A DNA stretch of 64,000 nucleotides from Labilithrix sp. GTDB taxonomy: Bacteria > Myxococcota_A > Polyangia > Polyangiales > Polyangiaceae. Positions 1-64,000 of this stretch are shown here, in pieces. The notes below the pieces were generated by a model. It ran no database searches, was not told the origin of the DNA, and saw only the letters and a list, made by a program, of their open reading frames with translations. Location: NCBI GenBank assembly GCA_019637155.1, contig JAHBWE010000017.1, positions 64,001-128,000 of the forward strand. The letters are read 5' to 3'. Numbering within the stretch: position 1 is the first letter of the stretch; every line of letters starts with the position of its first letter. The position numbers were made by a program, and so were the translations under genes.

Positions 1-658
1 CATCGCGAATGGCGACTGCATCGCGTCGCGCGTCAACGTGCATTATGCACGTATCGGCACGCGCTTCGGCATGGGGTTCGCGCCCACGGCCGAGGGCGGC
101 ATCGGCGGCGAGACGCTGTTCCTCTCGACCGAGCCGGCCTTCGGTCGCCTCCCCGACGGCCGCGTCGCGCGCGGCAACAGCCTCCTCGTCCGCATCGACG
201 ACGGCGCGCACATCCGGCTCGCCGGCGCGTTCCCCTCCGAGCTGCGCGGCCTCACCGGCGAGCTCTCGAGCCGCTCCGACGGCAAGCTGTTCGCGTTCTT
301 CACCGGCGAGCCGTTCTCGCTCGCGGAGATCGATCCCGCCACCGCCGGCGTCCGCTGGCAGAAGCCGCTCGAGGGCATGCGCTTCCGGCGCAGCGGCAGC
401 GGCTCGTGGGCCTTCGCCGCCGTCGGCGCCGAGTTCTTCTTCTTCTGGGCGGACAACGGCGGGCCCTCCACCGTGACGCGCCTCCGCGAAGACGGCACGC
501 TCGAGCACGTGATCCCGAACGCGGGGATCGAGATCGTCGGCGCCGGCGCGTCGACCTGCGCCACCGCGCACCCTCCCGCGCCCTTGGAGCCCGCGCCCTT
601 GGAGCCGCCACCGCTGCGGGCGCCGCGCCCGCCGATCCTGCGCCGGAGAATTCCCTGA
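1..658 (+). CDS. hypothetical protein, C-terminal fragment; the gene starts upstream of the window
   Basis: The frame is open from nt 2 with no stop back to the window edge. Composition is protein-like (GxxG, aromatic-rich FFFFW segment). The C-terminal tail carries PAPLEP tandem repeats. No family recognised. Confidence 0.4.
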   Translation, partial: IANGDCIASRVNVHYARIGTRFGMGFAPTAEGGIGGETLFLSTEPAFGRLPDGRVARGNSLLVRIDDGAHIRLAGAFPSELRGLTGELSSRSDGKLFAFFTGEPFSLAEIDPATAGVRWQKPLEGMRFRRSGSGSWAFAAVGAEFFFFWADNGGPSTVTRLREDGTLEHVIPNAGIEIVGAGASTCATAHPPAPLEPAPLEPPPLRAPRPPILRRRIP

Positions 659-678
659 GACGCGCTAGGATCCGGGGC

Positions 679-1743
679 GTGAAAACGCTCCTTCCTTTCG
701 CCGCCCTCCTCTCTCTATCCATCGCCAGCGCGTGCTCGTCCGGCGGCGACGCGGGGAGCAGCAGCGGAAACAGCAGCAGCGGAGGCTCGTCGAGCAACGG
801 CGGCACGACGAGCAGCGGCGGGAGCAGCACGACCTCGAGCGGCGGCAGCAGCACGACCTCGAGCGGCAACGTCGGCGGCGGCGACAGCGCGAGCTGCAAG
901 GACCTCCCCGCGACGTGCGGCGGCGCCAAGGACTGCTGCGCGGCGCAAGACGTCCCCGCCGCGACGTTCAACCGCGGCAACGATCCCGAGTTCCCCGCGA
1001 CCGTGAGCGCGTTCGCGCTCGACGTCTACGAGGTCACGGTGGGACGCTTCCGCAGGTTCGTCGACGCCGGCGCCGGCACGCAGGCGAGCCCGCCGGCCGC
1101 CGACGCGGGCGCGCACCCGCTGATCGCGAACAGCGGATGGAAGGCGGCGTGGAACGGCGAGCTCGCCGCCGACACCGCCGCGCTGAAAGAAGCGCTGAAG
1201 TGCAATCCCAGTTATCCCGCGTGGACGGATACGCCCGGCGAGAACGAGAACAAGCCGATGAACTGCATTACCTGGTACGACGCGCTCGCGTTCTGCGCGT
1301 GGGACGGCGGGCGCCTCCCGACCGAGGCCGAGTGGAACTCCGCCGCCGCCGGCGGCGCGGATCAACGCGAATATCCGTGGGGCGACGGCATCACCCTCGC
1401 GCAAGCCGCGTACGACTGCCGCGCCGACGGCTCCGGCGCCGGGGATTGCAAGTTCAGCGACATGCTCGCGGTCGGCTCGAAGTCGCCGGCAGGAGACGGC
1501 AAATACGGCCACGTCGATCTCGCCGGCAGCGTCTGGGAGTGGGTGCTCGACGACGGCGTCGAGCCTTATCGAATCAAGGACTGCAAGGACTGCGCGGACG
1601 TCCAATTCGGCGACAATCGCATGTTCCGCGGCGGCGGCTTTCCCAACGAGGATTACCTGCTCACCACCGGCGCGCGCATTTACGACGTCCCGACCGATCG
1701 CGACTACGACGTCGGCGTCCGCTGCGCGCGCGCGGCGAAGTAG
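679..1743 (+). CDS. formylglycine-generating-enzyme (FGE/SUMF1) family lipoprotein
   Basis: A GTG at 679 is in frame with the listed ORF. The N-terminus VKTLLPFAALLSLSIASAC is a lipoprotein signal with a lipobox Cys. A Ser/Gly-rich linker is followed by the FGE-sulfatase domain hallmarks: YEVTVGRFRRF, NCITWYDALAFCAW, LPTEAEWN and GSVWEWV. Confidence 0.75.
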   Translation: MKTLLPFAALLSLSIASACSSGGDAGSSSGNSSSGGSSSNGGTTSSGGSSTTSSGGSSTTSSGNVGGGDSASCKDLPATCGGAKDCCAAQDVPAATFNRGNDPEFPATVSAFALDVYEVTVGRFRRFVDAGAGTQASPPAADAGAHPLIANSGWKAAWNGELAADTAALKEALKCNPSYPAWTDTPGENENKPMNCITWYDALAFCAWDGGRLPTEAEWNSAAAGGADQREYPWGDGITLAQAAYDCRADGSGAGDCKFSDMLAVGSKSPAGDGKYGHVDLAGSVWEWVLDDGVEPYRIKDCKDCADVQFGDNRMFRGGGFPNEDYLLTTGARIYDVPTDRDYDVGVRCARAAK

Positions 1744-1961
1744 GGAATCAGCGGGGCGCTGCACGCCGCCACCGCCGTCGCCGAAACGAAGAGAAGACCA
1801 AGGAAGGCTCGCGGGCTCATGCCCCGTCTTCAGCAAGCGCTGGACCACATCACCCCACAGGTCACCTCGTCAGAAATCGCTCTGAAATCCACGCTTTCGA
1901 CGGTGATCGGCAAAGGGGCCACGAGCGATCCGTGGGCAACGGATGGGGAGTAATCTTCGAA

Positions 1962-3401
1962 ATGGCGCCCTGCGCGCCGAGCCCGATGAACCGCGACACC
2001 GTCCTCGTTCGCATCGACTGCGATCTGCGGCGCCTGCCGATCAACGCCAAGGAGGCGTTCTTCGTCTCGCAGCTCGACGGGCGCATCACGCTCGAGGAGG
2101 CGAGCGAGATCGCAGGGCTCGCGCTCGACGAGGGCATGAAGCTCGCCGGACGCTTGTCGATCCTCGGCGCCGTGAGGGACGCGAAGGCATGCACGGGCTC
2201 CACGCCGTCTGGCCCGCGCGGCGCCGGCCGCTCGACCACCGAGAAGAGATCGCGCCCGCCACGAAGCCTCGATCCGCGCGCCGAGGTCGCGTCCGAGCGT
2301 CCTCCGCGCGCCGACGTGGAGGAGGCTCCGCGCAAGACGACGTCGCGGCGGCTCGCGGCGCAGGTTCGCAAGGACTCGCCGCCGGGGATGCGCAAGGAGC
2401 GGCGGCGTTCGACGGGGTCGATGCCCGAGGTATGCGAGCTCGACGCCGGCGTGCAGGAGATGATCCGCGCGCTCGACACGAAGCTCGCCGCGGGCGTCGA
2501 TCACTACGCCGCGCTCGGGGTCGAGCGCACCGCCGACAAGAAGGAGATCACGCGCGCGTACTTCGCGCTCGCGGCGCAGCTCCACCCCGACCGCTTCTTC
2601 GGCAAGAAGCTGGGACCGCTCCGCGCCGCGATCGATCGCGTCTTCACGCGGCTCACGGCGGCGAACGACGAGCTCGCCACCAGCGCGCGCCGCGCCACGT
2701 ACGACGCGACGCTCCCGCCGCCGAAGAAGCCGTCGAGCGCACGGCGCCCGAGCAAGCGCATGCGGAGGTCTCAGCTCACCCCCGCCGTCGCGGTCGAGAA
2801 GCCGCCCGAGCCGCCTCCGTCTTCGAGCACGACGAACGATCCGGAGCGCTTCAAGAAGCTGCAAGCCGCGGCGCGCAACGTCGCCGGCGCGGAGCGCGCG
2901 ATGACGTGGGTCCGCGCCGCGGAGGAGGCGGTCCGCGCGGGCGACATCGTCGGCGCCGCGAACAACTACCGGCTCGCGCTCCAGATGCACGACGATCCCG
3001 TCATCCGGCAGAAGCTCGACGCGATCGACGCCCACTCGCGGGACCTCCGGCACGAGAAGTACCTCCTGAAAGGGCGCGCCGCCGAGCGCGCCCTGCGCTG
3101 GGCCGAGGCGGCCGATCACTACACGCGCGCGAACGAGGTACGGCGCGAGGCCTCCGTCGCCGAGCGCGCGGCGAACGCGCTCCGCCTCGGCAACGGCGAC
3201 CTCCGTCAGGCCACCGCCCTCGCCGAGCAAGCGGTGGCGCACGACGCGAAGAACGCGGACTACCGCGTCACGCTCGGAGAGGTCTACCTCGCGTCCGGCC
3301 TCGTTCAACGCGCGAAGGACGAGGCCGACGCGGCGATCAAGCTCTCCCCGAGCTACGCGCGCGCCAAGGCGCTCGTCGCCGCCGTCCGCGCGCGCTCGTA
3401 G
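1962..3401 (+). CDS. DnaJ (J-domain) protein with C-terminal TPR repeats
   Basis: ATG at 1962 (MAPCAPSPMNRD). The J-domain motif is DHYAALGVERTADKKEITRAYFALAAQLHPDRF. The C-terminal half is TPR-like (ALQMHDDPV..., LGNGDLRQATALAEQAVAHDAKNADY...). The upstream part of the listed 889-aa ORF is Arg-rich shadow frame. Confidence 0.8.
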   Translation: MAPCAPSPMNRDTVLVRIDCDLRRLPINAKEAFFVSQLDGRITLEEASEIAGLALDEGMKLAGRLSILGAVRDAKACTGSTPSGPRGAGRSTTEKRSRPPRSLDPRAEVASERPPRADVEEAPRKTTSRRLAAQVRKDSPPGMRKERRRSTGSMPEVCELDAGVQEMIRALDTKLAAGVDHYAALGVERTADKKEITRAYFALAAQLHPDRFFGKKLGPLRAAIDRVFTRLTAANDELATSARRATYDATLPPPKKPSSARRPSKRMRRSQLTPAVAVEKPPEPPPSSSTTNDPERFKKLQAAARNVAGAERAMTWVRAAEEAVRAGDIVGAANNYRLALQMHDDPVIRQKLDAIDAHSRDLRHEKYLLKGRAAERALRWAEAADHYTRANEVRREASVAERAANALRLGNGDLRQATALAEQAVAHDAKNADYRVTLGEVYLASGLVQRAKDEADAAIKLSPSYARAKALVAAVRARS

Positions 3402-3424
3402 CGCGGCGCACGTAGGCCGGCGCT

Positions 3425-4300
3425 CTAACGCGGAAGCGGCTCGCGGCGCGCGCGCCACGTCGCGGGGATCCCCTCCACGCCGACGGCGCAGGCGACGACG
3501 CCGCCCGCGATCGCGCACGTCGTGTCGCGATCGCCGAGGCCGGAGACCGTCGTCCACATCGCCTCTTCGTACGAGTCGAGGTGACGAGCGGCGCACCACA
3601 GCGCGAACGGAACGGTGTCGGACGAGATGACGCGAGCGCCGGTGCCGAGCGCGGCGGCGGCGGTCCGCGGATCGTAGGTGAGCGGCAGCGCGAGCGCCTT
3701 CGCGAGTCCGTCGCGCGTGGCGCCCGGCGGCGTGTGAAACACGACCTCCTCGAGGAGCGCGGCGCCGGCGACGAGCGGACGCCGGCACGCGATCGCCGCC
3801 GCGACCGCGACCGCGATCGCGCCGGCCTGACCGTCGGGGTGCGCGTGGGTCGGCTCGGCGGACGCGCGCGCCTCCGCGATCGTGCGCTCGAGATCGCCGG
3901 CGAAGTACGCGCCGATCGGCGCCGCGCGCATCGCGCCGCCGTTGCCCATCGAGCCCTGGCCGTCGAACACGCGGCCCGCCGCGACCGCCCACGGCACGCC
4001 GGCGCCGATCGCCTGCAGGATCCCGTGCGCGGTGCCGCCGTAGCCGCGCATCGGGTCCGCGCGGTAGCGATCCGCGAACGCCGTCGCGAGCGCGTCGCGG
4101 TCGACCTTGCCGTGCGCGTCCAGCACGAGGGCGATCGCGAGCGCCATCGCGGTGTCGTCGGTCCACTGCCATACCGCCGCCGCCGGCGCCGTCCGCTCCG
4201 CGATCCGCTCGAGCACGATCCCAGGCGGCCCGAAGAACTGCTCACCGAAGGCGTCGCCCACCGAGAGGCCCTCCAGCGCCGCGCGCATACGCTCCGTCAT
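3425..4300 (-). CDS. ADP-ribosylglycohydrolase (ARH/DraG family)
   Basis: Family motifs GSMGNGGAMRAAPIG and GDRDTTCAIAGG (the di-metal site DxD-T..A..G). Length 291 aa is typical. SGLGDRDTT lies near the C-terminus. Confidence 0.85.
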   Translation of the reverse strand: MTERMRAALEGLSVGDAFGEQFFGPPGIVLERIAERTAPAAAVWQWTDDTAMALAIALVLDAHGKVDRDALATAFADRYRADPMRGYGGTAHGILQAIGAGVPWAVAAGRVFDGQGSMGNGGAMRAAPIGAYFAGDLERTIAEARASAEPTHAHPDGQAGAIAVAVAAAIACRRPLVAGAALLEEVVFHTPPGATRDGLAKALALPLTYDPRTAAAALGTGARVISSDTVPFALWCAARHLDSYEEAMWTTVSGLGDRDTTCAIAGGVVACAVGVEGIPATWRARREPLPR

Positions 4301-4351
4301 CGGGTTCAGTGTGACGGAATCAGAAAGAGTCGCAAGGACTTTTATTCGGCG

Positions 4352-5176
4352 TCAACGAACCAGGACCCAGTCGTGCGTCGTCAGCTCGAGGTGGAAGTGG
4401 TTCTTGTGCTGCTGGTTCCAGTTCGGCGTCAGGATGACGGAGAACTGCCGCCCGGCCGCGCCGCAGACGAGGTCCCAGAGCTCGGTCGCGGCCGGCGTCA
4501 CCGGCTTCGGTCCGACGCCCGACTTGCACGTGAGCGAGCCGATGCGGCCGTGGAAGTCCTTCTCGACGACGAGCTTCGTCTTGTCGCGCTTGTCGAACTG
4601 GCCGATGTCGACCGCGAGCGCGGCGCAGTGCTGCTCGCCGGCGTACTTGTCCGTGCACCCGTTCTCCGACGGCGAGCGGTAGGACGAATAGACCTGCGCG
4701 CCGATCACGTCGCGCGCGGCGAGGGCGACGGAGAAGTCGTCGAGCGCGAGGACGAGCCGGCAGTCGATCTCGGTGTGCGGCGCGCGCGAGCGGTACGTCA
4801 CGCCGTGGAGCGGACCGTCGAGCTGGACCGGCGCGCGCACGCCGGGGAGATCGGCCGCGCGGCGGAACGCGATCTTACGCTTGTCGAGCTCCGCCTCGCA
4901 CGCGTCACGCGTCATCGTGGCGTACACGAGGACGGACGAGCCCTCCGGGAGCGAGAACAGCGAGTACGTCGTCGGCGGCGGCCCGCGGCGCTTCCACGTC
5001 GCCGACTCCGCGATCCACGGCGTGAGGGGCCCGCTCGACGTCGCGAGCGGCGGCGCCGGCTCGGGGATCGGGAGGTCGAGGTCCTCCGCCGTGACGCTCT
5101 CGACGGGCGCTTGCGTGCTCGAGGGCGCGGGCTTCGAGCACGCCGCGAGCAAGAGCAGAGGCAGGAAGGCGCGCAC
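4352..5176 (-). CDS. lipoprotein with an extensin-like C-terminal (M15-related) domain
   Basis: Signal MRAFLPLLLLAAC (lipobox). The C-terminal motifs EQHCAALAVDIGQF and HKNHFHLEL match the SxHxxGxAxDI / DxxHxDHFHLDL signature of the extensin-like C-terminal domain. Confidence 0.6.
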   Translation of the reverse strand: MRAFLPLLLLAACSKPAPSSTQAPVESVTAEDLDLPIPEPAPPLATSSGPLTPWIAESATWKRRGPPPTTYSLFSLPEGSSVLVYATMTRDACEAELDKRKIAFRRAADLPGVRAPVQLDGPLHGVTYRSRAPHTEIDCRLVLALDDFSVALAARDVIGAQVYSSYRSPSENGCTDKYAGEQHCAALAVDIGQFDKRDKTKLVVEKDFHGRIGSLTCKSGVGPKPVTPAATELWDLVCGAAGRQFSVILTPNWNQQHKNHFHLELTTHDWVLVR

Positions 5177-5201
5177 GACGGCGCGATGATAGCGCTGCGC
5201 G

Positions 5202-8200
5202 CTACGCGCGGAGGCCCTCGAGGTCGCGGACGAGCTCGCTGAAGACGATGCGCGGGAGGTCGCCGAGGGCGACGACGCCGTCGCGGCCGCGCACGACGAC
5301 GGCGCCGAGCTTCTGCTCCGGCGGCGACTCCGCCATCGCGCCGGCGAGGAGCCCGCCGTCGCCTTCGAGCGGGAGCGTCGCGCGGAGGCCGCGGGGCAGC
5401 TCCTTCTCGACGTCCCAGATCCAGCCCGCGTCTTGCGGCACGCCCTTCTTCCAGCCGCGTTGCTCGAGCCCGAGCACCTTCCCGGTCGGGACCTCCACGC
5501 CCTTCACGCGCGCGAGCTCCTTCGCCGCGCGCTCCGGCTCGGTCACGGCGAAGACCTCGCGATCGAGCTGCGCGAACGGCTGGATGATCTCGTAGTTGCC
5601 GAACACCTCGCCCCACGCGCGCAGGTCGGCGTCGGCGAGGACGAGCCGGTGCGGGAGGCCGACCACCGCGTCGCCGGCGAGCGAGAACGGATCGTCGTTC
5701 ACGTCGGCGAGCGTGCGGTCCTCCGCGACGCGGAACGTCTTCGTGACGGCGTCCTCCTCGTAGATCGCCCACACGAGCCGGCGCACGAGGTGGAACACGA
5801 GCGGATGCGCGACGAGGAGGCGCTCGAAGTCGGCGCCCGACCACCGTCGCTCCGTGCACATCGCGCGCTCGAGGCGCAGGATCTGGCTGCTCGCGACCGC
5901 CTTCGCGTCCTTCTTGAGCGCCTTCCACGTCGCGGTCGCCTCCGCGGCGGCGGCCTTGTCGTCGCTCGCCTTCGGCTTCGGCAGGTCGGCGCTCTTCCTC
6001 TTCGTCTCGTCGACGACGAACGGGACGAGGTCCTCGCCCCAGCCCACGCGGAAGCTGCGCGCGCCGAACGACAGCACGCGCGAGCCGTCGGGATCGAGAT
6101 CGAGCGCCGGCGCGATGCGGTCCGCGAGCTCGTCGCGGGTGAGGCCGCGCGCGTCGGCGATGTCCTCGATCTTCTCGCGCGCCTTCTCCTGCAGCCCCTT
6201 GAACTTGAGCTTCTCCGCGATCGCGTCGAGGTGCATCAGCGCGACGTCGGTCCCGATCTCGGCGAGGACGTCGAGCCCCTTCACCGCGCGCGCGTGCGCC
6301 GACTCGCCGGGCCACGCGCGGACGAACGGCGTGAGGCGCCGCGCGGCCTCGTCGCCGCCGAGGTGTCCGAGCGCGGTCATCATCCAGTCCTCCGGCGCCG
6401 GGGCGCCGTTCGTGAGCCACGTCTCGAAGAGCGCCCACGCGAAGCGCGCGAGCGACGCGCCGGTGCACGCGGCGATCACGTCGGCGAGGAGCGGATGCGC
6501 GTCGCGCGGCTCGCTCAGCGCGAGGAGGGTGAGGAGGTGCCGGACCGCGGTCTCGGGGAGCCGGCGGGAGGCCGCGCGCAGCACGACGGGCGGGAGCGCC
6601 TTCGGATCGAGCCAGGCGGGGAGCGGCGCGATCTTCGGCGGCGGTCCGTCCCAGGCGAGGATCGCGTCGAGCGCAGCGAGCACGCGCGGCTCCTTCGCCG
6701 CCGCCGCGCGCACGGCCGCCTCGTCGACGGCGGCGAGCACCTTCACCGCGGGCGCGTGGGTCTTCTGCGTCCGCTTCGAGAGCGCAGCGGGCAAGAGGCC
6801 GTGCGCGGAGGCGGCGGGGTACTTCGCGAAGTACGCGACCGCCTTCGGGCGCGCCTTCTTCGAGCGCGCGGCCGCGGCGGCGACGGCGACGGCGGCGCGA
6901 GGGGACTCGACCATCGAGAGCGCCTCGGCCGCGCCGGGGCCGTTCGCCTTCGCGACGTTCAAGACGAGCGGGAGCGCGTCGAGGCCGAAGCGCGCGAGCG
7001 CGTAGCGGAGATCGGCGACCTCCACCGTGGCGAGGCTCATCTCGTCGAAGCTCGCCGCGTCGATGACGACCTGCCGCGCGGCGGCGTCGCTCATCAGCTC
7101 GAGCCACGATCCGATGTGGCGGCGCGAGAGCCCGTCGAGCATCGAGCGCGCGGCGAGGTCCATCGCGGCGCTCTTGGGCTCGAGCTTCGCGGTGGCGGCG
7201 AACCACGACTTCACCGACGCGCCGGCGACGACGGGCGTCCGGCTCGCCTTCGCCATCTCTTCGTCGATGCGCTCCGGCCCGAACGGCAGCGTGATGCCCT
7301 CGATGATCGGCGGCGGCTTCGGCGGGGTCGCGAGCCACGGCGGCTCGACCAGCACGCGCGGGAGCTCGGCCGCGTCCGCCGCGGGCATCGCCTCGGTCGC
7401 CGGGGCGGGCGCGGCGCCGAGGACCTTCAAAAGCGATTCAGCGAAAATAATGTTTTTACCTCTTGAAGCGACGATGCCTTTCAGCACCGGCAGCGCGAGG
7501 TCGGGGCGGCGCGTGAAGAAGTCGCGCGCGACGGCGTCGACGCCCTTCTTGTGGAGCCAGCCGCCGAAGACGCGCGCCGTCTCGGCGTGCTCGAGCGTCG
7601 CGAGCACGGTCGCGACCGCGACCTCGGCGTCGCGGCTCCCGGCCTCTTCGAGCTGCTTCACGAGGAGCGGCGTCGCGGCGAGCCCGATCCGCTCGACGGC
7701 GAGGGCGTTCTTGAAGGTCCAGTCGAGCCCGAAGCGCGCGGCGAGCCCTTCGAGGGTCTTCGGATCGTCGACGAGGCGGAAGAGGACCTTCGCGTCGTAT
7801 CCGACCTGATCGCGCGGGAGCGCGAGCACCTCCGCCGCGTCCTCGTTCGCGAGCGCGGCGTCGTCGACCGCGGTCGCGAGCCCGATCCGCACCGTGAGCG
7901 GCGCGCCGGCGCGGAGCTTCACCGCCGCCGCGCGCATCGCCGCGCGCTCGGCGGGCTCGAGCGCGCGGCAGTGACGCGCGAGCACCTCCGCGACGTCCGT
8001 CTTCGCGCCGCACACGCTCGAGTCCCAGCTCCGCTCCGGCGCCACGCGCGTCACCCAGGTCGGCATCGCGTCGCGCGCCCCCGACGAGTCGTAGTGGCGA
8101 TAGTAGCTCCACATGCGCGACAGGACGTCGAGCGCGACCGCGGGCCCGCCGAGCGCGAGCCAGCGTTCGACCCACGCCGCGCGATGGTCGTCGTCGTACC

Positions 8201-8765
8201 CCGCGAGCGTGCAGCCCGCCGCTTCGACGTCGGGATCGATCGTCGCCGGCAGCGGCTCTTCGGCGTACCCGGCCTCGAGCTTCGCGCGGACGTCGGCCGT
8301 CTCGCTCGCCTCCCACTTCAGCTTCGCCTTCTCCCAGAGCGGCATCGCCGCCCGCACCCGCTCCGCGATGACGACCCCCGCCCCGGTCGCGGAAGGGACG
8401 ATCGCCTTCGCCGCCTCGCCACGCTGCTTCTCGAGGATCGCCTTCGCCGCGGGAGTCCAGAAGACGCGATCGCCCGCAGCTTCCCCCTTCGACGACAGGG
8501 GCGCGCCGAGCGGCGGAGCGGGCGCGGACGGCGCGGGCGCGGGTGATGCGGGCGGTGGCGCGACCTCCTTGTAGCCCTTCTTCGTCTTTTCGCGGATCAG
8601 CTTCTCCATCTCCGCGGTTGCGGCGGGGGGTGCGGCGAAGTCCTTTCGCTGCGTCTGGCCCTTCGTGCCGATCTTGCCGAACGAGACGTGCAGGGTCTTG
8701 CCGTCTTCGATGGCGACCTGCCAGAACTTGTTCGACGTGCCCTCGCTCAGCTCGAAGCGCCGCAT
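5202..8765 (-). CDS. WGR-domain plus DUF4132 protein (MolR/YehI-like), 1187 aa
   Basis: The N-terminal WGR domain reads RFELSEGTSNKFWQVAIEDGKTLHVSFGKIGTKGQTQRKDF...KLIREKTKKGY. It is followed by more than 1000 aa of alpha-helical sequence, matching the large DUF4132 proteins encoded next to MoxR/VWA/SWIM genes. The start is 9 nt after the SWIM gene stop. Confidence 0.8.
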   Translation of the reverse strand: MRRFELSEGTSNKFWQVAIEDGKTLHVSFGKIGTKGQTQRKDFAAPPAATAEMEKLIREKTKKGYKEVAPPPASPAPAPSAPAPPLGAPLSSKGEAAGDRVFWTPAAKAILEKQRGEAAKAIVPSATGAGVVIAERVRAAMPLWEKAKLKWEASETADVRAKLEAGYAEEPLPATIDPDVEAAGCTLAGYDDDHRAAWVERWLALGGPAVALDVLSRMWSYYRHYDSSGARDAMPTWVTRVAPERSWDSSVCGAKTDVAEVLARHCRALEPAERAAMRAAAVKLRAGAPLTVRIGLATAVDDAALANEDAAEVLALPRDQVGYDAKVLFRLVDDPKTLEGLAARFGLDWTFKNALAVERIGLAATPLLVKQLEEAGSRDAEVAVATVLATLEHAETARVFGGWLHKKGVDAVARDFFTRRPDLALPVLKGIVASRGKNIIFAESLLKVLGAAPAPATEAMPAADAAELPRVLVEPPWLATPPKPPPIIEGITLPFGPERIDEEMAKASRTPVVAGASVKSWFAATAKLEPKSAAMDLAARSMLDGLSRRHIGSWLELMSDAAARQVVIDAASFDEMSLATVEVADLRYALARFGLDALPLVLNVAKANGPGAAEALSMVESPRAAVAVAAAAARSKKARPKAVAYFAKYPAASAHGLLPAALSKRTQKTHAPAVKVLAAVDEAAVRAAAAKEPRVLAALDAILAWDGPPPKIAPLPAWLDPKALPPVVLRAASRRLPETAVRHLLTLLALSEPRDAHPLLADVIAACTGASLARFAWALFETWLTNGAPAPEDWMMTALGHLGGDEAARRLTPFVRAWPGESAHARAVKGLDVLAEIGTDVALMHLDAIAEKLKFKGLQEKAREKIEDIADARGLTRDELADRIAPALDLDPDGSRVLSFGARSFRVGWGEDLVPFVVDETKRKSADLPKPKASDDKAAAAEATATWKALKKDAKAVASSQILRLERAMCTERRWSGADFERLLVAHPLVFHLVRRLVWAIYEEDAVTKTFRVAEDRTLADVNDDPFSLAGDAVVGLPHRLVLADADLRAWGEVFGNYEIIQPFAQLDREVFAVTEPERAAKELARVKGVEVPTGKVLGLEQRGWKKGVPQDAGWIWDVEKELPRGLRATLPLEGDGGLLAGAMAESPPEQKLGAVVVRGRDGVVALGDLPRIVFSELVRDLEGLRA

Positions 8766-8774
8766 CCGCCCAGG

Positions 8775-10772
8775 CTATGCCGTGATGGCTTCACGCGTCA
8801 GCTCCGTCCGGATCGCGAGATCGAGCCATGCGCGCGCGGCGGCGGCGGGGTCTGCGAGCGCGGACCGCAGCGCGAGGAGCCGGTGCTCGAGGCCGACGAG
8901 GCCGCGACCCGCCGCCGTGCGCGCGGCCTCCTCCGTCCGATCGGCGAAGCCACGTCCGAGATGCGCGAGCCCGTCGTGGAGCGACTCCTCGAGCACCGCG
9001 CCTGCGCGCTCCACCGCGATCTCGAGCTCCGTGCGCGTCGCCGCCGCCGCGCGTGGGAGACGCTCGAGCAGCGCGGGCGCCTCTTCCAGATCGGGTACGA
9101 CGACGCGATCGGTGACGACCGCGGTCGGATCGAGCATCAGTCCGTGCGGACCGAACGATGCTTCGCCCGCGATGAAGCGTGGCCCGGCTTCGAGCGCGCG
9201 CGCGAGGACGTCGAGCGCGGCGGGCGCCGCGCGCGAGTGACGGCGCACGATCGGAATGCCGCTCGCGATCGCGATCAGCTCCTCGTCGCCGGGGCGGTAC
9301 GCGACCGCGGTCACCTCCACGTCCGCGAGGACGACGAGGCCTTCCGCGAGCACCGGCGGCCGCAAGAGCCGCGGCGGTCGCCGAGCGAGGCGCTCCGCCA
9401 GCGTGTCGCGGCCACGCACGAGCAACGACGACGGGAGCGTCTCCCAATCGCCGGTCGACGGGGCGACCGAAGACTGCACGCCGCGTCGTTCGCGCAGCGT
9501 GAGCGCGTGGCTCGCGTGACGCGTCGCCGCGCGCGTGACGAGCTGGCCCGCCGCGAGCGCGCCGAGCTTCACGCCCGTCGCGACGCTCCGGCTCGCGAGC
9601 GCGGGGCCCGCGAGCGCCGGTCCCTCGCGCGGCGCTTCGAACGTTCGCTCGAGCGCGGAGACCGCGCCGGTCGACGCCTCCGCGAGGTACACCGAAGCGA
9701 CGCGGCGCTCCCCGTCCGCGACGACGCGCGCGCCGAGCGAGACGAGCCGCACGCGATCGAGCGGCGTCTCCTCCGCTTCGTCGCTCCCGAACAAGCGCCG
9801 CGCCGGGAGCTCGCCTCGCTCCGCCGCCGCGCGCGACCGCGCCGCGAGGCTCGCGAGGAGGAAGACGAGATCGCCGGTCCGATACCGCGCGCTCCGGGCG
9901 CGGTACGCCGCGAGCAACGCCGCGACCCGCTCCACGATCACACGCAGCCACACGAGCCGCTCCCGCGCGAGCGCCTCGCTCACACGCACGAACCACGCCT
10001 CCTCCTCCGGCACGCCCACCACCCCACCGACAAGAACCCGCTCGACCAACGCAAGCGCCTCGCCGACGTGAAGCGCCCCCGACGCCGCCTCGCCGGGCGG
10101 AAGCGGCCGCGCCGCCTCGCCGGGCGGAAGCGGCCGCGCGTCTCCCGACGCGGCGTCCGCGTGAGTGGCGCCGTGTTTCGAGGTTCGTGAAGTCGGCATT
10201 GGTCGGGGCGCGTCGAGGTCGATGGTGCATGGCGGCTCGCGGCCGAGGTGTGCGGCTTCGCGGAAGGCGCGCACCGCGAGGAGCATGTGCGCGCATGGCT
10301 TCGCGGCGGTGCAGTCGCATTGCGCGTAGTCGAGGCGCTCCGGGACCAGGAAGCGGACCGTCGTCGTCGGGAGGCGCGCCGCGCTCGGCTCGAGCTCGAT
10401 GACGATGCCCTTCTTCGCGAGCGTGTCCGCGCGCTTGCGAACGGCCGGCGAGAACGCGGCGTCGTCGAACGACGCCGGTGACCACGCGCGCGCGCTCGCC
10501 GGCGCGCTCGCGGCGTAGGCCAGCGCGAGCGCGACGCGGTGGCGGCAGACCGCGCTCGCGCCGCAGGTGCACTCTGCGCCAGTGAACGGCTTGTCCGGCG
10601 GGAGCGTCGTCACGACGCCGTCGGCGAACGTCGCGGTGACCGCCCCGCCGCTCTCGGCGAGCACGGGACCCTTGCCCGCCTCGATCTCGCGCTGCGCCCG
10701 CTTCACGAGGCCGAGGTTCGCGAGCGCCGCGATCGCCTCCGGCGTCAGCGCGCGAAGGTCGCCGCGGCTCAT
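8775..10772 (-). CDS. SWIM zinc-finger protein (YehQ-like)
   Basis: ATG at 10772 (MSRGDLRALTPEAIAALANLG) overlaps the VWA stop as ATGA. Two SWIM-type CxC...CxH motifs are present: AECTCGASAVCRHRVALALAY and AQCDCTAAKPCAHMLLAV. The upstream 380 codons of the listed 1047-aa ORF are Arg-rich junk. Confidence 0.75.
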   Translation of the reverse strand: MSRGDLRALTPEAIAALANLGLVKRAQREIEAGKGPVLAESGGAVTATFADGVVTTLPPDKPFTGAECTCGASAVCRHRVALALAYAASAPASARAWSPASFDDAAFSPAVRKRADTLAKKGIVIELEPSAARLPTTTVRFLVPERLDYAQCDCTAAKPCAHMLLAVRAFREAAHLGREPPCTIDLDAPRPMPTSRTSKHGATHADAASGDARPLPPGEAARPLPPGEAASGALHVGEALALVERVLVGGVVGVPEEEAWFVRVSEALARERLVWLRVIVERVAALLAAYRARSARYRTGDLVFLLASLAARSRAAAERGELPARRLFGSDEAEETPLDRVRLVSLGARVVADGERRVASVYLAEASTGAVSALERTFEAPREGPALAGPALASRSVATGVKLGALAAGQLVTRAATRHASHALTLRERRGVQSSVAPSTGDWETLPSSLLVRGRDTLAERLARRPPRLLRPPVLAEGLVVLADVEVTAVAYRPGDEELIAIASGIPIVRRHSRAAPAALDVLARALEAGPRFIAGEASFGPHGLMLDPTAVVTDRVVVPDLEEAPALLERLPRAAAATRTELEIAVERAGAVLEESLHDGLAHLGRGFADRTEEAARTAAGRGLVGLEHRLLALRSALADPAAAARAWLDLAIRTELTREAITA

Positions 10773-11893
10773 GGTTGGATCGCCCTCGCGACGAAGTCGA
10801 CGAGCTCTCCCGGCGTCATCGCGCCGACGTGCGCGCCCGCGTTCACGAGGCGCTGCGCGAGGTCCTTGTCGTAGGCAGGCCGCGCCTCCTCGTCGAGCGC
10901 GGCGAGACCGAGCACGGTGACGCCCTGCTCCGCGAGCGCCCGCACCCGCGCGACGAGGACCTCCGCGTCTCCACCTTCGTAGAAGTCGCTGACGACCGCG
11001 ACGATCGCGCGCCGCGGCGACTCCACGAGCGACGCGGCGTACGCGACCGCCTTGCCGATGTCCGTGCCGCCGCCGAGCTGCACGCGCATCAGGACCTCGA
11101 CCGGATCGGTGACCGACTCGGTCAGGTCGACGACCTTCGTGTCGAAGATGCAGAGGTGCGTCTTCACGCCGGGCAGCCCCCAGAGGCACGCCGCGGTGAC
11201 GGCGGCGTGGATCACCGAGCCGAGCATGCTGCCGCTCTCGTCGACGAGGAGGATCACCTGCCACCTCTCGCAGCTCCGCCGCGTGTGCGAGTGGAAGAGC
11301 GGCGCGTCGATGCCGAGGCGCCTCCGCGCGCGGTCCCAGCGCCGGAGGTTGCTCTTGATCGTCCGCTTCGCGTCGAACGCGCGCGCGAGCTTGACGCGGG
11401 AAGGCCGGCGCGCGCGCGCCCCGGTGAAGGCGGAGCGCACCTTCCGCGCGAGCTTCTCCATGAGGCGCGCGATGACCTTCGCCGCGAGGTCGCGCGCGAG
11501 CCCGAGCAGCTCCGCGTTCATCAGGTGCTTCGTGCGGAGCACCGCCTTCAAGAGCGTCGTGCTCGGCTCCACGCGCTGGAGCACCTCCGCGTTCGTGACG
11601 ATCTCGTGGATCTGGTAGCGCTCCACCGCGTCGCGCTCGAGCCGCTCGATCGTCTCGCGCGGGAAGAGCCGGTGCACCTCGTCGAGCCACTCCGGCACCG
11701 TGAGCTGCGAAGCCCCGTCGCCGCCCGCGCGGCTCCGGACGTCCCGCTCCGCCCGATCGCGATCGCGCTCGTAGAGCCACGCGAGCGCGGCGTCGCAGGC
11801 CGCGTCGTCGCCGCCGAGCTCGCCGCCCGCGCCGAGCCCGTCGCCCGCCGCCGCGCCGAGCATGAGCCGCCAGCGTACGAGCGCCTCGCTCAC
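10769..11893 (-). CDS. von Willebrand factor A (VWA) domain protein (YehP-like)
   Basis: A GTG at 11893 overlaps the upstream stop as GTGA and is preceded by a GGAG. The alternative ATG is at 11863. The MIDAS-containing VWA core reads VILLVDESGSM...GGGTDIGKAV...IVAVVSDFYEG. Confidence 0.8.
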   Translation of the reverse strand: MSEALVRWRLMLGAAAGDGLGAGGELGGDDAACDAALAWLYERDRDRAERDVRSRAGGDGASQLTVPEWLDEVHRLFPRETIERLERDAVERYQIHEIVTNAEVLQRVEPSTTLLKAVLRTKHLMNAELLGLARDLAAKVIARLMEKLARKVRSAFTGARARRPSRVKLARAFDAKRTIKSNLRRWDRARRRLGIDAPLFHSHTRRSCERWQVILLVDESGSMLGSVIHAAVTAACLWGLPGVKTHLCIFDTKVVDLTESVTDPVEVLMRVQLGGGTDIGKAVAYAASLVESPRRAIVAVVSDFYEGGDAEVLVARVRALAEQGVTVLGLAALDEEARPAYDKDLAQRLVNAGAHVGAMTPGELVDFVARAIQP

Positions 11894-14151
11894 GACTCCG
11901 CTCCGTCGCCGAGGCCATAGCGCCGCGCGAGCGCGGTGACCGCGGCGTCGACCTCGAGCCCGCGCACGACCACGGCGGCAGAGACGTCGAGCCGCGTGAG
12001 GCTCCGCGCCGGCGTCTCGAGAGAGAGAGAGAGAGGCGAACGAAGCGAATGGAGCGAGAGCACCGCGCGCGCGATCGCCTCCTTCTCGCGCGGCGGGAAC
12101 CACTCGAACGCCATCCGCAGCGACGGGATCGCGCGCAAGAAGTCCGCGCGATCCATCCGCCCGACGAGGTCGTCGACGACGCGGAGGAGCTCCTCCGATC
12201 GCCCCATCTCCTCGCGCGCGAGGGCGAACAACCCGGCGAGGAAATCGCCGAGCGTCTCCGGCCGCCCCATCCTCCCGACCGCCGCGACGACGCTCTCGCT
12301 CCGCGCGCCGAACCCGAACGCCGCGCCGCGCAGCGCCGCCGGGGCGTCCGGATCCACCGCGCGTCGCGCCATCACCGCCTCCGCGAGCGCGGGATCGAGA
12401 CCGAGCGAGGCGCCGCGCCGCGCGAGCGCGTCGCGGAGCGCGAGGACGGCGCGGATCTCCCCTTCCCCCGCCGCGCCCGCGACGCCTTCGCACAGCCAGA
12501 GCCCGCGCTCGTACGCCGCCGCGATCGCCGCCCCGATCAGCGGCGCGCCCTCGGCGCCGAAGAGGACGTCGTGCGCGTGGAGCGCGACCAGCGCCGCGAG
12601 CCCCGCCCCGAGATCGGCGAACGATCGCTCGACGTCGATCGCGGCGCGGACCTCCGCCGCGACGCGGAGCGCGAGCGCGTCGATCCCGATCCGCGCCGCG
12701 GCCTCGAGCACGCGCACGAGCGCCGCCATCCCGCGCGCCCCGGCGGCGTGGTCTTCGAGCCGCGCCGCCGCCGCCGACTCGAGCGACGCTCCCCACGCCG
12801 CGGCCTCGATCAGCGCCGCCTCCGCGTCGAGGGAACGCGCGACGCTCCACTCCTCGACGAGGACGGAGCGCCTGCGCGCGAGCGCGACGCCGGGGATCGC
12901 GAGCACACGAAGGCGATGGAGGACGCGGCTCCGCTCGCGCTCCTCCGGCGCCGAGAGATCGACCGCGAGCGTGCGCCCCGCGCGCTCGAGCACGACGCCG
13001 ACGCGCACGAGCTCGGCGAACGCGTCCGCGACGAGCGGCGGATGCGGCGTGCCCTTCGCGAGCTCGCCCACCGCGTCGCCGGAGAACGCGGCGACGATCT
13101 CGACGAGCAGCGGCGCGGTCCCTCGCTGGATCGTCCCGCGCCTGCTCCACGGCAGCGGCGCGTCGAGCGCGTCCTTCACGAGCGACGCCGCGAGCCCGTC
13201 GAGCACGTCCTCGCGCGCGAGCGCCTCGCGTCCGCGCAGCGTACGGAGGCCACGCGCGAGCGTGAGCGCCGCGATCGCGTCGGCGGGCGAGACGCGCTGC
13301 TTTCGCTTTCGCAGATGCGCGACCGCCGCGAACAACATGTCCTCGCCGGCCGCGTCCGCGCCGCGCTCCCACACGCGCTGGTAGAACGCGGGCGACGGCA
13401 TCCCCGCTTCGTAGCCGACGAACGCGTCGAGGCGATGGAAGGAGTACGGCACGAGGTACGTCCCCGCGCGCGCGATCCCCGCGCGCTCCGGCGCCGCGGG
13501 CCGCTCCGCGCTCGCGTCGCCCCCCACGCGCTCCAGCGCCGGCGCGTGGTAGCCGCCGCACACCACCATCACCGCGCGCTCCGCCCGCGCCCGCGCCCAC
13601 GCGATCCACCGCGCCATGTACGCCTCGCGCGCGAGATCGCTCTCGCTCGCCGGCTCGTCGCTCGCGCGGAGCTCCGCGAAGTACGCGCCGAGCCGCTCCC
13701 GCAGCGCGCCCGCCGCGAGCGGCTGCTCGAAGAGGTGGTCCCACAGCGCGTCCGTCGTCTCCACCCCGAACCGCGCCGCGAGCGCGTCGAGGCTCTTCGC
13801 CGTTCGATCGGAGTACCGGTTCTCCACCGCCGCGAACGCGTCGCTCCAAGCGGGGAGGTCGATGAAGAACGTCGCGCGCCGCTCGCCGCCGCTCCGGAGC
13901 GCGACCCACTCCGGCGAGTACGCGCAGAAGGGCGACCAGCTCGCGTGCCGGATCCCGTCCCCGTGCGCGAAGCTGAAGAGCGCGATCGGCGGGCGGTGCG
14001 CGAGGCGGAGCTCGTCGATGCGGTCGTTGAAGTCAGCGGGACCTTCGACGAGGACGACGTCGGGATCGACCTCCGCGATCGTCTCCGCGACGAGCCGCGC
14101 GCACGCCGGGCTGTGATGGCGGACGCCGACGACGTGGAGCGGCGCGCTCAC
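11890..14151 (-). CDS. large alpha-helical protein of the DUF5682/YehM-like family, partner of the MoxR and VWA genes
   Basis: A GTG at 14151 overlaps the AAA gene stop as GTGA. The N-terminus VSAPLHVVGVRHHSPACARLV resembles the conserved VRHHSP start of this family. The roughly 750 aa are Ala/Leu-rich and helical, and the stop overlaps the VWA start. Confidence 0.7.
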   Translation of the reverse strand: MSAPLHVVGVRHHSPACARLVAETIAEVDPDVVLVEGPADFNDRIDELRLAHRPPIALFSFAHGDGIRHASWSPFCAYSPEWVALRSGGERRATFFIDLPAWSDAFAAVENRYSDRTAKSLDALAARFGVETTDALWDHLFEQPLAAGALRERLGAYFAELRASDEPASESDLAREAYMARWIAWARARAERAVMVVCGGYHAPALERVGGDASAERPAAPERAGIARAGTYLVPYSFHRLDAFVGYEAGMPSPAFYQRVWERGADAAGEDMLFAAVAHLRKRKQRVSPADAIAALTLARGLRTLRGREALAREDVLDGLAASLVKDALDAPLPWSRRGTIQRGTAPLLVEIVAAFSGDAVGELAKGTPHPPLVADAFAELVRVGVVLERAGRTLAVDLSAPEERERSRVLHRLRVLAIPGVALARRRSVLVEEWSVARSLDAEAALIEAAAWGASLESAAAARLEDHAAGARGMAALVRVLEAAARIGIDALALRVAAEVRAAIDVERSFADLGAGLAALVALHAHDVLFGAEGAPLIGAAIAAAYERGLWLCEGVAGAAGEGEIRAVLALRDALARRGASLGLDPALAEAVMARRAVDPDAPAALRGAAFGFGARSESVVAAVGRMGRPETLGDFLAGLFALAREEMGRSEELLRVVDDLVGRMDRADFLRAIPSLRMAFEWFPPREKEAIARAVLSLHSLRSPLSLSLETPARSLTRLDVSAAVVVRGLEVDAAVTALARRYGLGDGAES

Positions 14152-15245
14152 GACCCCGGGATCTTGTGACGGGCCTCGTAGAACGCCTTCCAGTGCGCGC
14201 CGTTCTTGCGGCCCACCCGCTGCTCGAAGTACCGCCGCAGGCGCGCGAGGTCGTCGTTGTTGCTCTTCACCGCCGCGCCGACGAGGCACTCGACGAGATC
14301 GCCCGGCGTCGGCGCGCCGGCGGCGAGGTAGTGGCCGCGCACCCCGACCGCGTGCGCGACGCTCACCGCCTCCGCGGTGCTCATCGCGGTCGAGAGGCGA
14401 TCGGTCGCCTGGCCGTCGGTCGTCTCCCCCGCGCGGAGCTCGCGGAACGTCGTCACGAGGAGCTCGAGCACCTCCTCCGGCAGCGGCGCGGTGACGCCCG
14501 AGCGCGCGAGGAGCCGCGCCGCCTCGGCGCGCACGAGCGCGATCTCGGTCGCGAGGTCCGCGATCGGGAACACCGTCTCGAAGTTGAAGCGTCGCTTCAG
14601 CGCGGCGCTCATCTCGTTCACGCCGAGGTCACGCGTGTTCGCGGTCGCGATCACGTTGAAGCCGTCCTTCGCGAAGAGCATCGCGTCGGGACCGGTGAGC
14701 TCCGGCACCGCGAGCACGCGGTCCGAGAGCACGGCGAGGAGCGAGTCCTGGACCTCGAGCGGGCAGCGCGTCACCTCCTCGAAGCGCACGATCGCGCCCG
14801 CTTCCATCGCGCGGTAGAGCGGCGCCGGCACGAGCGCGCGCGGCGTGGGGCCCTCCGCGAGGAGCAGCGCGTAGTTCCACGAATACTTGATCTGGTCCTC
14901 CGTCGTCGCCGCGCTCCCCTGGATCGTGCGCGTGGAGTCGCCGCTCACCGCCGCCGCGAGCAGCTCGCTCAGGAGCGACTTCGCGGTCCCGGGCTCTCCT
15001 ACCAGCATGAGCCCGCGCCCGGTCGCGAGGGCTACCATCGCGCGGTCGACGAGCGAGGGCTGCCCGACGAACTTGCGGCGGACCTGCCGCTTCTCGTCGC
15101 CGAGGATGAACGTGCGCACTGCGCGCGCGGAGAGCCTCCAGCCCGGCGGCGCGGGGGCGTCGTCGCTCTTCGCGAGCCGCGCGAGCTCGGCGGCGTACGT
15201 GACCTCGGCGGGAGGCCGCTGGACCGCTTCCGTCATGCGAGCCAC
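14148..15245 (-). CDS. MoxR-type AAA+ ATPase (YehL-like)
   Basis: Walker A LMLVGEPGTAKS. Walker B / sensor region DSLLAVLSDRV...FNVIATANTRD. Length and order match MoxR. The start is a GTG at 15245 or an ATG at 15236. Confidence 0.85.
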   Translation of the reverse strand: MARMTEAVQRPPAEVTYAAELARLAKSDDAPAPPGWRLSARAVRTFILGDEKRQVRRKFVGQPSLVDRAMVALATGRGLMLVGEPGTAKSLLSELLAAAVSGDSTRTIQGSAATTEDQIKYSWNYALLLAEGPTPRALVPAPLYRAMEAGAIVRFEEVTRCPLEVQDSLLAVLSDRVLAVPELTGPDAMLFAKDGFNVIATANTRDLGVNEMSAALKRRFNFETVFPIADLATEIALVRAEAARLLARSGVTAPLPEEVLELLVTTFRELRAGETTDGQATDRLSTAMSTAEAVSVAHAVGVRGHYLAAGAPTPGDLVECLVGAAVKSNNDDLARLRRYFEQRVGRKNGAHWKAFYEARHKIPGS

Positions 15246-15254
15246 GATACACGC

Positions 15255-16748
15255 TCAGGCGGGCGCGAGCGGCGCGGTGACGAGCACCGCCGGCTCCTCC
15301 GGCTCGCTCACGAGGCGCGGATCGCCGGCGTACGTCGCGTAGCCCGCGGCGAAGCTCGTCGCGGCGCCCTGCTCGTCCTCGACGTCGTCGACGTGGAACC
15401 AGGCGGCGTGCACGCGCCGCGCGGTCACGTCGACGAGCATGAAGCCGCGCCGCACGAGCTCGACGTATTTGATCCACGGCGCGTCGGCGAGGAGCGCGGG
15501 CGCGGAGCGGCGCGAGGCGCCGGGCGACGTCACCGCCGGCGTGATGAGCTCCACCGCGAGCGGCGGCGCGCCGGGGCCGCGCGAGAGCTCGCTCGCCCAC
15601 GACGAGTGCACGTCGCCGGAGAGCACGACGACGTCGCGGACCGGCGTCTCCTCGAGCACGTCGTAGAAGCGCGAGCGCGCCGCGGGGTAGTCGTCCCAGC
15701 CGTCGTCGCGGAACCAGGACGGCACCGCCGTCATCATCACCTGCTGCGCGACGAGCTTCCACCGCGCGCGGGACGTGCGCAGCGCCGCGGCGAGCCACAC
15801 CTCCTGATCGGCGCCGAGGAGCTGGCGCGCGGGGTCGGCGAGGCCCGGATCGTCCGGCCCCAATTGGATATCGCGTCCCCATATTCGGGTATCGAGGAGG
15901 ACGAGGTCGACCAGCTCCCCGTAGCGCAATGATCGCCATATCCGCCCGTCCGGCTGATCGCGAATCGGGATCCACTCCGAATACGCCCGCGCGGCCGCGC
16001 TCCGGCGCGCGGGCCAGTCGCCGAGCGCGGGGTTGTCGCCCGTCGTCCCGTCTCGATACGCGTTGTCGATGTGCTCGTGATCGTCCCAAATGCAGACGAA
16101 CGGATGCTGCCGGTGCACCTCCTGGAGGTCGCGATCGCGCCGGTATTGCGCATAACGCGCGCGGTAATCGGCGAGCGTCTGCAGCGCGTGGCGCGGCTCG
16201 GAGCGGCGGACCGAGCCGTAGGCGCCGTCGGCGTATTCGTAGAGGTAGTCGCCGAGGTGGAGCACCGCGTCGATGTCGGGGCGCCGCGCGAGCGCGCGGT
16301 AGGCGTGGAAGTACCCGTGCGGGAGGCTCGCGCACGACACGACCGCGAAGCGCACCGGCCGCGCGTCGATCGGCGCCGTCCGCGTGCGCCCCGTCATCGA
16401 GGCGCGCTCGCGGACGAGGAAGCGGTAGTAGTAGGTCGTCGCCGGCGCGAGGCCGATCGCGTCGACCTTGACCGTGTAGTCGCGGTCCGCGTTCGTCTCG
16501 AAGGTGCCGCTCGCGACGACGCGCGCGAAGGTGGCGTCCTCGGCGATCTGCCAGCGGCCGGTGACGGGCGCGGTCGCGGTCGACGAGATGCGCGTCCAGA
16601 GGATGACGGCGTTCGAGAGCGGATCGCCGCTCGCGACGCCGTGGCCGAAGACGGGATCGACCGGCGGCGGGACCTCGTCCTCGGTGCCGCACGCGGCGAG
16701 CGCGGCCGCGACGGCGATCCCCTTCAATGCGTCACGGCGGCCGATCAT
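15255..16748 (-). CDS. phoD: alkaline phosphatase D (PhoD family), Tat-secreted
   Basis: ATG at 16748 with a GAGGAG Shine-Dalgarno 5 nt upstream. The twin-arginine signal is MIGRRDALKGIAVAAALAAC. PhoD metallophosphatase motifs are VVSCASLPHGYFHAY, HLGDYLYEY, WDDHE and VVLSGDVHSSW. The stop lies 9 nt before the MoxR gene start. Confidence 0.85.
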   Translation of the reverse strand: MIGRRDALKGIAVAAALAACGTEDEVPPPVDPVFGHGVASGDPLSNAVILWTRISSTATAPVTGRWQIAEDATFARVVASGTFETNADRDYTVKVDAIGLAPATTYYYRFLVRERASMTGRTRTAPIDARPVRFAVVSCASLPHGYFHAYRALARRPDIDAVLHLGDYLYEYADGAYGSVRRSEPRHALQTLADYRARYAQYRRDRDLQEVHRQHPFVCIWDDHEHIDNAYRDGTTGDNPALGDWPARRSAAARAYSEWIPIRDQPDGRIWRSLRYGELVDLVLLDTRIWGRDIQLGPDDPGLADPARQLLGADQEVWLAAALRTSRARWKLVAQQVMMTAVPSWFRDDGWDDYPAARSRFYDVLEETPVRDVVVLSGDVHSSWASELSRGPGAPPLAVELITPAVTSPGASRRSAPALLADAPWIKYVELVRRGFMLVDVTARRVHAAWFHVDDVEDEQGAATSFAAGYATYAGDPRLVSEPEEPAVLVTAPLAPA

Positions 16749-16841
16749 GACTCCTCGTTGGCGCGAGCAATGGCCGTACCTCGAGCACGAACGCGGCACG
16801 CCCGCCTTCCCATCTGCGGCGACTTGGATAGCACCTCCCCT

Positions 16842-17483
16842 ATGCCGAGCATGCGCGCCACACTCTGTATCGCCAGCCTCCCTCTTGCCGCTGCGGCGCT
16901 CGGCTTCGCCTGCGGCCCCGCGAGCGATCCGAACGACGTCGGCGGCGTCCAGTACATGGCGACGCACGCGATCAAGACCGCCTTCGTCGTCTTGATGGAG
17001 AACCATTGAGTCGGGCTCGAACCTCGGCATCTTGAACAACCACGAGCCGGACGAGAACCATCGCCACCCGACGGCAACAACATCGCCTCGAAGAACTGCA
17101 TCGAGCACGTCCGCCCGCTCGGCGAGCTCGAGCGCGACCTCGCCGCCGATCGCGTCTCCGGCTTCGTGTTCGTCACGCCGGACCGGTGTCACAACATGCA
17201 CGACGACTGCGAGTCCGGCGATCAGGTCAAGAACGGCGACGACTTCCTGCGCGGCCTCATGCCGAAGCTCCTCGGCTCGAAGGCGTACGCGGACGGCGGC
17301 GCGGTCTTCGTCACCTGGGACGAGAGCGAGGACGGCGAGTGGCCGATCGGGATGATGGTGTTCTCGCCGCACGCCCGCGCCGGACACGTCTCCGGCACCG
17401 CGTTCACGCACAGCTCGCTCCTCCGCACGCTGCAGGAGATCTTCGCGGTGGGCCCGCTCATCCGCGACGCAGAGAACGCGTAG
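16842..17483 (+). pseudogene. phosphoesterase (AcpA/PlcN, PF04185-like) gene remnant with an in-frame TGA and a large internal deletion
   Basis: The N-terminus has a signal peptide and the family motif IKTAFVVLMENH, interrupted by TGA at 17007..17009. The same frame continues into the C-terminal family motifs FVFVTPDRCHNMHDDCESGD, AVFVTWDESED and HSSLLRTLQEIF. About 240 aa of the family core between the two parts is missing. Confidence 0.55.
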
Positions 17484-17559
17484 AGCGGGACCGTACTCGA
17501 CGCTCGCGCTGGGATGGGATCGTTGGTACTTTGACCTCAAAGCATCAACGGTCTCGTCG

Positions 17560-18549
17560 ATGGCGTTCGCACAGCTCCTCCGCAAGCACTTCTGGGTCGT
17601 CCCGCTGCCGCTCCTGGCGACGGCGGCGCTCCTCAACGCGCAGGCGGTGACCCAGCTCGTGGGGGCGACGATGGCGGTCGACGAGAAGGACCTCGCGCGC
17701 GCCCCCAACGTGTCGCTCCGCGGCGCGGGCGCGGCCGGGTCCGCGTCGGCGCGCAGCACGGACGGCTCGCCGATCATCCATCGCAACGCGTTCGATCACG
17801 TCGCGGGCCCGCTCGACACGAAGCCGGTAGAGGAGAGCGGCGACGGCGAGCCCACCGGACCGATCGACACGAGCGATCCGTGGAGCGCGCCGGCGTGCGA
17901 AGGCGTCGTCGTGAAGGCGATCGCGGCGAGCGACGACGAGGCGTGGTCGTTCGCGTCGTTCGCGGGCGAAGGCGGCAAGCCGCAGCTCGCGCGTCGCGGC
18001 AGCGACGTCGGCGGCAAGACGGTGCACTTCATCGGCTGGGACCGCGTGTGGCTCACGAGCAGCGGCCAGCTCTGCCAGGCCTCGCTCTTCGACGCCAAGA
18101 AGGCGCCGCCCCCCGCCGCGCCGGCCCCCGCGCCCGCGGCGTCGTCCTCCGCCGCCCCGTCCACCGGCGCCCGCCGAGGAGCGCCGCCGCTCTCCGCCGA
18201 CATGAAGAGCGGCATCAAGCAGGTGAGCCCGACCGAGTTCCAGATCGATCGCGGCATCCTCGACAAGATCCTGGAGAACCAGGCCGAGCTCATGCGTCAG
18301 GCGCGCGTCGTGCCGGTGCAGGAGAACGGCAAGGTCGTCGGCGTCCGGCTGAACGGCATCAAGTCCGACGCCCTCCTCGGCGTGCTCGGGATGCAGAACG
18401 GCGACACGCTGAAGACGATCAACGGCTTCGACATGGGCAGCCCCGAGAAGGCGCTCGAGGCATACGCGCGCCTCCGCACCGCCGACAAGCTCACGATCTC
18501 GCTCTCGCGCGGCGGCAAGGACATGAACATCGACTACGCGATCAAGTAG
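17560..18549 (+). CDS. PDZ-domain protein, GspC-like (type II secretion protein C family)
   Basis: N-terminal hydrophobic anchor, Ala/Pro-rich linker, and a C-terminal PDZ domain (VPVQENGKVVGVRLNGIKSDALLGVLGMQNGDTLKTINGFDM). Confidence 0.6.
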   Translation: MAFAQLLRKHFWVVPLPLLATAALLNAQAVTQLVGATMAVDEKDLARAPNVSLRGAGAAGSASARSTDGSPIIHRNAFDHVAGPLDTKPVEESGDGEPTGPIDTSDPWSAPACEGVVVKAIAASDDEAWSFASFAGEGGKPQLARRGSDVGGKTVHFIGWDRVWLTSSGQLCQASLFDAKKAPPPAAPAPAPAASSSAAPSTGARRGAPPLSADMKSGIKQVSPTEFQIDRGILDKILENQAELMRQARVVPVQENGKVVGVRLNGIKSDALLGVLGMQNGDTLKTINGFDMGSPEKALEAYARLRTADKLTISLSRGGKDMNIDYAIK

Positions 18550-18595
18550 TCGCGACCCGCTTCCCCTCCGCGCGCGGCCGATCCATGCTCTCGCC

Positions 18596-19114
18596 ATGGC
18601 CGTCTCCGCGCTCGACCGCGTCCTCGAACGACGCCCGGAGCTCCTCGCGTTTCTGCGCCGCCGCGTGCGCCCCGGCACCGACGTGGAGGATGTCCTCCAG
18701 CACGCCCTCCTGACCGCGACGGCGAAGGTCGCGCAGCTCCGCGACGAAGAGCGCGCGGTGGCGTGGTTCTACCGCATCCTCCGCCGCCGCCTCGCCGACG
18801 AGCGCGCCCGCGCCCGCGCGTGGGACGAGAAGCGCCCGCTGCTCGAAGCCGCTGAGGACGTCGCGCCGGAGGACCCCGCGCTCTGCGCGTGCAGCCTCGG
18901 CCTCCTCGACACGCTCGCCCCCGCGTACGCGGAGGTGGTCCGCCGCGTCGACCTCGGCGACGAGCCCATCGCCGACGTCGCGGCCGCGCTCGGGACGACG
19001 ACGAACAACGTCACCGTGCGCCTCCACCGCGCGCGGAAGAGCCTGCGCGACCGCCTCGCCTCGACGTGCGGGACGACCTCGCTCGGCTCGTGCCTCGAGT
19101 GCGATTGTGTGTAA
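18596..19114 (+). CDS. ECF (sigma-70 group 4) sigma factor with a Cys-rich C-terminal tail, CorE-like
   Basis: Region 2 motif VAWFYRILRRR. Region 4 motif TTNNVTVRLHRARKSLRDRL. A CAC lies in the linker, and the C-terminal extension CGTTSLGSCLECDCV carries 5 Cys. Confidence 0.8.
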   Translation: MAVSALDRVLERRPELLAFLRRRVRPGTDVEDVLQHALLTATAKVAQLRDEERAVAWFYRILRRRLADERARARAWDEKRPLLEAAEDVAPEDPALCACSLGLLDTLAPAYAEVVRRVDLGDEPIADVAAALGTTTNNVTVRLHRARKSLRDRLASTCGTTSLGSCLECDCV

Positions 19115-19123
19115 TCGCGTGTA

Positions 19124-19810
19124 ATGTTCCGCGCGTTTCCTCTGTCTGCCCCGCCGATGAGGAACGTCTTTCACTTCTGCGCCGCCGCGCTCGTGCTCGC
19201 GGCGTGCGCGTCTTCCCCGCCGCCGGCCGGGACCGCGGGCACGCCCCACGGCAAGCTGTCGGAGCTCTCGCGCGTCGAGGGCGACATCGTGCTCTGCGAG
19301 CACAAGGTGCCGGCGCAGGTCTGCACGAAGCACCACCCCGAGCTCGTCGCGCAATTCCAGCGCGCGGGCGACTGGTGCAAGCCGCACGGCGTGCCAGAGT
19401 CGCAGTGCCTCGAGTGCCACCCCGACCTCACCTTCGAGCCGCTCCCGAAGCTGCCCGAGGGCGCCGACGTCGCGTGGCTCTCGAAGGAAGGCGAGGACGT
19501 GCCCGACCTCGACGCGCACGCCGCTCCCGGCAAGGTCACCGTCTTCGAGTTCTACGCGGAGTGGTGCGCGGTCTGCCGCAAGGTCGACGGCCACGTCTAC
19601 AAGCGGCTCGCCGGCGGCGAGACGGAGCTCGCGTACCGCAAGCTCAACATCGTGGAGTGGGAGTCCGCGCTCGGGCAGCGCTACGTGAAGGACGTCCCGA
19701 CGTTGCCGCTCATCATCGTGTACGGACCGAAGGGCAAGCGCTTCCGCGCGCTCTACGGCGCCGACCTCGCGCTCATCGACCGCACGATCGCCGAAGCCCG
19801 CGCGCAATGA
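19124..19810 (+). CDS. thioredoxin-like lipoprotein with an N-terminal Cys/His metal-binding region
   Basis: Lipoprotein signal MRNVFHFCAAALVLAAC. Two CxxxxxxxCxxHHP-like motifs (LCEHKVPAQVCTKHHPEL; WCKPHGVPESQCLECHPDL). The thioredoxin active site is FYAEWCAVCRK. Confidence 0.7.
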   Translation: MFRAFPLSAPPMRNVFHFCAAALVLAACASSPPPAGTAGTPHGKLSELSRVEGDIVLCEHKVPAQVCTKHHPELVAQFQRAGDWCKPHGVPESQCLECHPDLTFEPLPKLPEGADVAWLSKEGEDVPDLDAHAAPGKVTVFEFYAEWCAVCRKVDGHVYKRLAGGETELAYRKLNIVEWESALGQRYVKDVPTLPLIIVYGPKGKRFRALYGADLALIDRTIAEARAQ

Positions 19811-20886
19811 AGCGCCTGACAGCGCTCGCGCTCGTCGCCTTTCTCGGGGCCTCGCTCGCCGAGCGCACCGCCGCCGCGTGCGCGGGGTGCAGCAATCCCA
19901 ATTTGCCGACCGCGCGCACCGCGATTGCCTATTTGCATCCGGGCGAGCTCTCGCTCGCATTCAACCTCACCGCGACGACGATGCACGTCACGCACTCGGA
20001 GCACTGTCCCGACATCGGCCCGATATGCAATCAGCGCGACGAGCCCGCGCAGATTCACGATCAGCGCTTCTACGTCGCCGAGCTCCGCCCCATTCTCGCA
20101 TTGGGCATTACCGATCGCTTCGCGCTCGAGGCGCAGGTGCCGCTCCGCGTCGTGAGCACCACGATCACGTTCCGCCGGCTCGACGGCACCGCGTTCGCGC
20201 CGGACTACCAGAACATCCATCACCGCGACGAGACGCTCTACGGCCTCGGCGATCCGTGGCTCTTCGGCCGGATGACGGGCGCGGTCGGCGCGCTCGCGGT
20301 CACGGCGCGCGCGGGGGTCGCGCTGCCGGTCGGGAGCACGGAGGAGGACCCCTTCGCGCGCGGACGCGCCGGCCTCGAGCACCAGCACATCCAGTTCGGC
20401 ACCGGCACGTTCGCCCCGGTCTTCGCGCTCGACGCCGGTCGTTCGTTCGGGAGCGTGCGCGCCGGCGGCTACGCGCAGGCGATGCTCTTCGTCTACGAGA
20501 ACGCCCGGCGCTACCTCGCGGGCAACCGCTACACGGCGGGCGTCGCCGGCGACGTCGAGGTCGTGAAGCGGCTCCGCGTCGGCCTCGGCGCGGACGTGCT
20601 GAACGAGCAGCCCGAGCGGTGGCGCCGCGTCATCCAGCAAGACGGCAACGTCGGCCGCACCGACGTGCTCGCCGGCGGCATGGTGAGCTACGCCCTCGAC
20701 ACGCTCGTGCTCTCCGCTTCGATCCGCGTGCCGGTCTACCAGCACTTCATCGATCCGGGTCACACCCACGACCAGGACCCGGGCCAGCTCACCTACCCCG
20801 CGATCGTGAACCTCGCGCTCGCGACGACGTTCGGCGGACCGAAGGTGGATCCACGTCCGAAGAGCGGGATCCTCCCGCCGCCCTGA
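19807..20886 (+). CDS. putative outer-membrane beta-barrel protein (MetA-pathway/transporter-like)
   Basis: The ATG overlaps the upstream stop as ATGA. Signal peptide MKRLTALALVAFLGASLA. The pattern alternates hydrophobic and polar residues with many Gly and aromatics, and a near-terminal LALATTF resembles a beta-barrel C-terminal strand. Confidence 0.5.
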   Translation: MKRLTALALVAFLGASLAERTAAACAGCSNPNLPTARTAIAYLHPGELSLAFNLTATTMHVTHSEHCPDIGPICNQRDEPAQIHDQRFYVAELRPILALGITDRFALEAQVPLRVVSTTITFRRLDGTAFAPDYQNIHHRDETLYGLGDPWLFGRMTGAVGALAVTARAGVALPVGSTEEDPFARGRAGLEHQHIQFGTGTFAPVFALDAGRSFGSVRAGGYAQAMLFVYENARRYLAGNRYTAGVAGDVEVVKRLRVGLGADVLNEQPERWRRVIQQDGNVGRTDVLAGGMVSYALDTLVLSASIRVPVYQHFIDPGHTHDQDPGQLTYPAIVNLALATTFGGPKVDPRPKSGILPPP

Positions 20887-21473
20887 CCTCCCGCCAGGAT
20901 CTGGAGCCCGAGGAGGACGAGGACGATCGGCAGGACGACGCGCCCGTAGCGCCGGACCTTGCTCCTCACCGCTTGGTTGTCGACGAGGCGGAACGCGAGC
21001 GCGCACCAGAGCGCGGTCATCACCGCGAAGACGGGGACGTAGACGAAGAGGTGCCGTCGCTCGACCGCGAAGAGCGGGACGTACACGCCGAGGTTGTCGC
21101 CGCCGTTCGCGATCGTCACCGCCGCGACGGCGAGGACCTGCGACGCACCGGCGAGCCGCTCCTTCGGCGGCCCGCCCTCGTCCACGCCGCGCGCGCGAAG
21201 GACCTCGACGCCTTTGTACAGCCCGAGCGCGAGCGGAACGATCCCGACGAGCGAGATCCATCGCGCGGGGACCGCGACGGCGAAGGCGGCCACCGCCACG
21301 CTCGCGCCGACGAGGACGGCGATCCCGAGGACCTGCCCGCCGACGACCGCGCGCGGCCGCAGCGTCGGATCCGCGAAGAGGACCGTGAGGAGCACGACGT
21401 CGTCGACGTTAGTGCTCGCGAAGACGACGACACCTTTCACGAACGTCGCCAGGAGCTCGCTTGAAGCGATCAC
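20793..21473 (-). CDS. cadD: cadmium-resistance transporter CadD family protein
   Basis: GTG at 21473 with AAGAGG 8 nt upstream. Family motifs TNVDDVVLLTVLFA and TIANGGDNLGVYVPLFA. About 6 transmembrane segments. Confidence 0.75.
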   Translation of the reverse strand: MIASSELLATFVKGVVVFASTNVDDVVLLTVLFADPTLRPRAVVGGQVLGIAVLVGASVAVAAFAVAVPARWISLVGIVPLALGLYKGVEVLRARGVDEGGPPKERLAGASQVLAVAAVTIANGGDNLGVYVPLFAVERRHLFVYVPVFAVMTALWCALAFRLVDNQAVRSKVRRYGRVVLPIVLVLLGLQILAGGQGGGRIPLFGRGSTFGPPNVVASARFTIAG

Positions 21474-21557
21474 GCGTCCGCCTCTTTCGGCGGCCGCGCT
21501 TGACCGCGCCGGCGGCCGAGCGATGATGATCCAAGCCCGGCCGCGGGTCCGTGTTCC

Positions 21558-21818
21558 ATGCTCATGCCGCGCCTCCTTGCCCTCGTCGCCGTCGCCCTCG
21601 CCGCCGGGTGCGCGGCGCCGCGCACGGCCGAGGGGGTCACGCCGATCATCCACGTGAGCCCGGGCGTCGCGGGGCGACTCGCGCTGATGGATCGGTACCG
21701 CCTCCACGACGAGGAGCGGAAGCTCATGATGCAGCGGCCGCGCGTGTGGGTCGAAGAGGTCGAGGAGGAAGAAGAGGAGGAGCCCGTCGGCGTCAACGAC
21801 GCGGACGCTGCACGATGA
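21558..21818 (+). CDS. small lipoprotein, hypothetical
   Basis: Signal peptide with lipobox MLMPRLLALVAVALAAGCAAP. Acidic C-terminus (EEVEEEEEEE). Confidence 0.35.
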   Translation: MLMPRLLALVAVALAAGCAAPRTAEGVTPIIHVSPGVAGRLALMDRYRLHDEERKLMMQRPRVWVEEVEEEEEEEPVGVNDADAAR

Positions 21819-22347
21819 CCTCCGGGCTGCCGCCGCGGCCCTGAGGGCGCGGCGGCAGCCCGAGGCCCCGACGCTGCGCCTCACGGAGGAGCGCGTTGCG
21901 GCGGGTGTGCGGCGTGCCCTCGCGATCGTCGAGCGACTCGAGGAGCGCCTCGTCGGTGAGGTCGTAAGGCCACCCGGTCGGCGCGGGAAACGACTCGACG
22001 TTGCCGCGCAACATGCCGCCTGGCTCGCGCACGGCTTGCCGGTCGCGCAGCAAGTCTTGCATCCAGCCGAGCGCGGCGTCGCGCTCGCCCGGCTCGACGT
22101 CGAGGGAGCTCAGGATCGAGCCGAGGATCTGGACGTGGAGCGGCTCGAACTTCGTCGCCTTCACGAGCACGTCGTCCGGCGTGACGAGCGCGCGGACGAA
22201 GCAGTCCTCCGGATCGTCGGCGCCGAGCCCGATCTCGACGCGCGACTCGGCGAAATACGAGCGGAGGTGGATGGGCGCGTTCGGGTCCTTGAGGTGGAGG
22301 TGCGGCCGCGACGCTTGGTAATCCAGGTTCACGATCTTCCAGGGCAT
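21793..22347 (-). CDS. hypothetical protein
   Basis: Protein-like composition from MPWKIVNLDYQASRPHLHLKDPNAPIHL... No family recognised. Start taken at the second Met. Confidence 0.4.
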   Translation of the reverse strand: MPWKIVNLDYQASRPHLHLKDPNAPIHLRSYFAESRVEIGLGADDPEDCFVRALVTPDDVLVKATKFEPLHVQILGSILSSLDVEPGERDAALGWMQDLLRDRQAVREPGGMLRGNVESFPAPTGWPYDLTDEALLESLDDREGTPHTRRNALLREAQRRGLGLPPRPQGRGGSPEVIVQRPRR

Positions 22348-22394
22348 CGCCGCGCACCTTACTGGCACTCGTCCTGCATCGTCGACCTCCGTCG

Positions 22395-22946
22395 ATGTCC
22401 GTCTATGCCGCGCGCGATCTCGTCCGGGTGCCCGGGCTCATCAGCTTCACGCGCCTGCCGCTCGCCGTCGTCTTCGCCGCCCACGTCCGGAACGCGCCGA
22501 TCGCGCTCGGCGCCCTCGCGCTCGCGGGCCTCTCCGACGTGCTCGACGGCTGGGTCGCGCGCCGCTTCCACCAGGAGACCCCCGCCGGCGCGGTGCTCGA
22601 CGCGGTCACGGACAAGCTGTTCGTCGGCGTCGTCGCCGTCGCGCTCGTCGTCTCCGGCGCGCTCACGCTCACTGAGGCCCTTTTGCTCGGGGTGCGCGAC
22701 GTGGGCGAGCTCGCGATCGCGCTCCGCCTCGCGGCGAAGGACTGGCACACGCTCTTCCGGCCGCACCCGCACGCGCCGTTCGGCAAGCTGACGACGTTGC
22801 TCCAGTTCGGCGCGGTCATCGCGGCGGTCGTGCGCTGGCCCGGCCTCCACGTCCTCGCCGGCGCGACCGCGATCGCGGGCGTGCTCGCGACGGTGAGCTA
22901 CTGGCGAGCGGAGGGCCGGACGGAGGATAGAATCGGCCACGCATGA
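22395..22946 (+). CDS. CDP-alcohol phosphatidyltransferase family protein
   Basis: Signature DG(x)2AR...G(x)3D(x)3D is present as SDVLDGWVARRF...AGAVLDAVTDK. Multi-pass membrane topology. Confidence 0.75.
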   Translation: MSVYAARDLVRVPGLISFTRLPLAVVFAAHVRNAPIALGALALAGLSDVLDGWVARRFHQETPAGAVLDAVTDKLFVGVVAVALVVSGALTLTEALLLGVRDVGELAIALRLAAKDWHTLFRPHPHAPFGKLTTLLQFGAVIAAVVRWPGLHVLAGATAIAGVLATVSYWRAEGRTEDRIGHA

Positions 22947-23773
22947 ATTTCGTCCCGCAGGTGGACCCGACGCACGCGCACGCGCGACGGACGTGGTTCG
23001 TGGTCCATCCCAAAGGCCTCGTCGCGCGGCGCGACGGCGAGCGCATCGTCTTCCCGTCCGACGAGGACGTCGCGGCGCTCGGCCTCGACGCGAAGGACGC
23101 GCATCGCCTCGGCTCGCTCGACGACACCGACGCGCTCGTCGTCCCCATCGCCGGCCGCATCGAGGCGCCGTTCGAGCTCTTCGCGCTCCGCGCGCTCGCG
23201 GCGATGCTCGACGCGTCGCTCTTCGGCGTGGCGGGCCGCGCGATGCACACCGCCGACTGGCTCACGACGAGCCGCTTCTGCGGGCGCTGCGGGACGAAGA
23301 CGGCGCCGCACGACAGCGAGCGCGCGATGGCGTGTCCGACCTGCAGGCTCCATCTCTACCCGCGCATCTCTCCCGCGATCATCACGCTCGTCCGCAAAGG
23401 CGACCTCGCGTTGCTCGCGTCGAACGCGAAGTTCCCCGGCGTCTTTTACAGCACGCTCGCGGGCTTCGCGGAGATCGGCGAGTCGCTCGAAGAGACGCTC
23501 GTGCGCGAGGTGCGGGAGGAGTCCGGCGTCACGGTCGGAGACGTCCGCTACTTCGGGAGCCAGCCGTGGCCGTTCCCGAACTCGCTCATGATCGCCTTCA
23601 CCGCGGAGTGGCGCGCGGGAGAGATCGCGATCGATCCGACCGAGCTGTCCGACGCGAAGTGGTTCGCGATCGACGATCTGCCGATGATCCCGCCTCCTCT
23701 CAGCATCGCGCGCCAGCTCATCGACGCGTGGATCGCCGACGTCCGCGCGCGGCGGTCGGGCGCGTCGTCCTGA
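22943..23773 (+). CDS. nudC: NAD+ diphosphatase NudC (Nudix hydrolase with zinc ribbon)
   Basis: Zinc ribbon CGRCGTKT...CPTC. Nudix box GFAEIGESLEETLVREVREESGV. The ATG overlaps the upstream stop (ATGA). Confidence 0.85.
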   Translation: MNFVPQVDPTHAHARRTWFVVHPKGLVARRDGERIVFPSDEDVAALGLDAKDAHRLGSLDDTDALVVPIAGRIEAPFELFALRALAAMLDASLFGVAGRAMHTADWLTTSRFCGRCGTKTAPHDSERAMACPTCRLHLYPRISPAIITLVRKGDLALLASNAKFPGVFYSTLAGFAEIGESLEETLVREVREESGVTVGDVRYFGSQPWPFPNSLMIAFTAEWRAGEIAIDPTELSDAKWFAIDDLPMIPPPLSIARQLIDAWIADVRARRSGASS

Positions 23774-23946
23774 TCCGCTCCGCCTCAGGGCTTCACGTTC
23801 GCGGTGAAGCGGAGGTTGCCGCCGTTGGCGTTCCTTGTCCTGGTTCCGTCGTCGCCGCACGCCGCGACAGCAGAGAGGAGCAGCAACGCGATCGCCCGAG
23901 TCATGACGACTGTAGGGGTAAGTGGAATGCCAGCCCATATCGCGTT

Positions 23947-23974
23947 TTGACGGACGTTAACTACTTGATATTAT
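23947..23974 (+). promoter_or_regulatory. candidate sigma-A-type promoter (TTGACG-16-TATTAT) in an AT-rich island upstream of the 24077 gene
   Basis: TTGACG at 23947..23952, a 16-nt spacer, then TATTAT at 23969..23974. The site sits in an unusually AT-rich stretch of roughly 60 bp, with an AAGGAG RBS before the ATG at 24077. Confidence 0.3.
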
Positions 23975-24076
23975 GCATCTATCCTGGAACGAGGGGCGCT
24001 CATGACTGGGCGGCCGTAAAGCACCGTAAACCCCGGCATTCCTCGCGCGGCCCGCCCGTCTGTCCCTCACAAGGAG

Positions 24077-24451
24077 ATGATGAACATGCGTTCGAAGATG
24101 ATCGGTCTGGTGGTCGTGGCGTTTGGTGTCCTCGCGGCGGTCCCCGCCTTCGCGGACGACAAGCCGAGCTTTCCGATGCCGGCCGCGACGTTCAAGCAGC
24201 GTGTCGACGCGCGCCAGGCGAAGGCGCGCGAGCACATGGAGAAGCGGGCGAGCAAGCTCACGGCGGAGCAAGCGAAGGAGCTCCGCGCGAAGTTCGAGGC
24301 GAACATCGCGAAGGTCAACGCCGAGGTCGCAAAGGCGATCGCCGACGGCACCGTCACGAAGGACGAAGCCGCCGCCGTCCGCGCCGCCTCCCCGCACCGC
24401 GGCGGCCACGCCGGCGGCGGCCATTGCGACAAGGGCAAACCGGGCGCCTGA
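24077..24451 (+). CDS. small secreted Lys/Ala/Glu-rich protein, hypothetical
   Basis: Strong RBS (AAGGAGATGATGAACATG). Signal peptide MIGLVVVAFGVLAAVPAFA. Helical KAxE-rich sequence and a C-terminal His/Gly/Cys motif HRGGHAGGGHCDKGKPGA. Confidence 0.6.
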   Translation: MMNMRSKMIGLVVVAFGVLAAVPAFADDKPSFPMPAATFKQRVDARQAKAREHMEKRASKLTAEQAKELRAKFEANIAKVNAEVAKAIADGTVTKDEAAAVRAASPHRGGHAGGGHCDKGKPGA

Positions 24452-24453
24452 GT

Positions 24454-25016
24454 CTCTTCATGGTCGGGGGCTCTGCCCCCGACACCCCCGCCCCGCGACC
24501 ACGGCCCTCTCTTCATGGTCGGGGGCTCTGCCCCCGACACCCCCGCCCCGCGACCACGGCCCTCGCGCTTTCGCGCTCGGGTTGCTTCGCAACCGCTGGG
24601 GCGGCCGCGGTCGCGGGGCCCCCGCTTCCCCCGCTGCGTCGCGCACGGACGTCGCTGCGCTCGGGGCGCTTCGCAACCGCTGGGGCGGCCGCGGTCGCGG
24701 GGCCCCCGCTTTCCCCGCTGCGTCGCGCCCGACCCTCGCACTCACGCGAAGGCCCCAGAAGCGATCTCGCCGCCGCATCGCGCACGGCCGTCACGCTCGC
24801 CTGCGCATGCGAGCGCCAAATCCGGCCCCATGAGCGCGGCGATTGGCAGCGGCCCCCAGCAGCGGGCCCGCTCGCATGGCCCTCACGCTCACCCGCGGCG
24901 CGCGCGAGGGGCCCCAGAAGCGGCCGCGCAAGCGGGCGCGCAGCGCCCCGAGCGCGAAGCGCGAGGGTCGTGTCTGGGGTGGGGGTGTCGGGGGCGAAGC
25001 CCCCGACGTTGAGTAA
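24454..25016. mobile_element. foldback/MITE-like non-coding element with roughly 42-bp terminal inverted repeats (left terminal repeat duplicated in tandem)
   Basis: The left end is tctcttcatggtcgggggctctgcccccgacacccccgccccgcgaccacggccc, present twice in tandem. The right end ggggtgggggtgtcgggggcgaagcccccgacgttgagtaa is its inverted complement. The 9-bp palindrome gtcgggggc-NNN-gcccccgac sits in every copy. The interior holds two further 60-bp direct repeats (gcttcgcaaccgctggggcggccgcggtcgcggggccccc). There is no protein-like ORF. Confidence 0.5.
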
Positions 25017-25137
25017 CCAAGTTTCAGGAAATTTTCTCCTGTGATCTCGGCAGGATCTTGCACCTGTCTGCAGGGCGGGTCGTCGATTTGCGCGTCGGAC
25101 GTCGACAATCGGCGAGTGTGCGCTAAGGACGGCGCCC

Positions 25138-26439
25138 ATGGCGAACGTGCTTGGTGGGGCGGCCCGTGCGGGCATTTGGCTGTTGATCGTGGCGGGAGCC
25201 GCTTGTGCACCGAGCGATGCGACGGAGGAGTCGGCCTCCGAGCTGAACGCGACGGCGAACGACGATCCGTGGGGGCCGCGCTCCGTGCTGCCGAGCGGCA
25301 CACCGGTGGAGAACCGTCCGCCGAACGCTTCGAGTCAGCGACCGGCATTTCGCGGGCAGACGCGCTCCCCCGGCGATCGCACGAACGTCGCCTTCGACGT
25401 GCGCGTCACGGCGAGCGGCCTCTCGCGGCCGTGGGCGATCGCGTTCCTCCCCGACGGCGCGAAGCTCGTGACCGAGCGGCCGGGCCGGATGCGCATCATC
25501 GCGGAGAACGGCGCCCTCTCCGAGCCGCTCGCCGGGCTCCCCGCGATCGCGGCGCGCGGCCAGGGAGGTTTGCTCGACGTCGTGCTCGCGCCGTCGTTCG
25601 CAGAGACCTCGCAGATCTACTTCACGTACTCCGAGCCGCGGACCGGCGGCAACGGCCTCGTCCTCGCCCGCGCGAAGCTGGTGCGCGGCGCGACCCCGTC
25701 GCTCACGAACGTCGAGTCGATCTGGCGCATGACGCAGACGAGCAGCTCGAGCGTCCACTTCGGCTCGCGCATCGTGTTCGATCGCGACGGCCACGTCTTC
25801 GTCACCGTCGGCGAGCGCGGCGTGAGCAACGGCGCCGGCAACGCGCGCGATCTCGGAAGCTCCTACGGCAAGGTGATCCGCCTCAACCTCGACGGCAGCA
25901 TCCCGCTCGACAACCCGTACGTGAATCGTCCGGGCGCGCTCCCGGAGGTGTTCTCGAGCGGTCACCGCAACCCGCAGTCGGCCGCGCTCCACCCGAAGAC
26001 AGGCCAGCTCTGGACGGTCGAGCACGGGGCGCGGGGCGGCGACGAGGTCAACATCATCCGCCCCGGCAAGGACTACGGCTGGCCGACGGTGACGTACGGC
26101 ATCGACTACTCCGGCGCGACGATCGGTTCCGGCGTCACGGCCGCCGCCGGCATCGAGCAGCCGGTCTACTACTGGGATCCCGTCATCGCGCCGGCGGGCG
26201 CTGCGTTCTACGACGCGGCGGCGTTCCCGGCGTGGCGCGGCAGCCTCTTCGTCGGCGGGCTCGCCGGAGAGCACCTCGTTCGCCTCACGATCTCCGAGGA
26301 TCGCGTCGTCGGCGAGGAGCGCCTCCTCACCGCCCGCCGCGCCCGCATCCGCGACGTGCGCGTCGGCCCGGCCGGCACGATCTTCGTGAGCGACGAGACG
26401 AACGGCCAGATCCTCGAGCTCGTCCCGCGCGGTTCTTGA
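25138..26439 (+). CDS. PQQ-dependent sugar dehydrogenase (soluble glucose/sorbosone dehydrogenase family) lipoprotein
   Basis: Signal peptide with lipobox LLIVAGAACA. Beta-propeller family motifs RPWAIAFLPDG, SGHRNPQS, GGDEVN, GKDYGWP and the C-terminal GTIFVSDETNGQI. Confidence 0.85.
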   Translation: MANVLGGAARAGIWLLIVAGAACAPSDATEESASELNATANDDPWGPRSVLPSGTPVENRPPNASSQRPAFRGQTRSPGDRTNVAFDVRVTASGLSRPWAIAFLPDGAKLVTERPGRMRIIAENGALSEPLAGLPAIAARGQGGLLDVVLAPSFAETSQIYFTYSEPRTGGNGLVLARAKLVRGATPSLTNVESIWRMTQTSSSSVHFGSRIVFDRDGHVFVTVGERGVSNGAGNARDLGSSYGKVIRLNLDGSIPLDNPYVNRPGALPEVFSSGHRNPQSAALHPKTGQLWTVEHGARGGDEVNIIRPGKDYGWPTVTYGIDYSGATIGSGVTAAAGIEQPVYYWDPVIAPAGAAFYDAAAFPAWRGSLFVGGLAGEHLVRLTISEDRVVGEERLLTARRARIRDVRVGPAGTIFVSDETNGQILELVPRGS

Positions 26440-26500
26440 TCGTTCGCGTTCGCTCCAGCCTCGTGATCGCTTCGGCGGCGTCGGGAACACTGGAGGGGCG

Positions 26501-26854
26501 ATGATTGGATCGAGGCTATCGAGCATGTTCGCTCTCGGAGCGGCGGTGATCGCCGCGTGCTCCAGCGGCGGAGAGCCGACCGGAAGCACGTGCCCGGAGG
26601 GATCGACGCTCACGTATGAGACGTTCGGGCGATCGTTCCTCGAGACGCATTGCACGAAGTGCCACTCGGCCGCGGGCCGCGGAGAGTCGCCGGCGCTCGA
26701 CTCCGTCGCCAACGTGCGCGCGAACGCGACGAGCATCGACTCCGCCGCCGCGGCGGGACCGAAGGCGACGAACACGGAGATGCCGGAGGACTCCGACGTC
26801 GCGGAGGCGGAGCGCCGGAAGCTCGGAGAGTGGCTCGCCTGTGGCGCGCCGTGA
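26501..26854 (+). CDS. small c-type cytochrome lipoprotein (CxxCH)
   Basis: Lipoprotein signal MFALGAAVIAAC. The heme-binding motif is FLETHCTKCHSAAG, with a PSCyt-like F..L..HC..CH context. Confidence 0.6.
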   Translation: MIGSRLSSMFALGAAVIAACSSGGEPTGSTCPEGSTLTYETFGRSFLETHCTKCHSAAGRGESPALDSVANVRANATSIDSAAAAGPKATNTEMPEDSDVAEAERRKLGEWLACGAP

Positions 26855-26878
26855 GTGCCTCGGAGATACTCGCGATGC

Positions 26879-28042
26879 ATGAACGGAGAAGAAGCCGTCT
26901 ACGAGATGCTCTGGGACTGCAAGTACTGCGGTCAGAAGAAGCTCCTCGGCGTCACGCATCGCTTCTGCGCCGGCTGCGGCGCGCCGCAGGATCCGAACGC
27001 GCGCTACTTCCCGCCCGACCACGAGAAGGTCGCGGTCAAGAACCACCCGTACGTCGGCGCCGACGTGGTGTGCCCGTCGTGCCGGCAGCCGATGTCCCGC
27101 GCCGCCAAGTGCTGCACGAACTGCGGCGGCCCCATCGACAAGGGCGCCGAGGTCGCGCGCCAAGCCGACGTCGTCGTCCCCCCACCCGGCGGCTATCCGC
27201 CGGGTGCCTATCCGGCCGGTGCTCACGCACCCGGCGCTCACGCACCCGGTGCCTATCCGCCCGGTGCTCACGCACCCGGTGCCTATCCTCACGGCGCCTA
27301 TCCGCCCGGTGCTCACGCACCCGGCGCCTATCCGCAGCAGCCCTTCAGGAGCGCGGCGCAGGGCTTCCAGCCCGCACCGCCGAAGAAGAGCAGCGCGGGA
27401 CTGATCCTCGGCATCGTCGGCGGCGTCTTCGCGCTACTCCTCGTGCTCGTCCTAGTCGCGGTCTTCTGGAAGCGTGAGGCCGCGCTCGCGGTGACGGGCC
27501 ATTCGTGGGAGCGGAGCATCCGGATCGAGCGCTTCGAGAACGTCCGCAAGAGCACGTGGTGCGACGAGATCCCGGCCGGCGCGCGCGTCGTCTCACGCCG
27601 CCGCGAGCAACGTGGCACGAAGAGGGAGAAGGACGGCCAGACCTGCTCGACGCGCAAGAAGGACCTGGGCAACGGCTCGTACAAGGAGGTGAGGGAGTGC
27701 ACCGACAAGTACAAGGAGACTCCCGTTTACGACGACAAATGCGATATCGACGTAACGGAGTGGCGCACCGCCCGCACCGCGACCGAGAAGGGCGCGAGCG
27801 TCAGCGACACCCCACGCTGGCCCGTAACGAAGGTGACGGGAGGCACGTGCCTCGGCTGCGAGCGCGAAGGCTCGAAGACCGAGAAGTACACAGTCCTCTT
27901 CACCGACGCCAAGTCGAAGGACGCCGCCTCATGCGACCTCCCACAAGCAAAATGGTCCACCTTCAAGGTCGGCTCGAAGTGGAAAGGCCAAGTCCGCGTC
28001 ATGACCGGCGGCGTCGACTGCAACGACCTCATCGCGCAGTAG
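26879..28042 (+). CDS. membrane-anchored protein with N-terminal double zinc ribbon and a Pro-rich decapeptide repeat region
   Basis: ATG at 26879 (MNGEEAVYEMLWDCKYCGQ...). Four CxxC pairs: CKYCG, CAGCG, CPSCR, CTNCG. Roughly five repeats of PGAYPPGAHA. One TM helix (AGLILGIVGGVFALLLVLVLVAVFW). Cys-containing extracytoplasmic C-terminal domain. Confidence 0.65.
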   Translation: MNGEEAVYEMLWDCKYCGQKKLLGVTHRFCAGCGAPQDPNARYFPPDHEKVAVKNHPYVGADVVCPSCRQPMSRAAKCCTNCGGPIDKGAEVARQADVVVPPPGGYPPGAYPAGAHAPGAHAPGAYPPGAHAPGAYPHGAYPPGAHAPGAYPQQPFRSAAQGFQPAPPKKSSAGLILGIVGGVFALLLVLVLVAVFWKREAALAVTGHSWERSIRIERFENVRKSTWCDEIPAGARVVSRRREQRGTKREKDGQTCSTRKKDLGNGSYKEVRECTDKYKETPVYDDKCDIDVTEWRTARTATEKGASVSDTPRWPVTKVTGGTCLGCEREGSKTEKYTVLFTDAKSKDAASCDLPQAKWSTFKVGSKWKGQVRVMTGGVDCNDLIAQ

Positions 28043-28045
28043 CGG

Positions 28046-28600
28046 CCCCGCTCGCGCAACGCCCGACACGCCGAAGCTCGCGCCCGCGAGCGAGAATTGC
28101 ACAACCTCGGTTGTGCATCTCGTTTCGCAACCCAGGTTGTACAACAGCTCCAACTCGCGCGACGCTCGACACACCAACAGCTCGCTCCGGCGAGCGAGAA
28201 CTGTACAACCTCGGTTGCGCACCCCAACTCCACAACCCAGTTGTGCAACGACCCCGCTCGCGCAACGCTCGACACGCCGAAGCTCGCGCTCGCAAGCGAG
28301 GACTGCACAACCTCGGTTGCGCACCCAACTCCACAACCCAGGTTGTGCAACGACTCCAGCGCGCGCAACGCCCGACACGCCGAAAGCTCACGCCCGTAAG
28401 CGAGGACTGCACATCCTCGGTTGCGCATCCCAATTCACCCCCAGGTTGTGCAACGACTCCAGCACGCGCACCCCCCGACGCACCGAAGCTCGTGCCCACG
28501 AGCGGATTGCACAACCTCGGTTGCGCATATCGATTACACAACCTGGGTTGTACAAACGCCCGAGGAGCACGGCATTCGGAGACTCACGATCGCGAGCAGG
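28046..28600. repeat. tandem array of 5 units of about 105 bp, each with two palindromes (tgcacaacc-tcgg-ttgtgca and acaaccc-agg-ttgt-like)
   Basis: The units begin near 28046, 28150, 28258, 28363 and 28468. Identity is roughly 80-85%. The conserved head of each unit is cgcgcaacgcccgacacgccgaagctcgcgc. Nothing unique separates the copies. No ORF is supported. Confidence 0.7.
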
Positions 28601-28786
28601 CGCCCTCCTCGCCGCTCGGCGCGGCGGAGCCCGGAGTCTAGCGACCCCGCTTCACGTTCGCCGTCTTCGCCGCGACCTTCGCCATCGCCGCACCCTTCGC
28701 CGGAGACGCGACCTTCGCCATCGCCGTCACCGCACCCTTCGCCTTCGCCGCGACCGTCGCCTTCGCCACGCCCTTCGGCTTCGCCG

Positions 28787-29311
28787 TCACCGCGACCTTC
28801 GCGGCGCCGCGACCTTCGGCTTCGCCGGCGCCGCGCCCTTCGCCGGTGCTGCACTCTTCGCCGCGACCTTCGCTGGCGTCGCGACCTTCGATTTCGCCGC
28901 GACCCTCCCCTTCGCCACGCCCTTCCCCTTCCCCTTCGCCGAGCCCTTCCCCCTCGCCGCGACCTTCGCCTTCGCCGCGACCTTCCCCTTCGCCGTGACC
29001 TTCGATACGAGGGTGTATGCGTCCTCGAGGAGGGCCCTCATCACCGTCGCCGTGACCTTTGCGAGGTGGGCGTAGGTCCAGCCGCTGCGGCCCCAGGCGC
29101 CGGCGGCGGGGGCGAATTGGCCGGCGAAAGACTCGTCGTCGATGAGCGTCAGCTGGAGCTCGAGGGGGAGCTTGAAGGACGCCTTCGTCTCGTCCTCGGT
29201 CAGGCTTGCGAAGATCTTCCCGCCCACGCGGAAGTCCGCGTGGCCCATGTGCGAACCCTCCTCCGTGTTCGGGAGCGAGAGGGCCAGCTTGCGGAACTGG
29301 GCGGCGTTCAT
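28787..29311 (-). CDS. YjbR/MmcQ-family protein fused to a histone-H1-like Lys/Ala/Pro-rich C-terminal tail
   Basis: ATG at 29311 with GAGGG 5 nt upstream. The N-terminal 100 aa (MNAAQFRKLALSLPNTEEGSHMGHADFRVGGKIFASL...) match the YjbR fold family. The C-terminal 70 aa are AKxK / PAKxxA repeats. Seven nt separate it from the upstream gene. Confidence 0.7.
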   Translation of the reverse strand: MNAAQFRKLALSLPNTEEGSHMGHADFRVGGKIFASLTEDETKASFKLPLELQLTLIDDESFAGQFAPAAGAWGRSGWTYAHLAKVTATVMRALLEDAYTLVSKVTAKGKVAAKAKVAARGKGSAKGKGKGVAKGRVAAKSKVATPAKVAAKSAAPAKGAAPAKPKVAAPRRSR

Positions 29312-29318
29312 CGAGCCC

Positions 29319-29651
29319 TCAATCGCACTGGCACGCGTTCGCGGTCTGGCCCGCGCCGGAGCCGAAGACGGCGCCCTTCGCCTTCCCCAGCGCCGTGCAC
29401 ATCCCGCTGCAGTCCGCCGCCGCGACCGTGCCCGTGCCCGCGTCCCCGCCCGCGCCCCCGCCGCCCTCGCAGAAGCAGTTGATCTCGTGCGGGTACACGT
29501 TCGCGCGGCCGCTCGCGAAGCCCGACTTCGTGCACAGGTCCGTGCACGAGCCGGCGGCGTCGCCCGCCGGCTTGTCGTCGTCGTCCGACGAACATGCAAC
29601 GAGAGCAGCGACCAGGACACCGACGACGGTGAGAGACGAGACGAGCTTCAT
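29319..29651 (-). CDS. small Cys-rich lipoprotein (110 aa)
   Basis: Lipoprotein signal MKLVSSLTVVGVLVAALVAC. Eight further Cys in a Gly-rich mature part. The ATG overlaps the upstream stop as ATGA. Confidence 0.5.
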   Translation of the reverse strand: MKLVSSLTVVGVLVAALVACSSDDDDKPAGDAAGSCTDLCTKSGFASGRANVYPHEINCFCEGGGGAGGDAGTGTVAAADCSGMCTALGKAKGAVFGSGAGQTANACQCD

Positions 29652-31099
29652 CCCAGCCGCTCTAGCACGGCCACCACCTGCTCGGGGCTCCGCTCGCACA
29701 GCTTCTGCAGGCGCGCGGCGTCGAAGAACGCGATCGTGGAGCCCGCGCGCGCGACCGCGTCGAAGGGGGGCGCGATGCGGTGGATCGCGTCGCGGACGCC
29801 GTAGAACGTGTCCGGCTCGATCACGTTCGACGGCGTCTCCTGATGCTCGCCCTCGTAGAGGCCGATCGAGCCGCGCGCGACCAGGCAAGCCACGTCCGGG
29901 ATCTCGTTCGCGGTCAGGATGACGGTGTCCTCGTTGAAGGTCGCGAGGCGCTGGATGCAGGAGAGCATCTCGTCCCGCACCTGCACGTCGAGCTGGCCCA
30001 TCGTCTCGTGCATCGAGAAGAACGAGTCGATGCGGTGCATCTGCTTCGTCTGCGCGATGCGGAGGCCGAACGGCAGGTCCTCGTCCATCGCGGCGCGGAC
30101 CGCGGCGGCCGGGAGCGTCCACACCTCGCTCACGCGCTCCGCCTTCAGCGTCGCGGTGCAGCGCCGGGGGGACTCGGCGGTGCCCATGACCGACGACTCG
30201 CCGAGGAGCCAGCCCGGGAAGCAGCAGCGGACGAGCCACGACCCGCCCTCCGGCTTCTCGAGCCACACGCCGAGGAGGCCGCTCTTCACGACGAACACGT
30301 TCTTCGAGGGCTCGCCCTCCGCCACCAGCGTCTCGCCCGGCGCGAGCGTGCGCAGCGTCATCGCGGCGGCGAGCTTCGTGCGGACCTCCTCCGGCAGGCC
30401 GGCGAAGCTGCGCGCGTCGAACACCGAGTCGAGCGGGCGCAGGCGCGCGCGGCTCTGGTCGAGCAGCGTGTGCACCGGCGACGTCGCGAACTCCTCGCGG
30501 CCGATGAGCTCGAGCTCCATCGCCGCCGCCTTCTCCAGCGCCGGGAGATCGAAGCGGTCCGCGAACTCGCGCGCCGACGCCTCGAGGTAGCCGCGCGCGA
30601 GGGCGGGCTCGCCGAGCTTCACCTCGACCTCCGCCATCTTGAAGAGCGTCGCGCCCTGCTGATCGTGATCGGAGAGCAGCCGCGGCAGGAGCTCGCGCGC
30701 GGTATGGAGCGAGGCCTCGTCGCCCTTCTCGAGCGCGGACTCGATCTGCGCCTCGATCGGCGCGTCGAGCTCCTCGAGCATCGAGAGCGCGCTCTCGCTG
30801 CTCGGCGCGTCGCCGAAGTCGGCGAGCTCGTCGGGCACCGCCGCGAGCACGAACTTCTTCGCGTTGCGCGCCGCCTCGACGACGTGATCGGCGGTGAGCT
30901 TCGGCGTCATCGTGCCGTTGTCCTCCACCGTCAGGTCGGCGACGTGGAGGACGCCGCTCGGCGCGGCCAGCACCACCGTCACGACCCACGCGTCGCCCAC
31001 CACCCGTCGAACGCGCCGCACGTCGCGCACGTCGAGCATACGCCCGAAGGTCGGACGCAGCGCGTTCGAGACCGTTCGCCACACCTCTTCACGCGTCAC
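29648..31099 (-). CDS. cyclic-nucleotide-binding domain protein (tandem cNMP-binding domains)
   Basis: Motifs VFVVKSGLLGVWLE...GWLLGESSVMGTAESPRRCTATLKAE and a second domain FNEDTVILTANEIPDVACLVARGSIGLYEGE. Start is a GTG at 31099 or a downstream Met. Confidence 0.75.
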   Translation of the reverse strand: MTREEVWRTVSNALRPTFGRMLDVRDVRRVRRVVGDAWVVTVVLAAPSGVLHVADLTVEDNGTMTPKLTADHVVEAARNAKKFVLAAVPDELADFGDAPSSESALSMLEELDAPIEAQIESALEKGDEASLHTARELLPRLLSDHDQQGATLFKMAEVEVKLGEPALARGYLEASAREFADRFDLPALEKAAAMELELIGREEFATSPVHTLLDQSRARLRPLDSVFDARSFAGLPEEVRTKLAAAMTLRTLAPGETLVAEGEPSKNVFVVKSGLLGVWLEKPEGGSWLVRCCFPGWLLGESSVMGTAESPRRCTATLKAERVSEVWTLPAAAVRAAMDEDLPFGLRIAQTKQMHRIDSFFSMHETMGQLDVQVRDEMLSCIQRLATFNEDTVILTANEIPDVACLVARGSIGLYEGEHQETPSNVIEPDTFYGVRDAIHRIAPPFDAVARAGSTIAFFDAARLQKLCERSPEQVVAVLERLG

Positions 31100-31147
31100 G
31101 ACTCGAGCATATCGGCGTGGAGCATTTCATGCATCTTTCCGGCGTCG

Positions 31148-32026
31148 ATGTCGTCGTTCGCCGTTCCGCTCTGGGCCTGGGGCCTTTTTGCGGCCGTCGT
31201 CGTCGCCAGCCTCGCGATCGACCTCATCCAACATCGCGGCGACCACGCCGACAGCCGGCGCCGCGCCCTGATCTGGAGCGGGATCTGGATCGGCGTCTCG
31301 CTCCTCTTCGCGGGCTTCGTCGCGCTCCAGCTCGGCGCGCCTGCGGCGCAGGAGTTCGTCACCGCGTGGCTCGTGGAAAAGAGCCTCAGCGTCGACAACC
31401 TCTTCGTCTTCCTCGTCATCTTCCGCCGCCTCCGCGTCCCGCGCGAGCAGCAGCACAAGGTCCTCTTCTGGGGCATCATCGGCGCGTTCGTGACGCGCGG
31501 CCTCTTCATCGCCGCAGGCTCCGCCGTGCTCGAGCGATGGCACGCCGCGACCTACGTCCTCGGCGCCTTCCTCGTCTTCACCGGCCTGAAGACGCTGGGG
31601 CACGGTCGGGAGGCGCGGGACGAGAAGGAGAGCAAGGTCGTCACCTTCGCGCAGCGCTACGTCTCGGCGCCGCTCCTCGTCCCCATCGTCGCGATCGAGC
31701 TCTCCGACATCATGTTCGCGATCGACTCGATCCCCGCCGTGTTCGCGATCTCACGCGATCCGTTCATCGTCTTCACGTCGAACGTGTTCGCGATCCTCGG
31801 GCTCCGCGCGCTCTACCTCGTCCTCGCCGACGTCGTCGCGAACCTGAAGTACCTCCACTACGGGCTCGGGACGCTCCTCGTCTTCGTCGGCGCGAAGATG
31901 ATCGCGGGGCACTGGGTGCACGTCCCGAACTGGGCGTCGCTCGCGACCACGGTCGCGATCCTCACCGCGGCCGTCGTCCCGAGCCTCGTCCACCGCCGCC
32001 GCGTCGAAGCTACCGGCACGAGCTGA
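31148..32026 (+). CDS. TerC/Alx family integral membrane protein
   Basis: Family motifs EKSLSVDNLFVFLVIF and ELSDIMFAIDSIPAVFAI. Seven or more TM helices. ATG at 31148. Confidence 0.8.
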   Translation: MSSFAVPLWAWGLFAAVVVASLAIDLIQHRGDHADSRRRALIWSGIWIGVSLLFAGFVALQLGAPAAQEFVTAWLVEKSLSVDNLFVFLVIFRRLRVPREQQHKVLFWGIIGAFVTRGLFIAAGSAVLERWHAATYVLGAFLVFTGLKTLGHGREARDEKESKVVTFAQRYVSAPLLVPIVAIELSDIMFAIDSIPAVFAISRDPFIVFTSNVFAILGLRALYLVLADVVANLKYLHYGLGTLLVFVGAKMIAGHWVHVPNWASLATTVAILTAAVVPSLVHRRRVEATGTS

Positions 32027-32606
32027 CGGAGCAGCTGCACGACGCGCCGCAGCTCACCGTCGCTCCGGTGCCGCTCCCGCTCGAGCACGTCGCCTTGCAC
32101 TCCTGGAGCCCGCAGTTCATCGTGAGGCCGGTGCACGAGTCCCCGCTGCAGGTCACCGTGCAAGGCTGCTCCGCCGGGCACTGGAGCTTCGCGCCGTTGC
32201 AGGAGTCGTCCTCGCACGTGAGCGCGCACGGCTTGCCGAACGGGCAGGCGAACGCCGAGCCGTTGCACGAGCCCCCGCCGCACAGGATGTGGCACACGCC
32301 GTCGTCGCAGCCTCCGCTGCACGCCGGAGGGCAGCCCGGAAGCGGCGGGAGCGGCTTCTTGCAGCTGCCGCCGCCGCTCGACGACGTCGACGACGACGTG
32401 CTGCTCCCGCCGCTGGACGACGTGGAGCTCGTCGAGGAGCTCCCGCCGCCGTCCTCGCGCTTCCCGCCGTCCTCCTCCTTCTCGTCTTCGGAGTCGGCCT
32501 CCGCGCCGGAGCCCGCGGCGTAGTCGTCGAGGTCCCACCACGCGCACGCGGAGCCGGCCGTCACGACCAGCGCTGCGAGCGCGAGAACTCCCCCGAGCCG
32601 TGTCAT
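32010..32606 (-). CDS. secreted Ser-rich, Cys-rich protein (lipoprotein), hypothetical
   Basis: Signal MTRLGGVLALAALVVTAGSAC. An acidic stretch, then poly-Ser/Thr (SSSTSSTSSSGGSSTSSSTSSSGGGS), then about 30 Cys in CxxxC / CxC spacing. Confidence 0.55.
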   Translation of the reverse strand: MTRLGGVLALAALVVTAGSACAWWDLDDYAAGSGAEADSEDEKEEDGGKREDGGGSSSTSSTSSSGGSSTSSSTSSSGGGSCKKPLPPLPGCPPACSGGCDDGVCHILCGGGSCNGSAFACPFGKPCALTCEDDSCNGAKLQCPAEQPCTVTCSGDSCTGLTMNCGLQECKATCSSGSGTGATVSCGASCSCSVSSCR

Positions 32607-32624
32607 CGCCTCAGTCTACCGCGC

Positions 32625-33875
32625 TCAGCCGTAACGGATCTGGACGTTCTCGACGAGCGAGATGAGCGCGTTCTTCACGTCCTCGGTCGTCGCGCCGCGC
32701 ACCGTCGCGCGGCCCTCGCCCTCGTAGCCGGCCGCTCGCGCCATGCCGACCTTCGGCGTGCGGAACTCGACGAGCGCGTCGCCCGCGTCGGCGATCGCCT
32801 TGTCGATCCCCTCGACGCTGACGATGCGGTCGCCGCGACCCTGACCGCGGAAGAACGCGGCGCCGGCGGACCACTTCCGCTTCTTCGGCGTGAACTCCTC
32901 GACCGCCATGAGGCGCGCCCAGTCGTGGAAGAAGTCGGTCTCGTGCGCGATGCTCATGAGCGGCATGATCATGACGCCGGGCGGACGCGCGCCGACCTCG
33001 TTCACGAGCGCGGTGCCGTCCTCGCGGAGGAACCACTCCATGTGCGTGAGCGACGTGCCGGCCGCGGTCTTTGCCCAGCGCCCGAAGAGCGCGTCGAGGG
33101 CGGCGGCGTTGATCGGCGCGAACTTCTCGAACTCGGGGAGGTCCTCCTCGCGCGGGAGCATCACGCAGTACTGCATCCACGCGTTCTCGAGGACCTCGAG
33201 CGGCGTCGGGAAGTAGCGCGTCCCGGAGCGCCACACCGGCTTGCCGCGCACGGTGACGGTCTCGCACGTGTGCTCGCGCGCGCCGACGACGAACTGCTCG
33301 CACTGGAGCGGCCGCTCTTGCGTCGGCGTCACGCCCTGCTCCTCGAGCGCGGCGAGGTCCTCCGCCGACGTGATGCGGTAGGTCCCGCGCGTGCCGAGCC
33401 CGGCCTGCGGCTTCACGATGACGGGGTAGCCGACCTGGTCGATGAACTTCCGCAGCGCCTCGGGCGACGTCGCGAGGCCGCTCTTCGCGGTCGGCACGCC
33501 GTGCTCGCGGAAGACGTCCTTCATCCGGTCCTTGTCGCGGAAGTTCCGCGCGACCTCGCCGTTGATGCCCTCGATCCCGAGCTCGTCGCGGACGTGGGCC
33601 ATCGGGATCTGCAGCTGCTCGAGGACGCCGACGAGGCGGTCGACCTTGCCGATCCCCTTGCCGAGCGCGCGCGTCGCGACGAGGAGCTGCTCCGGATCGA
33701 GCGGGTCGCTGACGCGGTAGTGGCCCGTCACCCGCGACCTGAGCGCGCGCGGGATCGAGCTCGCCGGGTCCTGGCTGATCACGCTGAACGTGATGTCTTC
33801 GATGTTGCAGAAGCCTTCGACGTAACGGTTCGTCGTCTCGAGGAAGAGCGGCGCGATGAACACCACGTGCGTCAT
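32625..33875 (-). CDS. ATP-grasp domain ligase
   Basis: ATG at 33875 (MTHVVFIAPLFLETTNRYVEGF...). ATP-grasp core GYPVIVKPQAGLGTRGTY..., and E..G..PPG at the C-lobe. The upstream 104 codons of the listed ORF are junk. Confidence 0.75.
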   Translation of the reverse strand: MTHVVFIAPLFLETTNRYVEGFCNIEDITFSVISQDPASSIPRALRSRVTGHYRVSDPLDPEQLLVATRALGKGIGKVDRLVGVLEQLQIPMAHVRDELGIEGINGEVARNFRDKDRMKDVFREHGVPTAKSGLATSPEALRKFIDQVGYPVIVKPQAGLGTRGTYRITSAEDLAALEEQGVTPTQERPLQCEQFVVGAREHTCETVTVRGKPVWRSGTRYFPTPLEVLENAWMQYCVMLPREEDLPEFEKFAPINAAALDALFGRWAKTAAGTSLTHMEWFLREDGTALVNEVGARPPGVMIMPLMSIAHETDFFHDWARLMAVEEFTPKKRKWSAGAAFFRGQGRGDRIVSVEGIDKAIADAGDALVEFRTPKVGMARAAGYEGEGRATVRGATTEDVKNALISLVENVQIRYG

Positions 33876-33933
33876 GGGCCGCGAGATATCACATCGCGGC
33901 GCCGCGGAGGGAGCCCCGTAGTAGGCTCGCCGC

Positions 33934-34761
33934 GTGTTCCGCCGCTTCAAGCGCTGGCTGCGGGAGCGAAACCCGAAGCCGTTCCCGCCGGAGTGGAACG
34001 CGATCGTCGAGCGGAACGTGCCGCTCGTCGCCGCGCTGCCGGAGGAGGACCGCGCCGAGCTCGACAAGCTCGTGATGACGTTCCTCGACGAGAAGCACTT
34101 CGAGGGCGCGGGCGGCTTCGAGATCACGGACGAGGTGAAGGTCACGATCGCCGCGCAGGCGTGCCTCCTCCTCATCCGTCGCGACACCGACGTGTACCCG
34201 GACCTCGAGACGATCCTCGTCTACCCGAGCGCGTACACCGCCAAGTCGACGCGGCGCGAGGGCTACGTCGTGATCGAGGAGCGCGTCGATCGCCTCGGCG
34301 AGTCGTGGGACCGCGGCGTCGTCGTCCTCGCGTGGGACTCCGTCCAGAGCGGCACGACGAACACGAGCGACGGCCACAACGTGGTCCTCCACGAGTTCGC
34401 GCACCAGCTCGACGCCGAGGACGGCGACATGGACGGCGCGCCCGCCCTCCACACGCGCGCGCGCTACGCGACGTGGGCGGCGGTCCTCGGCGCCGAGTAC
34501 GAGGACCTCGTCGCGAAGGTGCACGCCGGCCGCGGCTCCGACATCGACGACTACGGCGCGACGAGCCCGCCCGAGTTCTTCGCCGTCGTCACGGAGATGT
34601 TCTTCGAGAAGCCGCGACAGCTCCGGGCGAGGCACCCGGAGCTCTACGCGACGTTCGCCGACTTCTACCAGCAGGACCCCGCGGCGCTGCTCACGCGAGC
34701 GCCCACGGCTGATCGCGCGGACCCGCCGCCCAGTTGTCGTGACGGCCGTCCCAGTACGTGA
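33934..34761 (+). CDS. mtfA: MtfA-like zinc peptidase (M90 family, HExxH)
   Basis: The motif NVVLHEFAHQLD sits in the context typical of Mlc-titration-factor/M90 proteins. N-terminus MFRRFKRWLRERNPKPFPPEW. Confidence 0.75.
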   Translation: MFRRFKRWLRERNPKPFPPEWNAIVERNVPLVAALPEEDRAELDKLVMTFLDEKHFEGAGGFEITDEVKVTIAAQACLLLIRRDTDVYPDLETILVYPSAYTAKSTRREGYVVIEERVDRLGESWDRGVVVLAWDSVQSGTTNTSDGHNVVLHEFAHQLDAEDGDMDGAPALHTRARYATWAAVLGAEYEDLVAKVHAGRGSDIDDYGATSPPEFFAVVTEMFFEKPRQLRARHPELYATFADFYQQDPAALLTRAPTADRADPPPSCRDGRPST

Positions 34762-35095
34762 CGCGCACGTCGATCGGGTCGACCTCGTCGAGGGTGAGGT
34801 AGTTCACCGACGCGAAGTCGCCGCCGAGCTCGGCGAGGTGACCGCGGCCGAAGCAGTGAACGCCGCAGTGCTTGCAGAAGTAGCGCTTCGAGGTCTTCGC
34901 GCCCCACTCGTAGGTCGCGAGCGCGTCCTCGCCCCGGAGGACCACCAGCTCGTGCGGCCTGATGATGCCGCCGAGCACGCCCGTCTTCATGCAGACGGTG
35001 CAGTTGCAGCGGCTGGCGTGTGATGCCTCGAGGAGCGCCTCGTACCGAACCGCGCCGCAGTGACAACCGCCCGTGTGCTTCGTCTTGGTTTCCAT
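34691..35095 (-). CDS. GFA (glutathione-dependent formaldehyde-activating / CENP-V-like) family protein
   Basis: ATG at 35095. Zinc ligands GGCHCGAVRY...CNCTVC...CKHCG. Confidence 0.8.
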   Translation of the reverse strand: METKTKHTGGCHCGAVRYEALLEASHASRCNCTVCMKTGVLGGIIRPHELVVLRGEDALATYEWGAKTSKRYFCKHCGVHCFGRGHLAELGGDFASVNYLTLDEVDPIDVRVTYWDGRHDNWAAGPRDQPWALA

Positions 35096-35116
35096 GAGAG
35101 ACACCCTACCGATCGA

Positions 35117-35134
35117 CGATGACAGCTTTATGTC
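35117..35134. promoter_or_regulatory. perfect inverted repeat ATGACA-N6-TGTCAT in a divergent AT-richer intergenic region
   Basis: The sequence atgacagctttatgtcat lies between the GFA gene (minus, start 35095) and the metalloprotease lipoprotein gene (plus, start 35186). It could be an operator. Confidence 0.3.
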
Positions 35135-35185
35135 ATATTTGATCCGCGCTGGCCGAGGTCCCGGAGGCGCGCGATACTTCGAGGG

Positions 35186-36697
35186 ATGTCGCGGGCGAAG
35201 GTCGGAGCTGCCGCGCTCGCGTTGCTCCTCGCGTGCGGCGACGATCCGGCGCCCGCCCCCGCGCCGCCGGCCGCCGCCGGCGAGCCCGCGCCGATCGAGC
35301 CCGACGCCGCGCCCGCCGTCGCAGAGGCGTGCACGACGCTGCCGCGCACGTTCGCGCAGCGCGCCGACGCGTACTTCCACGTGTTCCCGACCGAGACGGC
35401 GGCGATCCGCACGTTCGAGCGCTACCTCCCGCAACGGCGCTGGCGCGCGCCGGGCAGCGTCGCGCATCGGCGCGCGCAGGCGGCGGCGAACGCGGTGTTC
35501 GGCGCGTACCAGACGCTGTACCCCGACGCGACGAAGGGCCTCGACGTCGCGCCGATCGCGATCATCCAGGAGACGCCTTCGCCGAACGCGTTCGTGATCG
35601 CGGGTCGTGTCTACCGCGAGGTCGGCGGCCACCAGACCGCCCTCTACGTCCTCGTCTTCACGAGCGGCTACGTCGAGGGCGCGAACGACGCGGAGCTCCA
35701 GCTCATCGCCGCGCACGAGATGGGGCACCTCCTCCTCCGCAACGGCGACCGGGAGTACTTCACGCCGATCCACTACCGCGAAGGCACGAACCTGTTCGGC
35801 GAGTACGAGACGAACGATCCCGAGGTCGCGGAGATCGCGCAGGAGATCGGCCTCCTCGGCGACCGCGTCGGGCAGCTCACGGAGCGGGAGTTCAACGGCT
35901 ACCCCACCGACGTCGGCACCGCGAAGACCGACGGGCTCGCGGGGCCGCGCTACGGCCGCTACCTCCGCTACGTTCACGACGCGGAGGGCCGCACCGGTCC
36001 GAAGGCCGACGACTGCGATGCCGCGCGCGACGTCGCGCAGCAGATCGGCGCGCTCGTGTTCCGCTCGGGTCACCTCTCGCGCGATCAGTCGACGTTCGAT
36101 CTCGGGACCGACGCGGCGAGGCTCGACGGGCTCACGACGCAATACTGGCAGCTCGAGGCGAGCTGCCTCGCGCACGTGACGATGAGCTACCGCGACCTCG
36201 TCCTCTACGCGAAGCGCGACGCGGGCGAGGATCCGAACGCCGCGACGCGCCTCGCCGCGATCGGCGCCGACGCCGCCGCGCTCGACGCGTACCTCGAGAT
36301 CTCCCCCGCCGAGGCCGCCGCCGACGCGACCGCGCCCGATCGGAACATCGCGGAGAAGGTCGCCGCCCTCGGCGTGGCGGCGCAGGGGCAGCTGCGCGTC
36401 GACCTCGCGAACCCCGAGGTGAGCCGCATCCGCGTGTTCACCGCGGAGGACGACGCCGACTCCGCCGCGGTGCGCATCGGGAAGATCCTCGCGATCGATC
36501 CGGGCGCGCTCGCGACGAAGCTGCTCTCGACCGAGGACGCCGAGTACGCCGCCGACTGCAACGAGAAGCTCGCGCGCGACGTGACGCCGGCTTACGGCGG
36601 CTTCATCGACGTGCACCACGGAACGTGCTGGCGCATCTTCCGCGGCCAGAAGCTCGCCGCCGCGCTCGAGACCTGCCCCGAGACGTGGCCTCGCTAG
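35186..36697 (+). CDS. putative zinc-metalloprotease lipoprotein (HExxH)
   Basis: Lipoprotein signal AAALALLLACGDD. The zinc-binding motif is LIAAHEMGHLLL. Confidence 0.6.
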   Translation: MSRAKVGAAALALLLACGDDPAPAPAPPAAAGEPAPIEPDAAPAVAEACTTLPRTFAQRADAYFHVFPTETAAIRTFERYLPQRRWRAPGSVAHRRAQAAANAVFGAYQTLYPDATKGLDVAPIAIIQETPSPNAFVIAGRVYREVGGHQTALYVLVFTSGYVEGANDAELQLIAAHEMGHLLLRNGDREYFTPIHYREGTNLFGEYETNDPEVAEIAQEIGLLGDRVGQLTEREFNGYPTDVGTAKTDGLAGPRYGRYLRYVHDAEGRTGPKADDCDAARDVAQQIGALVFRSGHLSRDQSTFDLGTDAARLDGLTTQYWQLEASCLAHVTMSYRDLVLYAKRDAGEDPNAATRLAAIGADAAALDAYLEISPAEAAADATAPDRNIAEKVAALGVAAQGQLRVDLANPEVSRIRVFTAEDDADSAAVRIGKILAIDPGALATKLLSTEDAEYAADCNEKLARDVTPAYGGFIDVHHGTCWRIFRGQKLAAALETCPETWPR

Positions 36698-36757
36698 AGC
36701 AGCGAAAAGCAGCAAAAAGGAGACACGGCAGGCCTCTCGAGGTACGTTCGTGTCGGC

Positions 36758-37492
36758 GTGTATCCTTCCAACACCTACATCTTGTTTTTGCTCGTGTTTC
36801 TGATCGCGGGCTGCTCGTCGAAGAAGGAGGCGCCCGACGGGACGGCGGCGTCGGCGTCGGCTTCTCCTCTTGTTGCGGTCCCGCCCGTCGTCGATGCCGC
36901 ACCGCCTCCGTCGCCGGAGCCGCCGGAGCCGCCGAAGATCGCGAAGAAGCACCTCCGCGTGCTCCACACCGGCGACTCGATGGTCGGCGGCGGGCTCTCG
37001 CGCGCGCTCGGACCGAAGTTCGTCGCCGACGGCGCGAAGTACTTCCGCGACGTCATCGAGAGCGGGACGATCCACGATTTCTCGCAGAACGATCACCTGC
37101 CGAAGCTCCTCGCGAGCACGAAGCCGGACCTCATCGTCATCAGCCTCGGCGCGAACCACGTCCCGCATTTCATCGACATCGAAAAGGAAATCGGGCCGTA
37201 CGTGCCGAAGCTCATCAAGCGCGTCGAGAAGATCGACTGCATCTGGGTCGCCCCCCCGATCTGGAAGCCGCACCAGCAGAAGTTCAACGACTGGCTCAAG
37301 GACCACGTCGCGCCCTGCAAGTTCTACGACGCGACGAGCGAGGAGCGGCACCTCGAGATCGCGCGCCGCGAGGACAAGATCCATCCGAACGAGAAGGGCG
37401 GCGAGGTCTGGGCCGACGACTTCTGGAAGTTCTACAAGGAGGGCGAGGGCCAGTTCTTCCTCCTGCCCGACGCGGGCGCCGCCGCGCCCTGA
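36758..37492 (+). CDS. SGNH/GDSL hydrolase family lipoprotein
   Basis: GTG start. Lipobox signal LFLLVFLIAGCSS. The GDS motif is LRVLHTGDSMVGGG. The first roughly 60 nt are a locally low-GC stretch. Confidence 0.65.
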   Translation: MYPSNTYILFLLVFLIAGCSSKKEAPDGTAASASASPLVAVPPVVDAAPPPSPEPPEPPKIAKKHLRVLHTGDSMVGGGLSRALGPKFVADGAKYFRDVIESGTIHDFSQNDHLPKLLASTKPDLIVISLGANHVPHFIDIEKEIGPYVPKLIKRVEKIDCIWVAPPIWKPHQQKFNDWLKDHVAPCKFYDATSEERHLEIARREDKIHPNEKGGEVWADDFWKFYKEGEGQFFLLPDAGAAAP

Positions 37493-37561
37493 GCCACGGA
37501 AATCAGGAAATCGTCCGCGGGTTCCTGGACGACGGCGCACTTTCTGCTACACGTGCCACAA

Positions 37562-37990
37562 ATGCGCCTCCTCGCGATCCTCGCCTTTGGTTCGATGGCT
37601 GTGGCCTGCGCCTCGTCGACGACGAACGCGGTCGGAACGACGACGGTGACCTCGAGCGAGGTGGCGGAGCCCGAGTCGCGCGAGTCTTCGCCGCGCGCCG
37701 AGGAGCCGACCGGCCAGCGCGTCTGCCGGACGACGAACATCCACGACGGCACGACGGAGCTCTTCCTCGATTGGAAGAAGGGCAGCGCGACGGGTCTGCT
37801 TCGTCGCACCGCGCCGAGCGGCGTCGTCACCGAGCAGAAGGTCAACGCCGAGCGCGTGAAGGGCAGCATCATCGCTGACGACGTCCACTCGCAGGACCTC
37901 GCCGTCCACGCCGCGCAGGTCCGCGACCACAAGGGCCGCACGTACATGCGCCTCGGCGAGTCGAAGAGCGGCTGGTTCCCCTGCGAGTGA
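37562..37990 (+). CDS. lipoprotein, hypothetical
   Basis: Signal MRLLAILAFGSMAVACASS. No family recognised. Confidence 0.45.
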   Translation: MRLLAILAFGSMAVACASSTTNAVGTTTVTSSEVAEPESRESSPRAEEPTGQRVCRTTNIHDGTTELFLDWKKGSATGLLRRTAPSGVVTEQKVNAERVKGSIIADDVHSQDLAVHAAQVRDHKGRTYMRLGESKSGWFPCE

Positions 37991-37991
37991 T

Positions 37992-38618
37992 CTAGCAGCC
38001 GGCGAACGAGCAGTACTTCGCGCGCGTCCGGGAGAGGCTCACCGTCGGCTGACCGTACGGTGAGAAGGGCAGCGACGCCCACTCGTACGAGATCTTCTTC
38101 ATCGTGTTGGAGAACTCGGTCGCGGTGAGGGCGCGCGTCGTCGGGAGCGTCACGCCGCGGCGCGAGATGAGCTTCATCGCGCCGAGGTCCTGGTTCTTCG
38201 GGTTGAAGGTCGAGTAGCCGAGCGTGTTCCAGGTCCGGTTGAGGAACTGGTAACGGCCCGCCGCCGTCGACGTCCATCCGCCGCCGGTGATCGCGATGTT
38301 GGGGTGGCGGTTGCAGCTCGAGAAGCAGCGGTGCGTGTACATCGTGTTGTACCCGTCCTGCCCGCACGTGCCGGCGGTGCCCTCCGTGAAGGCGATCGTG
38401 TTGAGCATCGCCTTGTGCTTCGCGGCTACGGCGCCGGCGGCGATCGACGGCGCGCACGTCGGCGCGGAGAGCTCTGCTTCGGTCGAGTCGACGTCTTCCT
38501 CGACCTCCTCCGCCGGGATGGTGCAGCCCGCGAGGAACAGCGCGGACGTCAAGCCGAGGCTGAACAGGGTCTTGGTCATCATGCTCTTTCGCCTTCCTTC
38601 TTCTTCGTCTTCGTTCAT
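37992..38618 (-). CDS. lambda-lysozyme-like (GH104) peptidoglycan lytic transglycosylase lipoprotein
   Basis: NTIAFTEGTAG...AAGRYQFLNRTWNTLGYSTFNPKNQDLGAMKLI...EWASLPFSPYGQ parallels the phage lambda R motifs DMLAWSEGT / GAGRYQLLSRWWD / FSPKSQD / IWASLPGAGYGQ. Signal with lipobox LFLAGC. The ATG at 38618 overlaps the upstream stop (ATGA). The alternative start is M13 at 38582, with an AAGGAAGG RBS. Confidence 0.7.
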   Translation of the reverse strand: MNEDEEEGRRKSMMTKTLFSLGLTSALFLAGCTIPAEEVEEDVDSTEAELSAPTCAPSIAAGAVAAKHKAMLNTIAFTEGTAGTCGQDGYNTMYTHRCFSSCNRHPNIAITGGGWTSTAAGRYQFLNRTWNTLGYSTFNPKNQDLGAMKLISRRGVTLPTTRALTATEFSNTMKKISYEWASLPFSPYGQPTVSLSRTRAKYCSFAGC

Positions 38619-39367
38619 CGTCCGAGGTCGCCGCGCGCGTCGGCCGCGGCGGCCCTCGCCTCTTCTTGGAGCTCGCGCTCGAACGCGTCGGCGCTCGGCT
38701 CGAGCTTCGCGACGCGCGCCGCGAACCGCTCCACCGCGGGCAGCGCGCGCTTGTCGCCGATCGCGGCGAGGCGCTGCGCGGCCGTGGTCTGGAGCGGGAG
38801 GTCGAGCATGCCGTCGCGATCGAGCGCGTCGACGAGGGCGTCGACCGCCGCGTCGCCGCCGAGATCGCCGAGCGCCTCGACGAGGTTCACGACGTTGCCG
38901 CTCGCGTCGCGCGTGTCCCGCTTCGCCTCCTCGCCGAGCCAGCGCGCGAGCGTCTTGCCCGCGAGCGCGTGCTCCGCGGGACCGCCCTGCGCCGCGAGGC
39001 TCGCGACCGCATGGATGATCGCCGGCGCCGCCTCGGGCTCGCTCGCGAGGTCCGCGCGCGCGAGCACCGGCAGCGCGGCGAGGTCCCCTTCTCGCACCGC
39101 GGTCTCGATCCCGTCGAGCCGCGCGACGATGTCCGCGTCGAGCGTCACCGCGCTGAGCGTCGTCGTCCCCACCGCGACGCGCTCCGCCGTCTTCACCACC
39201 GCCGGCGCGATCGCGCTCGCTCCCTCTTCACGCTGGCCGACGTTCGGCGCGCTCACGAGCGTCGCGGTCGCGCGCATCGAGCGCGAGCGCGCGACGACGG
39301 TCACCGCCGTCGCGGCAGCGATCCCGGCGACGACGAAAGCGATGACGATGGAACGACGGGCGCGCAT
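38615..39367 (-). CDS. HEAT/PBS-lyase-like repeat protein with N-terminal membrane anchor
   Basis: N-terminal TM segment IVIAFVVAGIAAATAVTVVA. Repeated Leu/Ala-rich helical pairs with D/G turns (ALGDLGGDAAVDALVDALDRDGM...). Confidence 0.5.
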   Translation of the reverse strand: MRARRSIVIAFVVAGIAAATAVTVVARSRSMRATATLVSAPNVGQREEGASAIAPAVVKTAERVAVGTTTLSAVTLDADIVARLDGIETAVREGDLAALPVLARADLASEPEAAPAIIHAVASLAAQGGPAEHALAGKTLARWLGEEAKRDTRDASGNVVNLVEALGDLGGDAAVDALVDALDRDGMLDLPLQTTAAQRLAAIGDKRALPAVERFAARVAKLEPSADAFERELQEEARAAAADARGDLGR

Positions 39368-39466
39368 CTCGGCGCGCGAAGTGTCGATCGGATCGCGCGA
39401 ACGCGATCATCTCTTCCATCGTCCAAATTGGATTTCAGAATGCGCGCGCTGTGTTGATGCCGATCG

Positions 39467-39670
39467 TCAGCAGTCGCCGGTCGGGAGCCCGACGAGCTCC
39501 TTCACGTCCTCGCACGGGAGCCCCGTCTCCGCGTGGAGGATGCGCGCCGCGGTCACGAGGAGCGCGTCGCGGTGCTCGGGACGCGCGGAAGACGCCGCGC
39601 GCAGCGCTTGCCGCGCGCTCGGCGAGACGTGATCGGAGTGCATCAGGATCGGCGCCATGGACATCATCGG
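39467..39670 (-). CDS. small hypothetical protein (about 67 aa)
   Basis: MMSMAPILMHSDHVSPSARQALRAASSARPEHRDALLVTAARILHAETGLPCEDVKELVGLPTGDC. A GAAGAGG lies 8 nt upstream. The sequence is not Arg-rich, unlike the overlapping shadow ORF. Confidence 0.25.
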   Translation of the reverse strand, partial: PMMSMAPILMHSDHVSPSARQALRAASSARPEHRDALLVTAARILHAETGLPCEDVKELVGLPTGDC

Positions 39671-39732
39671 TGGACCTCTTCTTCGTTCCGATGCTGCTCG
39701 CCTCTCCCCGTTTCTGTCGGTGATCCGACAGA

Positions 39733-41538
39733 TCACGGTGCGGACGCGAGTCCTCCGACGCGCCGCGGCTCGGCGACGCCCACCCACTCCGCTCCTTCGC
39801 GTCCGATGCCGGGCGCGTCGGCGAGGTGGCCGCGCTCCTTCAACGTGTAGCCCATCGCTTCGAGCGATGTGCGCGTGTCCGGCGCGAGGCCGTTGGCCTC
39901 GAAGATGACCTCGTCGGGGAGGTGCTGCATGTGGAAGCGCGGCACGCTCACCGCCTTCCCGATGTCGAGCCCGAAGTCGACGACGTTCGAGAGCTCCTGG
40001 AAGACCGACGTGATGATGGTGGGCCCGCCCGCGGCGCCGAGCACCATCTCGATCTTCCCGTCGGCGCCGCTCACGATCGTGGGCGACATCGACGAGAGCA
40101 TGCGCTTGCCGCCTTGGATCGCGTTCGCCTCGCCTTGCACGAGCCCGAACCCGTTCGCGGTCCCCGGCACCGCGGCGAAGTCGTCCATCTCGTTGTTGAG
40201 GAGGAAGCCGCCGCCCTTCACCGTGACGCCGGAGCCGTACCACCAGTTGACCGTCGTCGTGAGCGCGACCGCGTCGCCGTTCGCGTCGACGACCGAGAAG
40301 TGCGTCGTGTGCGGCCCCGTCCCGCTCGCGGGCCCGGTCGCGATCTCGGACGACGGCGTCGCCTTGTCCGGCTTGATCGTCGCGCGCTGCTCCTGTGCCC
40401 ATTTCTCGGAGAGCAGCTCGTCGAGCGGCATCTTCACGAAGTCGGGATCGCCGAGCTTCGCGTTGCGCGCGGCGTACGCGCGGCGCATCGCCTCGAAGAG
40501 GTAGTGGAGCGCCTCCGGCGACTGGGCGCCCATCTTCCCGAGCTCGTAGCCCTCGAGGATGTGCGCGATCATCGCGATCGTCACGCCGCCCGACGACGGC
40601 GGCGGCATCGAGACGATCTTGTGGCCGCGGTAGGTGAGCTCGATCGGCTTCCGCCACTTCGCCTTGTAGCCCTTGAGGTCGGCGGCGGTGATGAGCCCGC
40701 CCTCCTCCTTCATCTGCTTCACGATCGCGTCCGCGGTCGGCCCCTCGTAGAAGCCGCTCGGCCCCTTCACGATTCTCTTGAGCACCACCGCGAGGTCGGG
40801 GTTCTTGAAGAGGGTCCCCTTCGCGAGCGCCTGCCCGTTCGGGAAGAACAGCGCCGCGGAGACGGGGTGCTTCATGAGCCGCTTGCCGGCCTGCTGCTCG
40901 AACGTCCCCGCGAACCCTTCGTCGATCGGGAACCCCTCCTCCGCGAGCTTGATCGCGGGCGCGAGCAGCTCGGCCCACGTCTTCTTCTTCGATCCGAGCT
41001 TCTGATAGAGCTCCCACAGCCCCGCGACGCTGCCGGGCACGCCGACCGACTTGATGCCCTCGCGCGCCTCGGGCTTCGGCTTGCCGTCGGGCGAGAGGTA
41101 CATGTCGCGCGTCGCGGCCGCGGGCGCGGTCTCGCGGAAGTCGAGCGCCTTCACGTCGCCTTTGATGCGCGTGACCGCGAAGCCGCCGCCGCCGATGTTG
41201 CCCGCGGTGGGGTACGAGACCGCGAGCGCGAACGCGGTCGCGACGGCGGCGTCGACCGCGTTGCCGCCGGCCGCGAGCACGTCCCGCCCGACGTTCGACG
41301 CGACCGCGTTGTCGGTCACGACCATCCCCTTCGCGCTGCGCACGACGACGGGCGTCGCGTACGGCCAGGGCTTCGCGACCTTCGCCGCCGCGGCGTCGTC
41401 GGCGCCGGCGTCGGCGAGCACGACGGGCGGCGCGACCGCGGTCGTCGGCGGAGGCGGCGGAGGCGGCGGTGCCGGCGGGCTCCCGGCGCAGCCGAGGAAC
41501 AACGAGAGGAGCAGCCCGCGAGCGAGGACGTGACGCAT
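39733..41538 (-). CDS. ggt: gamma-glutamyltranspeptidase
   Basis: Lipoprotein signal LLLSLFLGCAG. Catalytic Thr context PHTTHFSVVD. GGT motifs GNIGGGGF and GGPTIITSVFQ. Length 601 aa. Confidence 0.9.
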   Translation of the reverse strand: MRHVLARGLLLSLFLGCAGSPPAPPPPPPPPTTAVAPPVVLADAGADDAAAAKVAKPWPYATPVVVRSAKGMVVTDNAVASNVGRDVLAAGGNAVDAAVATAFALAVSYPTAGNIGGGGFAVTRIKGDVKALDFRETAPAAATRDMYLSPDGKPKPEAREGIKSVGVPGSVAGLWELYQKLGSKKKTWAELLAPAIKLAEEGFPIDEGFAGTFEQQAGKRLMKHPVSAALFFPNGQALAKGTLFKNPDLAVVLKRIVKGPSGFYEGPTADAIVKQMKEEGGLITAADLKGYKAKWRKPIELTYRGHKIVSMPPPSSGGVTIAMIAHILEGYELGKMGAQSPEALHYLFEAMRRAYAARNAKLGDPDFVKMPLDELLSEKWAQEQRATIKPDKATPSSEIATGPASGTGPHTTHFSVVDANGDAVALTTTVNWWYGSGVTVKGGGFLLNNEMDDFAAVPGTANGFGLVQGEANAIQGGKRMLSSMSPTIVSGADGKIEMVLGAAGGPTIITSVFQELSNVVDFGLDIGKAVSVPRFHMQHLPDEVIFEANGLAPDTRTSLEAMGYTLKERGHLADAPGIGREGAEWVGVAEPRRVGGLASAP

Positions 41539-41713
41539 GGGCGATGAAGGCTAGTACGCCGTCACGCCGCCTACACGCGCCCTGATGGACAGCGATCGAT
41601 CCGAGATCGTCCGTCCCGCATTCGCCTACAGACGGAATAATCCAGAACTAGCGGACTTCGTAGCCGTTGGCGGCACGCGAATTACGGCATGACGGTTGCT
41701 TTGCAGTCTCACC

Positions 41714-42532
41714 ATGCGGTCGCTTCTGGCCCTGGCGCTCATGATGGTCGTGGCGGTGGTGGGGTGCACCGCGCCCTCCATCGGCGAGTATCCGAGCGCC
41801 GACCGCAAGGCTCCGAAGCGCTCGCAGAAGGCGACGGACGTCGACGCGGAAGACGACGAAGACGACGAAGGCGACGATACGCCGGGCAAGGGCTCGACGA
41901 GCTCGGCGGCGACGGGGCCGACCACGCCGGCGGAGACGGGTCAGGCGCTCACGATCGCGTCGACCGGCGGCGGTCAGGGCGACGTCACGTGCAACGGCGG
42001 TCCGTGCACGGCCACGTTCGCGGCGGGCTCCACGGTGACGCTCGCGGCGGCGCCGAAGCCCGGCTCCTTCTTCTCCGGCTGGACCGGCGGCGGCTGCACC
42101 GGCAGCGGGCCGTGCTCGTTCACGGTCGGCGGCGCGGCGCCGAGCGCGAAGTTCGAGACGTTCACGGGCGACTGGGTCGGCACCTACCAGAACAACCGTC
42201 CGAACGGCGGCTGCAACTTCCAGAACTCCGGCAACGTCACGCAGGCGATCGGCGGCGCGCCCGGCGCGTACACCGCCGCGGTGACGGCGATGAACGGCCT
42301 CGAGATCCGCAACCTCAACGGCTGCGGCCTCGTCGATTCGCGCACCGGCACCGCGCCCGCTCAGTCGGCGACGATCGACGGCGACACCGTCACGGGCGTG
42401 TGGAACGTGCAGGTCGCCGGCATCGGCGGCACGCTCCCGTTCCCGTTCACCGCAAAGCTCACCGGCAACAAGCTGACCGGCACCTGGACCTGCCCCAACT
42501 GCACCGGCGGCTTCGAGCTCACGAAGCAGTAA
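41714..42532 (+). CDS. lipoprotein with divergent InlB B-repeat-like domain, hypothetical
   Basis: Signal MRSLLALALMMVVAVVGC. An acidic linker is followed by the InlB B-repeat pattern GGGQGDVTCNGGPCTATFAAGSTVTLAAAPKPGSFFSGWTGGGCTGSGPCSF. Confidence 0.55.
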   Translation: MRSLLALALMMVVAVVGCTAPSIGEYPSADRKAPKRSQKATDVDAEDDEDDEGDDTPGKGSTSSAATGPTTPAETGQALTIASTGGGQGDVTCNGGPCTATFAAGSTVTLAAAPKPGSFFSGWTGGGCTGSGPCSFTVGGAAPSAKFETFTGDWVGTYQNNRPNGGCNFQNSGNVTQAIGGAPGAYTAAVTAMNGLEIRNLNGCGLVDSRTGTAPAQSATIDGDTVTGVWNVQVAGIGGTLPFPFTAKLTGNKLTGTWTCPNCTGGFELTKQ

Positions 42533-42539
42533 GGCGCTC

Positions 42540-43320
42540 ACGCAGCCAGCCGCCGGCGACGATGCTGGGTTGGCCGTGATGCTGGGGTGGGCCGGGCTGG
42601 CTGGGTTGTGGACTCGGCTCGCGATGGACGCGGCCGCTGGGGCTGGTTGTGGGCCGCTGGGGGCTGGGTTGTGGACTCGGCGATGGAGCCGTACCTGGGA
42701 CGCGGCCGCGATGCGTAGCGGAACGGCAGATCCTCGCGACGCCGCATACCGAAGACATCACAGCGAACTGGAGAGTCGTGCGCGCTAAGAAAAACGCACG
42801 CAGACACCGCATCGCACACAGACGCGCCGCGCACGCAGACCCCACGTCACGTTTCGCACACGCAGACACCGCCACGAGACGTCGCGCCGCGCACGCAGGC
42901 GCCGCGTCGCAGGCGCAGTCCGCAGACGCGTCGCGCACGCCGCCACGCACACAGACGTCGCGCCGCGCACGCAGCCGCCGCGTCGCGCACGCAGACCGCG
43001 CCCGCAAGACGCCACGCACGCATCTGCCGCGTCGCGCTCGCAGACGTCTGCCGCGTCGCGCTCGCAGACGTCTGCCGCGTCGCGCTCGCAGACGTCTGCC
43101 GCGTCGCGCTCGCACGCGTTGCCGCGCGCCGTGCTCGCACGCGTCTACCGCGTCGCGCACGCAGGCGTCTGCCGCGTCGCGTTCGCACGCAGCTGCCGCG
43201 CCGACCGGGGCCCCAGAAGCGGCCGCGAAAGCGGGCGCGAAGCGCCCCGGCGTCTTCGCCGGGCCGTGTCTGGGGCGGGGGTGTCGGGGGCGGAGCCCCC
43301 GACGTTGGGTAAGAGACCCC
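42540..43320. repeat. repeat-rich intergenic block
   Basis: Short direct repeats gctgggttgtggactcgg are present twice. The 24-bp tandem cgcagacgtctgccgcgtcgcgct occurs four times at roughly 43029..43124. A partial copy of the 24454..25016 element sits at 43207..43312. Confidence 0.6.
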
Positions 43321-43322
43321 GA

Positions 43323-44429
43323 TCAGGGGTCAATCGAGAAGTCGTCGAAGAACTGCTCGGTCGACGGCGCTACGGGGCCGAGGGACTGGGCCTGCTGGGC
43401 CTCGAGCTCGACGTGCGCGCCGGTCAGCTCGAGGTGGCGCTCCGTCGGGTGGAAGCGGGTGCCGTAGCGGTAGAACGACGCGGCGCCGGTGCCCGGCTTC
43501 TTCTCGATGTGCGTGCCGAACACGTGCTTGACCGGGCGGACCGGCTTGCCCTGCGCGTCCGTCTCCTTGATCCACGCCGCGAGCTTGGCGGTGCTCTTGC
43601 GGAACGTGCCCCAGTCCTGGATGAAGATGTGGCCCGGGTAGAGCGTGTCGCCCGTGAGGAGGAGCTGCGAGCCGTGGTCGTAGAGCGCGACGTGCGACGC
43701 CTCGTGGCCCGGGATCGGGAGCACGTCGACGACGCGATCGCCGAGGTCGATCGAGCCCGCGTTGTTCGGCCAGTTCGTGAGGCCGAAGAAGCTCGCCACG
43801 TCGGCGGGGCGGAGGCCCGCGACCTTCGTGTACGGGAGCGGCGTGCCATCCGCGTTCTTGAACTGGTAGTCGCCCGAGACGTGATCGCCGTGCGAGTGCG
43901 TGTGCGAGACGAGGAGCTCGATCGAGTCGCGCGTGCGCGGCGAGCCGTCCTCGTTCGGGTGCGCCGCGAGCCACTCGCCGATCATCGCCTCGATGGTGTT
44001 CCGGATCGGGAAGAGCTGCGTGAACAGCGCCCTCGACATCCCTTGCGCGATCGAGCCCGTGTCCTGGATGAGGACCTTCTTCTGACCGAAGAGCACGTAG
44101 ATGAAATTGCCCTCGAAGTTGAGGCACTTGTTCTCGCGCAGGATGAACGTGTTCGCGTTCAGCTTGAACTTGTAGATGCTCGGATCGGAGTTCTGGAAGT
44201 TCTGGCAGTCCGCCGAGCCGCGGTTCGGCCACTGGACCGGGAGCTCCGCGTCCTCCTCGACGACCGGAACGACCGGCTCGCCCTCGCCCGTCCCCGGCTC
44301 GCCGCCCGGCGTGCCTTGCTTCACCTGATCCGCGCTCGCCGCGGTATCGTCGGCGACGCCGGTGGAGCAGCCAAGAAGGAGAAGGCCAATCGCGGCCGAG
44401 GACGCACCGAGGCGCTTGAGCGTGAGCAT
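43323..44429 (-). CDS. MBL-fold metallo-hydrolase lipoprotein
   Basis: Start taken at M26 (MLTLKRLGASSAAIGLLLLGCS, lipobox). HxHxDH motif VSHTHSHGDHVSG. Downstream His/Asp ligands. Confidence 0.75.
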   Translation of the reverse strand: MLTLKRLGASSAAIGLLLLGCSTGVADDTAASADQVKQGTPGGEPGTGEGEPVVPVVEEDAELPVQWPNRGSADCQNFQNSDPSIYKFKLNANTFILRENKCLNFEGNFIYVLFGQKKVLIQDTGSIAQGMSRALFTQLFPIRNTIEAMIGEWLAAHPNEDGSPRTRDSIELLVSHTHSHGDHVSGDYQFKNADGTPLPYTKVAGLRPADVASFFGLTNWPNNAGSIDLGDRVVDVLPIPGHEASHVALYDHGSQLLLTGDTLYPGHIFIQDWGTFRKSTAKLAAWIKETDAQGKPVRPVKHVFGTHIEKKPGTGAASFYRYGTRFHPTERHLELTGAHVELEAQQAQSLGPVAPSTEQFFDDFSIDP

Positions 44430-44525
44430 GGGCGACGCCTTACGCCCTGATGTACCCACGTGCCAGGTGAATGTGTGCCCCACCCTGTCTCGCGTGGGTC
44501 TCACCCTCGTAAGTGACTGAAACCA

Positions 44526-45452
44526 ATGGATCCAATCATCTCGATCAAGAACATCGACAAGACGTATGCGTCAGGATTCCGCGCCTTGAGGGGCGTCTCC
44601 CTGGACATCCGGCGAGGGGAGATCTTCGCCCTCCTCGGGCCGAACGGGGCCGGCAAGACGACCCTGATCGGCATCACCTGCGGCACCGTGAAGGCGACCG
44701 GCGGCACCGTGCTCGCCGACGGGCACGACATCGTGAAGGACTACCGCGCCGCGCGCTCGAAGATCGGCCTCGTGCCGCAGGAGCTCTCGACCGACATGTT
44801 CGAGACCGTCCTCGCGACGGTGACGTTCAGCCGCGGCCTCTTCGGCAAGCCGAAGGATCCGGCGCACGTCGAGAAGGTGCTCCGCGACCTCTCGCTCTGG
44901 GAGAAGCGGAACGACAAGATCATGACCCTCTCTGGCGGCATGAAGCGGCGCGTCCTCATCGCGAAGGCGCTCTCGCACGAGCCGAGCATCCTCTTCCTCG
45001 ACGAGCCCACCGCCGGCGTCGACGTCGAGCTCCGCCGCGACATGTGGACGATGGTCCGGAAGCTCCGCGAGAGCGGGGTCACCATCATCTTGACGACGCA
45101 CTACATCGAAGAGGCCGAGCAGATGGCCGACCGCATCGGCGTCATCCGCAAAGGTGAGCTCGTCCTCGTCGAGGACAAGAACGTCCTGATGAAGAAGCTC
45201 GGGAAGAAGCAGCTCACGCTCTTCCTCCGCGGCCCGATCGAGGCCGTGCCGCCGCCGCTCGAGCGCTTCGGCCTCGAGCTGACGAAGGACAAGGACGCCC
45301 TCGTCTTCACGTTCGACGCGCAGGGATCGGGCATCACCGAGCTCGTCGCCGCGCTGCCGAGCGCGGGCATCGAGCTCAAGGACCTCCAGACGAAGGAGAG
45401 CTCGCTCGAGGAGATCTTCGTCGACCTCGTCGAAGAGAAGGCGGCGTCGTGA
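44526..45452 (+). CDS. ABC transporter ATP-binding protein
   Basis: Walker [10 protein letters not shown]. Signature LSGGMKRR. Walker [11 protein letters not shown]. Confidence 0.9.
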
Positions 45453-46210
45453 ACGTCTACGCGATCCGCGCGATCTACCTCTTCGAGATGGCGCGCACGT
45501 TCCGCACGCTCATGCAGAGCATCCTCGCGCCCGTCATCTCGACGTCGCTCTACTTCGTCGTGTTCGGCTCCGCGATCGGGTCGCGCATGACCGACGTCGA
45601 GGGCGTGCAGTACGCCGCGTTCATCGTCCCCGGCCTGACGATGCTGTCGATCCTGAACGAGAGCATCTCGAACGCGTCGTTCGGCATCTACATGCCGCGC
45701 TTCTCGGGCACGATCTACGAGGTGCTCTCCGCGCCGATCTCGTGGCTCGAGATCGTCATCGGCTACGTCGGCGCCGCCGCGTCGAAGTCGATCCTGCTCG
45801 GCACGATCATCCTCCTCACCGCGCGCCTCTTCGTCCCCTACTCCGTCGCGCACCCGGGGTGGATGATCGCGTTCCTCGTCCTCACGTCGGTCACGTTCAG
45901 CCTCTTCGGGTTCATCATCGGGCTCTGGGCCGACGGCTTCGAGAAGCTGATGATCGTGCCGATGCTGATCGTGACGCCGCTCACCTTCCTCGGCGGCAGC
46001 TTCTACTCGCTGAAGATGCTCCCGCCCTTCTGGCAGAAGGTCACGCTCGTGAACCCGGTCGTCTACCTCGTGAGCGGCTTCCGTTGGAGCTTCTACGACA
46101 CCTCCGACGTCAGCGTGAGCATCAGCCTGGCGCTGACCGCCGTGTTTCTCGTGGGTTGCCTCGTCGCCGCACGCGCGCTCGTGACCAGCGGCTACCGGCT
46201 CAAGTCCTGA
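45449..46210 (+). CDS. ABC-2 type transporter permease
   Basis: The GTG start overlaps the ATPase stop (GTGA). Six TM helices. ABC-2 family architecture. Confidence 0.8.
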
Positions 46211-46230
46211 GATGTGCTAAGCACCTCGAC

Positions 46231-47529
46231 ATGGAACCGGGCGGGACCCTCGGCAACGGTCGCTACGTCGTCCGCGGCGTCCTCGGCGAGGGCGCGCAGG
46301 GCATGACGTTCGACGCGGCCGACGAGCAGGGCCGCCCCGTCGCGATCAAGCGCTTCGACGTCCGCGGCGCGAAGGGCTGGAAGGACGTCGAGCTCGCCGA
46401 GCGCGAGACGCGCGTCCTCTCCACGATCGATCACCCGCTCGTCCCGCGCTACATCGAGCACTTCGAAGAGGACGGCGCGCTCTTCCTCGTCATGGAGAAG
46501 GTGGAGGGCGAGACCCTCGAGGCGATCCGCAAGCGCGAGGGCGCGCTCTCCGAGGACGAGGTCCGCCGCTTCCTCGCCGACGCGGACCGCGCGCTCACGT
46601 ACCTCCACGGCCGCGCGTCGCCGATCGTCCATCGTGACATCAAGCCCCGCAACGTCGTGCGCCGGCCGAACGGCTCGTACGTGCTCGTCGACTTCGGCGC
46701 GGTGAGCGAGCTGCTCCAGCGCCGCGGCGGCAACAGCACGGTGGTGGGGACGATGGGGTTCATGGCGCCGGAGCAGTTCCAGGGCCGCGCGATGCCGGCG
46801 ACCGACGTGTACGCGGTGGGCGCGACCGCGCTCGCGTGCCTCGCCGGCGCCGATCCCGACACGCTCCCGCATCAAGGCCTCAAGGTCGACGTGCGCGCCG
46901 CGCTCGGGAGCCGCGTCAGCCCCACGATGCTCACCTCGCTCGAGCAGATGCTCGAGCCCGATCCCGATCGCCGCGCGCAGAACCTCGGCGCCGCGATCGA
47001 TCAGGTCCGCACCTCGATCTCGCATCAGCCGGCGCCGATCCACCGCGTCGAGCGCGTGCCGTCCGCGCCGCCGCCGCCGATGCCTCATCCGGCCGCGATC
47101 TACTACCCGCCGCAGCGCGACCCGCGCGAGGACGACCTCGTGAAGTCGCTCCGGCGCCTGCTCTGGGTGCTCTGGGGCCTCGGCTGGATCATCGTCCCCG
47201 TCATGCTCAGCCAGCTCCGCCTCCAGCGCAGCGTGCCGATCGTCATGTTCGGCGGGCTCGCGCTCGTGTTCATCCTGACGTGGCACAAGGGCGCCGCGAT
47301 CCGCGCGCTCCTGCGGAAGATGGGGTGGAGCCCGGCCGCCCAGGCGGCGCCACCGCCGGCGATGCTGCAGCATCCGAGCGTTCCCCCGGTCCACCACCGC
47401 GTCGACGCCGGGCCGCCGGCCCAGGTCCGCGTCCACACCACGGAGCTACAGCCCGATGAGCTCGGGAAAACGGAACGAACGAGCACGCGGACTTCGGTGG
47501 CGGCGGGTCAACGAGCGTCGCGGTCGTGA
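46231..47529 (+). CDS. Ser/Thr protein kinase with C-terminal transmembrane segments
   Basis: Glycine loop GEGAQGMTF. Further motifs VAIK, HRDIKPRN, DFG and GTMGFMAPE. Pro-rich linker and TM helices (LLWVLWGLGWIIVPVML; IVMFGGLALVFILTW). Confidence 0.85.
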   Translation: MEPGGTLGNGRYVVRGVLGEGAQGMTFDAADEQGRPVAIKRFDVRGAKGWKDVELAERETRVLSTIDHPLVPRYIEHFEEDGALFLVMEKVEGETLEAIRKREGALSEDEVRRFLADADRALTYLHGRASPIVHRDIKPRNVVRRPNGSYVLVDFGAVSELLQRRGGNSTVVGTMGFMAPEQFQGRAMPATDVYAVGATALACLAGADPDTLPHQGLKVDVRAALGSRVSPTMLTSLEQMLEPDPDRRAQNLGAAIDQVRTSISHQPAPIHRVERVPSAPPPPMPHPAAIYYPPQRDPREDDLVKSLRRLLWVLWGLGWIIVPVMLSQLRLQRSVPIVMFGGLALVFILTWHKGAAIRALLRKMGWSPAAQAAPPPAMLQHPSVPPVHHRVDAGPPAQVRVHTTELQPDELGKTERTSTRTSVAAGQRASRS

Positions 47530-47587
47530 TTCGAGCGGTCGTGACGCGGGCGGGAACATCCCGGCGGAGGGGCTGTCCGCGGAGGAC

Positions 47588-49261
47588 ATGCTCGCCGAAC
47601 AAGAGCTCACGCGCGCCCGCCCCTCCGTGAGCGTCCGGGCGCCGGAGCCGAAGCCGCACGTCCCCGATCTGCTGCACCCCGAGCCGATCGGGCGGATCGA
47701 CGTCGAGCAGACGCGCCTCTCGCTCGCCCTCGCGTTCGCCTCCGGCGTCACCGGCGGCGTCTTCTCCGAGGCGCTCGAGAACGCGAGCGTCGCGGAGTCG
47801 ACGTGGGAGCCGGCGTCGTTCGCGAAGGACCTCTTCCTCGCCGAGCTGGTGGCGCTCTGCTTCAAGATCACGATCGACGGGCGGCCGCATCCGGTCGCGA
47901 AGAAGCACCTCGTCCGCCTCCTCGCGCATCCGCCGAAGGACGTCGCGGCGGTGAAACATCGGCGCGCGGTCCTCGCGGAGCTCGCGGCGCAGCCGGCGCT
48001 GCGGTCGGAGCTCGAGCGGCTCTACGTCCTGCTCTGCCGCCTCCGCTCGCTCCTCGACGCCGCGAGCGACGCGGGGAAGTGGGACCCGAACCGCCGCCAC
48101 CTCGACATCCTCGGGGTGGTGAAGGAGGTCTTCGACTGCGCGGCGGAGGGCTTCCTCGGCGCGAAGTCGGGGCTCAGTCGCCTCGCCGCTTTCGGCCGTC
48201 GCGTCCAGGAGGCGGAGCCGTACCGCTCGCTCGCCGACCTCCTTCGCTACGACGAGCGCCTCGCGACGATGAGCCTCAAGATCCAGGTCGGCGCCGACGG
48301 CAAGGTGCGCGGCTTCGAGGTCGTCGCAGTGCAGGAGGACGACAAGAACCCGTTCGTGCAGTCGCCGTGGCGGCGCTGGCTCGCGAAGCTGGAGCTCTTC
48401 GCGCGCGGCTACAAGCTCTCCGATCAGGAGGTGATGGCGCGCCTCATCGACGCGGTGTTCGACGGCTTGCAGGAGGACCTCGTCCCGCTCGTGCAGCTCC
48501 TCGGCGAGATCGAGTTTTACCTCGGCGCGCTCGGCCTCGCCGACGCCGCGCGCGCGGCCGGCCTCGAGATGTCGCTCCCCGAGCTCGTGAGCGCGGGCGA
48601 GCCGCGGCGGCTCGAGGGCCTCTTCAACCCGCTCCTCCTCGCGCACGGCGTCCAGCCGGTGCCGTGCGACGTGCGCGGCGATCACCACGCGTCGACGGTG
48701 CTCGTGACCGGCCCGAACTCGGGCGGCAAGACGCGGCTCCTCCAGTCGCTCGGCCTCTCGCAGCTCCTCGCGCAGTCGGGCCTCTTCGTGCCGGCGCGCG
48801 CGGGCACGTGCGCGATCGTCCCCGGCCTCGTGATGTCGCTCATCGAGGAGGCGCGCGCCGATCAGTCCGAGGGCCGCCTCGGCACCGAGCTCGTGCGGAT
48901 CCGCGACCTCTTCGAGCGCCTCCCGCCCGGCGCGATGGTCATCCTCGACGAGCTCTGCTCCGGCACGAACCCGTCCGAGGGGGAGGAGATCTTCGAGCTC
49001 GTCGTCGAGATCCTGGGCCGCCTCGAGCCGCAGGCGTTCATCACGACCCATTTCCTCGCGTTCGCGGCGCGCCTCGAGCGCGAGAAGGCGATCCCGGATC
49101 TCCGCTTCCTCCAGGTCGAGCTCGGCGAGGGGCAGCGCCCCACGTATCAGTTCGTCCCCGGCGTCGCGACGACCTCGCTCGCGGGCCACGCCGCCGCGCG
49201 CCTCGGCGTCACGCGCGAGGAGCTCCTCGCGCTCGTCGACCGCAACAAGGGGCGCGGCTGA
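47588..49261 (+). CDS. MutS domain-V (ABC ATPase) paralog, MutS2-like, with no Smr or mismatch-binding domains recognisable
   Basis: Walker A VLVTGPNSGGKT. Walker B ILDELCSGTNPSEGE. THF motif. The start is uncertain, either the first in-frame start at 47456 (inside the kinase gene) or the ATG at 47588. Confidence 0.7.
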   Translation: MLAEQELTRARPSVSVRAPEPKPHVPDLLHPEPIGRIDVEQTRLSLALAFASGVTGGVFSEALENASVAESTWEPASFAKDLFLAELVALCFKITIDGRPHPVAKKHLVRLLAHPPKDVAAVKHRRAVLAELAAQPALRSELERLYVLLCRLRSLLDAASDAGKWDPNRRHLDILGVVKEVFDCAAEGFLGAKSGLSRLAAFGRRVQEAEPYRSLADLLRYDERLATMSLKIQVGADGKVRGFEVVAVQEDDKNPFVQSPWRRWLAKLELFARGYKLSDQEVMARLIDAVFDGLQEDLVPLVQLLGEIEFYLGALGLADAARAAGLEMSLPELVSAGEPRRLEGLFNPLLLAHGVQPVPCDVRGDHHASTVLVTGPNSGGKTRLLQSLGLSQLLAQSGLFVPARAGTCAIVPGLVMSLIEEARADQSEGRLGTELVRIRDLFERLPPGAMVILDELCSGTNPSEGEEIFELVVEILGRLEPQAFITTHFLAFAARLEREKAIPDLRFLQVELGEGQRPTYQFVPGVATTSLAGHAAARLGVTREELLALVDRNKGRG

Positions 49262-49491
49262 TGCCGACGCTCCTCGTCAACCGCAAGATGCACCCCGCCC
49301 TCGCCGCGCGCGTGGAGGCCGCGGTCACGGGCGGGCGGCCCGTCCGCGGCCGCCCGCGCCCGGCCTTCACCGCGCTCGTTCGTATCGCCTTTTTCGTCAC
49401 AATTGCGATATTCGTCTGGGCAGTCGCGACGACGAAGAAGCCGCCCGCGCGGGGCGCACCGAAGCCCGCGCCTGCGCTGACGGCTCGGTGA
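49261..49491 (+). CDS. small membrane protein, hypothetical (76 aa)
   Basis: The ATG shares 1 nt with the upstream TGA (TGATG). One TM helix LVRIAFFVTIAIFVWAVA. Confidence 0.35.
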   Translation: MPTLLVNRKMHPALAARVEAAVTGGRPVRGRPRPAFTALVRIAFFVTIAIFVWAVATTKKPPARGAPKPAPALTAR

Positions 49492-49503
49492 CGGGTCTTC
49501 CGC

Positions 49504-50217
49504 TCACCCGGTCGGGCAGATCTCGGCGATATAGGCGTCGCACTCCTCCGTGAGGCGGTCCATGTCGTCGAGCTGCTGCTGGTGACCTCGGTCGGTGGCG
49601 GTGCCGCCGAAGCAGCGATCGATCACCTCCTGCCGGGCGGCGCGGCACTTCGCGTATTCGTTGCGTCGCCCGGTCAGGCCAATGCAGATCGCCGCGCCGC
49701 CGCCGCTCGAGCGCACGAGGGACTCGCAGCTGTTCGGGAGGTTGTCGCAGGCGATGCCCTTCCTGCGCGCGAGGTCGCGGTGCTCGGCGGGCGTGCACGT
49801 GAGCTCGCTCTCGGCGGCGGGCGCGGCCTCCTCTTCCGCGGCGCTCTCGATCTGCGACTCGACCTCGCCGCACACGAGGTAGGTCGCGCCGGCGGTGAGG
49901 AGCGCCGCGAGGCCGGAGAGGGTCGCGGCCGCCGCCGGCGCGAGGCACACGACGGAGCCTGCCGCCGCGACGCCGCCGCTCGCGACCGTCACCGCCGCGG
50001 CGCCCACCGCGCACGTCCCCGTCGCCGTCGCCGAGTACACCGTGACCGCGACCGTCGCGCCCGCGGCGCTCGCGAGCACCTCGCACGTCGAGAGCTCCGA
50101 GGTCGTCTCGCCCTTCGGCTCCTCCACGACGGGCTCCGACGAGCACCCCGTCCCCGCCGCCACCATGCCTCCCACGATCACTGCGCCCACGAGCCTCGAC
50201 CAGGAGCGATTCGGCAT
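49504..50217 (-). CDS. lipoprotein, hypothetical, Cys-containing C-terminal domain
   Basis: Start taken at M7 (MPNRSWSRLVGAVIVGGMVAAGTGCSS). Ala/Gly/Thr-rich middle. The C-terminus has 8 Cys (CDNLPNSCES...CRAARQEVIDRCF...ECDAYIAEICP). Confidence 0.45.
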   Translation of the reverse strand: MPNRSWSRLVGAVIVGGMVAAGTGCSSEPVVEEPKGETTSELSTCEVLASAAGATVAVTVYSATATGTCAVGAAAVTVASGGVAAAGSVVCLAPAAAATLSGLAALLTAGATYLVCGEVESQIESAAEEEAAPAAESELTCTPAEHRDLARRKGIACDNLPNSCESLVRSSGGGAAICIGLTGRRNEYAKCRAARQEVIDRCFGGTATDRGHQQQLDDMDRLTEECDAYIAEICPTG

Positions 50218-50356
50218 CGCGGCGCATCTCTGCAACGCCCGAGCCGGGCAGGATGATCCAATGGCGACAATGACTTACGAGGGCAGGATCCAGCGATCTG
50301 CCCTGTAGCCAGGACACCGCCGCGCCTGCGTCTTTTACCCACCCCGAAGTAGCGCG

Positions 50357-53300
50357 CTAGTCGTCGAAGCCCGGGACGAGCATCCGCGCGAACTTCGCCG
50401 GGCGGACCACGCCTTCGCGTTCCATAAACGTCATCGCGGCTTCGCGTTCGGTTCCGCCGAGCCAGTAGCGCGCACACGCCGCGAAGGCCTCCATTTTGGC
50501 GGCGTCGAAGTGAGAGACGGCAACGGCGAGCCATCGGCGCGCCTCCTCCTGACCGCGAACCCGAGCGATCGTGGCGCGTAGCTGAGCGGCATGCCCCAAG
50601 GCCCCCGCCATCGGGTTGTCGTCGAGCGAAGCGGCGAGCGGCTCCACGAGCGCGAGCAACGCCTCGCGTTCGCGCGCCGACTGCGTCGCGGCACGCATCG
50701 CGAGGCCGAGACCGCGCCACAGGCACATCGAGAGCCCGAAGATGGGAATACGCAAGACGCCCGCTTCCTTGGCGAGCGGCCAGATCGCCTCCATGTGACG
50801 TCCGACCCTCGCATCGCCTGCGTACATCTCCGCGAGCAGATGCGCGACCGCCTCCCAGTAGTGGAGCGGATGAAAATGAGCGATCGAGGCTCGGGTGTCT
50901 TTCCATCGCTCGGACGCGTCCTCGAGCTCATGACGAGTGGTCGCCTCGTCATCCGCGGCCAGCCAGGCGAGCGGAGCGACTTGGAGCGTGGCGATATGGC
51001 CAACGACGTTGCGTCGCGCCTTTCCCTCGGCGATGGACTCGGTCACGACGCGATGGAGATCGCGAATCCGTCCCTGAGAGTAGAGCGCCCATGAGTACCA
51101 GGTCCGGTTGAACGAGTGGAACGCGCCCTGGCGGAGCCGTCCTCGATACCTCTGCCGCTCCGCTTTCTCGAATGCATCCGCCGCCCGTCGCCAGTGACCA
51201 CGAAGAGTGGCCACGACCCCTGTGATGAACGAGTGCATGCCCTCGAAGTCTTTGCCTCCGGTGCGCGCGAGCGAAGCCAGGTATCCATCCGCCGCCGAGT
51301 CGGAGGGACGAACGAACGCGCTCGTCCATGCCGCGTTCATCAAGGCGAGACTGCGCATCTCGGCGTCGTCGGAGTCGAAGCCGAGCACGCACGACCGAGC
51401 CCCGAAATAGAAGGCATGCGGCGTCTCGGTGAGCGAGAGCGCCATGGCGAAGGTCTGCATGGCATCGAGCCGCGCGCGATGATGCGCAGTCAGTCTTCGA
51501 CGGCGACGGCGCTTCTCGACGAAGAACCGGAAGTACACGACGAGGAGCACGCCGAGGAAGGCGGCGACCTTCGGGGATCGCGGCATCCAGAGCCCCAAAC
51601 GCTCGTTGACGCGCCTCACCGCATCGAAGCCTCGAACCGTCTGCCCGGCGGCAGTGAGCTCACCGGCCGCACGTAGCTCCAGGTCGGCGTCGTCCGCCTC
51701 GCGAGCGAGCTCGATGTAGAGGTCCGCCGCTTCCACGATCTGGCCCGCGTCGGCCAGCGCGTCCGCGAGCTGACGGCGAGCCGTGCGGCGAACGTCGTCG
51801 GCCGGTGAGAGCGACAACGCCTGGCGAAATAGCGTCGCCGCGCGCTCGGGCGCGAAGGCCGAGCTCGCGCGCTCGGCGGCGAGGAGCGTGAAGCGGAGCG
51901 CCTCCTCGCGATCGCCAGCCTCACGATGGTGAAGCGCGAGCGCGTCGACCTCCGACGCGTCGAGCACCTTCGTCAGCGCGCGATGGAGGGTGCGCCGTCG
52001 CTCCTCCTCGAGACCACCGACGACCGCTTCGCGGATGCGATCGTGATAGGTGACGAGCCACTCGTCGGTCGTGGTCCGCAGGAGCGACGCGGCTCGCAGC
52101 ACGGGAATGCTCCCGTCCTCCGCGCGGCCCAGGCTCGCGGCTCGGAGCGCACGCTCGCGCGATATCGGAGTGCCCGCGAGCGCCACGACCTCGAGGAGTG
52201 CGCGGGCCGACGGCTCGAGCTTTGCAACGCGCGACGTGAGCACGCTCTCGAGCGAAGCGTCTTCACCGTTCGCGGCAAGGGCACCGATGAAGAACGGGCT
52301 GCCGCCCGCCTCGCGGGCGATGGCGAGCGCCGCGTCGCTGTCGGCCGCCGGCAGGAGCTTCGAGACCAGCTCGCGAGACTCGTCGGCGGACATCGGCGCG
52401 AGGTCGATGACCTCGGGCGAAGCGTTCTCCGCGAGGTGAACGACGAACGGGCTGCGCGATTCTTCATCCGAGCGATAGCCGAGGAGAACCAGCATCTTCG
52501 GCGGGTCGGGCGGCGCGACGAGACGCGCGAGGAGCCAGCCGCTGTCGAGATCGCCCCACTGCAGATCGTCGATTGCGACGATGACGGGACGGATCTCGGC
52601 GAGGCGCGAGAAGAGCTCGCGCAACGCCTCGAACGCGCGGCGGCGCACCTCGGCGGGATCCATGATCGGCGCGCGACCGGCGCTCGCTCTCTTCAACGTC
52701 GGGACGCGCGCGAGCACCGGGAAGAGACGACAGAGCTCCGGCGCGTCGCGGGGCGTCAGCAGCGCCGCATCGATCGCGTCCATGCGCGCGAGCCGGCGAC
52801 TGAGCTCGTCGATGATAGGGTCGAGCGCCTTGAACGGAACCGACTCGCGCTCGTAGCAACGTCCCGAGAGCACGACCGCGTCAGGCATGCGCGCTTCGAC
52901 GCGAGCGAGGAACCGCTCGATGAGCGTGCTCTTTCCCATCCCGGAGAGTCCGCGCACCGCGACCACTGCCGCGCGTGCGTCGAACGCCTCTTCGAGACGC
53001 GCGAGCTCGGAGGCACGTCCCACGAAGACCGGCGTGAGGGAGGACGCCGCTTCGCTCGGCGTCGGCGGCTCCGCGCTCCCGAGCGTCGCCTTGATCTGAG
53101 CGGGTGTCGGGCGGTTCTCCGGCAGCGGCGCGAGGAGATTTCGCGCGAGGACCGCGAGGTCGGGCGGCGACTCCGGCGCGAGCACGCGCGGATCGGGCGC
53201 GAGCTCCTCCCGCGCCTTCGCCGCGATGACTTCGTACGCGGTGCCGCGAAACGGGAGCTCGCCCGTCAGCGCCTCGAAGAGCATCGCCCCCACCGCGTAC

Positions 53301-53950
53301 CAGTCGCTCCCCGAGCAGACGCCGTTGCGTACGAGCTGCTCGGGCGCCATGTACCCCGGCGTGCCCGCGCCCTCCTGGCTCTTCGTCGCGTCGGAACGAT
53401 GGGGCTCGACGAGCCCGAAATCGAGGATCGTCACCTTGCCGTCGCGATCGACCAGGACGTTCGACGGCTTGAGATCGCGATGCAGCTTGCCCGCACGATG
53501 GATCGCCTCCACGCCTTCGACCAGCGCGAGCATCGCCGCCCGAAGACGCATCTCGTCGATGGCACCGCCGAGCGGCTCCGGTTCTCCGAACGGCGAGCGC
53601 TTCGCGACGTCCGCCGGCTCCGTCGCCGCATGTTCGAGCGGTCCCTTGGTACGGCGCACGTAGTCGACGAACGGAGCGCCGTGAACGCGCTGCATCGAGA
53701 AGAACCAGAGGTCTCGATCGCTGAAGAGCTCGTGGAGACGAATCAGGTTTGGATGGACGAGGTCGGCGAGGACGCGAAACTCCTTCTTCAGGCGGTAAAT
53801 CGCCTCGCCGTCCATCCGTCCGAGCGTCTTCAAGGCCACGCGCTCGCCGCGTTGCTCGTCGAGGGCCTCGAAGACGACGCCCATACCGCCTTCGCCGAGC
53901 CAGCGCTCGACGACGAACCGACCGGCGAGCTTCGCCCCCACCTCGAGCAC
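50357..53950 (-). CDS. STAND-type Ser/Thr kinase: N-terminal kinase, central AAA/NACHT-like NTPase, C-terminal TPR-like helical repeats (1197 aa)
   Basis: Kinase motifs GEGGMGVVF, HRDLKPSNVL, DFGLV and APEQ. P-loop GLSGMGKSTL. Long C-terminal helical repeat region. Confidence 0.85.
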   Translation of the reverse strand: MLEVGAKLAGRFVVERWLGEGGMGVVFEALDEQRGERVALKTLGRMDGEAIYRLKKEFRVLADLVHPNLIRLHELFSDRDLWFFSMQRVHGAPFVDYVRRTKGPLEHAATEPADVAKRSPFGEPEPLGGAIDEMRLRAAMLALVEGVEAIHRAGKLHRDLKPSNVLVDRDGKVTILDFGLVEPHRSDATKSQEGAGTPGYMAPEQLVRNGVCSGSDWYAVGAMLFEALTGELPFRGTAYEVIAAKAREELAPDPRVLAPESPPDLAVLARNLLAPLPENRPTPAQIKATLGSAEPPTPSEAASSLTPVFVGRASELARLEEAFDARAAVVAVRGLSGMGKSTLIERFLARVEARMPDAVVLSGRCYERESVPFKALDPIIDELSRRLARMDAIDAALLTPRDAPELCRLFPVLARVPTLKRASAGRAPIMDPAEVRRRAFEALRELFSRLAEIRPVIVAIDDLQWGDLDSGWLLARLVAPPDPPKMLVLLGYRSDEESRSPFVVHLAENASPEVIDLAPMSADESRELVSKLLPAADSDAALAIAREAGGSPFFIGALAANGEDASLESVLTSRVAKLEPSARALLEVVALAGTPISRERALRAASLGRAEDGSIPVLRAASLLRTTTDEWLVTYHDRIREAVVGGLEEERRRTLHRALTKVLDASEVDALALHHREAGDREEALRFTLLAAERASSAFAPERAATLFRQALSLSPADDVRRTARRQLADALADAGQIVEAADLYIELAREADDADLELRAAGELTAAGQTVRGFDAVRRVNERLGLWMPRSPKVAAFLGVLLVVYFRFFVEKRRRRRRLTAHHRARLDAMQTFAMALSLTETPHAFYFGARSCVLGFDSDDAEMRSLALMNAAWTSAFVRPSDSAADGYLASLARTGGKDFEGMHSFITGVVATLRGHWRRAADAFEKAERQRYRGRLRQGAFHSFNRTWYSWALYSQGRIRDLHRVVTESIAEGKARRNVVGHIATLQVAPLAWLAADDEATTRHELEDASERWKDTRASIAHFHPLHYWEAVAHLLAEMYAGDARVGRHMEAIWPLAKEAGVLRIPIFGLSMCLWRGLGLAMRAATQSAREREALLALVEPLAASLDDNPMAGALGHAAQLRATIARVRGQEEARRWLAVAVSHFDAAKMEAFAACARYWLGGTEREAAMTFMEREGVVRPAKFARMLVPGFDD

Positions 53951-54399
53951 GATGCGAGACTACATCGACTTCGTCGCGGGCGGAGTCACCTGGGAGGGCG
54001 TCCTTCGAGAACGTGCGGATCACGGATGCGCGGTCAGGGGACGGCCGCGCCGACTCACATCGCAAGGCGAAAGAGCTTGCCCGAATCGAGGTAGTAGAGG
54101 AATCCTCCATCCGCGATCATTCTCGCACGCTGCGTCTTCTCCGCCTTCTGCGCGACGACTTCAGCCGATCCGGTGGTGCGGTCGACGCGCCAGATGCTGC
54201 CGTCGCATCCCGACTGGTAGTAGAGGCTCGCCGGCGTGAGGTGGAGATCCCACGCGCCGTTGGAATCGACCTCGGCGAGCAGCCGGGCTGCGGGTCCCGG
54301 TGTCTCCGGGACCGAGATGATGTCGTACCTGGAGCGTCGGTGCACGCCTTCGCGCATCGAGGAGCTGCGCCACCACGATGGGCTCTGGCCGCTACCGCC

Positions 54400-54690
54400 G
54401 CGCGGCACTCGCGCCTTCATGGGGCTCGGCGCCACGCCTCCGCCTCGGTCGAGTGCGCCGACTTCCAGGTTCTCGCGGCGCTCGCCGTGTCGGGGGCGGG
54501 CGTTGCGCTCGTGCCCTCATTCTTGGTCGCCGCCGAAGTGACACACGGGCGCCTGGTCCGCGTGGTACCGGGTACGACACTCCTCGGCGCGCCTCTGATG
54601 TTGGTGTCACGGCCCCAAGGCGCAGCGCTCGCGAGGGGCCGAGCGATACCGTCGGCGCGGCGCCGCCGCTCGGCTGAGCGCGCTGTAGGG
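54400..54690 (+). pseudogene. remnant of a LysR-family regulator (C-terminal substrate-binding domain fragment only)
   Basis: ADFQVLAALAVSGAGVALVPSFLVAAEVTHGRLVRVVPGTTLLGAPLMLVSRPQG resembles the C-terminus of LysR-type regulators. There is no HTH or N-terminal half. It is embedded in a region with no intact gene, 53951..54696. Confidence 0.35.
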
Positions 54691-54696
54691 ATCCGG

Positions 54697-56892
54697 TCAG
54701 GGGACGGTATCGATCGGCGTGACCTTGCCGCTCGTGTCGATGACGAGCGGCCACACGCCTGACGTCGTTCCGAGGAAGACGATGGCTCGGCCCTGACGTG
54801 ACCAGCCCCGGAGCTCGAGGAGGTTGCTCCGCTCCGACACCCGGCCGTTCTGGATCCGGTCGTCGAACACGATGACGTCCTCGGTCGCGGCGATGTGGTC
54901 CACCGGCGCGAGGCGCATCCGGACGCCGCCGCGCAGCCCGGCTCGCCAGACGAGGAGCAGCTTCCCGTCGAGCGGCACGGCCAGCGGAGCGACCTTGGGA
55001 AGGAGCTCGACGTTCTGCTGAAAGACCTCGTCGAGGTCGACGTTCTCCGTCGTGCAGCCGGCAGCGGTGCACCGTTCGAGCGAGATCGCGCCGGTGCCTC
55101 CGAGACGGACCTCTTGGTCCAGCATGAGCACCTCCTTGCCGGAGCAGTCGAACGTTCCACCGCCGACGGGGACGAGCGGTGACCAGCGGTCGCCGGTGTC
55201 GATCGCGAGCGCGGATCCGCGCGAGCCGTGGACGAGGACGAAGAAGGCGTCGCTGCTGCGACACCCCTCCATCGACTCCACGAAGCCGAGGCGCTCGGCG
55301 CCGCCGAGCTCGGTCGCGGCTCCGAGCACCTCGCCGGAGCGGAGGAGGCGCGCGACGGAGACGCCCGCGCTCGTCGCCCAGACGAGGTTGTCGTCGAGGA
55401 GCGCGACGTGCCGATCGTCCGTCACGCCCTTCAGCGGGAACAGCGTGCGCTTCGGCGCGGCGCCGTTCTCCGCGCGGAGAGCGACGAACTTGGATGCGCG
55501 GCGGTCGTAGCCGACGATCGCGGTGGAGCCGTCGGCGCGCGCGTAACCACCATAGCTCGCGAGCTCCGCGAGGACCTCACCGCTCGGCCGGAAGATGCCG
55601 GCCTGCCCGCCGTTGGCGAAGAGCAGCGGCGCGGCCGTCTCCTCGCTCCCGCCGCTCAGCGAGAGCTCGGTCTCGTCGAGCGGAGAAGCGAGCGCCTGAC
55701 ACCGGAACGTCACCCCGTCGAGGGTGCAAAGCCTGCCCGATCGAAGCTGGCGTGAGCCGTCGACGAGGACGTGGAGCGCCGGCGCCGGGATGCGATCGCT
55801 CCGCAGGAGCTTGAGCGACATCCGCGGCTTCGAGAACGGCGTCACGCGGCCGAGCGCGTCGATGTCGAGCCAGGGCGGCGGCGAAGGCCCCGCTTCCGCG
55901 CTCGTGCCGATCGTGCCGCTCGACGCGTAGCCTTCCTGCGCCGCCGCGGCCCAGAGATCATCGACCGCCTTGTAGACCGAGCCGTCGCGCGGGTCGGCGA
56001 GGAGGCGTCCGAGATGCTCGGCGAAGAACGCCGCGTCCCGCGCCTCCTTGTCGGTGCCCGCGCGCCGCTTCGCCTCGTGCAGCGCGTGCGCGTGGGTCGC
56101 GCAGCGAGCCGGCCACGGGTTCGTCGATGGAGGCGCCACCGCGAGGCGAATCTCCATCCTCCGGTAGGCGAGGCTCGGAGCCACGTCCGGTCCCGCCCCT
56201 CCGCCGAGGAGACACTCCTCGAGCGCGCGGAACGCCGTCACCTCCTTCTCGCGCTCGGCGCGGGCGGCGTAGCGAACGCCGAACGCGGCGCCACCGCCGC
56301 CGAGCACGACGATCGCGAGGAGCACGACGACGACCGGCCAGCGCCGCGGGCGCACGCGCGGGAGATCGGCCGAGAGCGGGCCGCTCGGCGGAGCGACCTC
56401 CGTCGCCAGCCCGCGCCGGAGCGCCCTCCGCGCCGCGCCCATGCGCGAGACGTCGCCGAGCGAGATCACGACGAGGACGAGCGTGATGAACGAGGCCGCG
56501 CCGCCGGCGATCCCCGCGATCGATCCCGTCAGGAGCGCAAAGAGAGACGCGACGCCGGCGAGCGGGCACGACAGGAGACCGACGACCGCGAGGGAGAGGC
56601 GCCCGGAGCGAACCCCGATCGCGCCCGACAGCGCGGCGATACCAGCGAGGCCGTGGCCCACCGCGACGAGCCCGCTCGTCGTACCCACGGTCGCGATGAG
56701 AAGGCGCGCCATGAGGAGGAAGAGGAGGAGCGAGATGACGACCAGGCCGATGCACGCGGCGTTGACCACGATCGTCGGCGCGAAGCTCGCGGCCTCGTCC
56801 GGAGCAGCCTGCGCGAACGGCGGTCGCGGCGGTCCGCTCGGGTACGAGTACGGGCGCGGCGGACCGGAATGGTGCGGCGGCCCCGAATGCAT
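54697..56892 (-). CDS. polytopic membrane protein with Pro-rich cytoplasmic N-terminus, hypothetical
   Basis: N-terminal HSGPPRPYSYPSGPP. Four or five TM helices in the first 200 aa. A later TM segment VVVVLLAIVVLGGGGAAFGV. Roughly 500-aa C-terminal domain. Confidence 0.55.
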   Translation of the reverse strand: MHSGPPHHSGPPRPYSYPSGPPRPPFAQAAPDEAASFAPTIVVNAACIGLVVISLLLFLLMARLLIATVGTTSGLVAVGHGLAGIAALSGAIGVRSGRLSLAVVGLLSCPLAGVASLFALLTGSIAGIAGGAASFITLVLVVISLGDVSRMGAARRALRRGLATEVAPPSGPLSADLPRVRPRRWPVVVVLLAIVVLGGGGAAFGVRYAARAEREKEVTAFRALEECLLGGGAGPDVAPSLAYRRMEIRLAVAPPSTNPWPARCATHAHALHEAKRRAGTDKEARDAAFFAEHLGRLLADPRDGSVYKAVDDLWAAAAQEGYASSGTIGTSAEAGPSPPPWLDIDALGRVTPFSKPRMSLKLLRSDRIPAPALHVLVDGSRQLRSGRLCTLDGVTFRCQALASPLDETELSLSGGSEETAAPLLFANGGQAGIFRPSGEVLAELASYGGYARADGSTAIVGYDRRASKFVALRAENGAAPKRTLFPLKGVTDDRHVALLDDNLVWATSAGVSVARLLRSGEVLGAATELGGAERLGFVESMEGCRSSDAFFVLVHGSRGSALAIDTGDRWSPLVPVGGGTFDCSGKEVLMLDQEVRLGGTGAISLERCTAAGCTTENVDLDEVFQQNVELLPKVAPLAVPLDGKLLLVWRAGLRGGVRMRLAPVDHIAATEDVIVFDDRIQNGRVSERSNLLELRGWSRQGRAIVFLGTTSGVWPLVIDTSGKVTPIDTVP

Positions 56893-56989
56893 CGCCGTGC
56901 TCTACCGCAGATGCGTGAGGCCGCCAATCGCCCCACCCCGACGTCGCGCCGCACGTCCGTACACGTTCGGGTTGGCGTGCTATGTTGTC

Positions 56990-57517
56990 GTGGTCGCGCG
57001 AGCCCGCCAACCCGAGCCTCGTCGTCTCTCGCGAGCGGAGTACGACCGGCTCGTCCAGCTTGGCTTTTTCGCGGGCGAGAACGTGGAGCTCATCCACGGC
57101 ATCGTCATCCGCCCGCGCCGATGGACCCGCCACACGCAGATCCCATCGAGCGACTCACGGAGCTGTTGGTGCTCGCGCTCGTCTCCCGTGCGCGTGTTCG
57201 TGTTCAGCTTCCCTTCGTCGCGGTCGACGACTCCGAGCCGGAGCCCCCACCAGAAGGCTCACCCGGATCGCGCGCACTTGCTCATCGAGGTGGCGGAGTC
57301 CTCCCTGACGTACCACCGTGAGACCAAGGCGCCCCTCTACGCCTCGTCAGGTGTGCCCGAGTATTGGATCGTCGACGTCTCGTCGCGCACATTGGAGGTG
57401 TATTCGTCGCCGCAGGGAGAGCGCTACGCATCCCTCGCGACATTTACCGGGCAAGACATCCTTCGCCCGCAGGCATTTGCGGACGTAGAGATCCGCGTCG
57501 CGCAGCTCTTCGACTGA
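56990..57517 (+). pseudogene. Uma2-family (DUF820) putative endonuclease gene disrupted by two frameshifts
   Basis: Frame 1 reads RLSRAEYDRLVQLGFFAGENVELIHGIVI. The reading then shifts to the +1 frame (HADPIERLTELLVLALVSRARVRVQLPFVAVDDSEPEPPP). It returns to frame 1 for HLLIEVAESSLTYHRETKAPLYASSGVPEYWIVDVSSRTLEVY. Confidence 0.5.
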
Positions 57518-57557
57518 CGTCTGGACACGCGTCGCGAGGCGCTAGACTGGATCGAGC

Positions 57558-58589
57558 ATGTTGGCAAAATCGATTCTTTTGGTCGCAGCGGCGTCGGCCG
57601 CGGCGCTCCTCGCGTGTGCTCGTGGAGGCGGAAACGACGAAAACGGTAACGTCGTCGATTCGAGCTACACCTTTGCTCCCGCCGGCGCGACGCGCACGTG
57701 CGCGGGCGACGCCGACTGCGTGGTCGTCGTCGCCGTCCGTGAGTGCTCGCAGTGCTGCGGGTACGGCGCGATCGCGCGCGGTGAGGCGGAGCGCGCGCAC
57801 GCGGCGGTGCTCGAAGCATGTACGCAGCCGGGCGCGCCGATGGGCGGCATCTGCGGGATGGCCTGCGCACCCCAGCGCGCCGCCTGCTTCGAGGGGACGT
57901 GCGTGATGCTCCCCGAGCACGACGCGGGCGGGCTCGTCTGCCCGAACGCGGCGGACGGAGGAGCGGGCGCGGCGCCGGATCCCGGCCCCGGTCCGTCGTG
58001 CGGTGCGCGCGCCGTGCAGACGGGGTTCGAGGACGGGCTCGATCCGTCGTGGACCGCGACCGATCCGAGCGCCTTCCAGATCGATCGCGCCGAGCCGCTC
58101 GCCGGCGGCGCCAGCCTCCGCATCGCGTATCGACAGAAGAACGACTACCTCACCATCGCGCAGCCCGACGCGTGCGCGATCCGCGTCGCGTTCACCCTGC
58201 GCACGCGCCTCCTCGCGAGCGGCCTCACGATCGCGCGGATCGTCACGGGCGCGGGCTCGTGGCTCCACCTCCGGCTCGAGAGCTGCGGCCTCTCGGTCAT
58301 TGAGGAGACGCGCTCCGACGCCGCGACCGGCCTCGGCGTCGGGGACGTCGTGTGGCCGGTGCCGGAGGACGCTCCGGTCCGCGTCGTCCTCACGGTGGAC
58401 CTCCGCACGAAGACGCTCACCACCGTCGCGGCGCCGCTCGGCTCGGCGTTCCCCGCGCCGCGGACGCAGGGGCTCGCCGGCGATCCGTCGGGCACGAGCG
58501 CGATCCGAGCGATCGAGATCGGCTCCGCCCCCGGCATCGTGCCGTCCACCGTCGGCACGGTCTGGCTCGACGACGTCGCGATCGACTGA
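57558..58589 (+). CDS. lipoprotein, hypothetical, Cys-rich N-terminal region
   Basis: Signal MLAKSILLVAAASAAALLAC. Multiple Cys (CAGDADCVVVVAVRECSQCCGYG...). Beta-rich C-terminal domain. Confidence 0.5.
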   Translation: MLAKSILLVAAASAAALLACARGGGNDENGNVVDSSYTFAPAGATRTCAGDADCVVVVAVRECSQCCGYGAIARGEAERAHAAVLEACTQPGAPMGGICGMACAPQRAACFEGTCVMLPEHDAGGLVCPNAADGGAGAAPDPGPGPSCGARAVQTGFEDGLDPSWTATDPSAFQIDRAEPLAGGASLRIAYRQKNDYLTIAQPDACAIRVAFTLRTRLLASGLTIARIVTGAGSWLHLRLESCGLSVIEETRSDAATGLGVGDVVWPVPEDAPVRVVLTVDLRTKTLTTVAAPLGSAFPAPRTQGLAGDPSGTSAIRAIEIGSAPGIVPSTVGTVWLDDVAID

Positions 58590-58637
58590 CGAGCCGCCGG
58601 CGCGGGGCGGGCCGAAGCCCGCGGCCGCGCGGACCGC

Positions 58638-58823
58638 TCAGTGGCGGGCGTTCTCTTGCTCGCGCGCCTTCTCCGGTGTCGGCTCGAGCTTCGAAGGCGC
58701 CTCCGACGGCACGAAGCGCACGCCGGCGCCGTCTTTTTCGTTTTTTTCGTTCTTTTCATTGACGCCGTCTTGCGGCGTCCATTGCTGCTGCCTCTTCGGG
58801 TCCTGGTTCATCACGTTCCTCAT
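58638..58823 (-). CDS. small hydrophilic protein (61 aa)
   Basis: MRNVMNQDPKRQQQWTPQDGVNEKNEKNEKDGAGVRF... The ATG overlaps the stop of the preceding small ORF (ATGA). Confidence 0.45.
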   Translation of the reverse strand: MRNVMNQDPKRQQQWTPQDGVNEKNEKNEKDGAGVRFVPSEAPSKLEPTPEKAREQENARH

Positions 58824-58972
58824 TTCTGCGGGAGCGGGGCCTTCGGGGTGTTGGGGTGGACGGCGCCCTCTTGCTGCTGCTCGCGCTCGCGCTGCTCGTG
58901 GAGGTCGTCCTTCGTCGGCTTGTGCTCGGCCTGCTGCTTGGCGGCCTGTTCCTTGGTGCGTGGATCGTTCAT
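58820..58972 (-). CDS. small hydrophilic Gln/Glu/Lys-rich protein (50 aa)
   Basis: MNDPRTKEQAAKQQAEHKPTKDDLHEQREREQQQEGAVHPNTPKAPLPQK. A GGAGCAGGAG RBS lies upstream. The gene sits immediately downstream of Hsp20 and is not in the ORF track because of its length. Confidence 0.4.
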   Translation of the reverse strand: MNDPRTKEQAAKQQAEHKPTKDDLHEQREREQQQEGAVHPNTPKAPLPQK

Positions 58973-58987
58973 CGCGAGCTCCTGCTC

Positions 58988-59493
58988 CTAGTGCGGCTCG
59001 CCGTTGCCGCGGATCTGGACCTTGTGCGAGGCGATCTTCGGGAGCTTGAGCGTCACCTCGAGGACGCCGTTCTGGAAGAGCGCGTCGCAGTCGCTCGCGA
59101 CGATGCCGGACGGCAGCGGGATGCGGCGCCGGAACGAGCCGTACGATCGCTCGCTGTGGAAGATCCCTTCCTTGGTCTCCTCGTGCTCGGCGCGGCGCTC
59201 GCCCTTGATCGTGATCCCGTCGTCGTCGAGCTCGACGTCGACGTCCTTGCTCTCGAGCCCGGGCAGGTCGGCGCGAACGACGAGGTCCTCACCGCGCTGG
59301 AACACCTCGACCTGAGGGTGCCACGCTCGAGCCATGTCCTCGCGCTCGTCCCAGCTCGAGAGGCCGCCACCCCATCCGCCGAAGATGCGGTCCATGTCCT
59401 CCATCATTCGGCGGACCGTGGTGAACGGCGACATCGCACGCTGAGGCGTGCCTTCGCTCGCGCGCTGGATGCCTTGATTCTGCTTCCGTTCCA
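58988..59493 (-). CDS. Hsp20/alpha-crystallin family small heat-shock protein
   Basis: Alpha-crystallin domain with WHPQVEVFQRGEDLVVRADLPGLESKDVDVEL and IFHSERSYGSFRRRIPLP. ATG at 59493 with an AAAGGAGG RBS. Confidence 0.9.
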
Positions 59494-59501
59494 TCGTTAG
59501 A

Positions 59502-59518
59502 GCCTCCTTTCGTAGGAG
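59502..59518 (-). promoter_or_regulatory. putative SD-sequestering hairpin (RNA-thermometer-like) in the Hsp20 5-prime UTR
   Basis: The mRNA reads ...caCCUCCUacgaaAGGAGGcucuaacgAUG. The anti-SD CCUCCU pairs with the SD AGGAGG across a 5-nt loop, 8 nt before the start codon. Confidence 0.3.
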
Positions 59519-59544
59519 GTGGAAGCAGCATCGAGACCAAGCGC

Positions 59545-59955
59545 TCAGCTCTTCTGCACGTGGGCGGGGTCCATCCAGAGGACCTCCCAGTGGTGACCGT
59601 CGAGGTCGTAGAAGCTCGCGCCGTACATGAAGCCGTGGTCCTGCGGCGGCATCGCGGCGGAGCCGCCGTTCTCGAGCGCGGTCCTCACGAGCGCGTCGAC
59701 CTCCGCGCGGCTCTCGCACGACAGCGCGAAGAGCGCCTCGGTCTGCTCGTGCGCGTTGGAGATCGGGCGCTTGGTGAACGTCTTGAAGAACTCCTCCTGG
59801 AGCAACATGACATAGCCGAGCTCGCTCACGACCAGACACGCCGCGTTCTGGTCCGTGAACTGCGCGTTGTACGTGAAGCCGAGCTTGGCGAAGAAGGCCT
59901 TGGTCTTCTCGAGGTCCTTGACGGGGAGGTTCACGAAGATGCTGCGTGCGGCCAT
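59545..59955 (-). CDS. VOC/glyoxalase-fold family protein
   Basis: MAARSIFVNLPVKDLEKTKAFFAKLGF...DHGFMYGASFYDLDGHHWEVLW, typical of glyoxalase/bleomycin-resistance fold proteins. Confidence 0.7.
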   Translation of the reverse strand: MAARSIFVNLPVKDLEKTKAFFAKLGFTYNAQFTDQNAACLVVSELGYVMLLQEEFFKTFTKRPISNAHEQTEALFALSCESRAEVDALVRTALENGGSAAMPPQDHGFMYGASFYDLDGHHWEVLWMDPAHVQKS

Positions 59956-60027
59956 GACGACGTCCTTTCGTTGAGGGTTCGTCTCTTGGACTCCCCTCCC
60001 CGCGCGGAATCATCGGTCGCTCGGATC

Positions 60028-60996
60028 TTATTCGGGCAGCGTCAGCGGCAGGCCGAAGAGGGGGAACAGCGTCTCGACGTCGAGGAAGGAGGTCCAGCCG
60101 GTGATGGAGGATTCGTCGAGCTCGAGGACGGTGAGGGAGAAGGCCTTGAAGCCGCCGTCGGGGTTCACGCGGTAATGCGCGAAGGCGGGGTGGCCGCAGG
60201 CGCCGGTCGTGCGGACGACCTTCGAGCCGCGGCAGCCGCTGCCGCGGCCGAGGAGCCACGCGCGGACCGGCGCGCGGCCCTGGAGCCAGAGCGAATACGG
60301 CGGCATGCAGAAGCGCGCGTCGTCGCGGAGGAGCGACACGAGGCCGTCGACGTCGTAGGTCGCGAACGCGGCGACGTACCGATCGACGAGCTCCTCCTGC
60401 TTCGCGGTGAGCGGCGTGTGCGCCGCGACGTCCTTCGTCGCGAGCGTCGCGCGCGCGCGCTGGAGGCCGCTGTTCACCGCCGCCACCGTCATCTCGAGCG
60501 CGTCCGCCACCTCGGCCGCGGACCAGCCGAGCACCTCCGTGAGCAAGAGCGCCGCGCGCTGGCGCGGAGGCAGGTGCTGAAGCGCGGCGACGAACGCGAG
60601 GCGGATGCTCTCCTTCAGCACCGCCGCCTCGGAGGGATCGGCGTCGGAGGGGATCGCCTTCGCGTCGGGGATCGGCTCGAGCCAGTGCGTGCGCTCGTAC
60701 GCGACGAGCTCGTCCTCCGTCGTCCCCGCCGGGCCGTCGATCGGCCGCACACGCGACTTCTTCGCCGCCGCGAGCGCGTCGAGGCACACGTTGGTCGCGA
60801 TGCGGTAGAGCCACGTCTTCACCGCCGCGCGCTCCTCGAAGCGATCGAGGCTCTTCCACGCGCGCACCATCGTCTCTTGCACCGCGTCGTCGGCCTCGGC
60901 CGCGGAGCCGAGCATGCGGTAGCAGTGACCGGTGAGCGCGACCCGATGCTCCTCGAGCCGCGTCGCAGCAGAAGCAGCACCAGCAGCAGCAGCCAT
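60028..60996 (-). CDS. ECF sigma factor with C-terminal SnoaL/NTF2-like extension (ECF41/SigJ-like)
   Basis: Region 2 [12 protein letters not shown]. Linker motif [12 protein letters not shown], resembling the conserved YVGPWLPEP motif of the ECF41 group. Region 4 [27 protein letters not shown]. An extra domain of about 130 aa follows region 4. Confidence 0.8.
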
Positions 60997-61046
60997 GACG
61001 AGGCTCTTAGCACGCTCGTTTCGGGCTGGGGTAGGCTCGGCCGTGG

Positions 61047-61976
61047 ATGGTCGCCGTCTCGAACGCGGACCGCGTCGTGTTCCCCGCCATCGGCCGCACG
61101 AAGGGCGACGTCGTCGCGTATTACGAGCGCATCGCGCCGCGCGCGCTGCCGCACCTGCTCGCGCGCCCGCTCTCGCTCCGGCGCTTCCCGAAGGGCCTCG
61201 CCGGCCCCGGCTTCTTCCAGAAGAACGTGCCCGCGCACTACCCGCCGACGTTCGGCCGCTTCGAGGCGCCGCGCCAGCCGCGGCGGGGCGAGAAGGCGCC
61301 CGGCATCACGAGCTACCCCGTGATCACGGAGGCGGAGCACCTCCCCTACGTCGCGAACCAGGGCGCGATCGAGCTCCACGTCACGACGTCGCGGATCGAG
61401 GACATCACTCACCCCGATCGCGTCGTCATCGACCTCGATCCGCCGGAGGGCGCCGACGTCGCGCTCGTCCGCCGCGCGGCGCACCTCGCGCGCGACGTCG
61501 TCGGCACGCTCGGCCTCGAGACCACGCCGGTCGCGACGGGCTCGAAGGGCTATCACCTCGTCGCGCGCCTCGCCCCGAGCATCGACGCGGAGGACCTCGC
61601 GCTCGCGATGCATCGCGCCGCCGCGATCCTGGCGGAGGCGCACCCCGACACGTTGACGATCGCGTTCCGCACCGCGCTCCGCGGCGAGCGCGTCTTCGTC
61701 GACTGGCTCAGGAACCGCACGATGGCGACCGCGATCGCGCCCTACTCGCTGCGCGCGAAGCCGCGCGCCTCGGTCGCGACGCCGCTGACGTGGGCGGAGC
61801 TCGACTCCGTCGCGCCCGACACGTTCACGATCGCCGACCTCGAGCGCCTGCTCGAGCGCGACGACCCGCTCGCGGCCCTCCCGCCGAGCGACGCCCGCCG
61901 CTTCGCGAACAACGTCGAAACGATGTTCAACGCGGCAGGCATCGTTCTCGAGAGATTCGACCGATTCCGGAGCTGA
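61047..61976 (+). CDS. stand-alone NHEJ polymerase/primase domain protein (LigD polymerase domain)
   Basis: Motifs [19 protein letters not shown] and APYSLRAKP are diagnostic of the LigD-Pol (archaeo-eukaryotic primase) domain. No ligase or nuclease domain is attached. Confidence 0.85.
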
Positions 61977-61977
61977 G

Positions 61978-62826
61978 CTAGAAGCGCTCCGCGAACGGGC
62001 GCACGAAGCGGCGGTCGTCCGACCAATCGAGGACCGCGAACACCACCTCGTCGAAGACGCCCGCGAAGGCGCCGTCGAGCTCGGAGCGGTACGCGCCGGC
62101 GACGACGGCGGGATCGTTCTTGAAGACGCCGCAGCCCCACGCCCCGAGGACGAGGTGGCGGTGCCCTTCGCGCGCGGCGATCGCGAGCGAACGCCGGACG
62201 CGCGCGCGCATCGTGCGCTCCACCTCCGCCGCGCGATCGGGCTCGCGCTCCAGCACCACGCCCGCGTTCGGAGCGGGGGCGGTGAGGAAGGAGCAGAGGT
62301 ACGGCTCCTCGAGGAGCGCGCCGGTGTCGTCGTCGCGGAACACCGGGACGCTCGGCGAGTGGATCATCCAGTCGGTGTAGAGGCAGTCGCCGTGCGCGCG
62401 GTGATGGGCGTACATCGGCGAGCGGCGGATGCACGCGTAGAGCGCGCTCGATCGCGCGAGCGACTCCTCTTGTGCGCGCGCGCCGCCGAGGAAGCCTCCG
62501 CCCGGGTTCTTCGCCGACGCGAAGTTCAGGACGTACGGATGCGCGCCGCGCAGCGCGAGCGCCCGCGCCGACGCGAGGCTCGTGCCGTTCACGACGCTCG
62601 TGCGCGTGGGACGCGCGCCGGGGCTCGGGAGCGCGACGCTCTCCTCCGGCCGGACGTCGACGGTCCCCTGGACCGCGCGCTCGACGCCGGCGGCGACGGA
62701 GACCTCGCGCCCGGACGGCGCGACGTACGAGCCGCGCTCCGTGATCGTGACCGCCTCCTCGCCTTGGCGGCGCGCCTGCGATCGATCGGGTCCGCGGGAC
62801 GGGGTGTAGGTGAAATCGAAGCTCAT
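61978..62826 (-). CDS. bacterial-type poly(ADP-ribose) glycohydrolase-like macrodomain protein (DUF2263/TIGR02452 family)
   Basis: The PARG signature GGG-X6-8-QEE is present as NFASAKNPGGGFLGGARAQEESL. Length 282 aa is typical of the family. Confidence 0.75.
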   Translation of the reverse strand: MSFDFTYTPSRGPDRSQARRQGEEAVTITERGSYVAPSGREVSVAAGVERAVQGTVDVRPEESVALPSPGARPTRTSVVNGTSLASARALALRGAHPYVLNFASAKNPGGGFLGGARAQEESLARSSALYACIRRSPMYAHHRAHGDCLYTDWMIHSPSVPVFRDDDTGALLEEPYLCSFLTAPAPNAGVVLEREPDRAAEVERTMRARVRRSLAIAAREGHRHLVLGAWGCGVFKNDPAVVAGAYRSELDGAFAGVFDEVVFAVLDWSDDRRFVRPFAERF

Positions 62827-62900
62827 GACCCAGCTCAGGATGAGGCCAGCGCAAATAAAGTCAAGTGGACTCTTTTGGCCCCGTGTTAGCTTGCCCCCGC

Positions 62901-63464
62901 ATGACGAAGACGCGCAACGCCACCGACGTCGCTCGCCGTTGCCTCTGCCTCGAGCTCCTCGCGCAGCGATCGCTCCTCGAGAGCGACGAGGAGGAGCCCC
63001 TCGCCGGCCGCGAGGCCGCGCGGGCGCAGTGGAGCAGCCGCATCGCCGACCTCGGCGTCGCGGACACGCTCTCGAGCGAGGAGCGCGCGCTGCTCGACGC
63101 GCCGGTCGGCGCGCTGAGCGAGGACGAACGCGACGACCTCGACGGTCGCTCCGCCGGGGCGGCGGTGTTGCTCTGGGCGCTCGGCCGCGCCCCCCAGCGC
63201 CCCACGTTCGCGCTCGCCGACGACGTCATCGCCGAGCACGGCCTCCTCGGCGACGGCTCGATCTCCGCCGCGCGCGCCGCGGCCGAGGGCGCGACGCTGC
63301 GCGCAGCGAGCGAGCTCGACGCCGCGATCGCGAGCTACCGGCGCGCGCGCGGCAAGGCGAAGGACCCGTCCGACGCCGAGCAGATCTACGCCGGCATCGG
63401 CGCGCACCACCTCGAGTGGATCGTCGACGCGTCGATGAGCTTCGACGACGATCTCGCTACTTGA
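62901..63464 (+). CDS. hypothetical protein
   Basis: MTKTRNATDVARRCLCLELLAQRSLLES... Acidic, helical. No family recognised. Confidence 0.4.
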   Translation: MTKTRNATDVARRCLCLELLAQRSLLESDEEEPLAGREAARAQWSSRIADLGVADTLSSEERALLDAPVGALSEDERDDLDGRSAGAAVLLWALGRAPQRPTFALADDVIAEHGLLGDGSISAARAAAEGATLRAASELDAAIASYRRARGKAKDPSDAEQIYAGIGAHHLEWIVDASMSFDDDLAT

Positions 63465-64000
63465 TGACGACGAAGGTCTGGTGATTGAGGGCGACGAGCT
63501 CGCCGGCCGGCGTGAAGAGCTCGCGCTGCTCGGGCTGGAAGCCCTCGTGATCGCAGACGGTGCGCGCGCGGTAGACGAGCGGCGTCGCCGGATCGAGCGC
63601 GCCGAGGTCGCCGACGATCTCCGCCGTGAAGCTCACCGTCGCGGTCGGGCGCGGCGCGGTCACGGTCGTGAAGAAGGCCGGCCAGTACGCGTCGAGGAGC
63701 GCGATGATCGCCGGCGCGTCCACCTTCGACGGCGCGACGCGCTCGCGGATGAAGCCCGTCACCGCGGGCTCCGCGCCGCCCGTGAACGGGAGCGCGCCCA
63801 CCACCTCGTAGTCGAAGTGCTTCGTGAACACCGGCTTGAGCGGCGCGTCGTGCGGGACGAGGAACGCGCCCTCGCGCGACGGGAGCTCGATCTTCGGCCG
63901 CAGCCCCGGCAAGCCGACCGGGCGCGGCGTGCTCAGGACCGCCCCCGCGAACGCGAGCACCTCGCCGCCCTGCCGGAGCTCCGCGCGGAGGTTCGTCTGG
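63457..64000 (-). CDS. acyl-CoA thioesterase (TesB-like), N-terminus beyond the window edge
   Basis: The frame is open to nt 64000 with no stop. The C-terminal part shows the hotdog-fold thioesterase II pattern (…LALDPATPLVYRARTVCDHEGF…LFTPAGELVALNHQTFVV). Confidence 0.55.
   Translation of the reverse strand, partial: QTNLRAELRQGGEVLAFAGAVLSTPRPVGLPGLRPKIELPSREGAFLVPHDAPLKPVFTKHFDYEVVGALPFTGGAEPAVTGFIRERVAPSKVDAPAIIALLDAYWPAFFTTVTAPRPTATVSFTAEIVGDLGALDPATPLVYRARTVCDHEGFQPEQRELFTPAGELVALNHQTFVVIK

Follow-up and report, generated by a model that had tools for sequence, protein, structure and literature searches.

The 64-kb stretch of DNA analyzed here (the window) encodes a CorE-type ECF sigma factor that is likely to have its promoter where its own gene ends, from which it would drive an uncharacterized pair of envelope proteins, the lipoprotein lipoT and the outer-membrane barrel ompL; the class is already known, and the novelty lies in this member of it. 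Our preferred explanation, held with moderate confidence, is that the protein is a one-component, metal-switched sigma factor that fires lipoT-ompL from the motif TGTAA-N18-YGTC, and that the pair handles metal ions or metal-damaged thiols. The locus comprises the following features.

18596 to 19114, forward strand: CorE-like (ECF44/ECF238) ECF sigma factor, 172 aa (Pfam, homologues, GC3)
18629 to 18817, forward strand: sigma-2 domain, residues 12 to 74 (Pfam PF04542, Sigma70_r2, 1e-08; D-V-E-D in region 2.2)
18884 to 18892, forward strand: linker CxC motif, C97-A-C99, read from the DNA
18902 to 19045, forward strand: sigma-4.2 region, residues 103 to 150 (Pfam PF08281, Sigma70_r4_2, 9.6e-10)
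19046 to 19111, forward strand: Cys-rich C-terminal extension, residues 151 to 172, C158-x7-C166-x2-C169-x-C171
19120 to 19146, forward strand: ECF-type promoter-like motif TGTAATGTTCCGCGCGTTTCCTCTGTC (TGTAA-N18-YGTC), from a motif scan
19157 to 19810, forward strand: lipoprotein lipoT, 217 aa, with lipobox (L-A-A-C), two Cys/His modules, and thioredoxin fold with CxxC
19295 to 19423, forward strand: lipoT Cys/His modules, C-E-H-x6-C-x2-H-H-P (19295 to 19339) and C-x2-H-x6-C-x2-C-H-P (19376 to 19423)
19562 to 19576, forward strand: lipoT thioredoxin active site, W-C-A-V-C
19807 to 20886, forward strand: 12-strand outer-membrane beta-barrel ompL, 359 aa
20793 to 21473, reverse strand: CadD-family transporter, convergent, with a GTG start at 21473 and a 3′ end that overlaps ompL by 94 bp

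A CorE-type sigma factor with a four-cysteine tail

The sigma factor ORF has a GC3 of 0.94, and codon-position GC backs the reading frames of sigma, lipoT, and CadD (GC3, 0.91 to 0.96). Pfam recognizes no domain in the 172 residues besides Sigma70_r2 and Sigma70_r4_2, which is the architecture of group 4. Because these matches span residues 12 to 74 and 103 to 150, the C-A-C at residues 97 to 99 belongs to the linker, with the final 22 residues forming an extension past sigma-4; a sequence-only reading of this DNA had claimed both the linker C-A-C and a Cys-rich tail, and the ORF does end in ...STCGTTSLGSCLECDCV. [quoted passage not shown]

We found 1772 homologues and examined the best 120 for Cys motifs. 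Every one of these 120 has both a CxC at the equivalent place in the linker and a terminal C..C-x2-C-x-C, and the offset from linker CxC to terminal CxC is 72 residues in most and 70 to 76 in the remainder. Since the Cys patterns are family-wide, they go beyond chance and are no local accident; the CorE-type architecture proposed from the letters is thereby borne out, and conservation of the C-terminal Cys, chosen beforehand as a refuting test, held throughout. The window tail represents one of two main CRD subtypes: its exact pattern recurs in 43 of the 120, and the four-Cys subtype, including variants with an extra distal Cys, accounts for about half (~55/120).

The top NCBIfam models for the protein are SigZ models (4.6e-19, far below equivalog cut-offs), and SigZ has been placed in ECF238 along with CorE2 (PMC7826278). 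About 85% of ECF238 members lack a linker CxC (PMC8999054), and its presence therefore assigns the window sigma factor to the former ECF44 part of ECF238. With each ECF44 sequence hallmark present and kept in homologues, identification of the 18596-19114 product as a CorE-type ECF sigma factor is supported at the sequence level. We sought an anti-sigma partner among the flanking genes, since finding one would have contradicted the earlier claim that there is none, and no anti-sigma Pfam domain occurs in GspC, lipoT, ompL, CadD, or a 191-aa protein of unknown family; the gene 3′ of sigma varies among homologous loci. The window sigma factor is thus without a linked anti-sigma gene, though an unlinked one may be conceivable.

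Comparison with known sigma factors

CorE and CorE2 were compared through published residue numbers (PMC3107203, PMC4937300); on this basis C97 and C99 are spaced exactly as CorE C120 and C122, and the offsets of the tail Cys from C97 (61, 69, 72, and 74) equal those of CorE C181, C189, C192, and C194 from C120 (PMC3107203). CorE (MXAN_3426 of Myxococcus xanthus, the ECF44 founder) likewise consists of sigma-2 and sigma-4.2 only, with a linker CxC, a C-terminal Cys-rich domain, and no linked anti-sigma factor, and envelope and periplasmic genes adjoin it as they do in the window (PMC3107203). Unlike CorE, the window protein lacks the C184 position (T161 here) and C206, and its tail has 22 residues versus 38. 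Because the C184 position, invariant in the 21 sequences of the 2011 study (PMC3107203), is missing from the tail, coordination chemistry in the window protein may differ.

CorE2 (MXAN_5263, Cd/Zn-responsive, ECF238s15) has the same architecture as the window sigma factor, but six Cys in its tail (169, 173, 174, 178, 181, and 183) where the window has four. CorE2 C173 corresponds to T161, and C174, which sets Cd/Zn specificity, corresponds to S162 (A185 in CorE). Judged by Cys arrangement, the window protein is an orthologue of neither characterized member (C-x7-C-x2-C-x-C here versus C-x2-C-x4-C-x2-C-x-C in CorE and the C173/C174 pair in CorE2). The neighboring genes differ as well: the CorE regulon contains P1B ATPases and a multicopper oxidase, that of CorE2 a CDF pump together with a glyoxal-oxidase/Kelch protein, whereas the window has lipoT, ompL, and CadD beside sigma, none of those four enzyme and pump types among them, and lipoT-ompL as the sole evident target. 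As in the window, CorE2 targets lie directly downstream and its operon contains a lipoprotein (PMC4937300), but that gene is upstream of its sigma and lipoT is downstream.

More broadly, ECF238 as defined in ECF classification 2.0, which includes B. subtilis SigZ, is described as having an extension of ~20 residues with conserved Cys and no anti-sigma factor (PMC7826278), as here. The OrbS/PvdS-type iron-starvation sigma factors are also ECF proteins that sense metal directly with their own C-terminal Cys (PMC9023288); they belong to another ECF group, metal binding is reported to be inhibitory for them, and a linker CxC is not among their features.

A promoter-like motif at the sigma stop codon

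The motif TGTAA-N18-YGTC begins 6 nt past the sigma stop codon (19112-19114) and ends 10 nt ahead of ATG 19157, inside a 42-bp gap. It was derived partly from the window itself, where it has one match versus 0.11 expected. Across 1.16 Mb (fetched loci plus the window) there are 12 matches, all beside CorE-like sigma genes and on the same strand; each lies at the sigma stop codon or else 78 to 287 bp ahead of the gene. Ten of 12 distinct sigma loci have the motif, as do three of the four loci fetched once it was fixed. In seven sister loci (L001, L006, and L088-L092) it precedes a small Cys-rich, metallothionein-like ORF, those translated (L001, L006, L088, and L089) having 55 to 59 residues with 13 to 14 Cys, and in an eighth (L010) it lies just past the sigma stop; no metallothionein-like or DUF3703 gene occurs within the window. 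The terminator scan picked out positions 19116-19135, which overlap the window motif, as a weak terminator-like hairpin with a 6-bp stem and a T-rich tract behind it; such matches are at chance level in the region (2 found versus 1.4 expected).

The transcription start is predicted to lie about 2 to 6 nt ahead of ATG 19157. There is no motif upstream of the sigma gene itself, and sigma is therefore probably expressed independently of metal, as is corE2, whose expression is not metal-autoregulated; CorE, by contrast, is partly autoregulated.

The lipoT-ompL pair

The sequence-only reading had joined sigma to the next gene by an ATGA-type overlap, but the two genes do not overlap; the ATGA, at 19807-19810, instead joins the lipoT stop to the ompL start. 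The first ATG after sigma is at 19124, 9 nt past the stop in the same frame (giving a lipoT of 228 aa), and the true start is probably ATG 19157, which fits homologue lengths and the orthologue in L086.

The lipoT product matches Pfam Thioredoxin (PF00085, 4.7e-07; 30.2 bits against a cut-off of 23.5), in agreement with the claimed W-C-A-V-C site. Its AF2 model (pLDDT, 84.5) has a C-terminal half resembling thioredoxins, and Foldseek returned 258 PDB matches at an E of ≤0.001 with thioredoxins on top (probability 1.00). Having both the fold and a CxxC site, this half can be assigned to the thioredoxin superfamily on model and sequence grounds. There are 598 homologues (60 to 89% identity). All 111 sequences compared at the lipobox have its Cys; in 228-aa numbering, C58, H60, C67, C85, H88, C95, C98, C148, and C151 (the last two from the W-C-A-V-C site) are invariant in 121 sequences, and H70 (120/121), H71 (120/121), and H99 (119/121) are nearly so. 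The earlier description of a lipoprotein with two CxxxxxxxCxxHHP motifs was right as to the lipoprotein and the number of motifs; their spacing is in fact C-x8-C-x2-H-H-P and C-x9-C-x2-C-H-P.

No Pfam model matches the Cys/His module, which is undescribed as far as Pfam shows. Similar repeats (C-x-[EG]-H-x6-C-x2-[CH]-x-P) stand at the N termini of CusB/HlyD_D23 membrane-fusion proteins, with E values down to 3e-37 and in 2 to 21 matched stretches; unlike these proteins, lipoT lacks adaptor domains and instead combines its modules with a thioredoxin fold and a lipid anchor. Proteins of the thioredoxin 2 (TrxC) type also place a Cys-rich, metal-type domain before a CxxC thioredoxin fold (136 aligned columns with Yersinia Trx2 in Foldseek), but Trx2 resides in the cytoplasm and has two CxxC pairs, whereas lipoT is a lipoprotein, mixes Cys and His in its modules, and has an outer-membrane protein as its obligate partner.

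That partner, ompL, was correctly anticipated as OMP-like. Behind its AxA signal-peptidase site comes the invariant C25-x-G-C28-S-N-P-N-L, which supplies an N-terminal CxxC, and its conserved loops are His-rich. It matches no Pfam or NCBIfam family at an E of ≤0.01 and no PDB sequence. Its nearest barrel folds are the COG4313 channel and FadL-like proteins, which are uptake channels, and its 12-strand fold is shared with outer-membrane channels of the COG4313/MetA-pathway type. Without a family-model or PDB sequence match, ompL is related to COG4313 channels by fold only and is not a member; identity to the COG4313 channel (PDB 4rl8) and to FapF (5o65) is just 11 to 12%, the long invariant His/Asp/Cys-rich loops and N-terminal CxxC are not known for those proteins, and ompL, unlike them, always has a thioredoxin-fold partner.

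The pair is kept in about 69 loci, and in ~60 of these there is no adjacent sigma gene and no motif, and the neighbors are heterogeneous; lipoT-ompL forms a cassette of its own that usually occurs without sigma, and hence its function is not bound to this regulator. The order sigma-lipoT-ompL occurs in five distinct genomes (the window, L086, L001, L006, and L010), among which sigma identities are 50 to 67%, L086 having the closest homologue (67%). The link of the pair to sigma is supported by this synteny and by the family-specific promoter motif. Elsewhere, MerR and OEP/CzcB/ACR_tran (czc-like efflux) genes lie beside sigma in L092, and L003 has lipoT-ompL amid ArsR, arsenate-reductase, and chromate-transporter genes.

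The convergent transporter was rightly named as CadD family: it exceeds the threshold of Pfam Cad (PF03596, 9.1e-23; 81.6 bits against a cut-off of 26.2), although it falls under that of the narrower NCBIfam model TIGR00779 (96 bits against 181). We reject it as part of the module and regard it as an independent neighbor: none of the 69 related cassette loci contains it, so its adjacency to the pair is not conserved, and it has no promoter motif even with one mismatch allowed. The metal-resistance module suggested earlier is accordingly narrower: lipoT-ompL is tied to sigma, but CadD falls outside and no ATGA couples sigma to lipoT.

Proposed mechanism and alternatives

By homology with CorE and CorE2, C97, C99, C158, C166, C169, and C171 would serve as cytoplasmic ligands of a metal ion, and the bound metal would switch sigma into a form that directs transcription, with no anti-sigma factor involved. 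The cognate promoter would be the motif directly past the sigma stop codon, giving a short-leader or leaderless transcript for the translationally coupled lipoT and ompL. The pair would most likely handle metal ions or metal-damaged thiols between periplasm and outer membrane, with sequestration or export across the outer membrane as the leading possibility; the thioredoxin fold and CxxC motifs suggest redox chemistry equally well. Metal sensing, like the identity of any metal sensed, is presumptive, resting on homology to CorE and CorE2 together with the metallothionein-like and czc-like neighbors in sister loci.

It is also possible, though rather unlikely, that sigma senses thiol or oxidative (disulfide) stress, its Cys forming disulfides or holding structural zinc as in zinc-containing anti-sigma domains, and that the pair carries out envelope thiol repair. 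The direct target does combine a thioredoxin fold with a CxxC, the N terminus of the barrel has a CxxC too, a glutathione-reductase-like gene lies just 3′ of the pair in the Archangium-type loci examined (10 to 11), the CxC and CRD resemble ZAS domains (PMC6851896), and CorE itself distinguishes copper redox states (PMC3107203). Against this, the same promoter precedes the metallothionein-like ORFs of seven sister loci, czc-like efflux and MerR genes adjoin sigma in L092, the lipoT Cys/His modules are common to heavy-metal-type adaptor proteins, and both characterized family members are metal responsive and are inactivated, not activated, by Cys mutations (PMC4937300).

A copper-porin role has been discussed for PcoB-type barrels, and this, the uptake-channel folds nearest to ompL, and the specific binding site suggested by its conserved His-cluster loops would fit import of a scarce metal or metal chelate, with sigma adjusting uptake. 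We consider import improbable: the pair has no linked inner-membrane importer, co-regulation with metallothionein-like genes and adjacency to czc-like efflux point to excess and not scarcity, and CorE and CorE2 turn on detoxification genes under metal excess (PMC3107203, PMC4937300).

A regulatory role for lipoT, as anti-sigma factor or periplasmic co-sensor and not as effector, has a precedent in the lipoprotein MXAN_5262, whose deletion delays the CorE2 response but which was shown to be no anti-sigma factor (PMC4937300). Although lipoT carries Cys/His motifs and sits directly 3′ of sigma in the five genomes, we think such a role very unlikely, because its signal peptide and universally kept lipobox Cys leave no cytoplasmic domain to hold sigma and because its position downstream of the promoter makes it a target; it also has no anti-sigma domain in Pfam and, in the ~60 loci without adjacent sigma, is always coupled to ompL. 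Finally, the hairpin and the usual absence of sigma beside the cassette could mean that the adjacency is incidental, 19116-19146 being the sigma terminator and lipoT-ompL being transcribed from elsewhere, but this is hardly credible given the chance-level frequency of such hairpins, the motif at sigma operons in eight other loci where a sigma terminator role is impossible, and the retention of gene order at such modest sigma identity.

Extending the metal-switched model, we offer more tentatively the idea that lipoT-ompL could be an unrecognized outer-membrane metal export or sequestration system, widespread in Myxococcota and with distant relatives in Bacteroidota and Acidobacteriota, in which lipid-anchored lipoT would either load the His-lined 12-strand barrel or service it by redox chemistry. 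A subclade of Polyangia may have captured the pair as a near-leaderless direct target of a four-Cys CorE-type sigma factor, with the promoter abutting or overlapping its stop codon, and a new class of small metallothionein-like proteins might be a second target.

Significance

To our knowledge, CorE-type sigma factors have been studied in a single organism, which supplied just two of them, and neither their promoters nor their regulons are well defined. The window and its sister loci give a sharply defined candidate promoter, TGTAA-N18-YGTC, and the window locus is a minimal unit of one regulator and one operon that is directly testable or usable as a metal biosensor. The tail of its sigma factor is a naturally occurring four-Cys version of the sensor, lacking a position once thought invariant. 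The locus also provides a first functional lead, metal-linked regulation, for two uncharacterized families, a Pfam-less outer-membrane barrel and a Cys/His module that heavy-metal pump adaptors also have.

A CorE-like sigma factor with a four-cysteine tail

The 172-residue ECF sigma factor under study (sigma) is encoded ahead of a thioredoxin-fold lipoprotein (lipoT) and a 12-strand outer-membrane barrel (ompL), together called the cassette here, in a window of ~71% G+C. The frames of the mapped genes are backed by a third-position GC of 0.91 to 0.96 and a second-position GC of ~0.5, a pattern that the long antisense ORFs do not have.

Mapped genes around the sigma gene
17560-18549, + strand: GspC (NCBIfam GspC_delta, 2e-108)
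18596-19114, + strand: ECF sigma factor
19124 or 19157 to 19810, + strand: lipoT, thioredoxin-fold lipoprotein
19807-20886, + strand: ompL, outer-membrane barrel
20793-21473, - strand: CadD-family transporter, convergent

The sequence-only reading had called the sigma CorE-like on the basis of a linker CxC and a Cys-rich tail, and this is borne out. Pfam assigns sigma-2 to residues 12 to 74 and sigma-4.2 to residues 103 to 150, which places C97-A-C99 in the linker and makes the last 22 residues, ending in STCGTTSLGSCLECDCV, an extension; the protein holds exactly six Cys, every one within the linker or tail motif. [quoted passage not shown] The linker CxC and the terminal C..C-x2-C-x-C are both conserved in 120/120 of the best among 1,772 homologs (E ≤ 0.001), with a CxC-to-CxC offset of 72 residues in most and 70 to 76 in the remainder. 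The top NCBIfam models are those of SigZ, an ECF238 member, all under their cutoffs, and a PDB sequence search returned SigH and SigL only, with no solved structure of a CorE-like family member.

We compared the sigma with Myxococcus xanthus CorE (MXAN_3426) and CorE2 (MXAN_5263) via published residue numbers, neither protein being among the 120 listed homologs: its tail Cys lie at +61, +69, +72, and +74 from the first linker Cys, exactly the spacing of CorE C181, C189, C192, and C194 from C120 (PMC3107203), whereas T161 replaces the Cys of the CorE C184/CorE2 C173 position and a Ser stands at the position of CorE2 C174, which determines specificity (PMC4937300). The window pattern C-x7-C-x2-C-x-C is exact in 43 of the 120 homologs (~55 with extra-distal-Cys variants) and the CorE pattern C-x2-C-x4-C-x2-C-x-C in 42 (~50 with variants). 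With the hallmarks present and the CorE C184 and CorE2 C174 positions differing, its sequence places the sigma in the CorE-like group as an ortholog of neither CorE nor CorE2. The sigma adds a new member, of a four-Cys tail subtype, to a known family.

None of the proteins encoded next to the sigma carries an anti-sigma domain (Pfam and NCBIfam, linked genes only), in keeping with the claim that this regulator acts without such a partner. Neither of the two findings that would have overturned the CorE-like reading was made: no anti-sigma partner turned up among the linked genes, and the tail Cys are conserved in the homologs. The gene downstream of the sigma differs among homologous loci, being lipoT, DUF3703, a glycine-zipper protein, unknowns, or a gene on the opposite strand. 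We rejected lipoT itself as an anti-sigma factor, since it is exported and lipid anchored and has no anti-sigma domain.

The lipoprotein-barrel cassette

LipoT was expected to be a lipoprotein with a WCAVC thioredoxin site and two CxxxxxxxCxxHHP motifs. The first expectation holds: W-C148-A-V-C151 is present, the lipobox Cys is kept in 111/111 sequences, and in the model (pLDDT 84.5) the C-terminal half adopts a thioredoxin fold. Two metal-type motifs are indeed there, but their patterns are C58-x8-C67-x2-H-H-P and C85-x9-C95-x2-C98-H-P. Across an alignment of 121 sequences, the motif Cys and His are invariant or almost invariant; there are 598 homologs, with 60 to 89% identity among the best 120. 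The two N-terminal Cys/His modules (window 19295-19423) are covered by no Pfam model and match N-terminal repeats of CusB/HlyD_D23 membrane-fusion proteins (E down to 3e-37; representatives P0361-P0380; consensus C-x-[EG]-H-G-x-P-E-S-x-C-x2-C-x-P), with 2 to 21 matched stretches per protein and the maximum in one of 2,907 aa.

The ompL signal peptide ends at an AxA site, after which C-x-G-C-S-N-P-N-L is invariant, and the long loops carry the invariant motifs IHHRxET, HQH-IQFGTG, and QQDGNVGRTD. IHHRxET, HQH-IQFGTG, and the N-terminal CxxC are retained even in Bacteroidota relatives, where the C67/C74 pair is not. All 292 homologs are annotated as hypothetical, none has a Pfam domain, and a PDB sequence search with ompL returned nothing.

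In each of the 69 related loci in which lipoT and ompL were both detected, they are adjacent, and only one locus with a full-length lipoT and downstream room (L041) is without ompL. An ATGA-style overlap had been ascribed to the sigma and lipoprotein genes, which is incorrect: the sigma stop codon lies at 19112-19114 and the next ATG, at 19124, follows nine bases on in the same frame. The ATGA overlap instead joins lipoT to ompL (19807-19810), and the two overlap by 4 nt wherever gene calls exist (window, L001-L005). Cassette loci are mainly from Myxococcota; in Bacteroidota and Thermoanaerobaculia, shorter, thioredoxin-domain-only versions are paired with ompL.

Neither CadD nor GspC is ever adjacent to the cassette in related loci. 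GC3-based calls in 18 diverse loci gave no common cassette partner save a ~100-aa ORF, which directly precedes lipoT in the same orientation in the sigma-less loci L022:6625-6927, L037:6568-6873, and L058:6553-6855. Its product combines a Cys cluster (CxPxCxxCxCC) with the sequence E-I-x-[DH]-V-P-K conserved at the C terminus, and it may be a third cassette component. All-against-all clustering of neighboring ORFs, polluted by antisense ORFs of high-GC DNA, yielded clade-restricted synteny only, in Archangium-type loci (PadR-like, proline-dehydrogenase-like, and glutathione-reductase-like genes). At L003:803-4616, the cassette lies beside two ArsR-type regulators, an arsenate-reductase-type low-molecular-weight phosphatase, a glyoxalase-fold protein, and a chromate transporter.

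A promoter-like motif at the end of the sigma gene

The loci where the sigma gene adjoins the cassette are limited to the window, L086, L001 (with L002 and L007), L006, and L010; an unlikely alternative is that this adjacency is incidental. L001 and L006, which have a small ORF ahead of the sigma gene, share an upstream sequence, TGTAAGGATC...CCCCGTC, to which window 19120-19146, TGTAATGTTCCGCGCGTTTCCTCTGTC, is similar. The resulting motif, TGTAA-N18-YGTC, has the A-rich -35 and CGTC-type -10 layout typical of ECF promoters. It matches once in the 64-kb window versus 0.11 expected, in the 42-bp gap from the sigma stop to ATG 19157. Across 1.16 Mb (fetched loci and window, both strands) there are 12 matches. 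Each shares its strand with a CorE-like sigma gene, lying either 78 to 287 bp ahead of the start of that gene or at the stop codon. Of the 12 distinct sigma-bearing loci, 10 have a match, with zero matches elsewhere, and the motif is present in three of four loci fetched once it had been fixed. With one mismatch allowed, the window holds 5 matches versus 4.8 expected, none near cadD, and therefore gives no evidence of additional targets.

The sigma stop codon falls within TGTAA in L010 and in L086, which carries the closest sigma homolog (67% identity). A 10-bp tandem duplication in the window (TGTAATCGCG / TGTAATGTTC; 19110-19129) sets the motif 6 nt past the stop; its first copy contains the stop codon and its second is the -35-like element. 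The L086 ortholog has one copy only. In the window and L086 alike, the ATG comes 10 nt after the -10 element, which implies a leader that is very short or absent. ATG 19124 falls within the -35 element, and a start at 19157 gives a lipoT of 217 aa, the modal homolog length. A weak terminator-like hairpin overlaps the motif site, with matches of that kind at chance level.

No motif lies upstream of the window sigma gene. Expression of the sigma is probably metal independent, and the protein would act on a promoter at the 3′ end of its own gene; corE2 expression is likewise reported to be independent of metal (PMC4937300).

Neighbors of the sigma in sister loci

In L001, L006, and L088 to L092, the motif is followed by a ribosome-binding site, a small Cys-rich ORF, and then the sigma gene.

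Small Cys-rich ORFs and DUF3703 genes in sister loci
L001:5207-5383, small Cys-rich ORF
L006:5109-5285, small Cys-rich ORF
L088:4864-5043, small Cys-rich ORF
L089:1637-, small Cys-rich ORF (start)
L090 ~3995-, small Cys-rich ORF (start)
L091 ~3840-, small Cys-rich ORF (start)
L092 ~3830-, small Cys-rich ORF (start)
L010:6513-6908, DUF3703 (Pfam, 2e-34)
L006 ~5950-6330, DUF3703 (by sequence similarity only)

The translated ORFs (L001, L006, L088, L089) have 55 to 59 residues, 13 to 14 Cys, and the pattern GECCCGxxCxCG...CGCP (58 to 59 residues and 13 to 14 Cys in the three free-standing ones). They have zero Pfam matches and look like an undescribed bacterial metallothionein-like family. At L089:1637-2353, a single stop-free frame of 238 aa runs through the metallothionein-like ORF and the sigma gene, reflecting either a metallothionein-sigma fusion that occurs naturally or a pair of overlapping starts. 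DUF3703 genes lie between sigma and lipoT, downstream of the motif, in L006 and L010, and at L092:3004-8567 a MerR gene and an OEP/CzcB/ACR_tran (RND efflux) operon flank a motif-bearing CorE-like sigma with its Cys-rich ORF. These metallothionein-like, DUF3703, MerR, and efflux neighbors support a metal-related regulon for the clade. A tblastn search of the window with the metallothionein-like ORFs and DUF3703 gave low-complexity noise only.

CadD and other features of the window

The convergent CadD had been counted in the module. Its family membership is genuine (Pfam, 81.6 bits) and it is convergent, but we rejected it as a module part, as it is absent from all related loci and motif-less even with one mismatch, and we treat it as a neighbor. 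The cadD and ompL 3′ ends overlap by 94 bp (20793-20886), where both have nonconserved C-terminal tails, and no terminator-like site was found at the overlap.

The sigma gene is preceded, at a distance of 46 bp, by the type II secretion gene GspC; no other gsp genes were seen at 16 to 25 kb of the window, and GspC may be an orphan or belong to a gsp cluster that has been split. An 86-aa ORF (21558-21818, +), situated between cadD and the gene after it, has a lipoprotein signal, L-A-A-G-C, a poly-Glu tract, and no family match; with a GC3 of 0.89, it seems to be coding. Intergenic positions 24453-24739 hold two tandem duplications, a perfect one of 55 nt and one of 84 nt (92% identical), both bearing G+C-rich hairpins, with related inverted copies at 24920-25012. 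A second ECF-type sigma gene (60028-60996, -; 322 aa) has a long C-terminal extension and is unrelated to the CorE type; the sigma profile matches its product at 7e-14.

Proposed mechanism

Family features, motif specificity, synteny, coupling, and folds were computed directly, and we infer the steps that concern metal and function. Metal bound by the six Cys would activate the sigma, and RNA polymerase carrying it would start at ~19150. Less probably, the sigma may sense thiol stress, or lipoT, with its conserved Cys/His motifs, may act as a co-sensor. Under direct metal sensing by the sigma, lipoT and ompL would cooperate at the inner face of the outer membrane and would bind metal-bound thiols, pass them outward, or service their redox state; a cassette that imports rather than exports is a less likely alternative. 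The unit as a whole, in which a CorE-like sigma, a candidate promoter at the sigma stop codon, and an uncharacterized lipoprotein-barrel cassette come together, is not previously described.

Follow-up and report, generated by a model that had tools for sequence, protein, structure and literature searches.

Locus and architecture of the array

Within the 64-kb stretch of DNA analysed here (the window), five head-to-tail units of 103 bp form a non-coding array at 28046-28560. It lies between a plus-strand gene for a double-zinc-ribbon protein with a single transmembrane segment (26879-28042), whose stop codon falls 4 bp before the array, and a convergent minus-strand gene (28787-29311) that encodes a YjbR domain (Pfam, 2.2e-11) with an Ala/Lys-rich tail; about 80-230 bp separate the end of the array from the 3′ end of the YjbR gene. 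Pfam agrees with the preliminary description on both flanking genes and recognizes, among the neighbours, GSDH, cytochrome c, zinc ribbon, YjbR, cNMP-binding and TerC families. The upstream zinc-ribbon protein is identical to NCBI entries MBX3232093.1 and MCW5813270.1 (KIT84_19740) from a Labilithrix sp. MAG of high GC content.

Tandem Repeats Finder reports the repeat at 28050-28528 with a period of 103, 4.7 copies, 82% matches and a score of 604, and a repeat search recovers five copies at successive spacings of 103, 103, 103 and 103. In register, the units occupy 28046-28148, 28149-28251, 28252-28354, 28355-28457 and 28458-28560, with a mean column identity of 86% in their alignment and pairwise identities of 68-86%. 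The count of five tandem units thus stands as first described, but the period is 103 rather than roughly 105 bp, and the array ends near 28556-28560 instead of at 28600. It is non-coding: 103 is no multiple of three, and every ORF across the array fails a coding-composition filter. A head-to-tail non-coding unit of this size falls within the 10-100+ bp typical of bacterial minisatellites (VNTRs). Because the whole unit repeats, with divergence throughout and no unique spacers, the array is not CRISPR, as had been recognized from the start; Pfam finds no cas genes among the neighbouring genes, and the CRISPR-DR28 model reaches 15.9 bits against a gathering score of 35.

Each unit runs from a variable head through a hairpin (H1), a palindrome (H2) and a short variable linker to a second palindrome (H3). 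Three palindromic elements per unit are therefore found where two had been counted, the third being the GC-rich H1, of the general form GCTCGC-N4-GCGAGC. The head, CGCGCAACGCCCGACACGCCGAA at 28053-28075 in unit 1, is the most variable long segment of the unit and has three copies within 3 mismatches, none of them outside the array in the window. The version of the head described as common to all units, cgcgcaacgcccgacacgccgaa..., matches units 1 and 4 exactly and unit 3 with a single mismatch; units 2 and 5 have drifted further from it. H1 reads GCTCGC-GCCC-GCGAGC in unit 1 (28076-28091) and recurs at 28180-28195, 28282-28297, 28386-28401 and 28488-28503. H2 and H3 are the AT-richer palindromes of the unit, TGCACAACC-NN-GGTTGYGCA, with TGCACAACC-tc-GGTTGYGCA as the H2 consensus and the related CACAACC-ca-GGTTGTRCA as that of H3. 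Their centres lie about 26 bp apart (25-27 bp) within a unit, and successive H2 centres are separated by 100-104 bp, about ten helical turns. The core ACAACCNNGGTTG, searched on both strands with at most one mismatch, occurs 15 times, always within the array, against 0.33 occurrences expected from shuffles.

Surrounding repeats and the closest relative

Intergenic repeats, tandem as well as dispersed, abound in this genome generally, and both flanking genes contain repeats too. In the zinc-ribbon gene, a 15/45-bp coding repeat at 27183-27335 encodes a (PGAYP/PGAHA)n linker, and the protein measures 387 aa against about 330-360 aa in most homologues. The Ala/Lys tail of the YjbR protein is built by an 18-bp coding repeat of about 18 copies (28665-29004, minus strand); the YjbR frame stops at 28787, and a 50-aa ORF at 28638-28790 carries the AKA-type sequence on in another frame, a break that reflects either a real truncation or an assembly frameshift.

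Further away, a distinct element of about 105 bp, GGCCCCAGAAGCGGCCGCG.AAGCGGGCGCG…GTGTCTGGGG.GGGGGTGTCGGGGGCG.AGCCCCCGACGTTG.GTAA, lies in two separate intergenic regions (24905-25015 and 43203-43310; also 24453-24564). An inverted copy of its hairpin core, GTCGGGGGC…GCCCCCGAC, sits within a perfect tandem duplication of 55 bp (two copies). The element bears no relation to the 103-bp unit and has the look of a REP/MITE-like family dispersed in this genome. Other intergenic tandem repeats at 42823-43200 and 24573-24776 comprise a 24/48-bp unit (CGTCGCGCTCGCACGCAGCTGCCG-like) in 5-10 copies and an 84-bp unit in 2.2 copies, each adjoining a copy of the dispersed element.

The closest relative found (L012) has a zinc-ribbon protein 74% identical to that of the present locus, flanking DNA about 75-88% identical and the same gene order (zinc-ribbon → YjbR ← cNMP-binding), with the two convergent genes overlapping. 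The array is absent there, 75 bp corresponding to 1013 bp here, which makes it lineage-specific; the array and the long 18-bp-repeat YjbR tail are additions, or differential retentions, in this lineage. A presence that differs between related genomes is again what is seen with VNTRs, here on the strength of one relative. The L012 YjbR protein is 122 aa long and has a short basic tail only. More distant relatives (L002 and L003) have another downstream gene and no repeats, and the sequence of L013 ends 34 bp after the gene.

The array palindromes match a SnoaL-MarR promoter palindrome

A search of the 64-kb window for further copies of the head, H1 and the palindromes found none outside the array. 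The 20-mer that varies least, TGYACAACCTCGGTTGYGCA, was sought in genomes of 185,579 species, one per species, and in the JGI metagenome contigs, collections that are without this organism's own genome. It occurs at 5 places in the species genomes and 3 in the JGI contigs, always in single copy, and the scan revealed no array anywhere in either collection. Most matches are chance occurrences in coding DNA. Those in Planctomycetota/Phycisphaerales are TPR coding sequence (…YNLGCAY…), that in Rhodoferax falls at the C-terminal end of a gene for arginine decarboxylase, and the three metagenome matches lie in coding or low-GC DNA. In the two Planctomycetota MAGs (L005 451-470 and L007 787-806), the 20-mer lies inside TPR-repeat genes and encodes the TPR motif YNLGCA, a source of chance matches in any search with this palindrome. 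As 102 bp make 34 codons, a decayed TPR gene was considered as the origin of the unit, and was rejected on a period of 103, a frame that is not kept and a translation that is un-TPR-like outside the palindrome. Viral contigs, plasmids and phages gave short chance matches or nothing; one IMG/VR viral contig (L020 5624-5659) has a 36-bp near-perfect palindrome, ATTGCCTATGTACAACCTAGGTTGTGCATAGGCAAT, that contains the same core motif.

Two matches are intergenic, both in Myxococcota. In the MAG STL-MYX26 (L008 4281-4302), one perfect palindrome, ATGCACAACCTCGGTTGTGCAT, separates two convergent genes; there is no MarR gene within 8 kb of it, and it is thus an orphan site placed much as the array is. 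In an Archangium MAG (L004), a SnoaL-like gene and a MarR-family gene diverge from a gap of 70 bp that contains the 20-mer, the palindrome there being doubled as ATGCACAACCacGGTTGCACAACCtcGGTTGTGCAT. The Archangium MarR protein has homologues that are common in Myxococcota and extend to actinomycetes, and we examined six further loci, from Hyalangium gracile, Stigmatella aurantiaca, a Myxococcales MAG, a Polyangiaceae MAG, a Kofleriaceae MAG and the actinobacterium Saccharothrix (with Archangium, loci L004 and L014, L015, L016, L017, L018 and L019). The divergent SnoaL-MarR pair is present in five of the six, the Kofleriaceae contig beginning just upstream of the MarR gene, and all six have the palindrome in one or two copies in the short upstream region, bringing the genomes that share it to seven.

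The promoter palindrome has the consensus TTGCACAACC-NN-GGTTGTGCAA, 20-22 bp long, with conserved arms and a free central dinucleotide (ac, tc, aa, gt, tt, at, ta or ct). The sites are often paired, either through a shared half-site (14-bp offset) or 30 bp apart, and a conserved GCAAGA-like stretch, identified by eye, follows the palindrome. Conserved arms around a free centre are the classic footprint of a dimeric winged-helix repressor site, as judged from sequence, and from this phylogenetic footprint we infer that the promoter palindrome is probably the operator of the MarR protein. The SnoaL-linked MarR subfamily has no close solved structure, its best PDB match having an E-value of about 7e-4. 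A literature search on the motif string, the SnoaL-linked MarR operator and Labilithrix repeats returned nothing relevant.

We built a half-site weight matrix from 13 promoter sites, which themselves score 23.8-36.0 bits. With it, eight of the ten palindromes in the array reach 22.1-36.0 bits, and the maximum outside the array in the 64-kb window is 5.3 bits. All five H2 copies are intact: TTGCACAACCtcGGTTGTGCAT in unit 1 (28097-28118, 36.0 bits), a perfect operator-type site whose 20-mer is identical to the Archangium MarR promoter site, CTGTACAACCtcGGTTGCGCAC in unit 2 (28201-28222, 24.0 bits), CTGCACAACCtcGGTTGCGCAC in unit 3 (28303-28324, 23.8 bits), CTGCACATCCtcGGTTGCGCAT in unit 4 (28407-28428, 22.1 bits) and TTGCACAACCtcGGTTGCGCAT in unit 5 (28507-28528, 32.4 bits). 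H3 is intact in unit 1 (TTTCGCAACCcaGGTTGTACAA, 28123-28144, 31.4 bits), unit 3 (CTCCACAACCcaGGTTGTGCAA, 28329-28350, 28.2 bits) and unit 5 (TTACACAACCtgGGTTGTACAA, 28534-28555, 35.5 bits). The other two have decayed: H3 of unit 2 (CACAACCCA-GTTGTGCAA, 28227-28248, 3.3 bits) has a central 1-nt deletion, visible as a gap in the unit alignment, and that of unit 4 (28432-28453, 5.2 bits) has lost its 5′ half-site (TTCACCCCC) and keeps the 3′ half intact. Eight intact and two decayed operator-type sites, judged against TTGCACAACC-NN-GGTTGTGCAA, are thus packed into 460 bp. Each MarR locus confines its sites of 23 bits or more to the SnoaL-MarR intergenic region, and the zinc-ribbon loci of the relatives have no strong sites.

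In sequence, then, the array palindromes are the same as the candidate operator of the SnoaL-linked MarR genes, and the early suggestion of a binding array for a TTGTGCAA-type regulator has gained real comparative support. The likeness is confined to the palindromes, and the units are without the GCAAGA-like stretch that follows the putative operator in promoters, which argues that the unit is not a copied promoter. Its setting also differs from that of a regulator's promoter: convergent genes flank the array with their 3′ ends, no sigma-70-like promoter was found in the region, the 64-kb window encodes no MarR homologue, and the named homologues of the SnoaL-linked MarR protein include no Labilithrix orthologue.

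Constraint on the palindromes

Of 90 cells at informative positions of H2, 3 differ from the unit consensus, compared with 43 of 295 cells in columns outside the sites (Fisher p = 0.0026); for H3 the figure is 9 of 90, which is not significant. These statistics are weak, since they come from five units only, related by descent. In a crude neutral simulation on a star phylogeny at the non-site divergence, with a site counted as kept if above 22 bits, at least eight of ten sites were kept in about 0.03% of runs (1% at a 10% rate), a result that is indicative only, because the threshold was set after seeing the data and the units are not independent.

These numbers bear on the possibility that the array is a neutral minisatellite, produced when replication slippage or unequal recombination, which palindromes favour, multiplied a stretch that by chance had operator-like palindromes, and now drifting towards decay and free of binding, or of consequential binding, in vivo. 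We regard this as less likely than a binding array but as a serious rival to it, and a good deal speaks for it. The array is absent from the L012 junction, where the genes overlap, and tandem repeats abound both at the locus, with the 15/45-bp and 18-bp repeats in the flanking coding sequences, and in the genome, with the intergenic repeats at 24453-24776 and 42823-43200. Moreover, identity between units has fallen to 68-86%, two palindromes out of ten are broken, the 64-kb window encodes no cognate regulator, and no Labilithrix orthologue is among the named homologues. Against neutrality, preservation of the palindromes, H2 above all, far exceeds that of the remaining unit sequence, and eight sites still score at full operator strength. 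Neutral amplification also leaves unexplained why each unit should hold two copies of a 32-bit motif. The conservation of H2 could, for its part, stem from hairpin-templated correction or gene conversion.

Pairing changes and RNA-level readings

The three palindromic elements differ in how they have changed. H1 shows two compensatory double changes in its five copies, G-C to A-T in unit 4 and C-G to T-A in unit 5, and is 100% paired when read on the minus strand, which indicates that its pairing has been held and its sequence left free; it behaves as a structural hairpin, or as a quasi-palindrome kept perfect by templated repair. In H2 and H3, no pair has changed on both sides, which points to the sequence itself being held, and both behave like sequence-specific sites. 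A nested long hairpin, in which the 5′ arm of H2 pairs with the 3′ arm of H3, was also considered; it pairs as well as the separate hairpins and shows no covariation, and was set aside.

A role at the RNA level would have the array transcribed as the 3′ UTR of one or both convergent genes, where the three stem-loops of each unit would block 3′ exonucleases or stop read-through as a bidirectional terminator or insulator. The preliminary description had raised a multi-hairpin transcriptional insulator; such an insulator, terminator or 3′-UTR hairpin role is possible, specific support for it is lacking, and we consider it improbable as an account of the array. Single units fold well below their shuffles, above all on the minus strand (-52, -60 and -49 kcal/mol, z -3.6 to -5.5), but units 2 and 4 fold no better than shuffles on that strand (z -0.4 and -0.15), and since any DNA palindrome folds as RNA, these fold energies are not independent evidence. 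Pairing is higher on the minus strand than on the plus strand (95.9% vs 89.9%) because several A-C mismatches become G-U pairs, yet the G/T richness of the minus strand may be a matter of local composition, as it runs on into the neighbouring coding repeat. The two compensatory changes in H1 favour an RNA hairpin, whereas H2 and H3 are without such changes and match in sequence a promoter motif found across phyla. H2 of unit 1 is followed by the T-rich TCTCGTTTCG, the sole terminator-like match in the region, but this count is at the level of chance (1 found vs 1.4 expected) and the other hairpins are without T-runs. The single L008 palindrome, also between convergent genes, would fit an RNA-level role. 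Rfam 15 has no match in the whole window at gathering score, and at a permissive E-value the region returns chance-level miRNA, snoRNA and CRISPR-DR matches only (E >1).

Discussion

By combining the anatomy of the array with a comparison of promoters across seven genomes, we arrive at a tentative reading, to which we give a little less than an even chance: the array may be a lineage-specific intergenic minisatellite that multiplies candidate MarR operator-type sites and serves as a decoy or a roadblock. Amplification would have turned one 103-bp unit into five in the space that separates the converging genes, and dimers of a MarR-type repressor would occupy the sites of the array. Given that there is no promoter at the array, such occupancy could not repress initiation. 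The array might sequester the repressor, so that the repressor's real targets would be induced at a shifted and sharper threshold (a decoy or "sponge"); alternatively or in addition, bound protein, with the hairpins in support, could block the way between the two transcription units that converge here (a roadblock). That the regulator is present in the genome, binds the array and does so with a selected effect is something that we infer only.

Several points weigh against a binding array. The cognate MarR protein may be absent from the genome; convergent 3′ ends are not where operators act; and the conservation of H3 does not significantly exceed that of the remaining unit sequence, two H3 copies having decayed. 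As the array is missing from L012, any function that it has must be young and dispensable. A bolder and improbable version would make the array a naturally evolved, ligand-tunable transcription-factor sponge of eight tandem high-affinity sites, phased at about ten helical turns, combined with a roadblock, in which the number of units acts as an evolvable dial of the induction threshold.

The closest parallel at the level of the individual site comes from MarR proteins that act at divergent promoters, as with Streptomyces SCO3205, for which two pseudopalindromes of roughly 22 bp lie in a divergent promoter (PMC3737563). The array shares with such operators a palindrome of 20-22 bp, conserved arms, a free centre and paired sites; it differs in having no promoter, no nearby regulator or SnoaL gene, ten tandem sites in place of one or two, and a position at gene 3′ ends. 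At the level of the whole array, decoy sites for transcription factors are known, both natural and as synthetic "DNA sponges" (PMC8599769, PMC7686491). Like these, the array would be a cluster of high-affinity sites that controls no promoter and could, by a putative titration, lower the level of free regulator. Decoy sites reshape the dose-response of transcription factors, and are built deliberately as DNA sponges in synthetic biology. Examples of titration include the E. coli datA locus, for DnaA, and the "inc" arrays of plasmid iterons. The natural decoys known in bacteria are for the most part single sites scattered over the genome, or else they serve replication initiators, and we know of no described natural bacterial tandem-array decoy for an ordinary small-molecule-responsive repressor.

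Other tandem and palindromic repeats offer partial likenesses. Mycobacterial MIRUs, a VNTR family at many loci with repeats of roughly 50-100 bp, are likewise head-to-tail, intergenic, lineage-specific and, as is likely here, variable in copy number; in contrast, the present unit is found at one locus only and carries recognizable regulator-site palindromes. The sopC centromere of F consists of tandem repeats, each with a palindromic protein-binding site, an architecture of direct repeats and palindromes that the array shares. It differs from sopC in its chromosomal context: the neighbouring genes include no par (parA/parB) or rep genes by Pfam, and there is no plasmid similarity, results that tell equally against a partition centromere or an iteron array.

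REP, BIME and REPIN elements resemble the array in being imperfect palindromes, located between convergent genes and able to combine by pairing into one longer hairpin. The label of a satellite or REP-like array holds for its first half, the array being tandem and satellite-like; its second half, which implies dispersal over the genome, gains no support from the 64-kb window, with no further copies, or from the public scans, with 8 single matches in all. That REP/BIME- or MITE-like mobile palindromes were inserted repeatedly at this junction and dispersed elsewhere is very improbable: paired complementary imperfect palindromes that could form one long REPIN-like hairpin, the convergent-gene location and the existence of another dispersed palindromic element in the genome are in its favour, but no part of the unit recurs in the 64 kb, the core 20-mer is nearly absent from the 185,579 species genomes and the metagenome contigs, no plasmid, phage or viral contig matches, and the strict 103-bp register points to tandem duplication and not to independent insertions.

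For the favoured reading, a minisatellite that may multiply repressor-binding sites, the consequences depend on whether the sites are in fact bound. If they are not, the array is an ordinary young minisatellite. If they are, it would offer a compact natural test case for control by titration or roadblock, and for the tuning of such control by the copy number of a minisatellite. Independent of the array, the comparison yields in TTGCACAACC-NN-GGTTGTGCAA a concrete operator candidate for an uncharacterised SnoaL-paired MarR subfamily that is, by the homologues and the putative promoter sites compared here, conserved from Myxococcota to actinomycetes.
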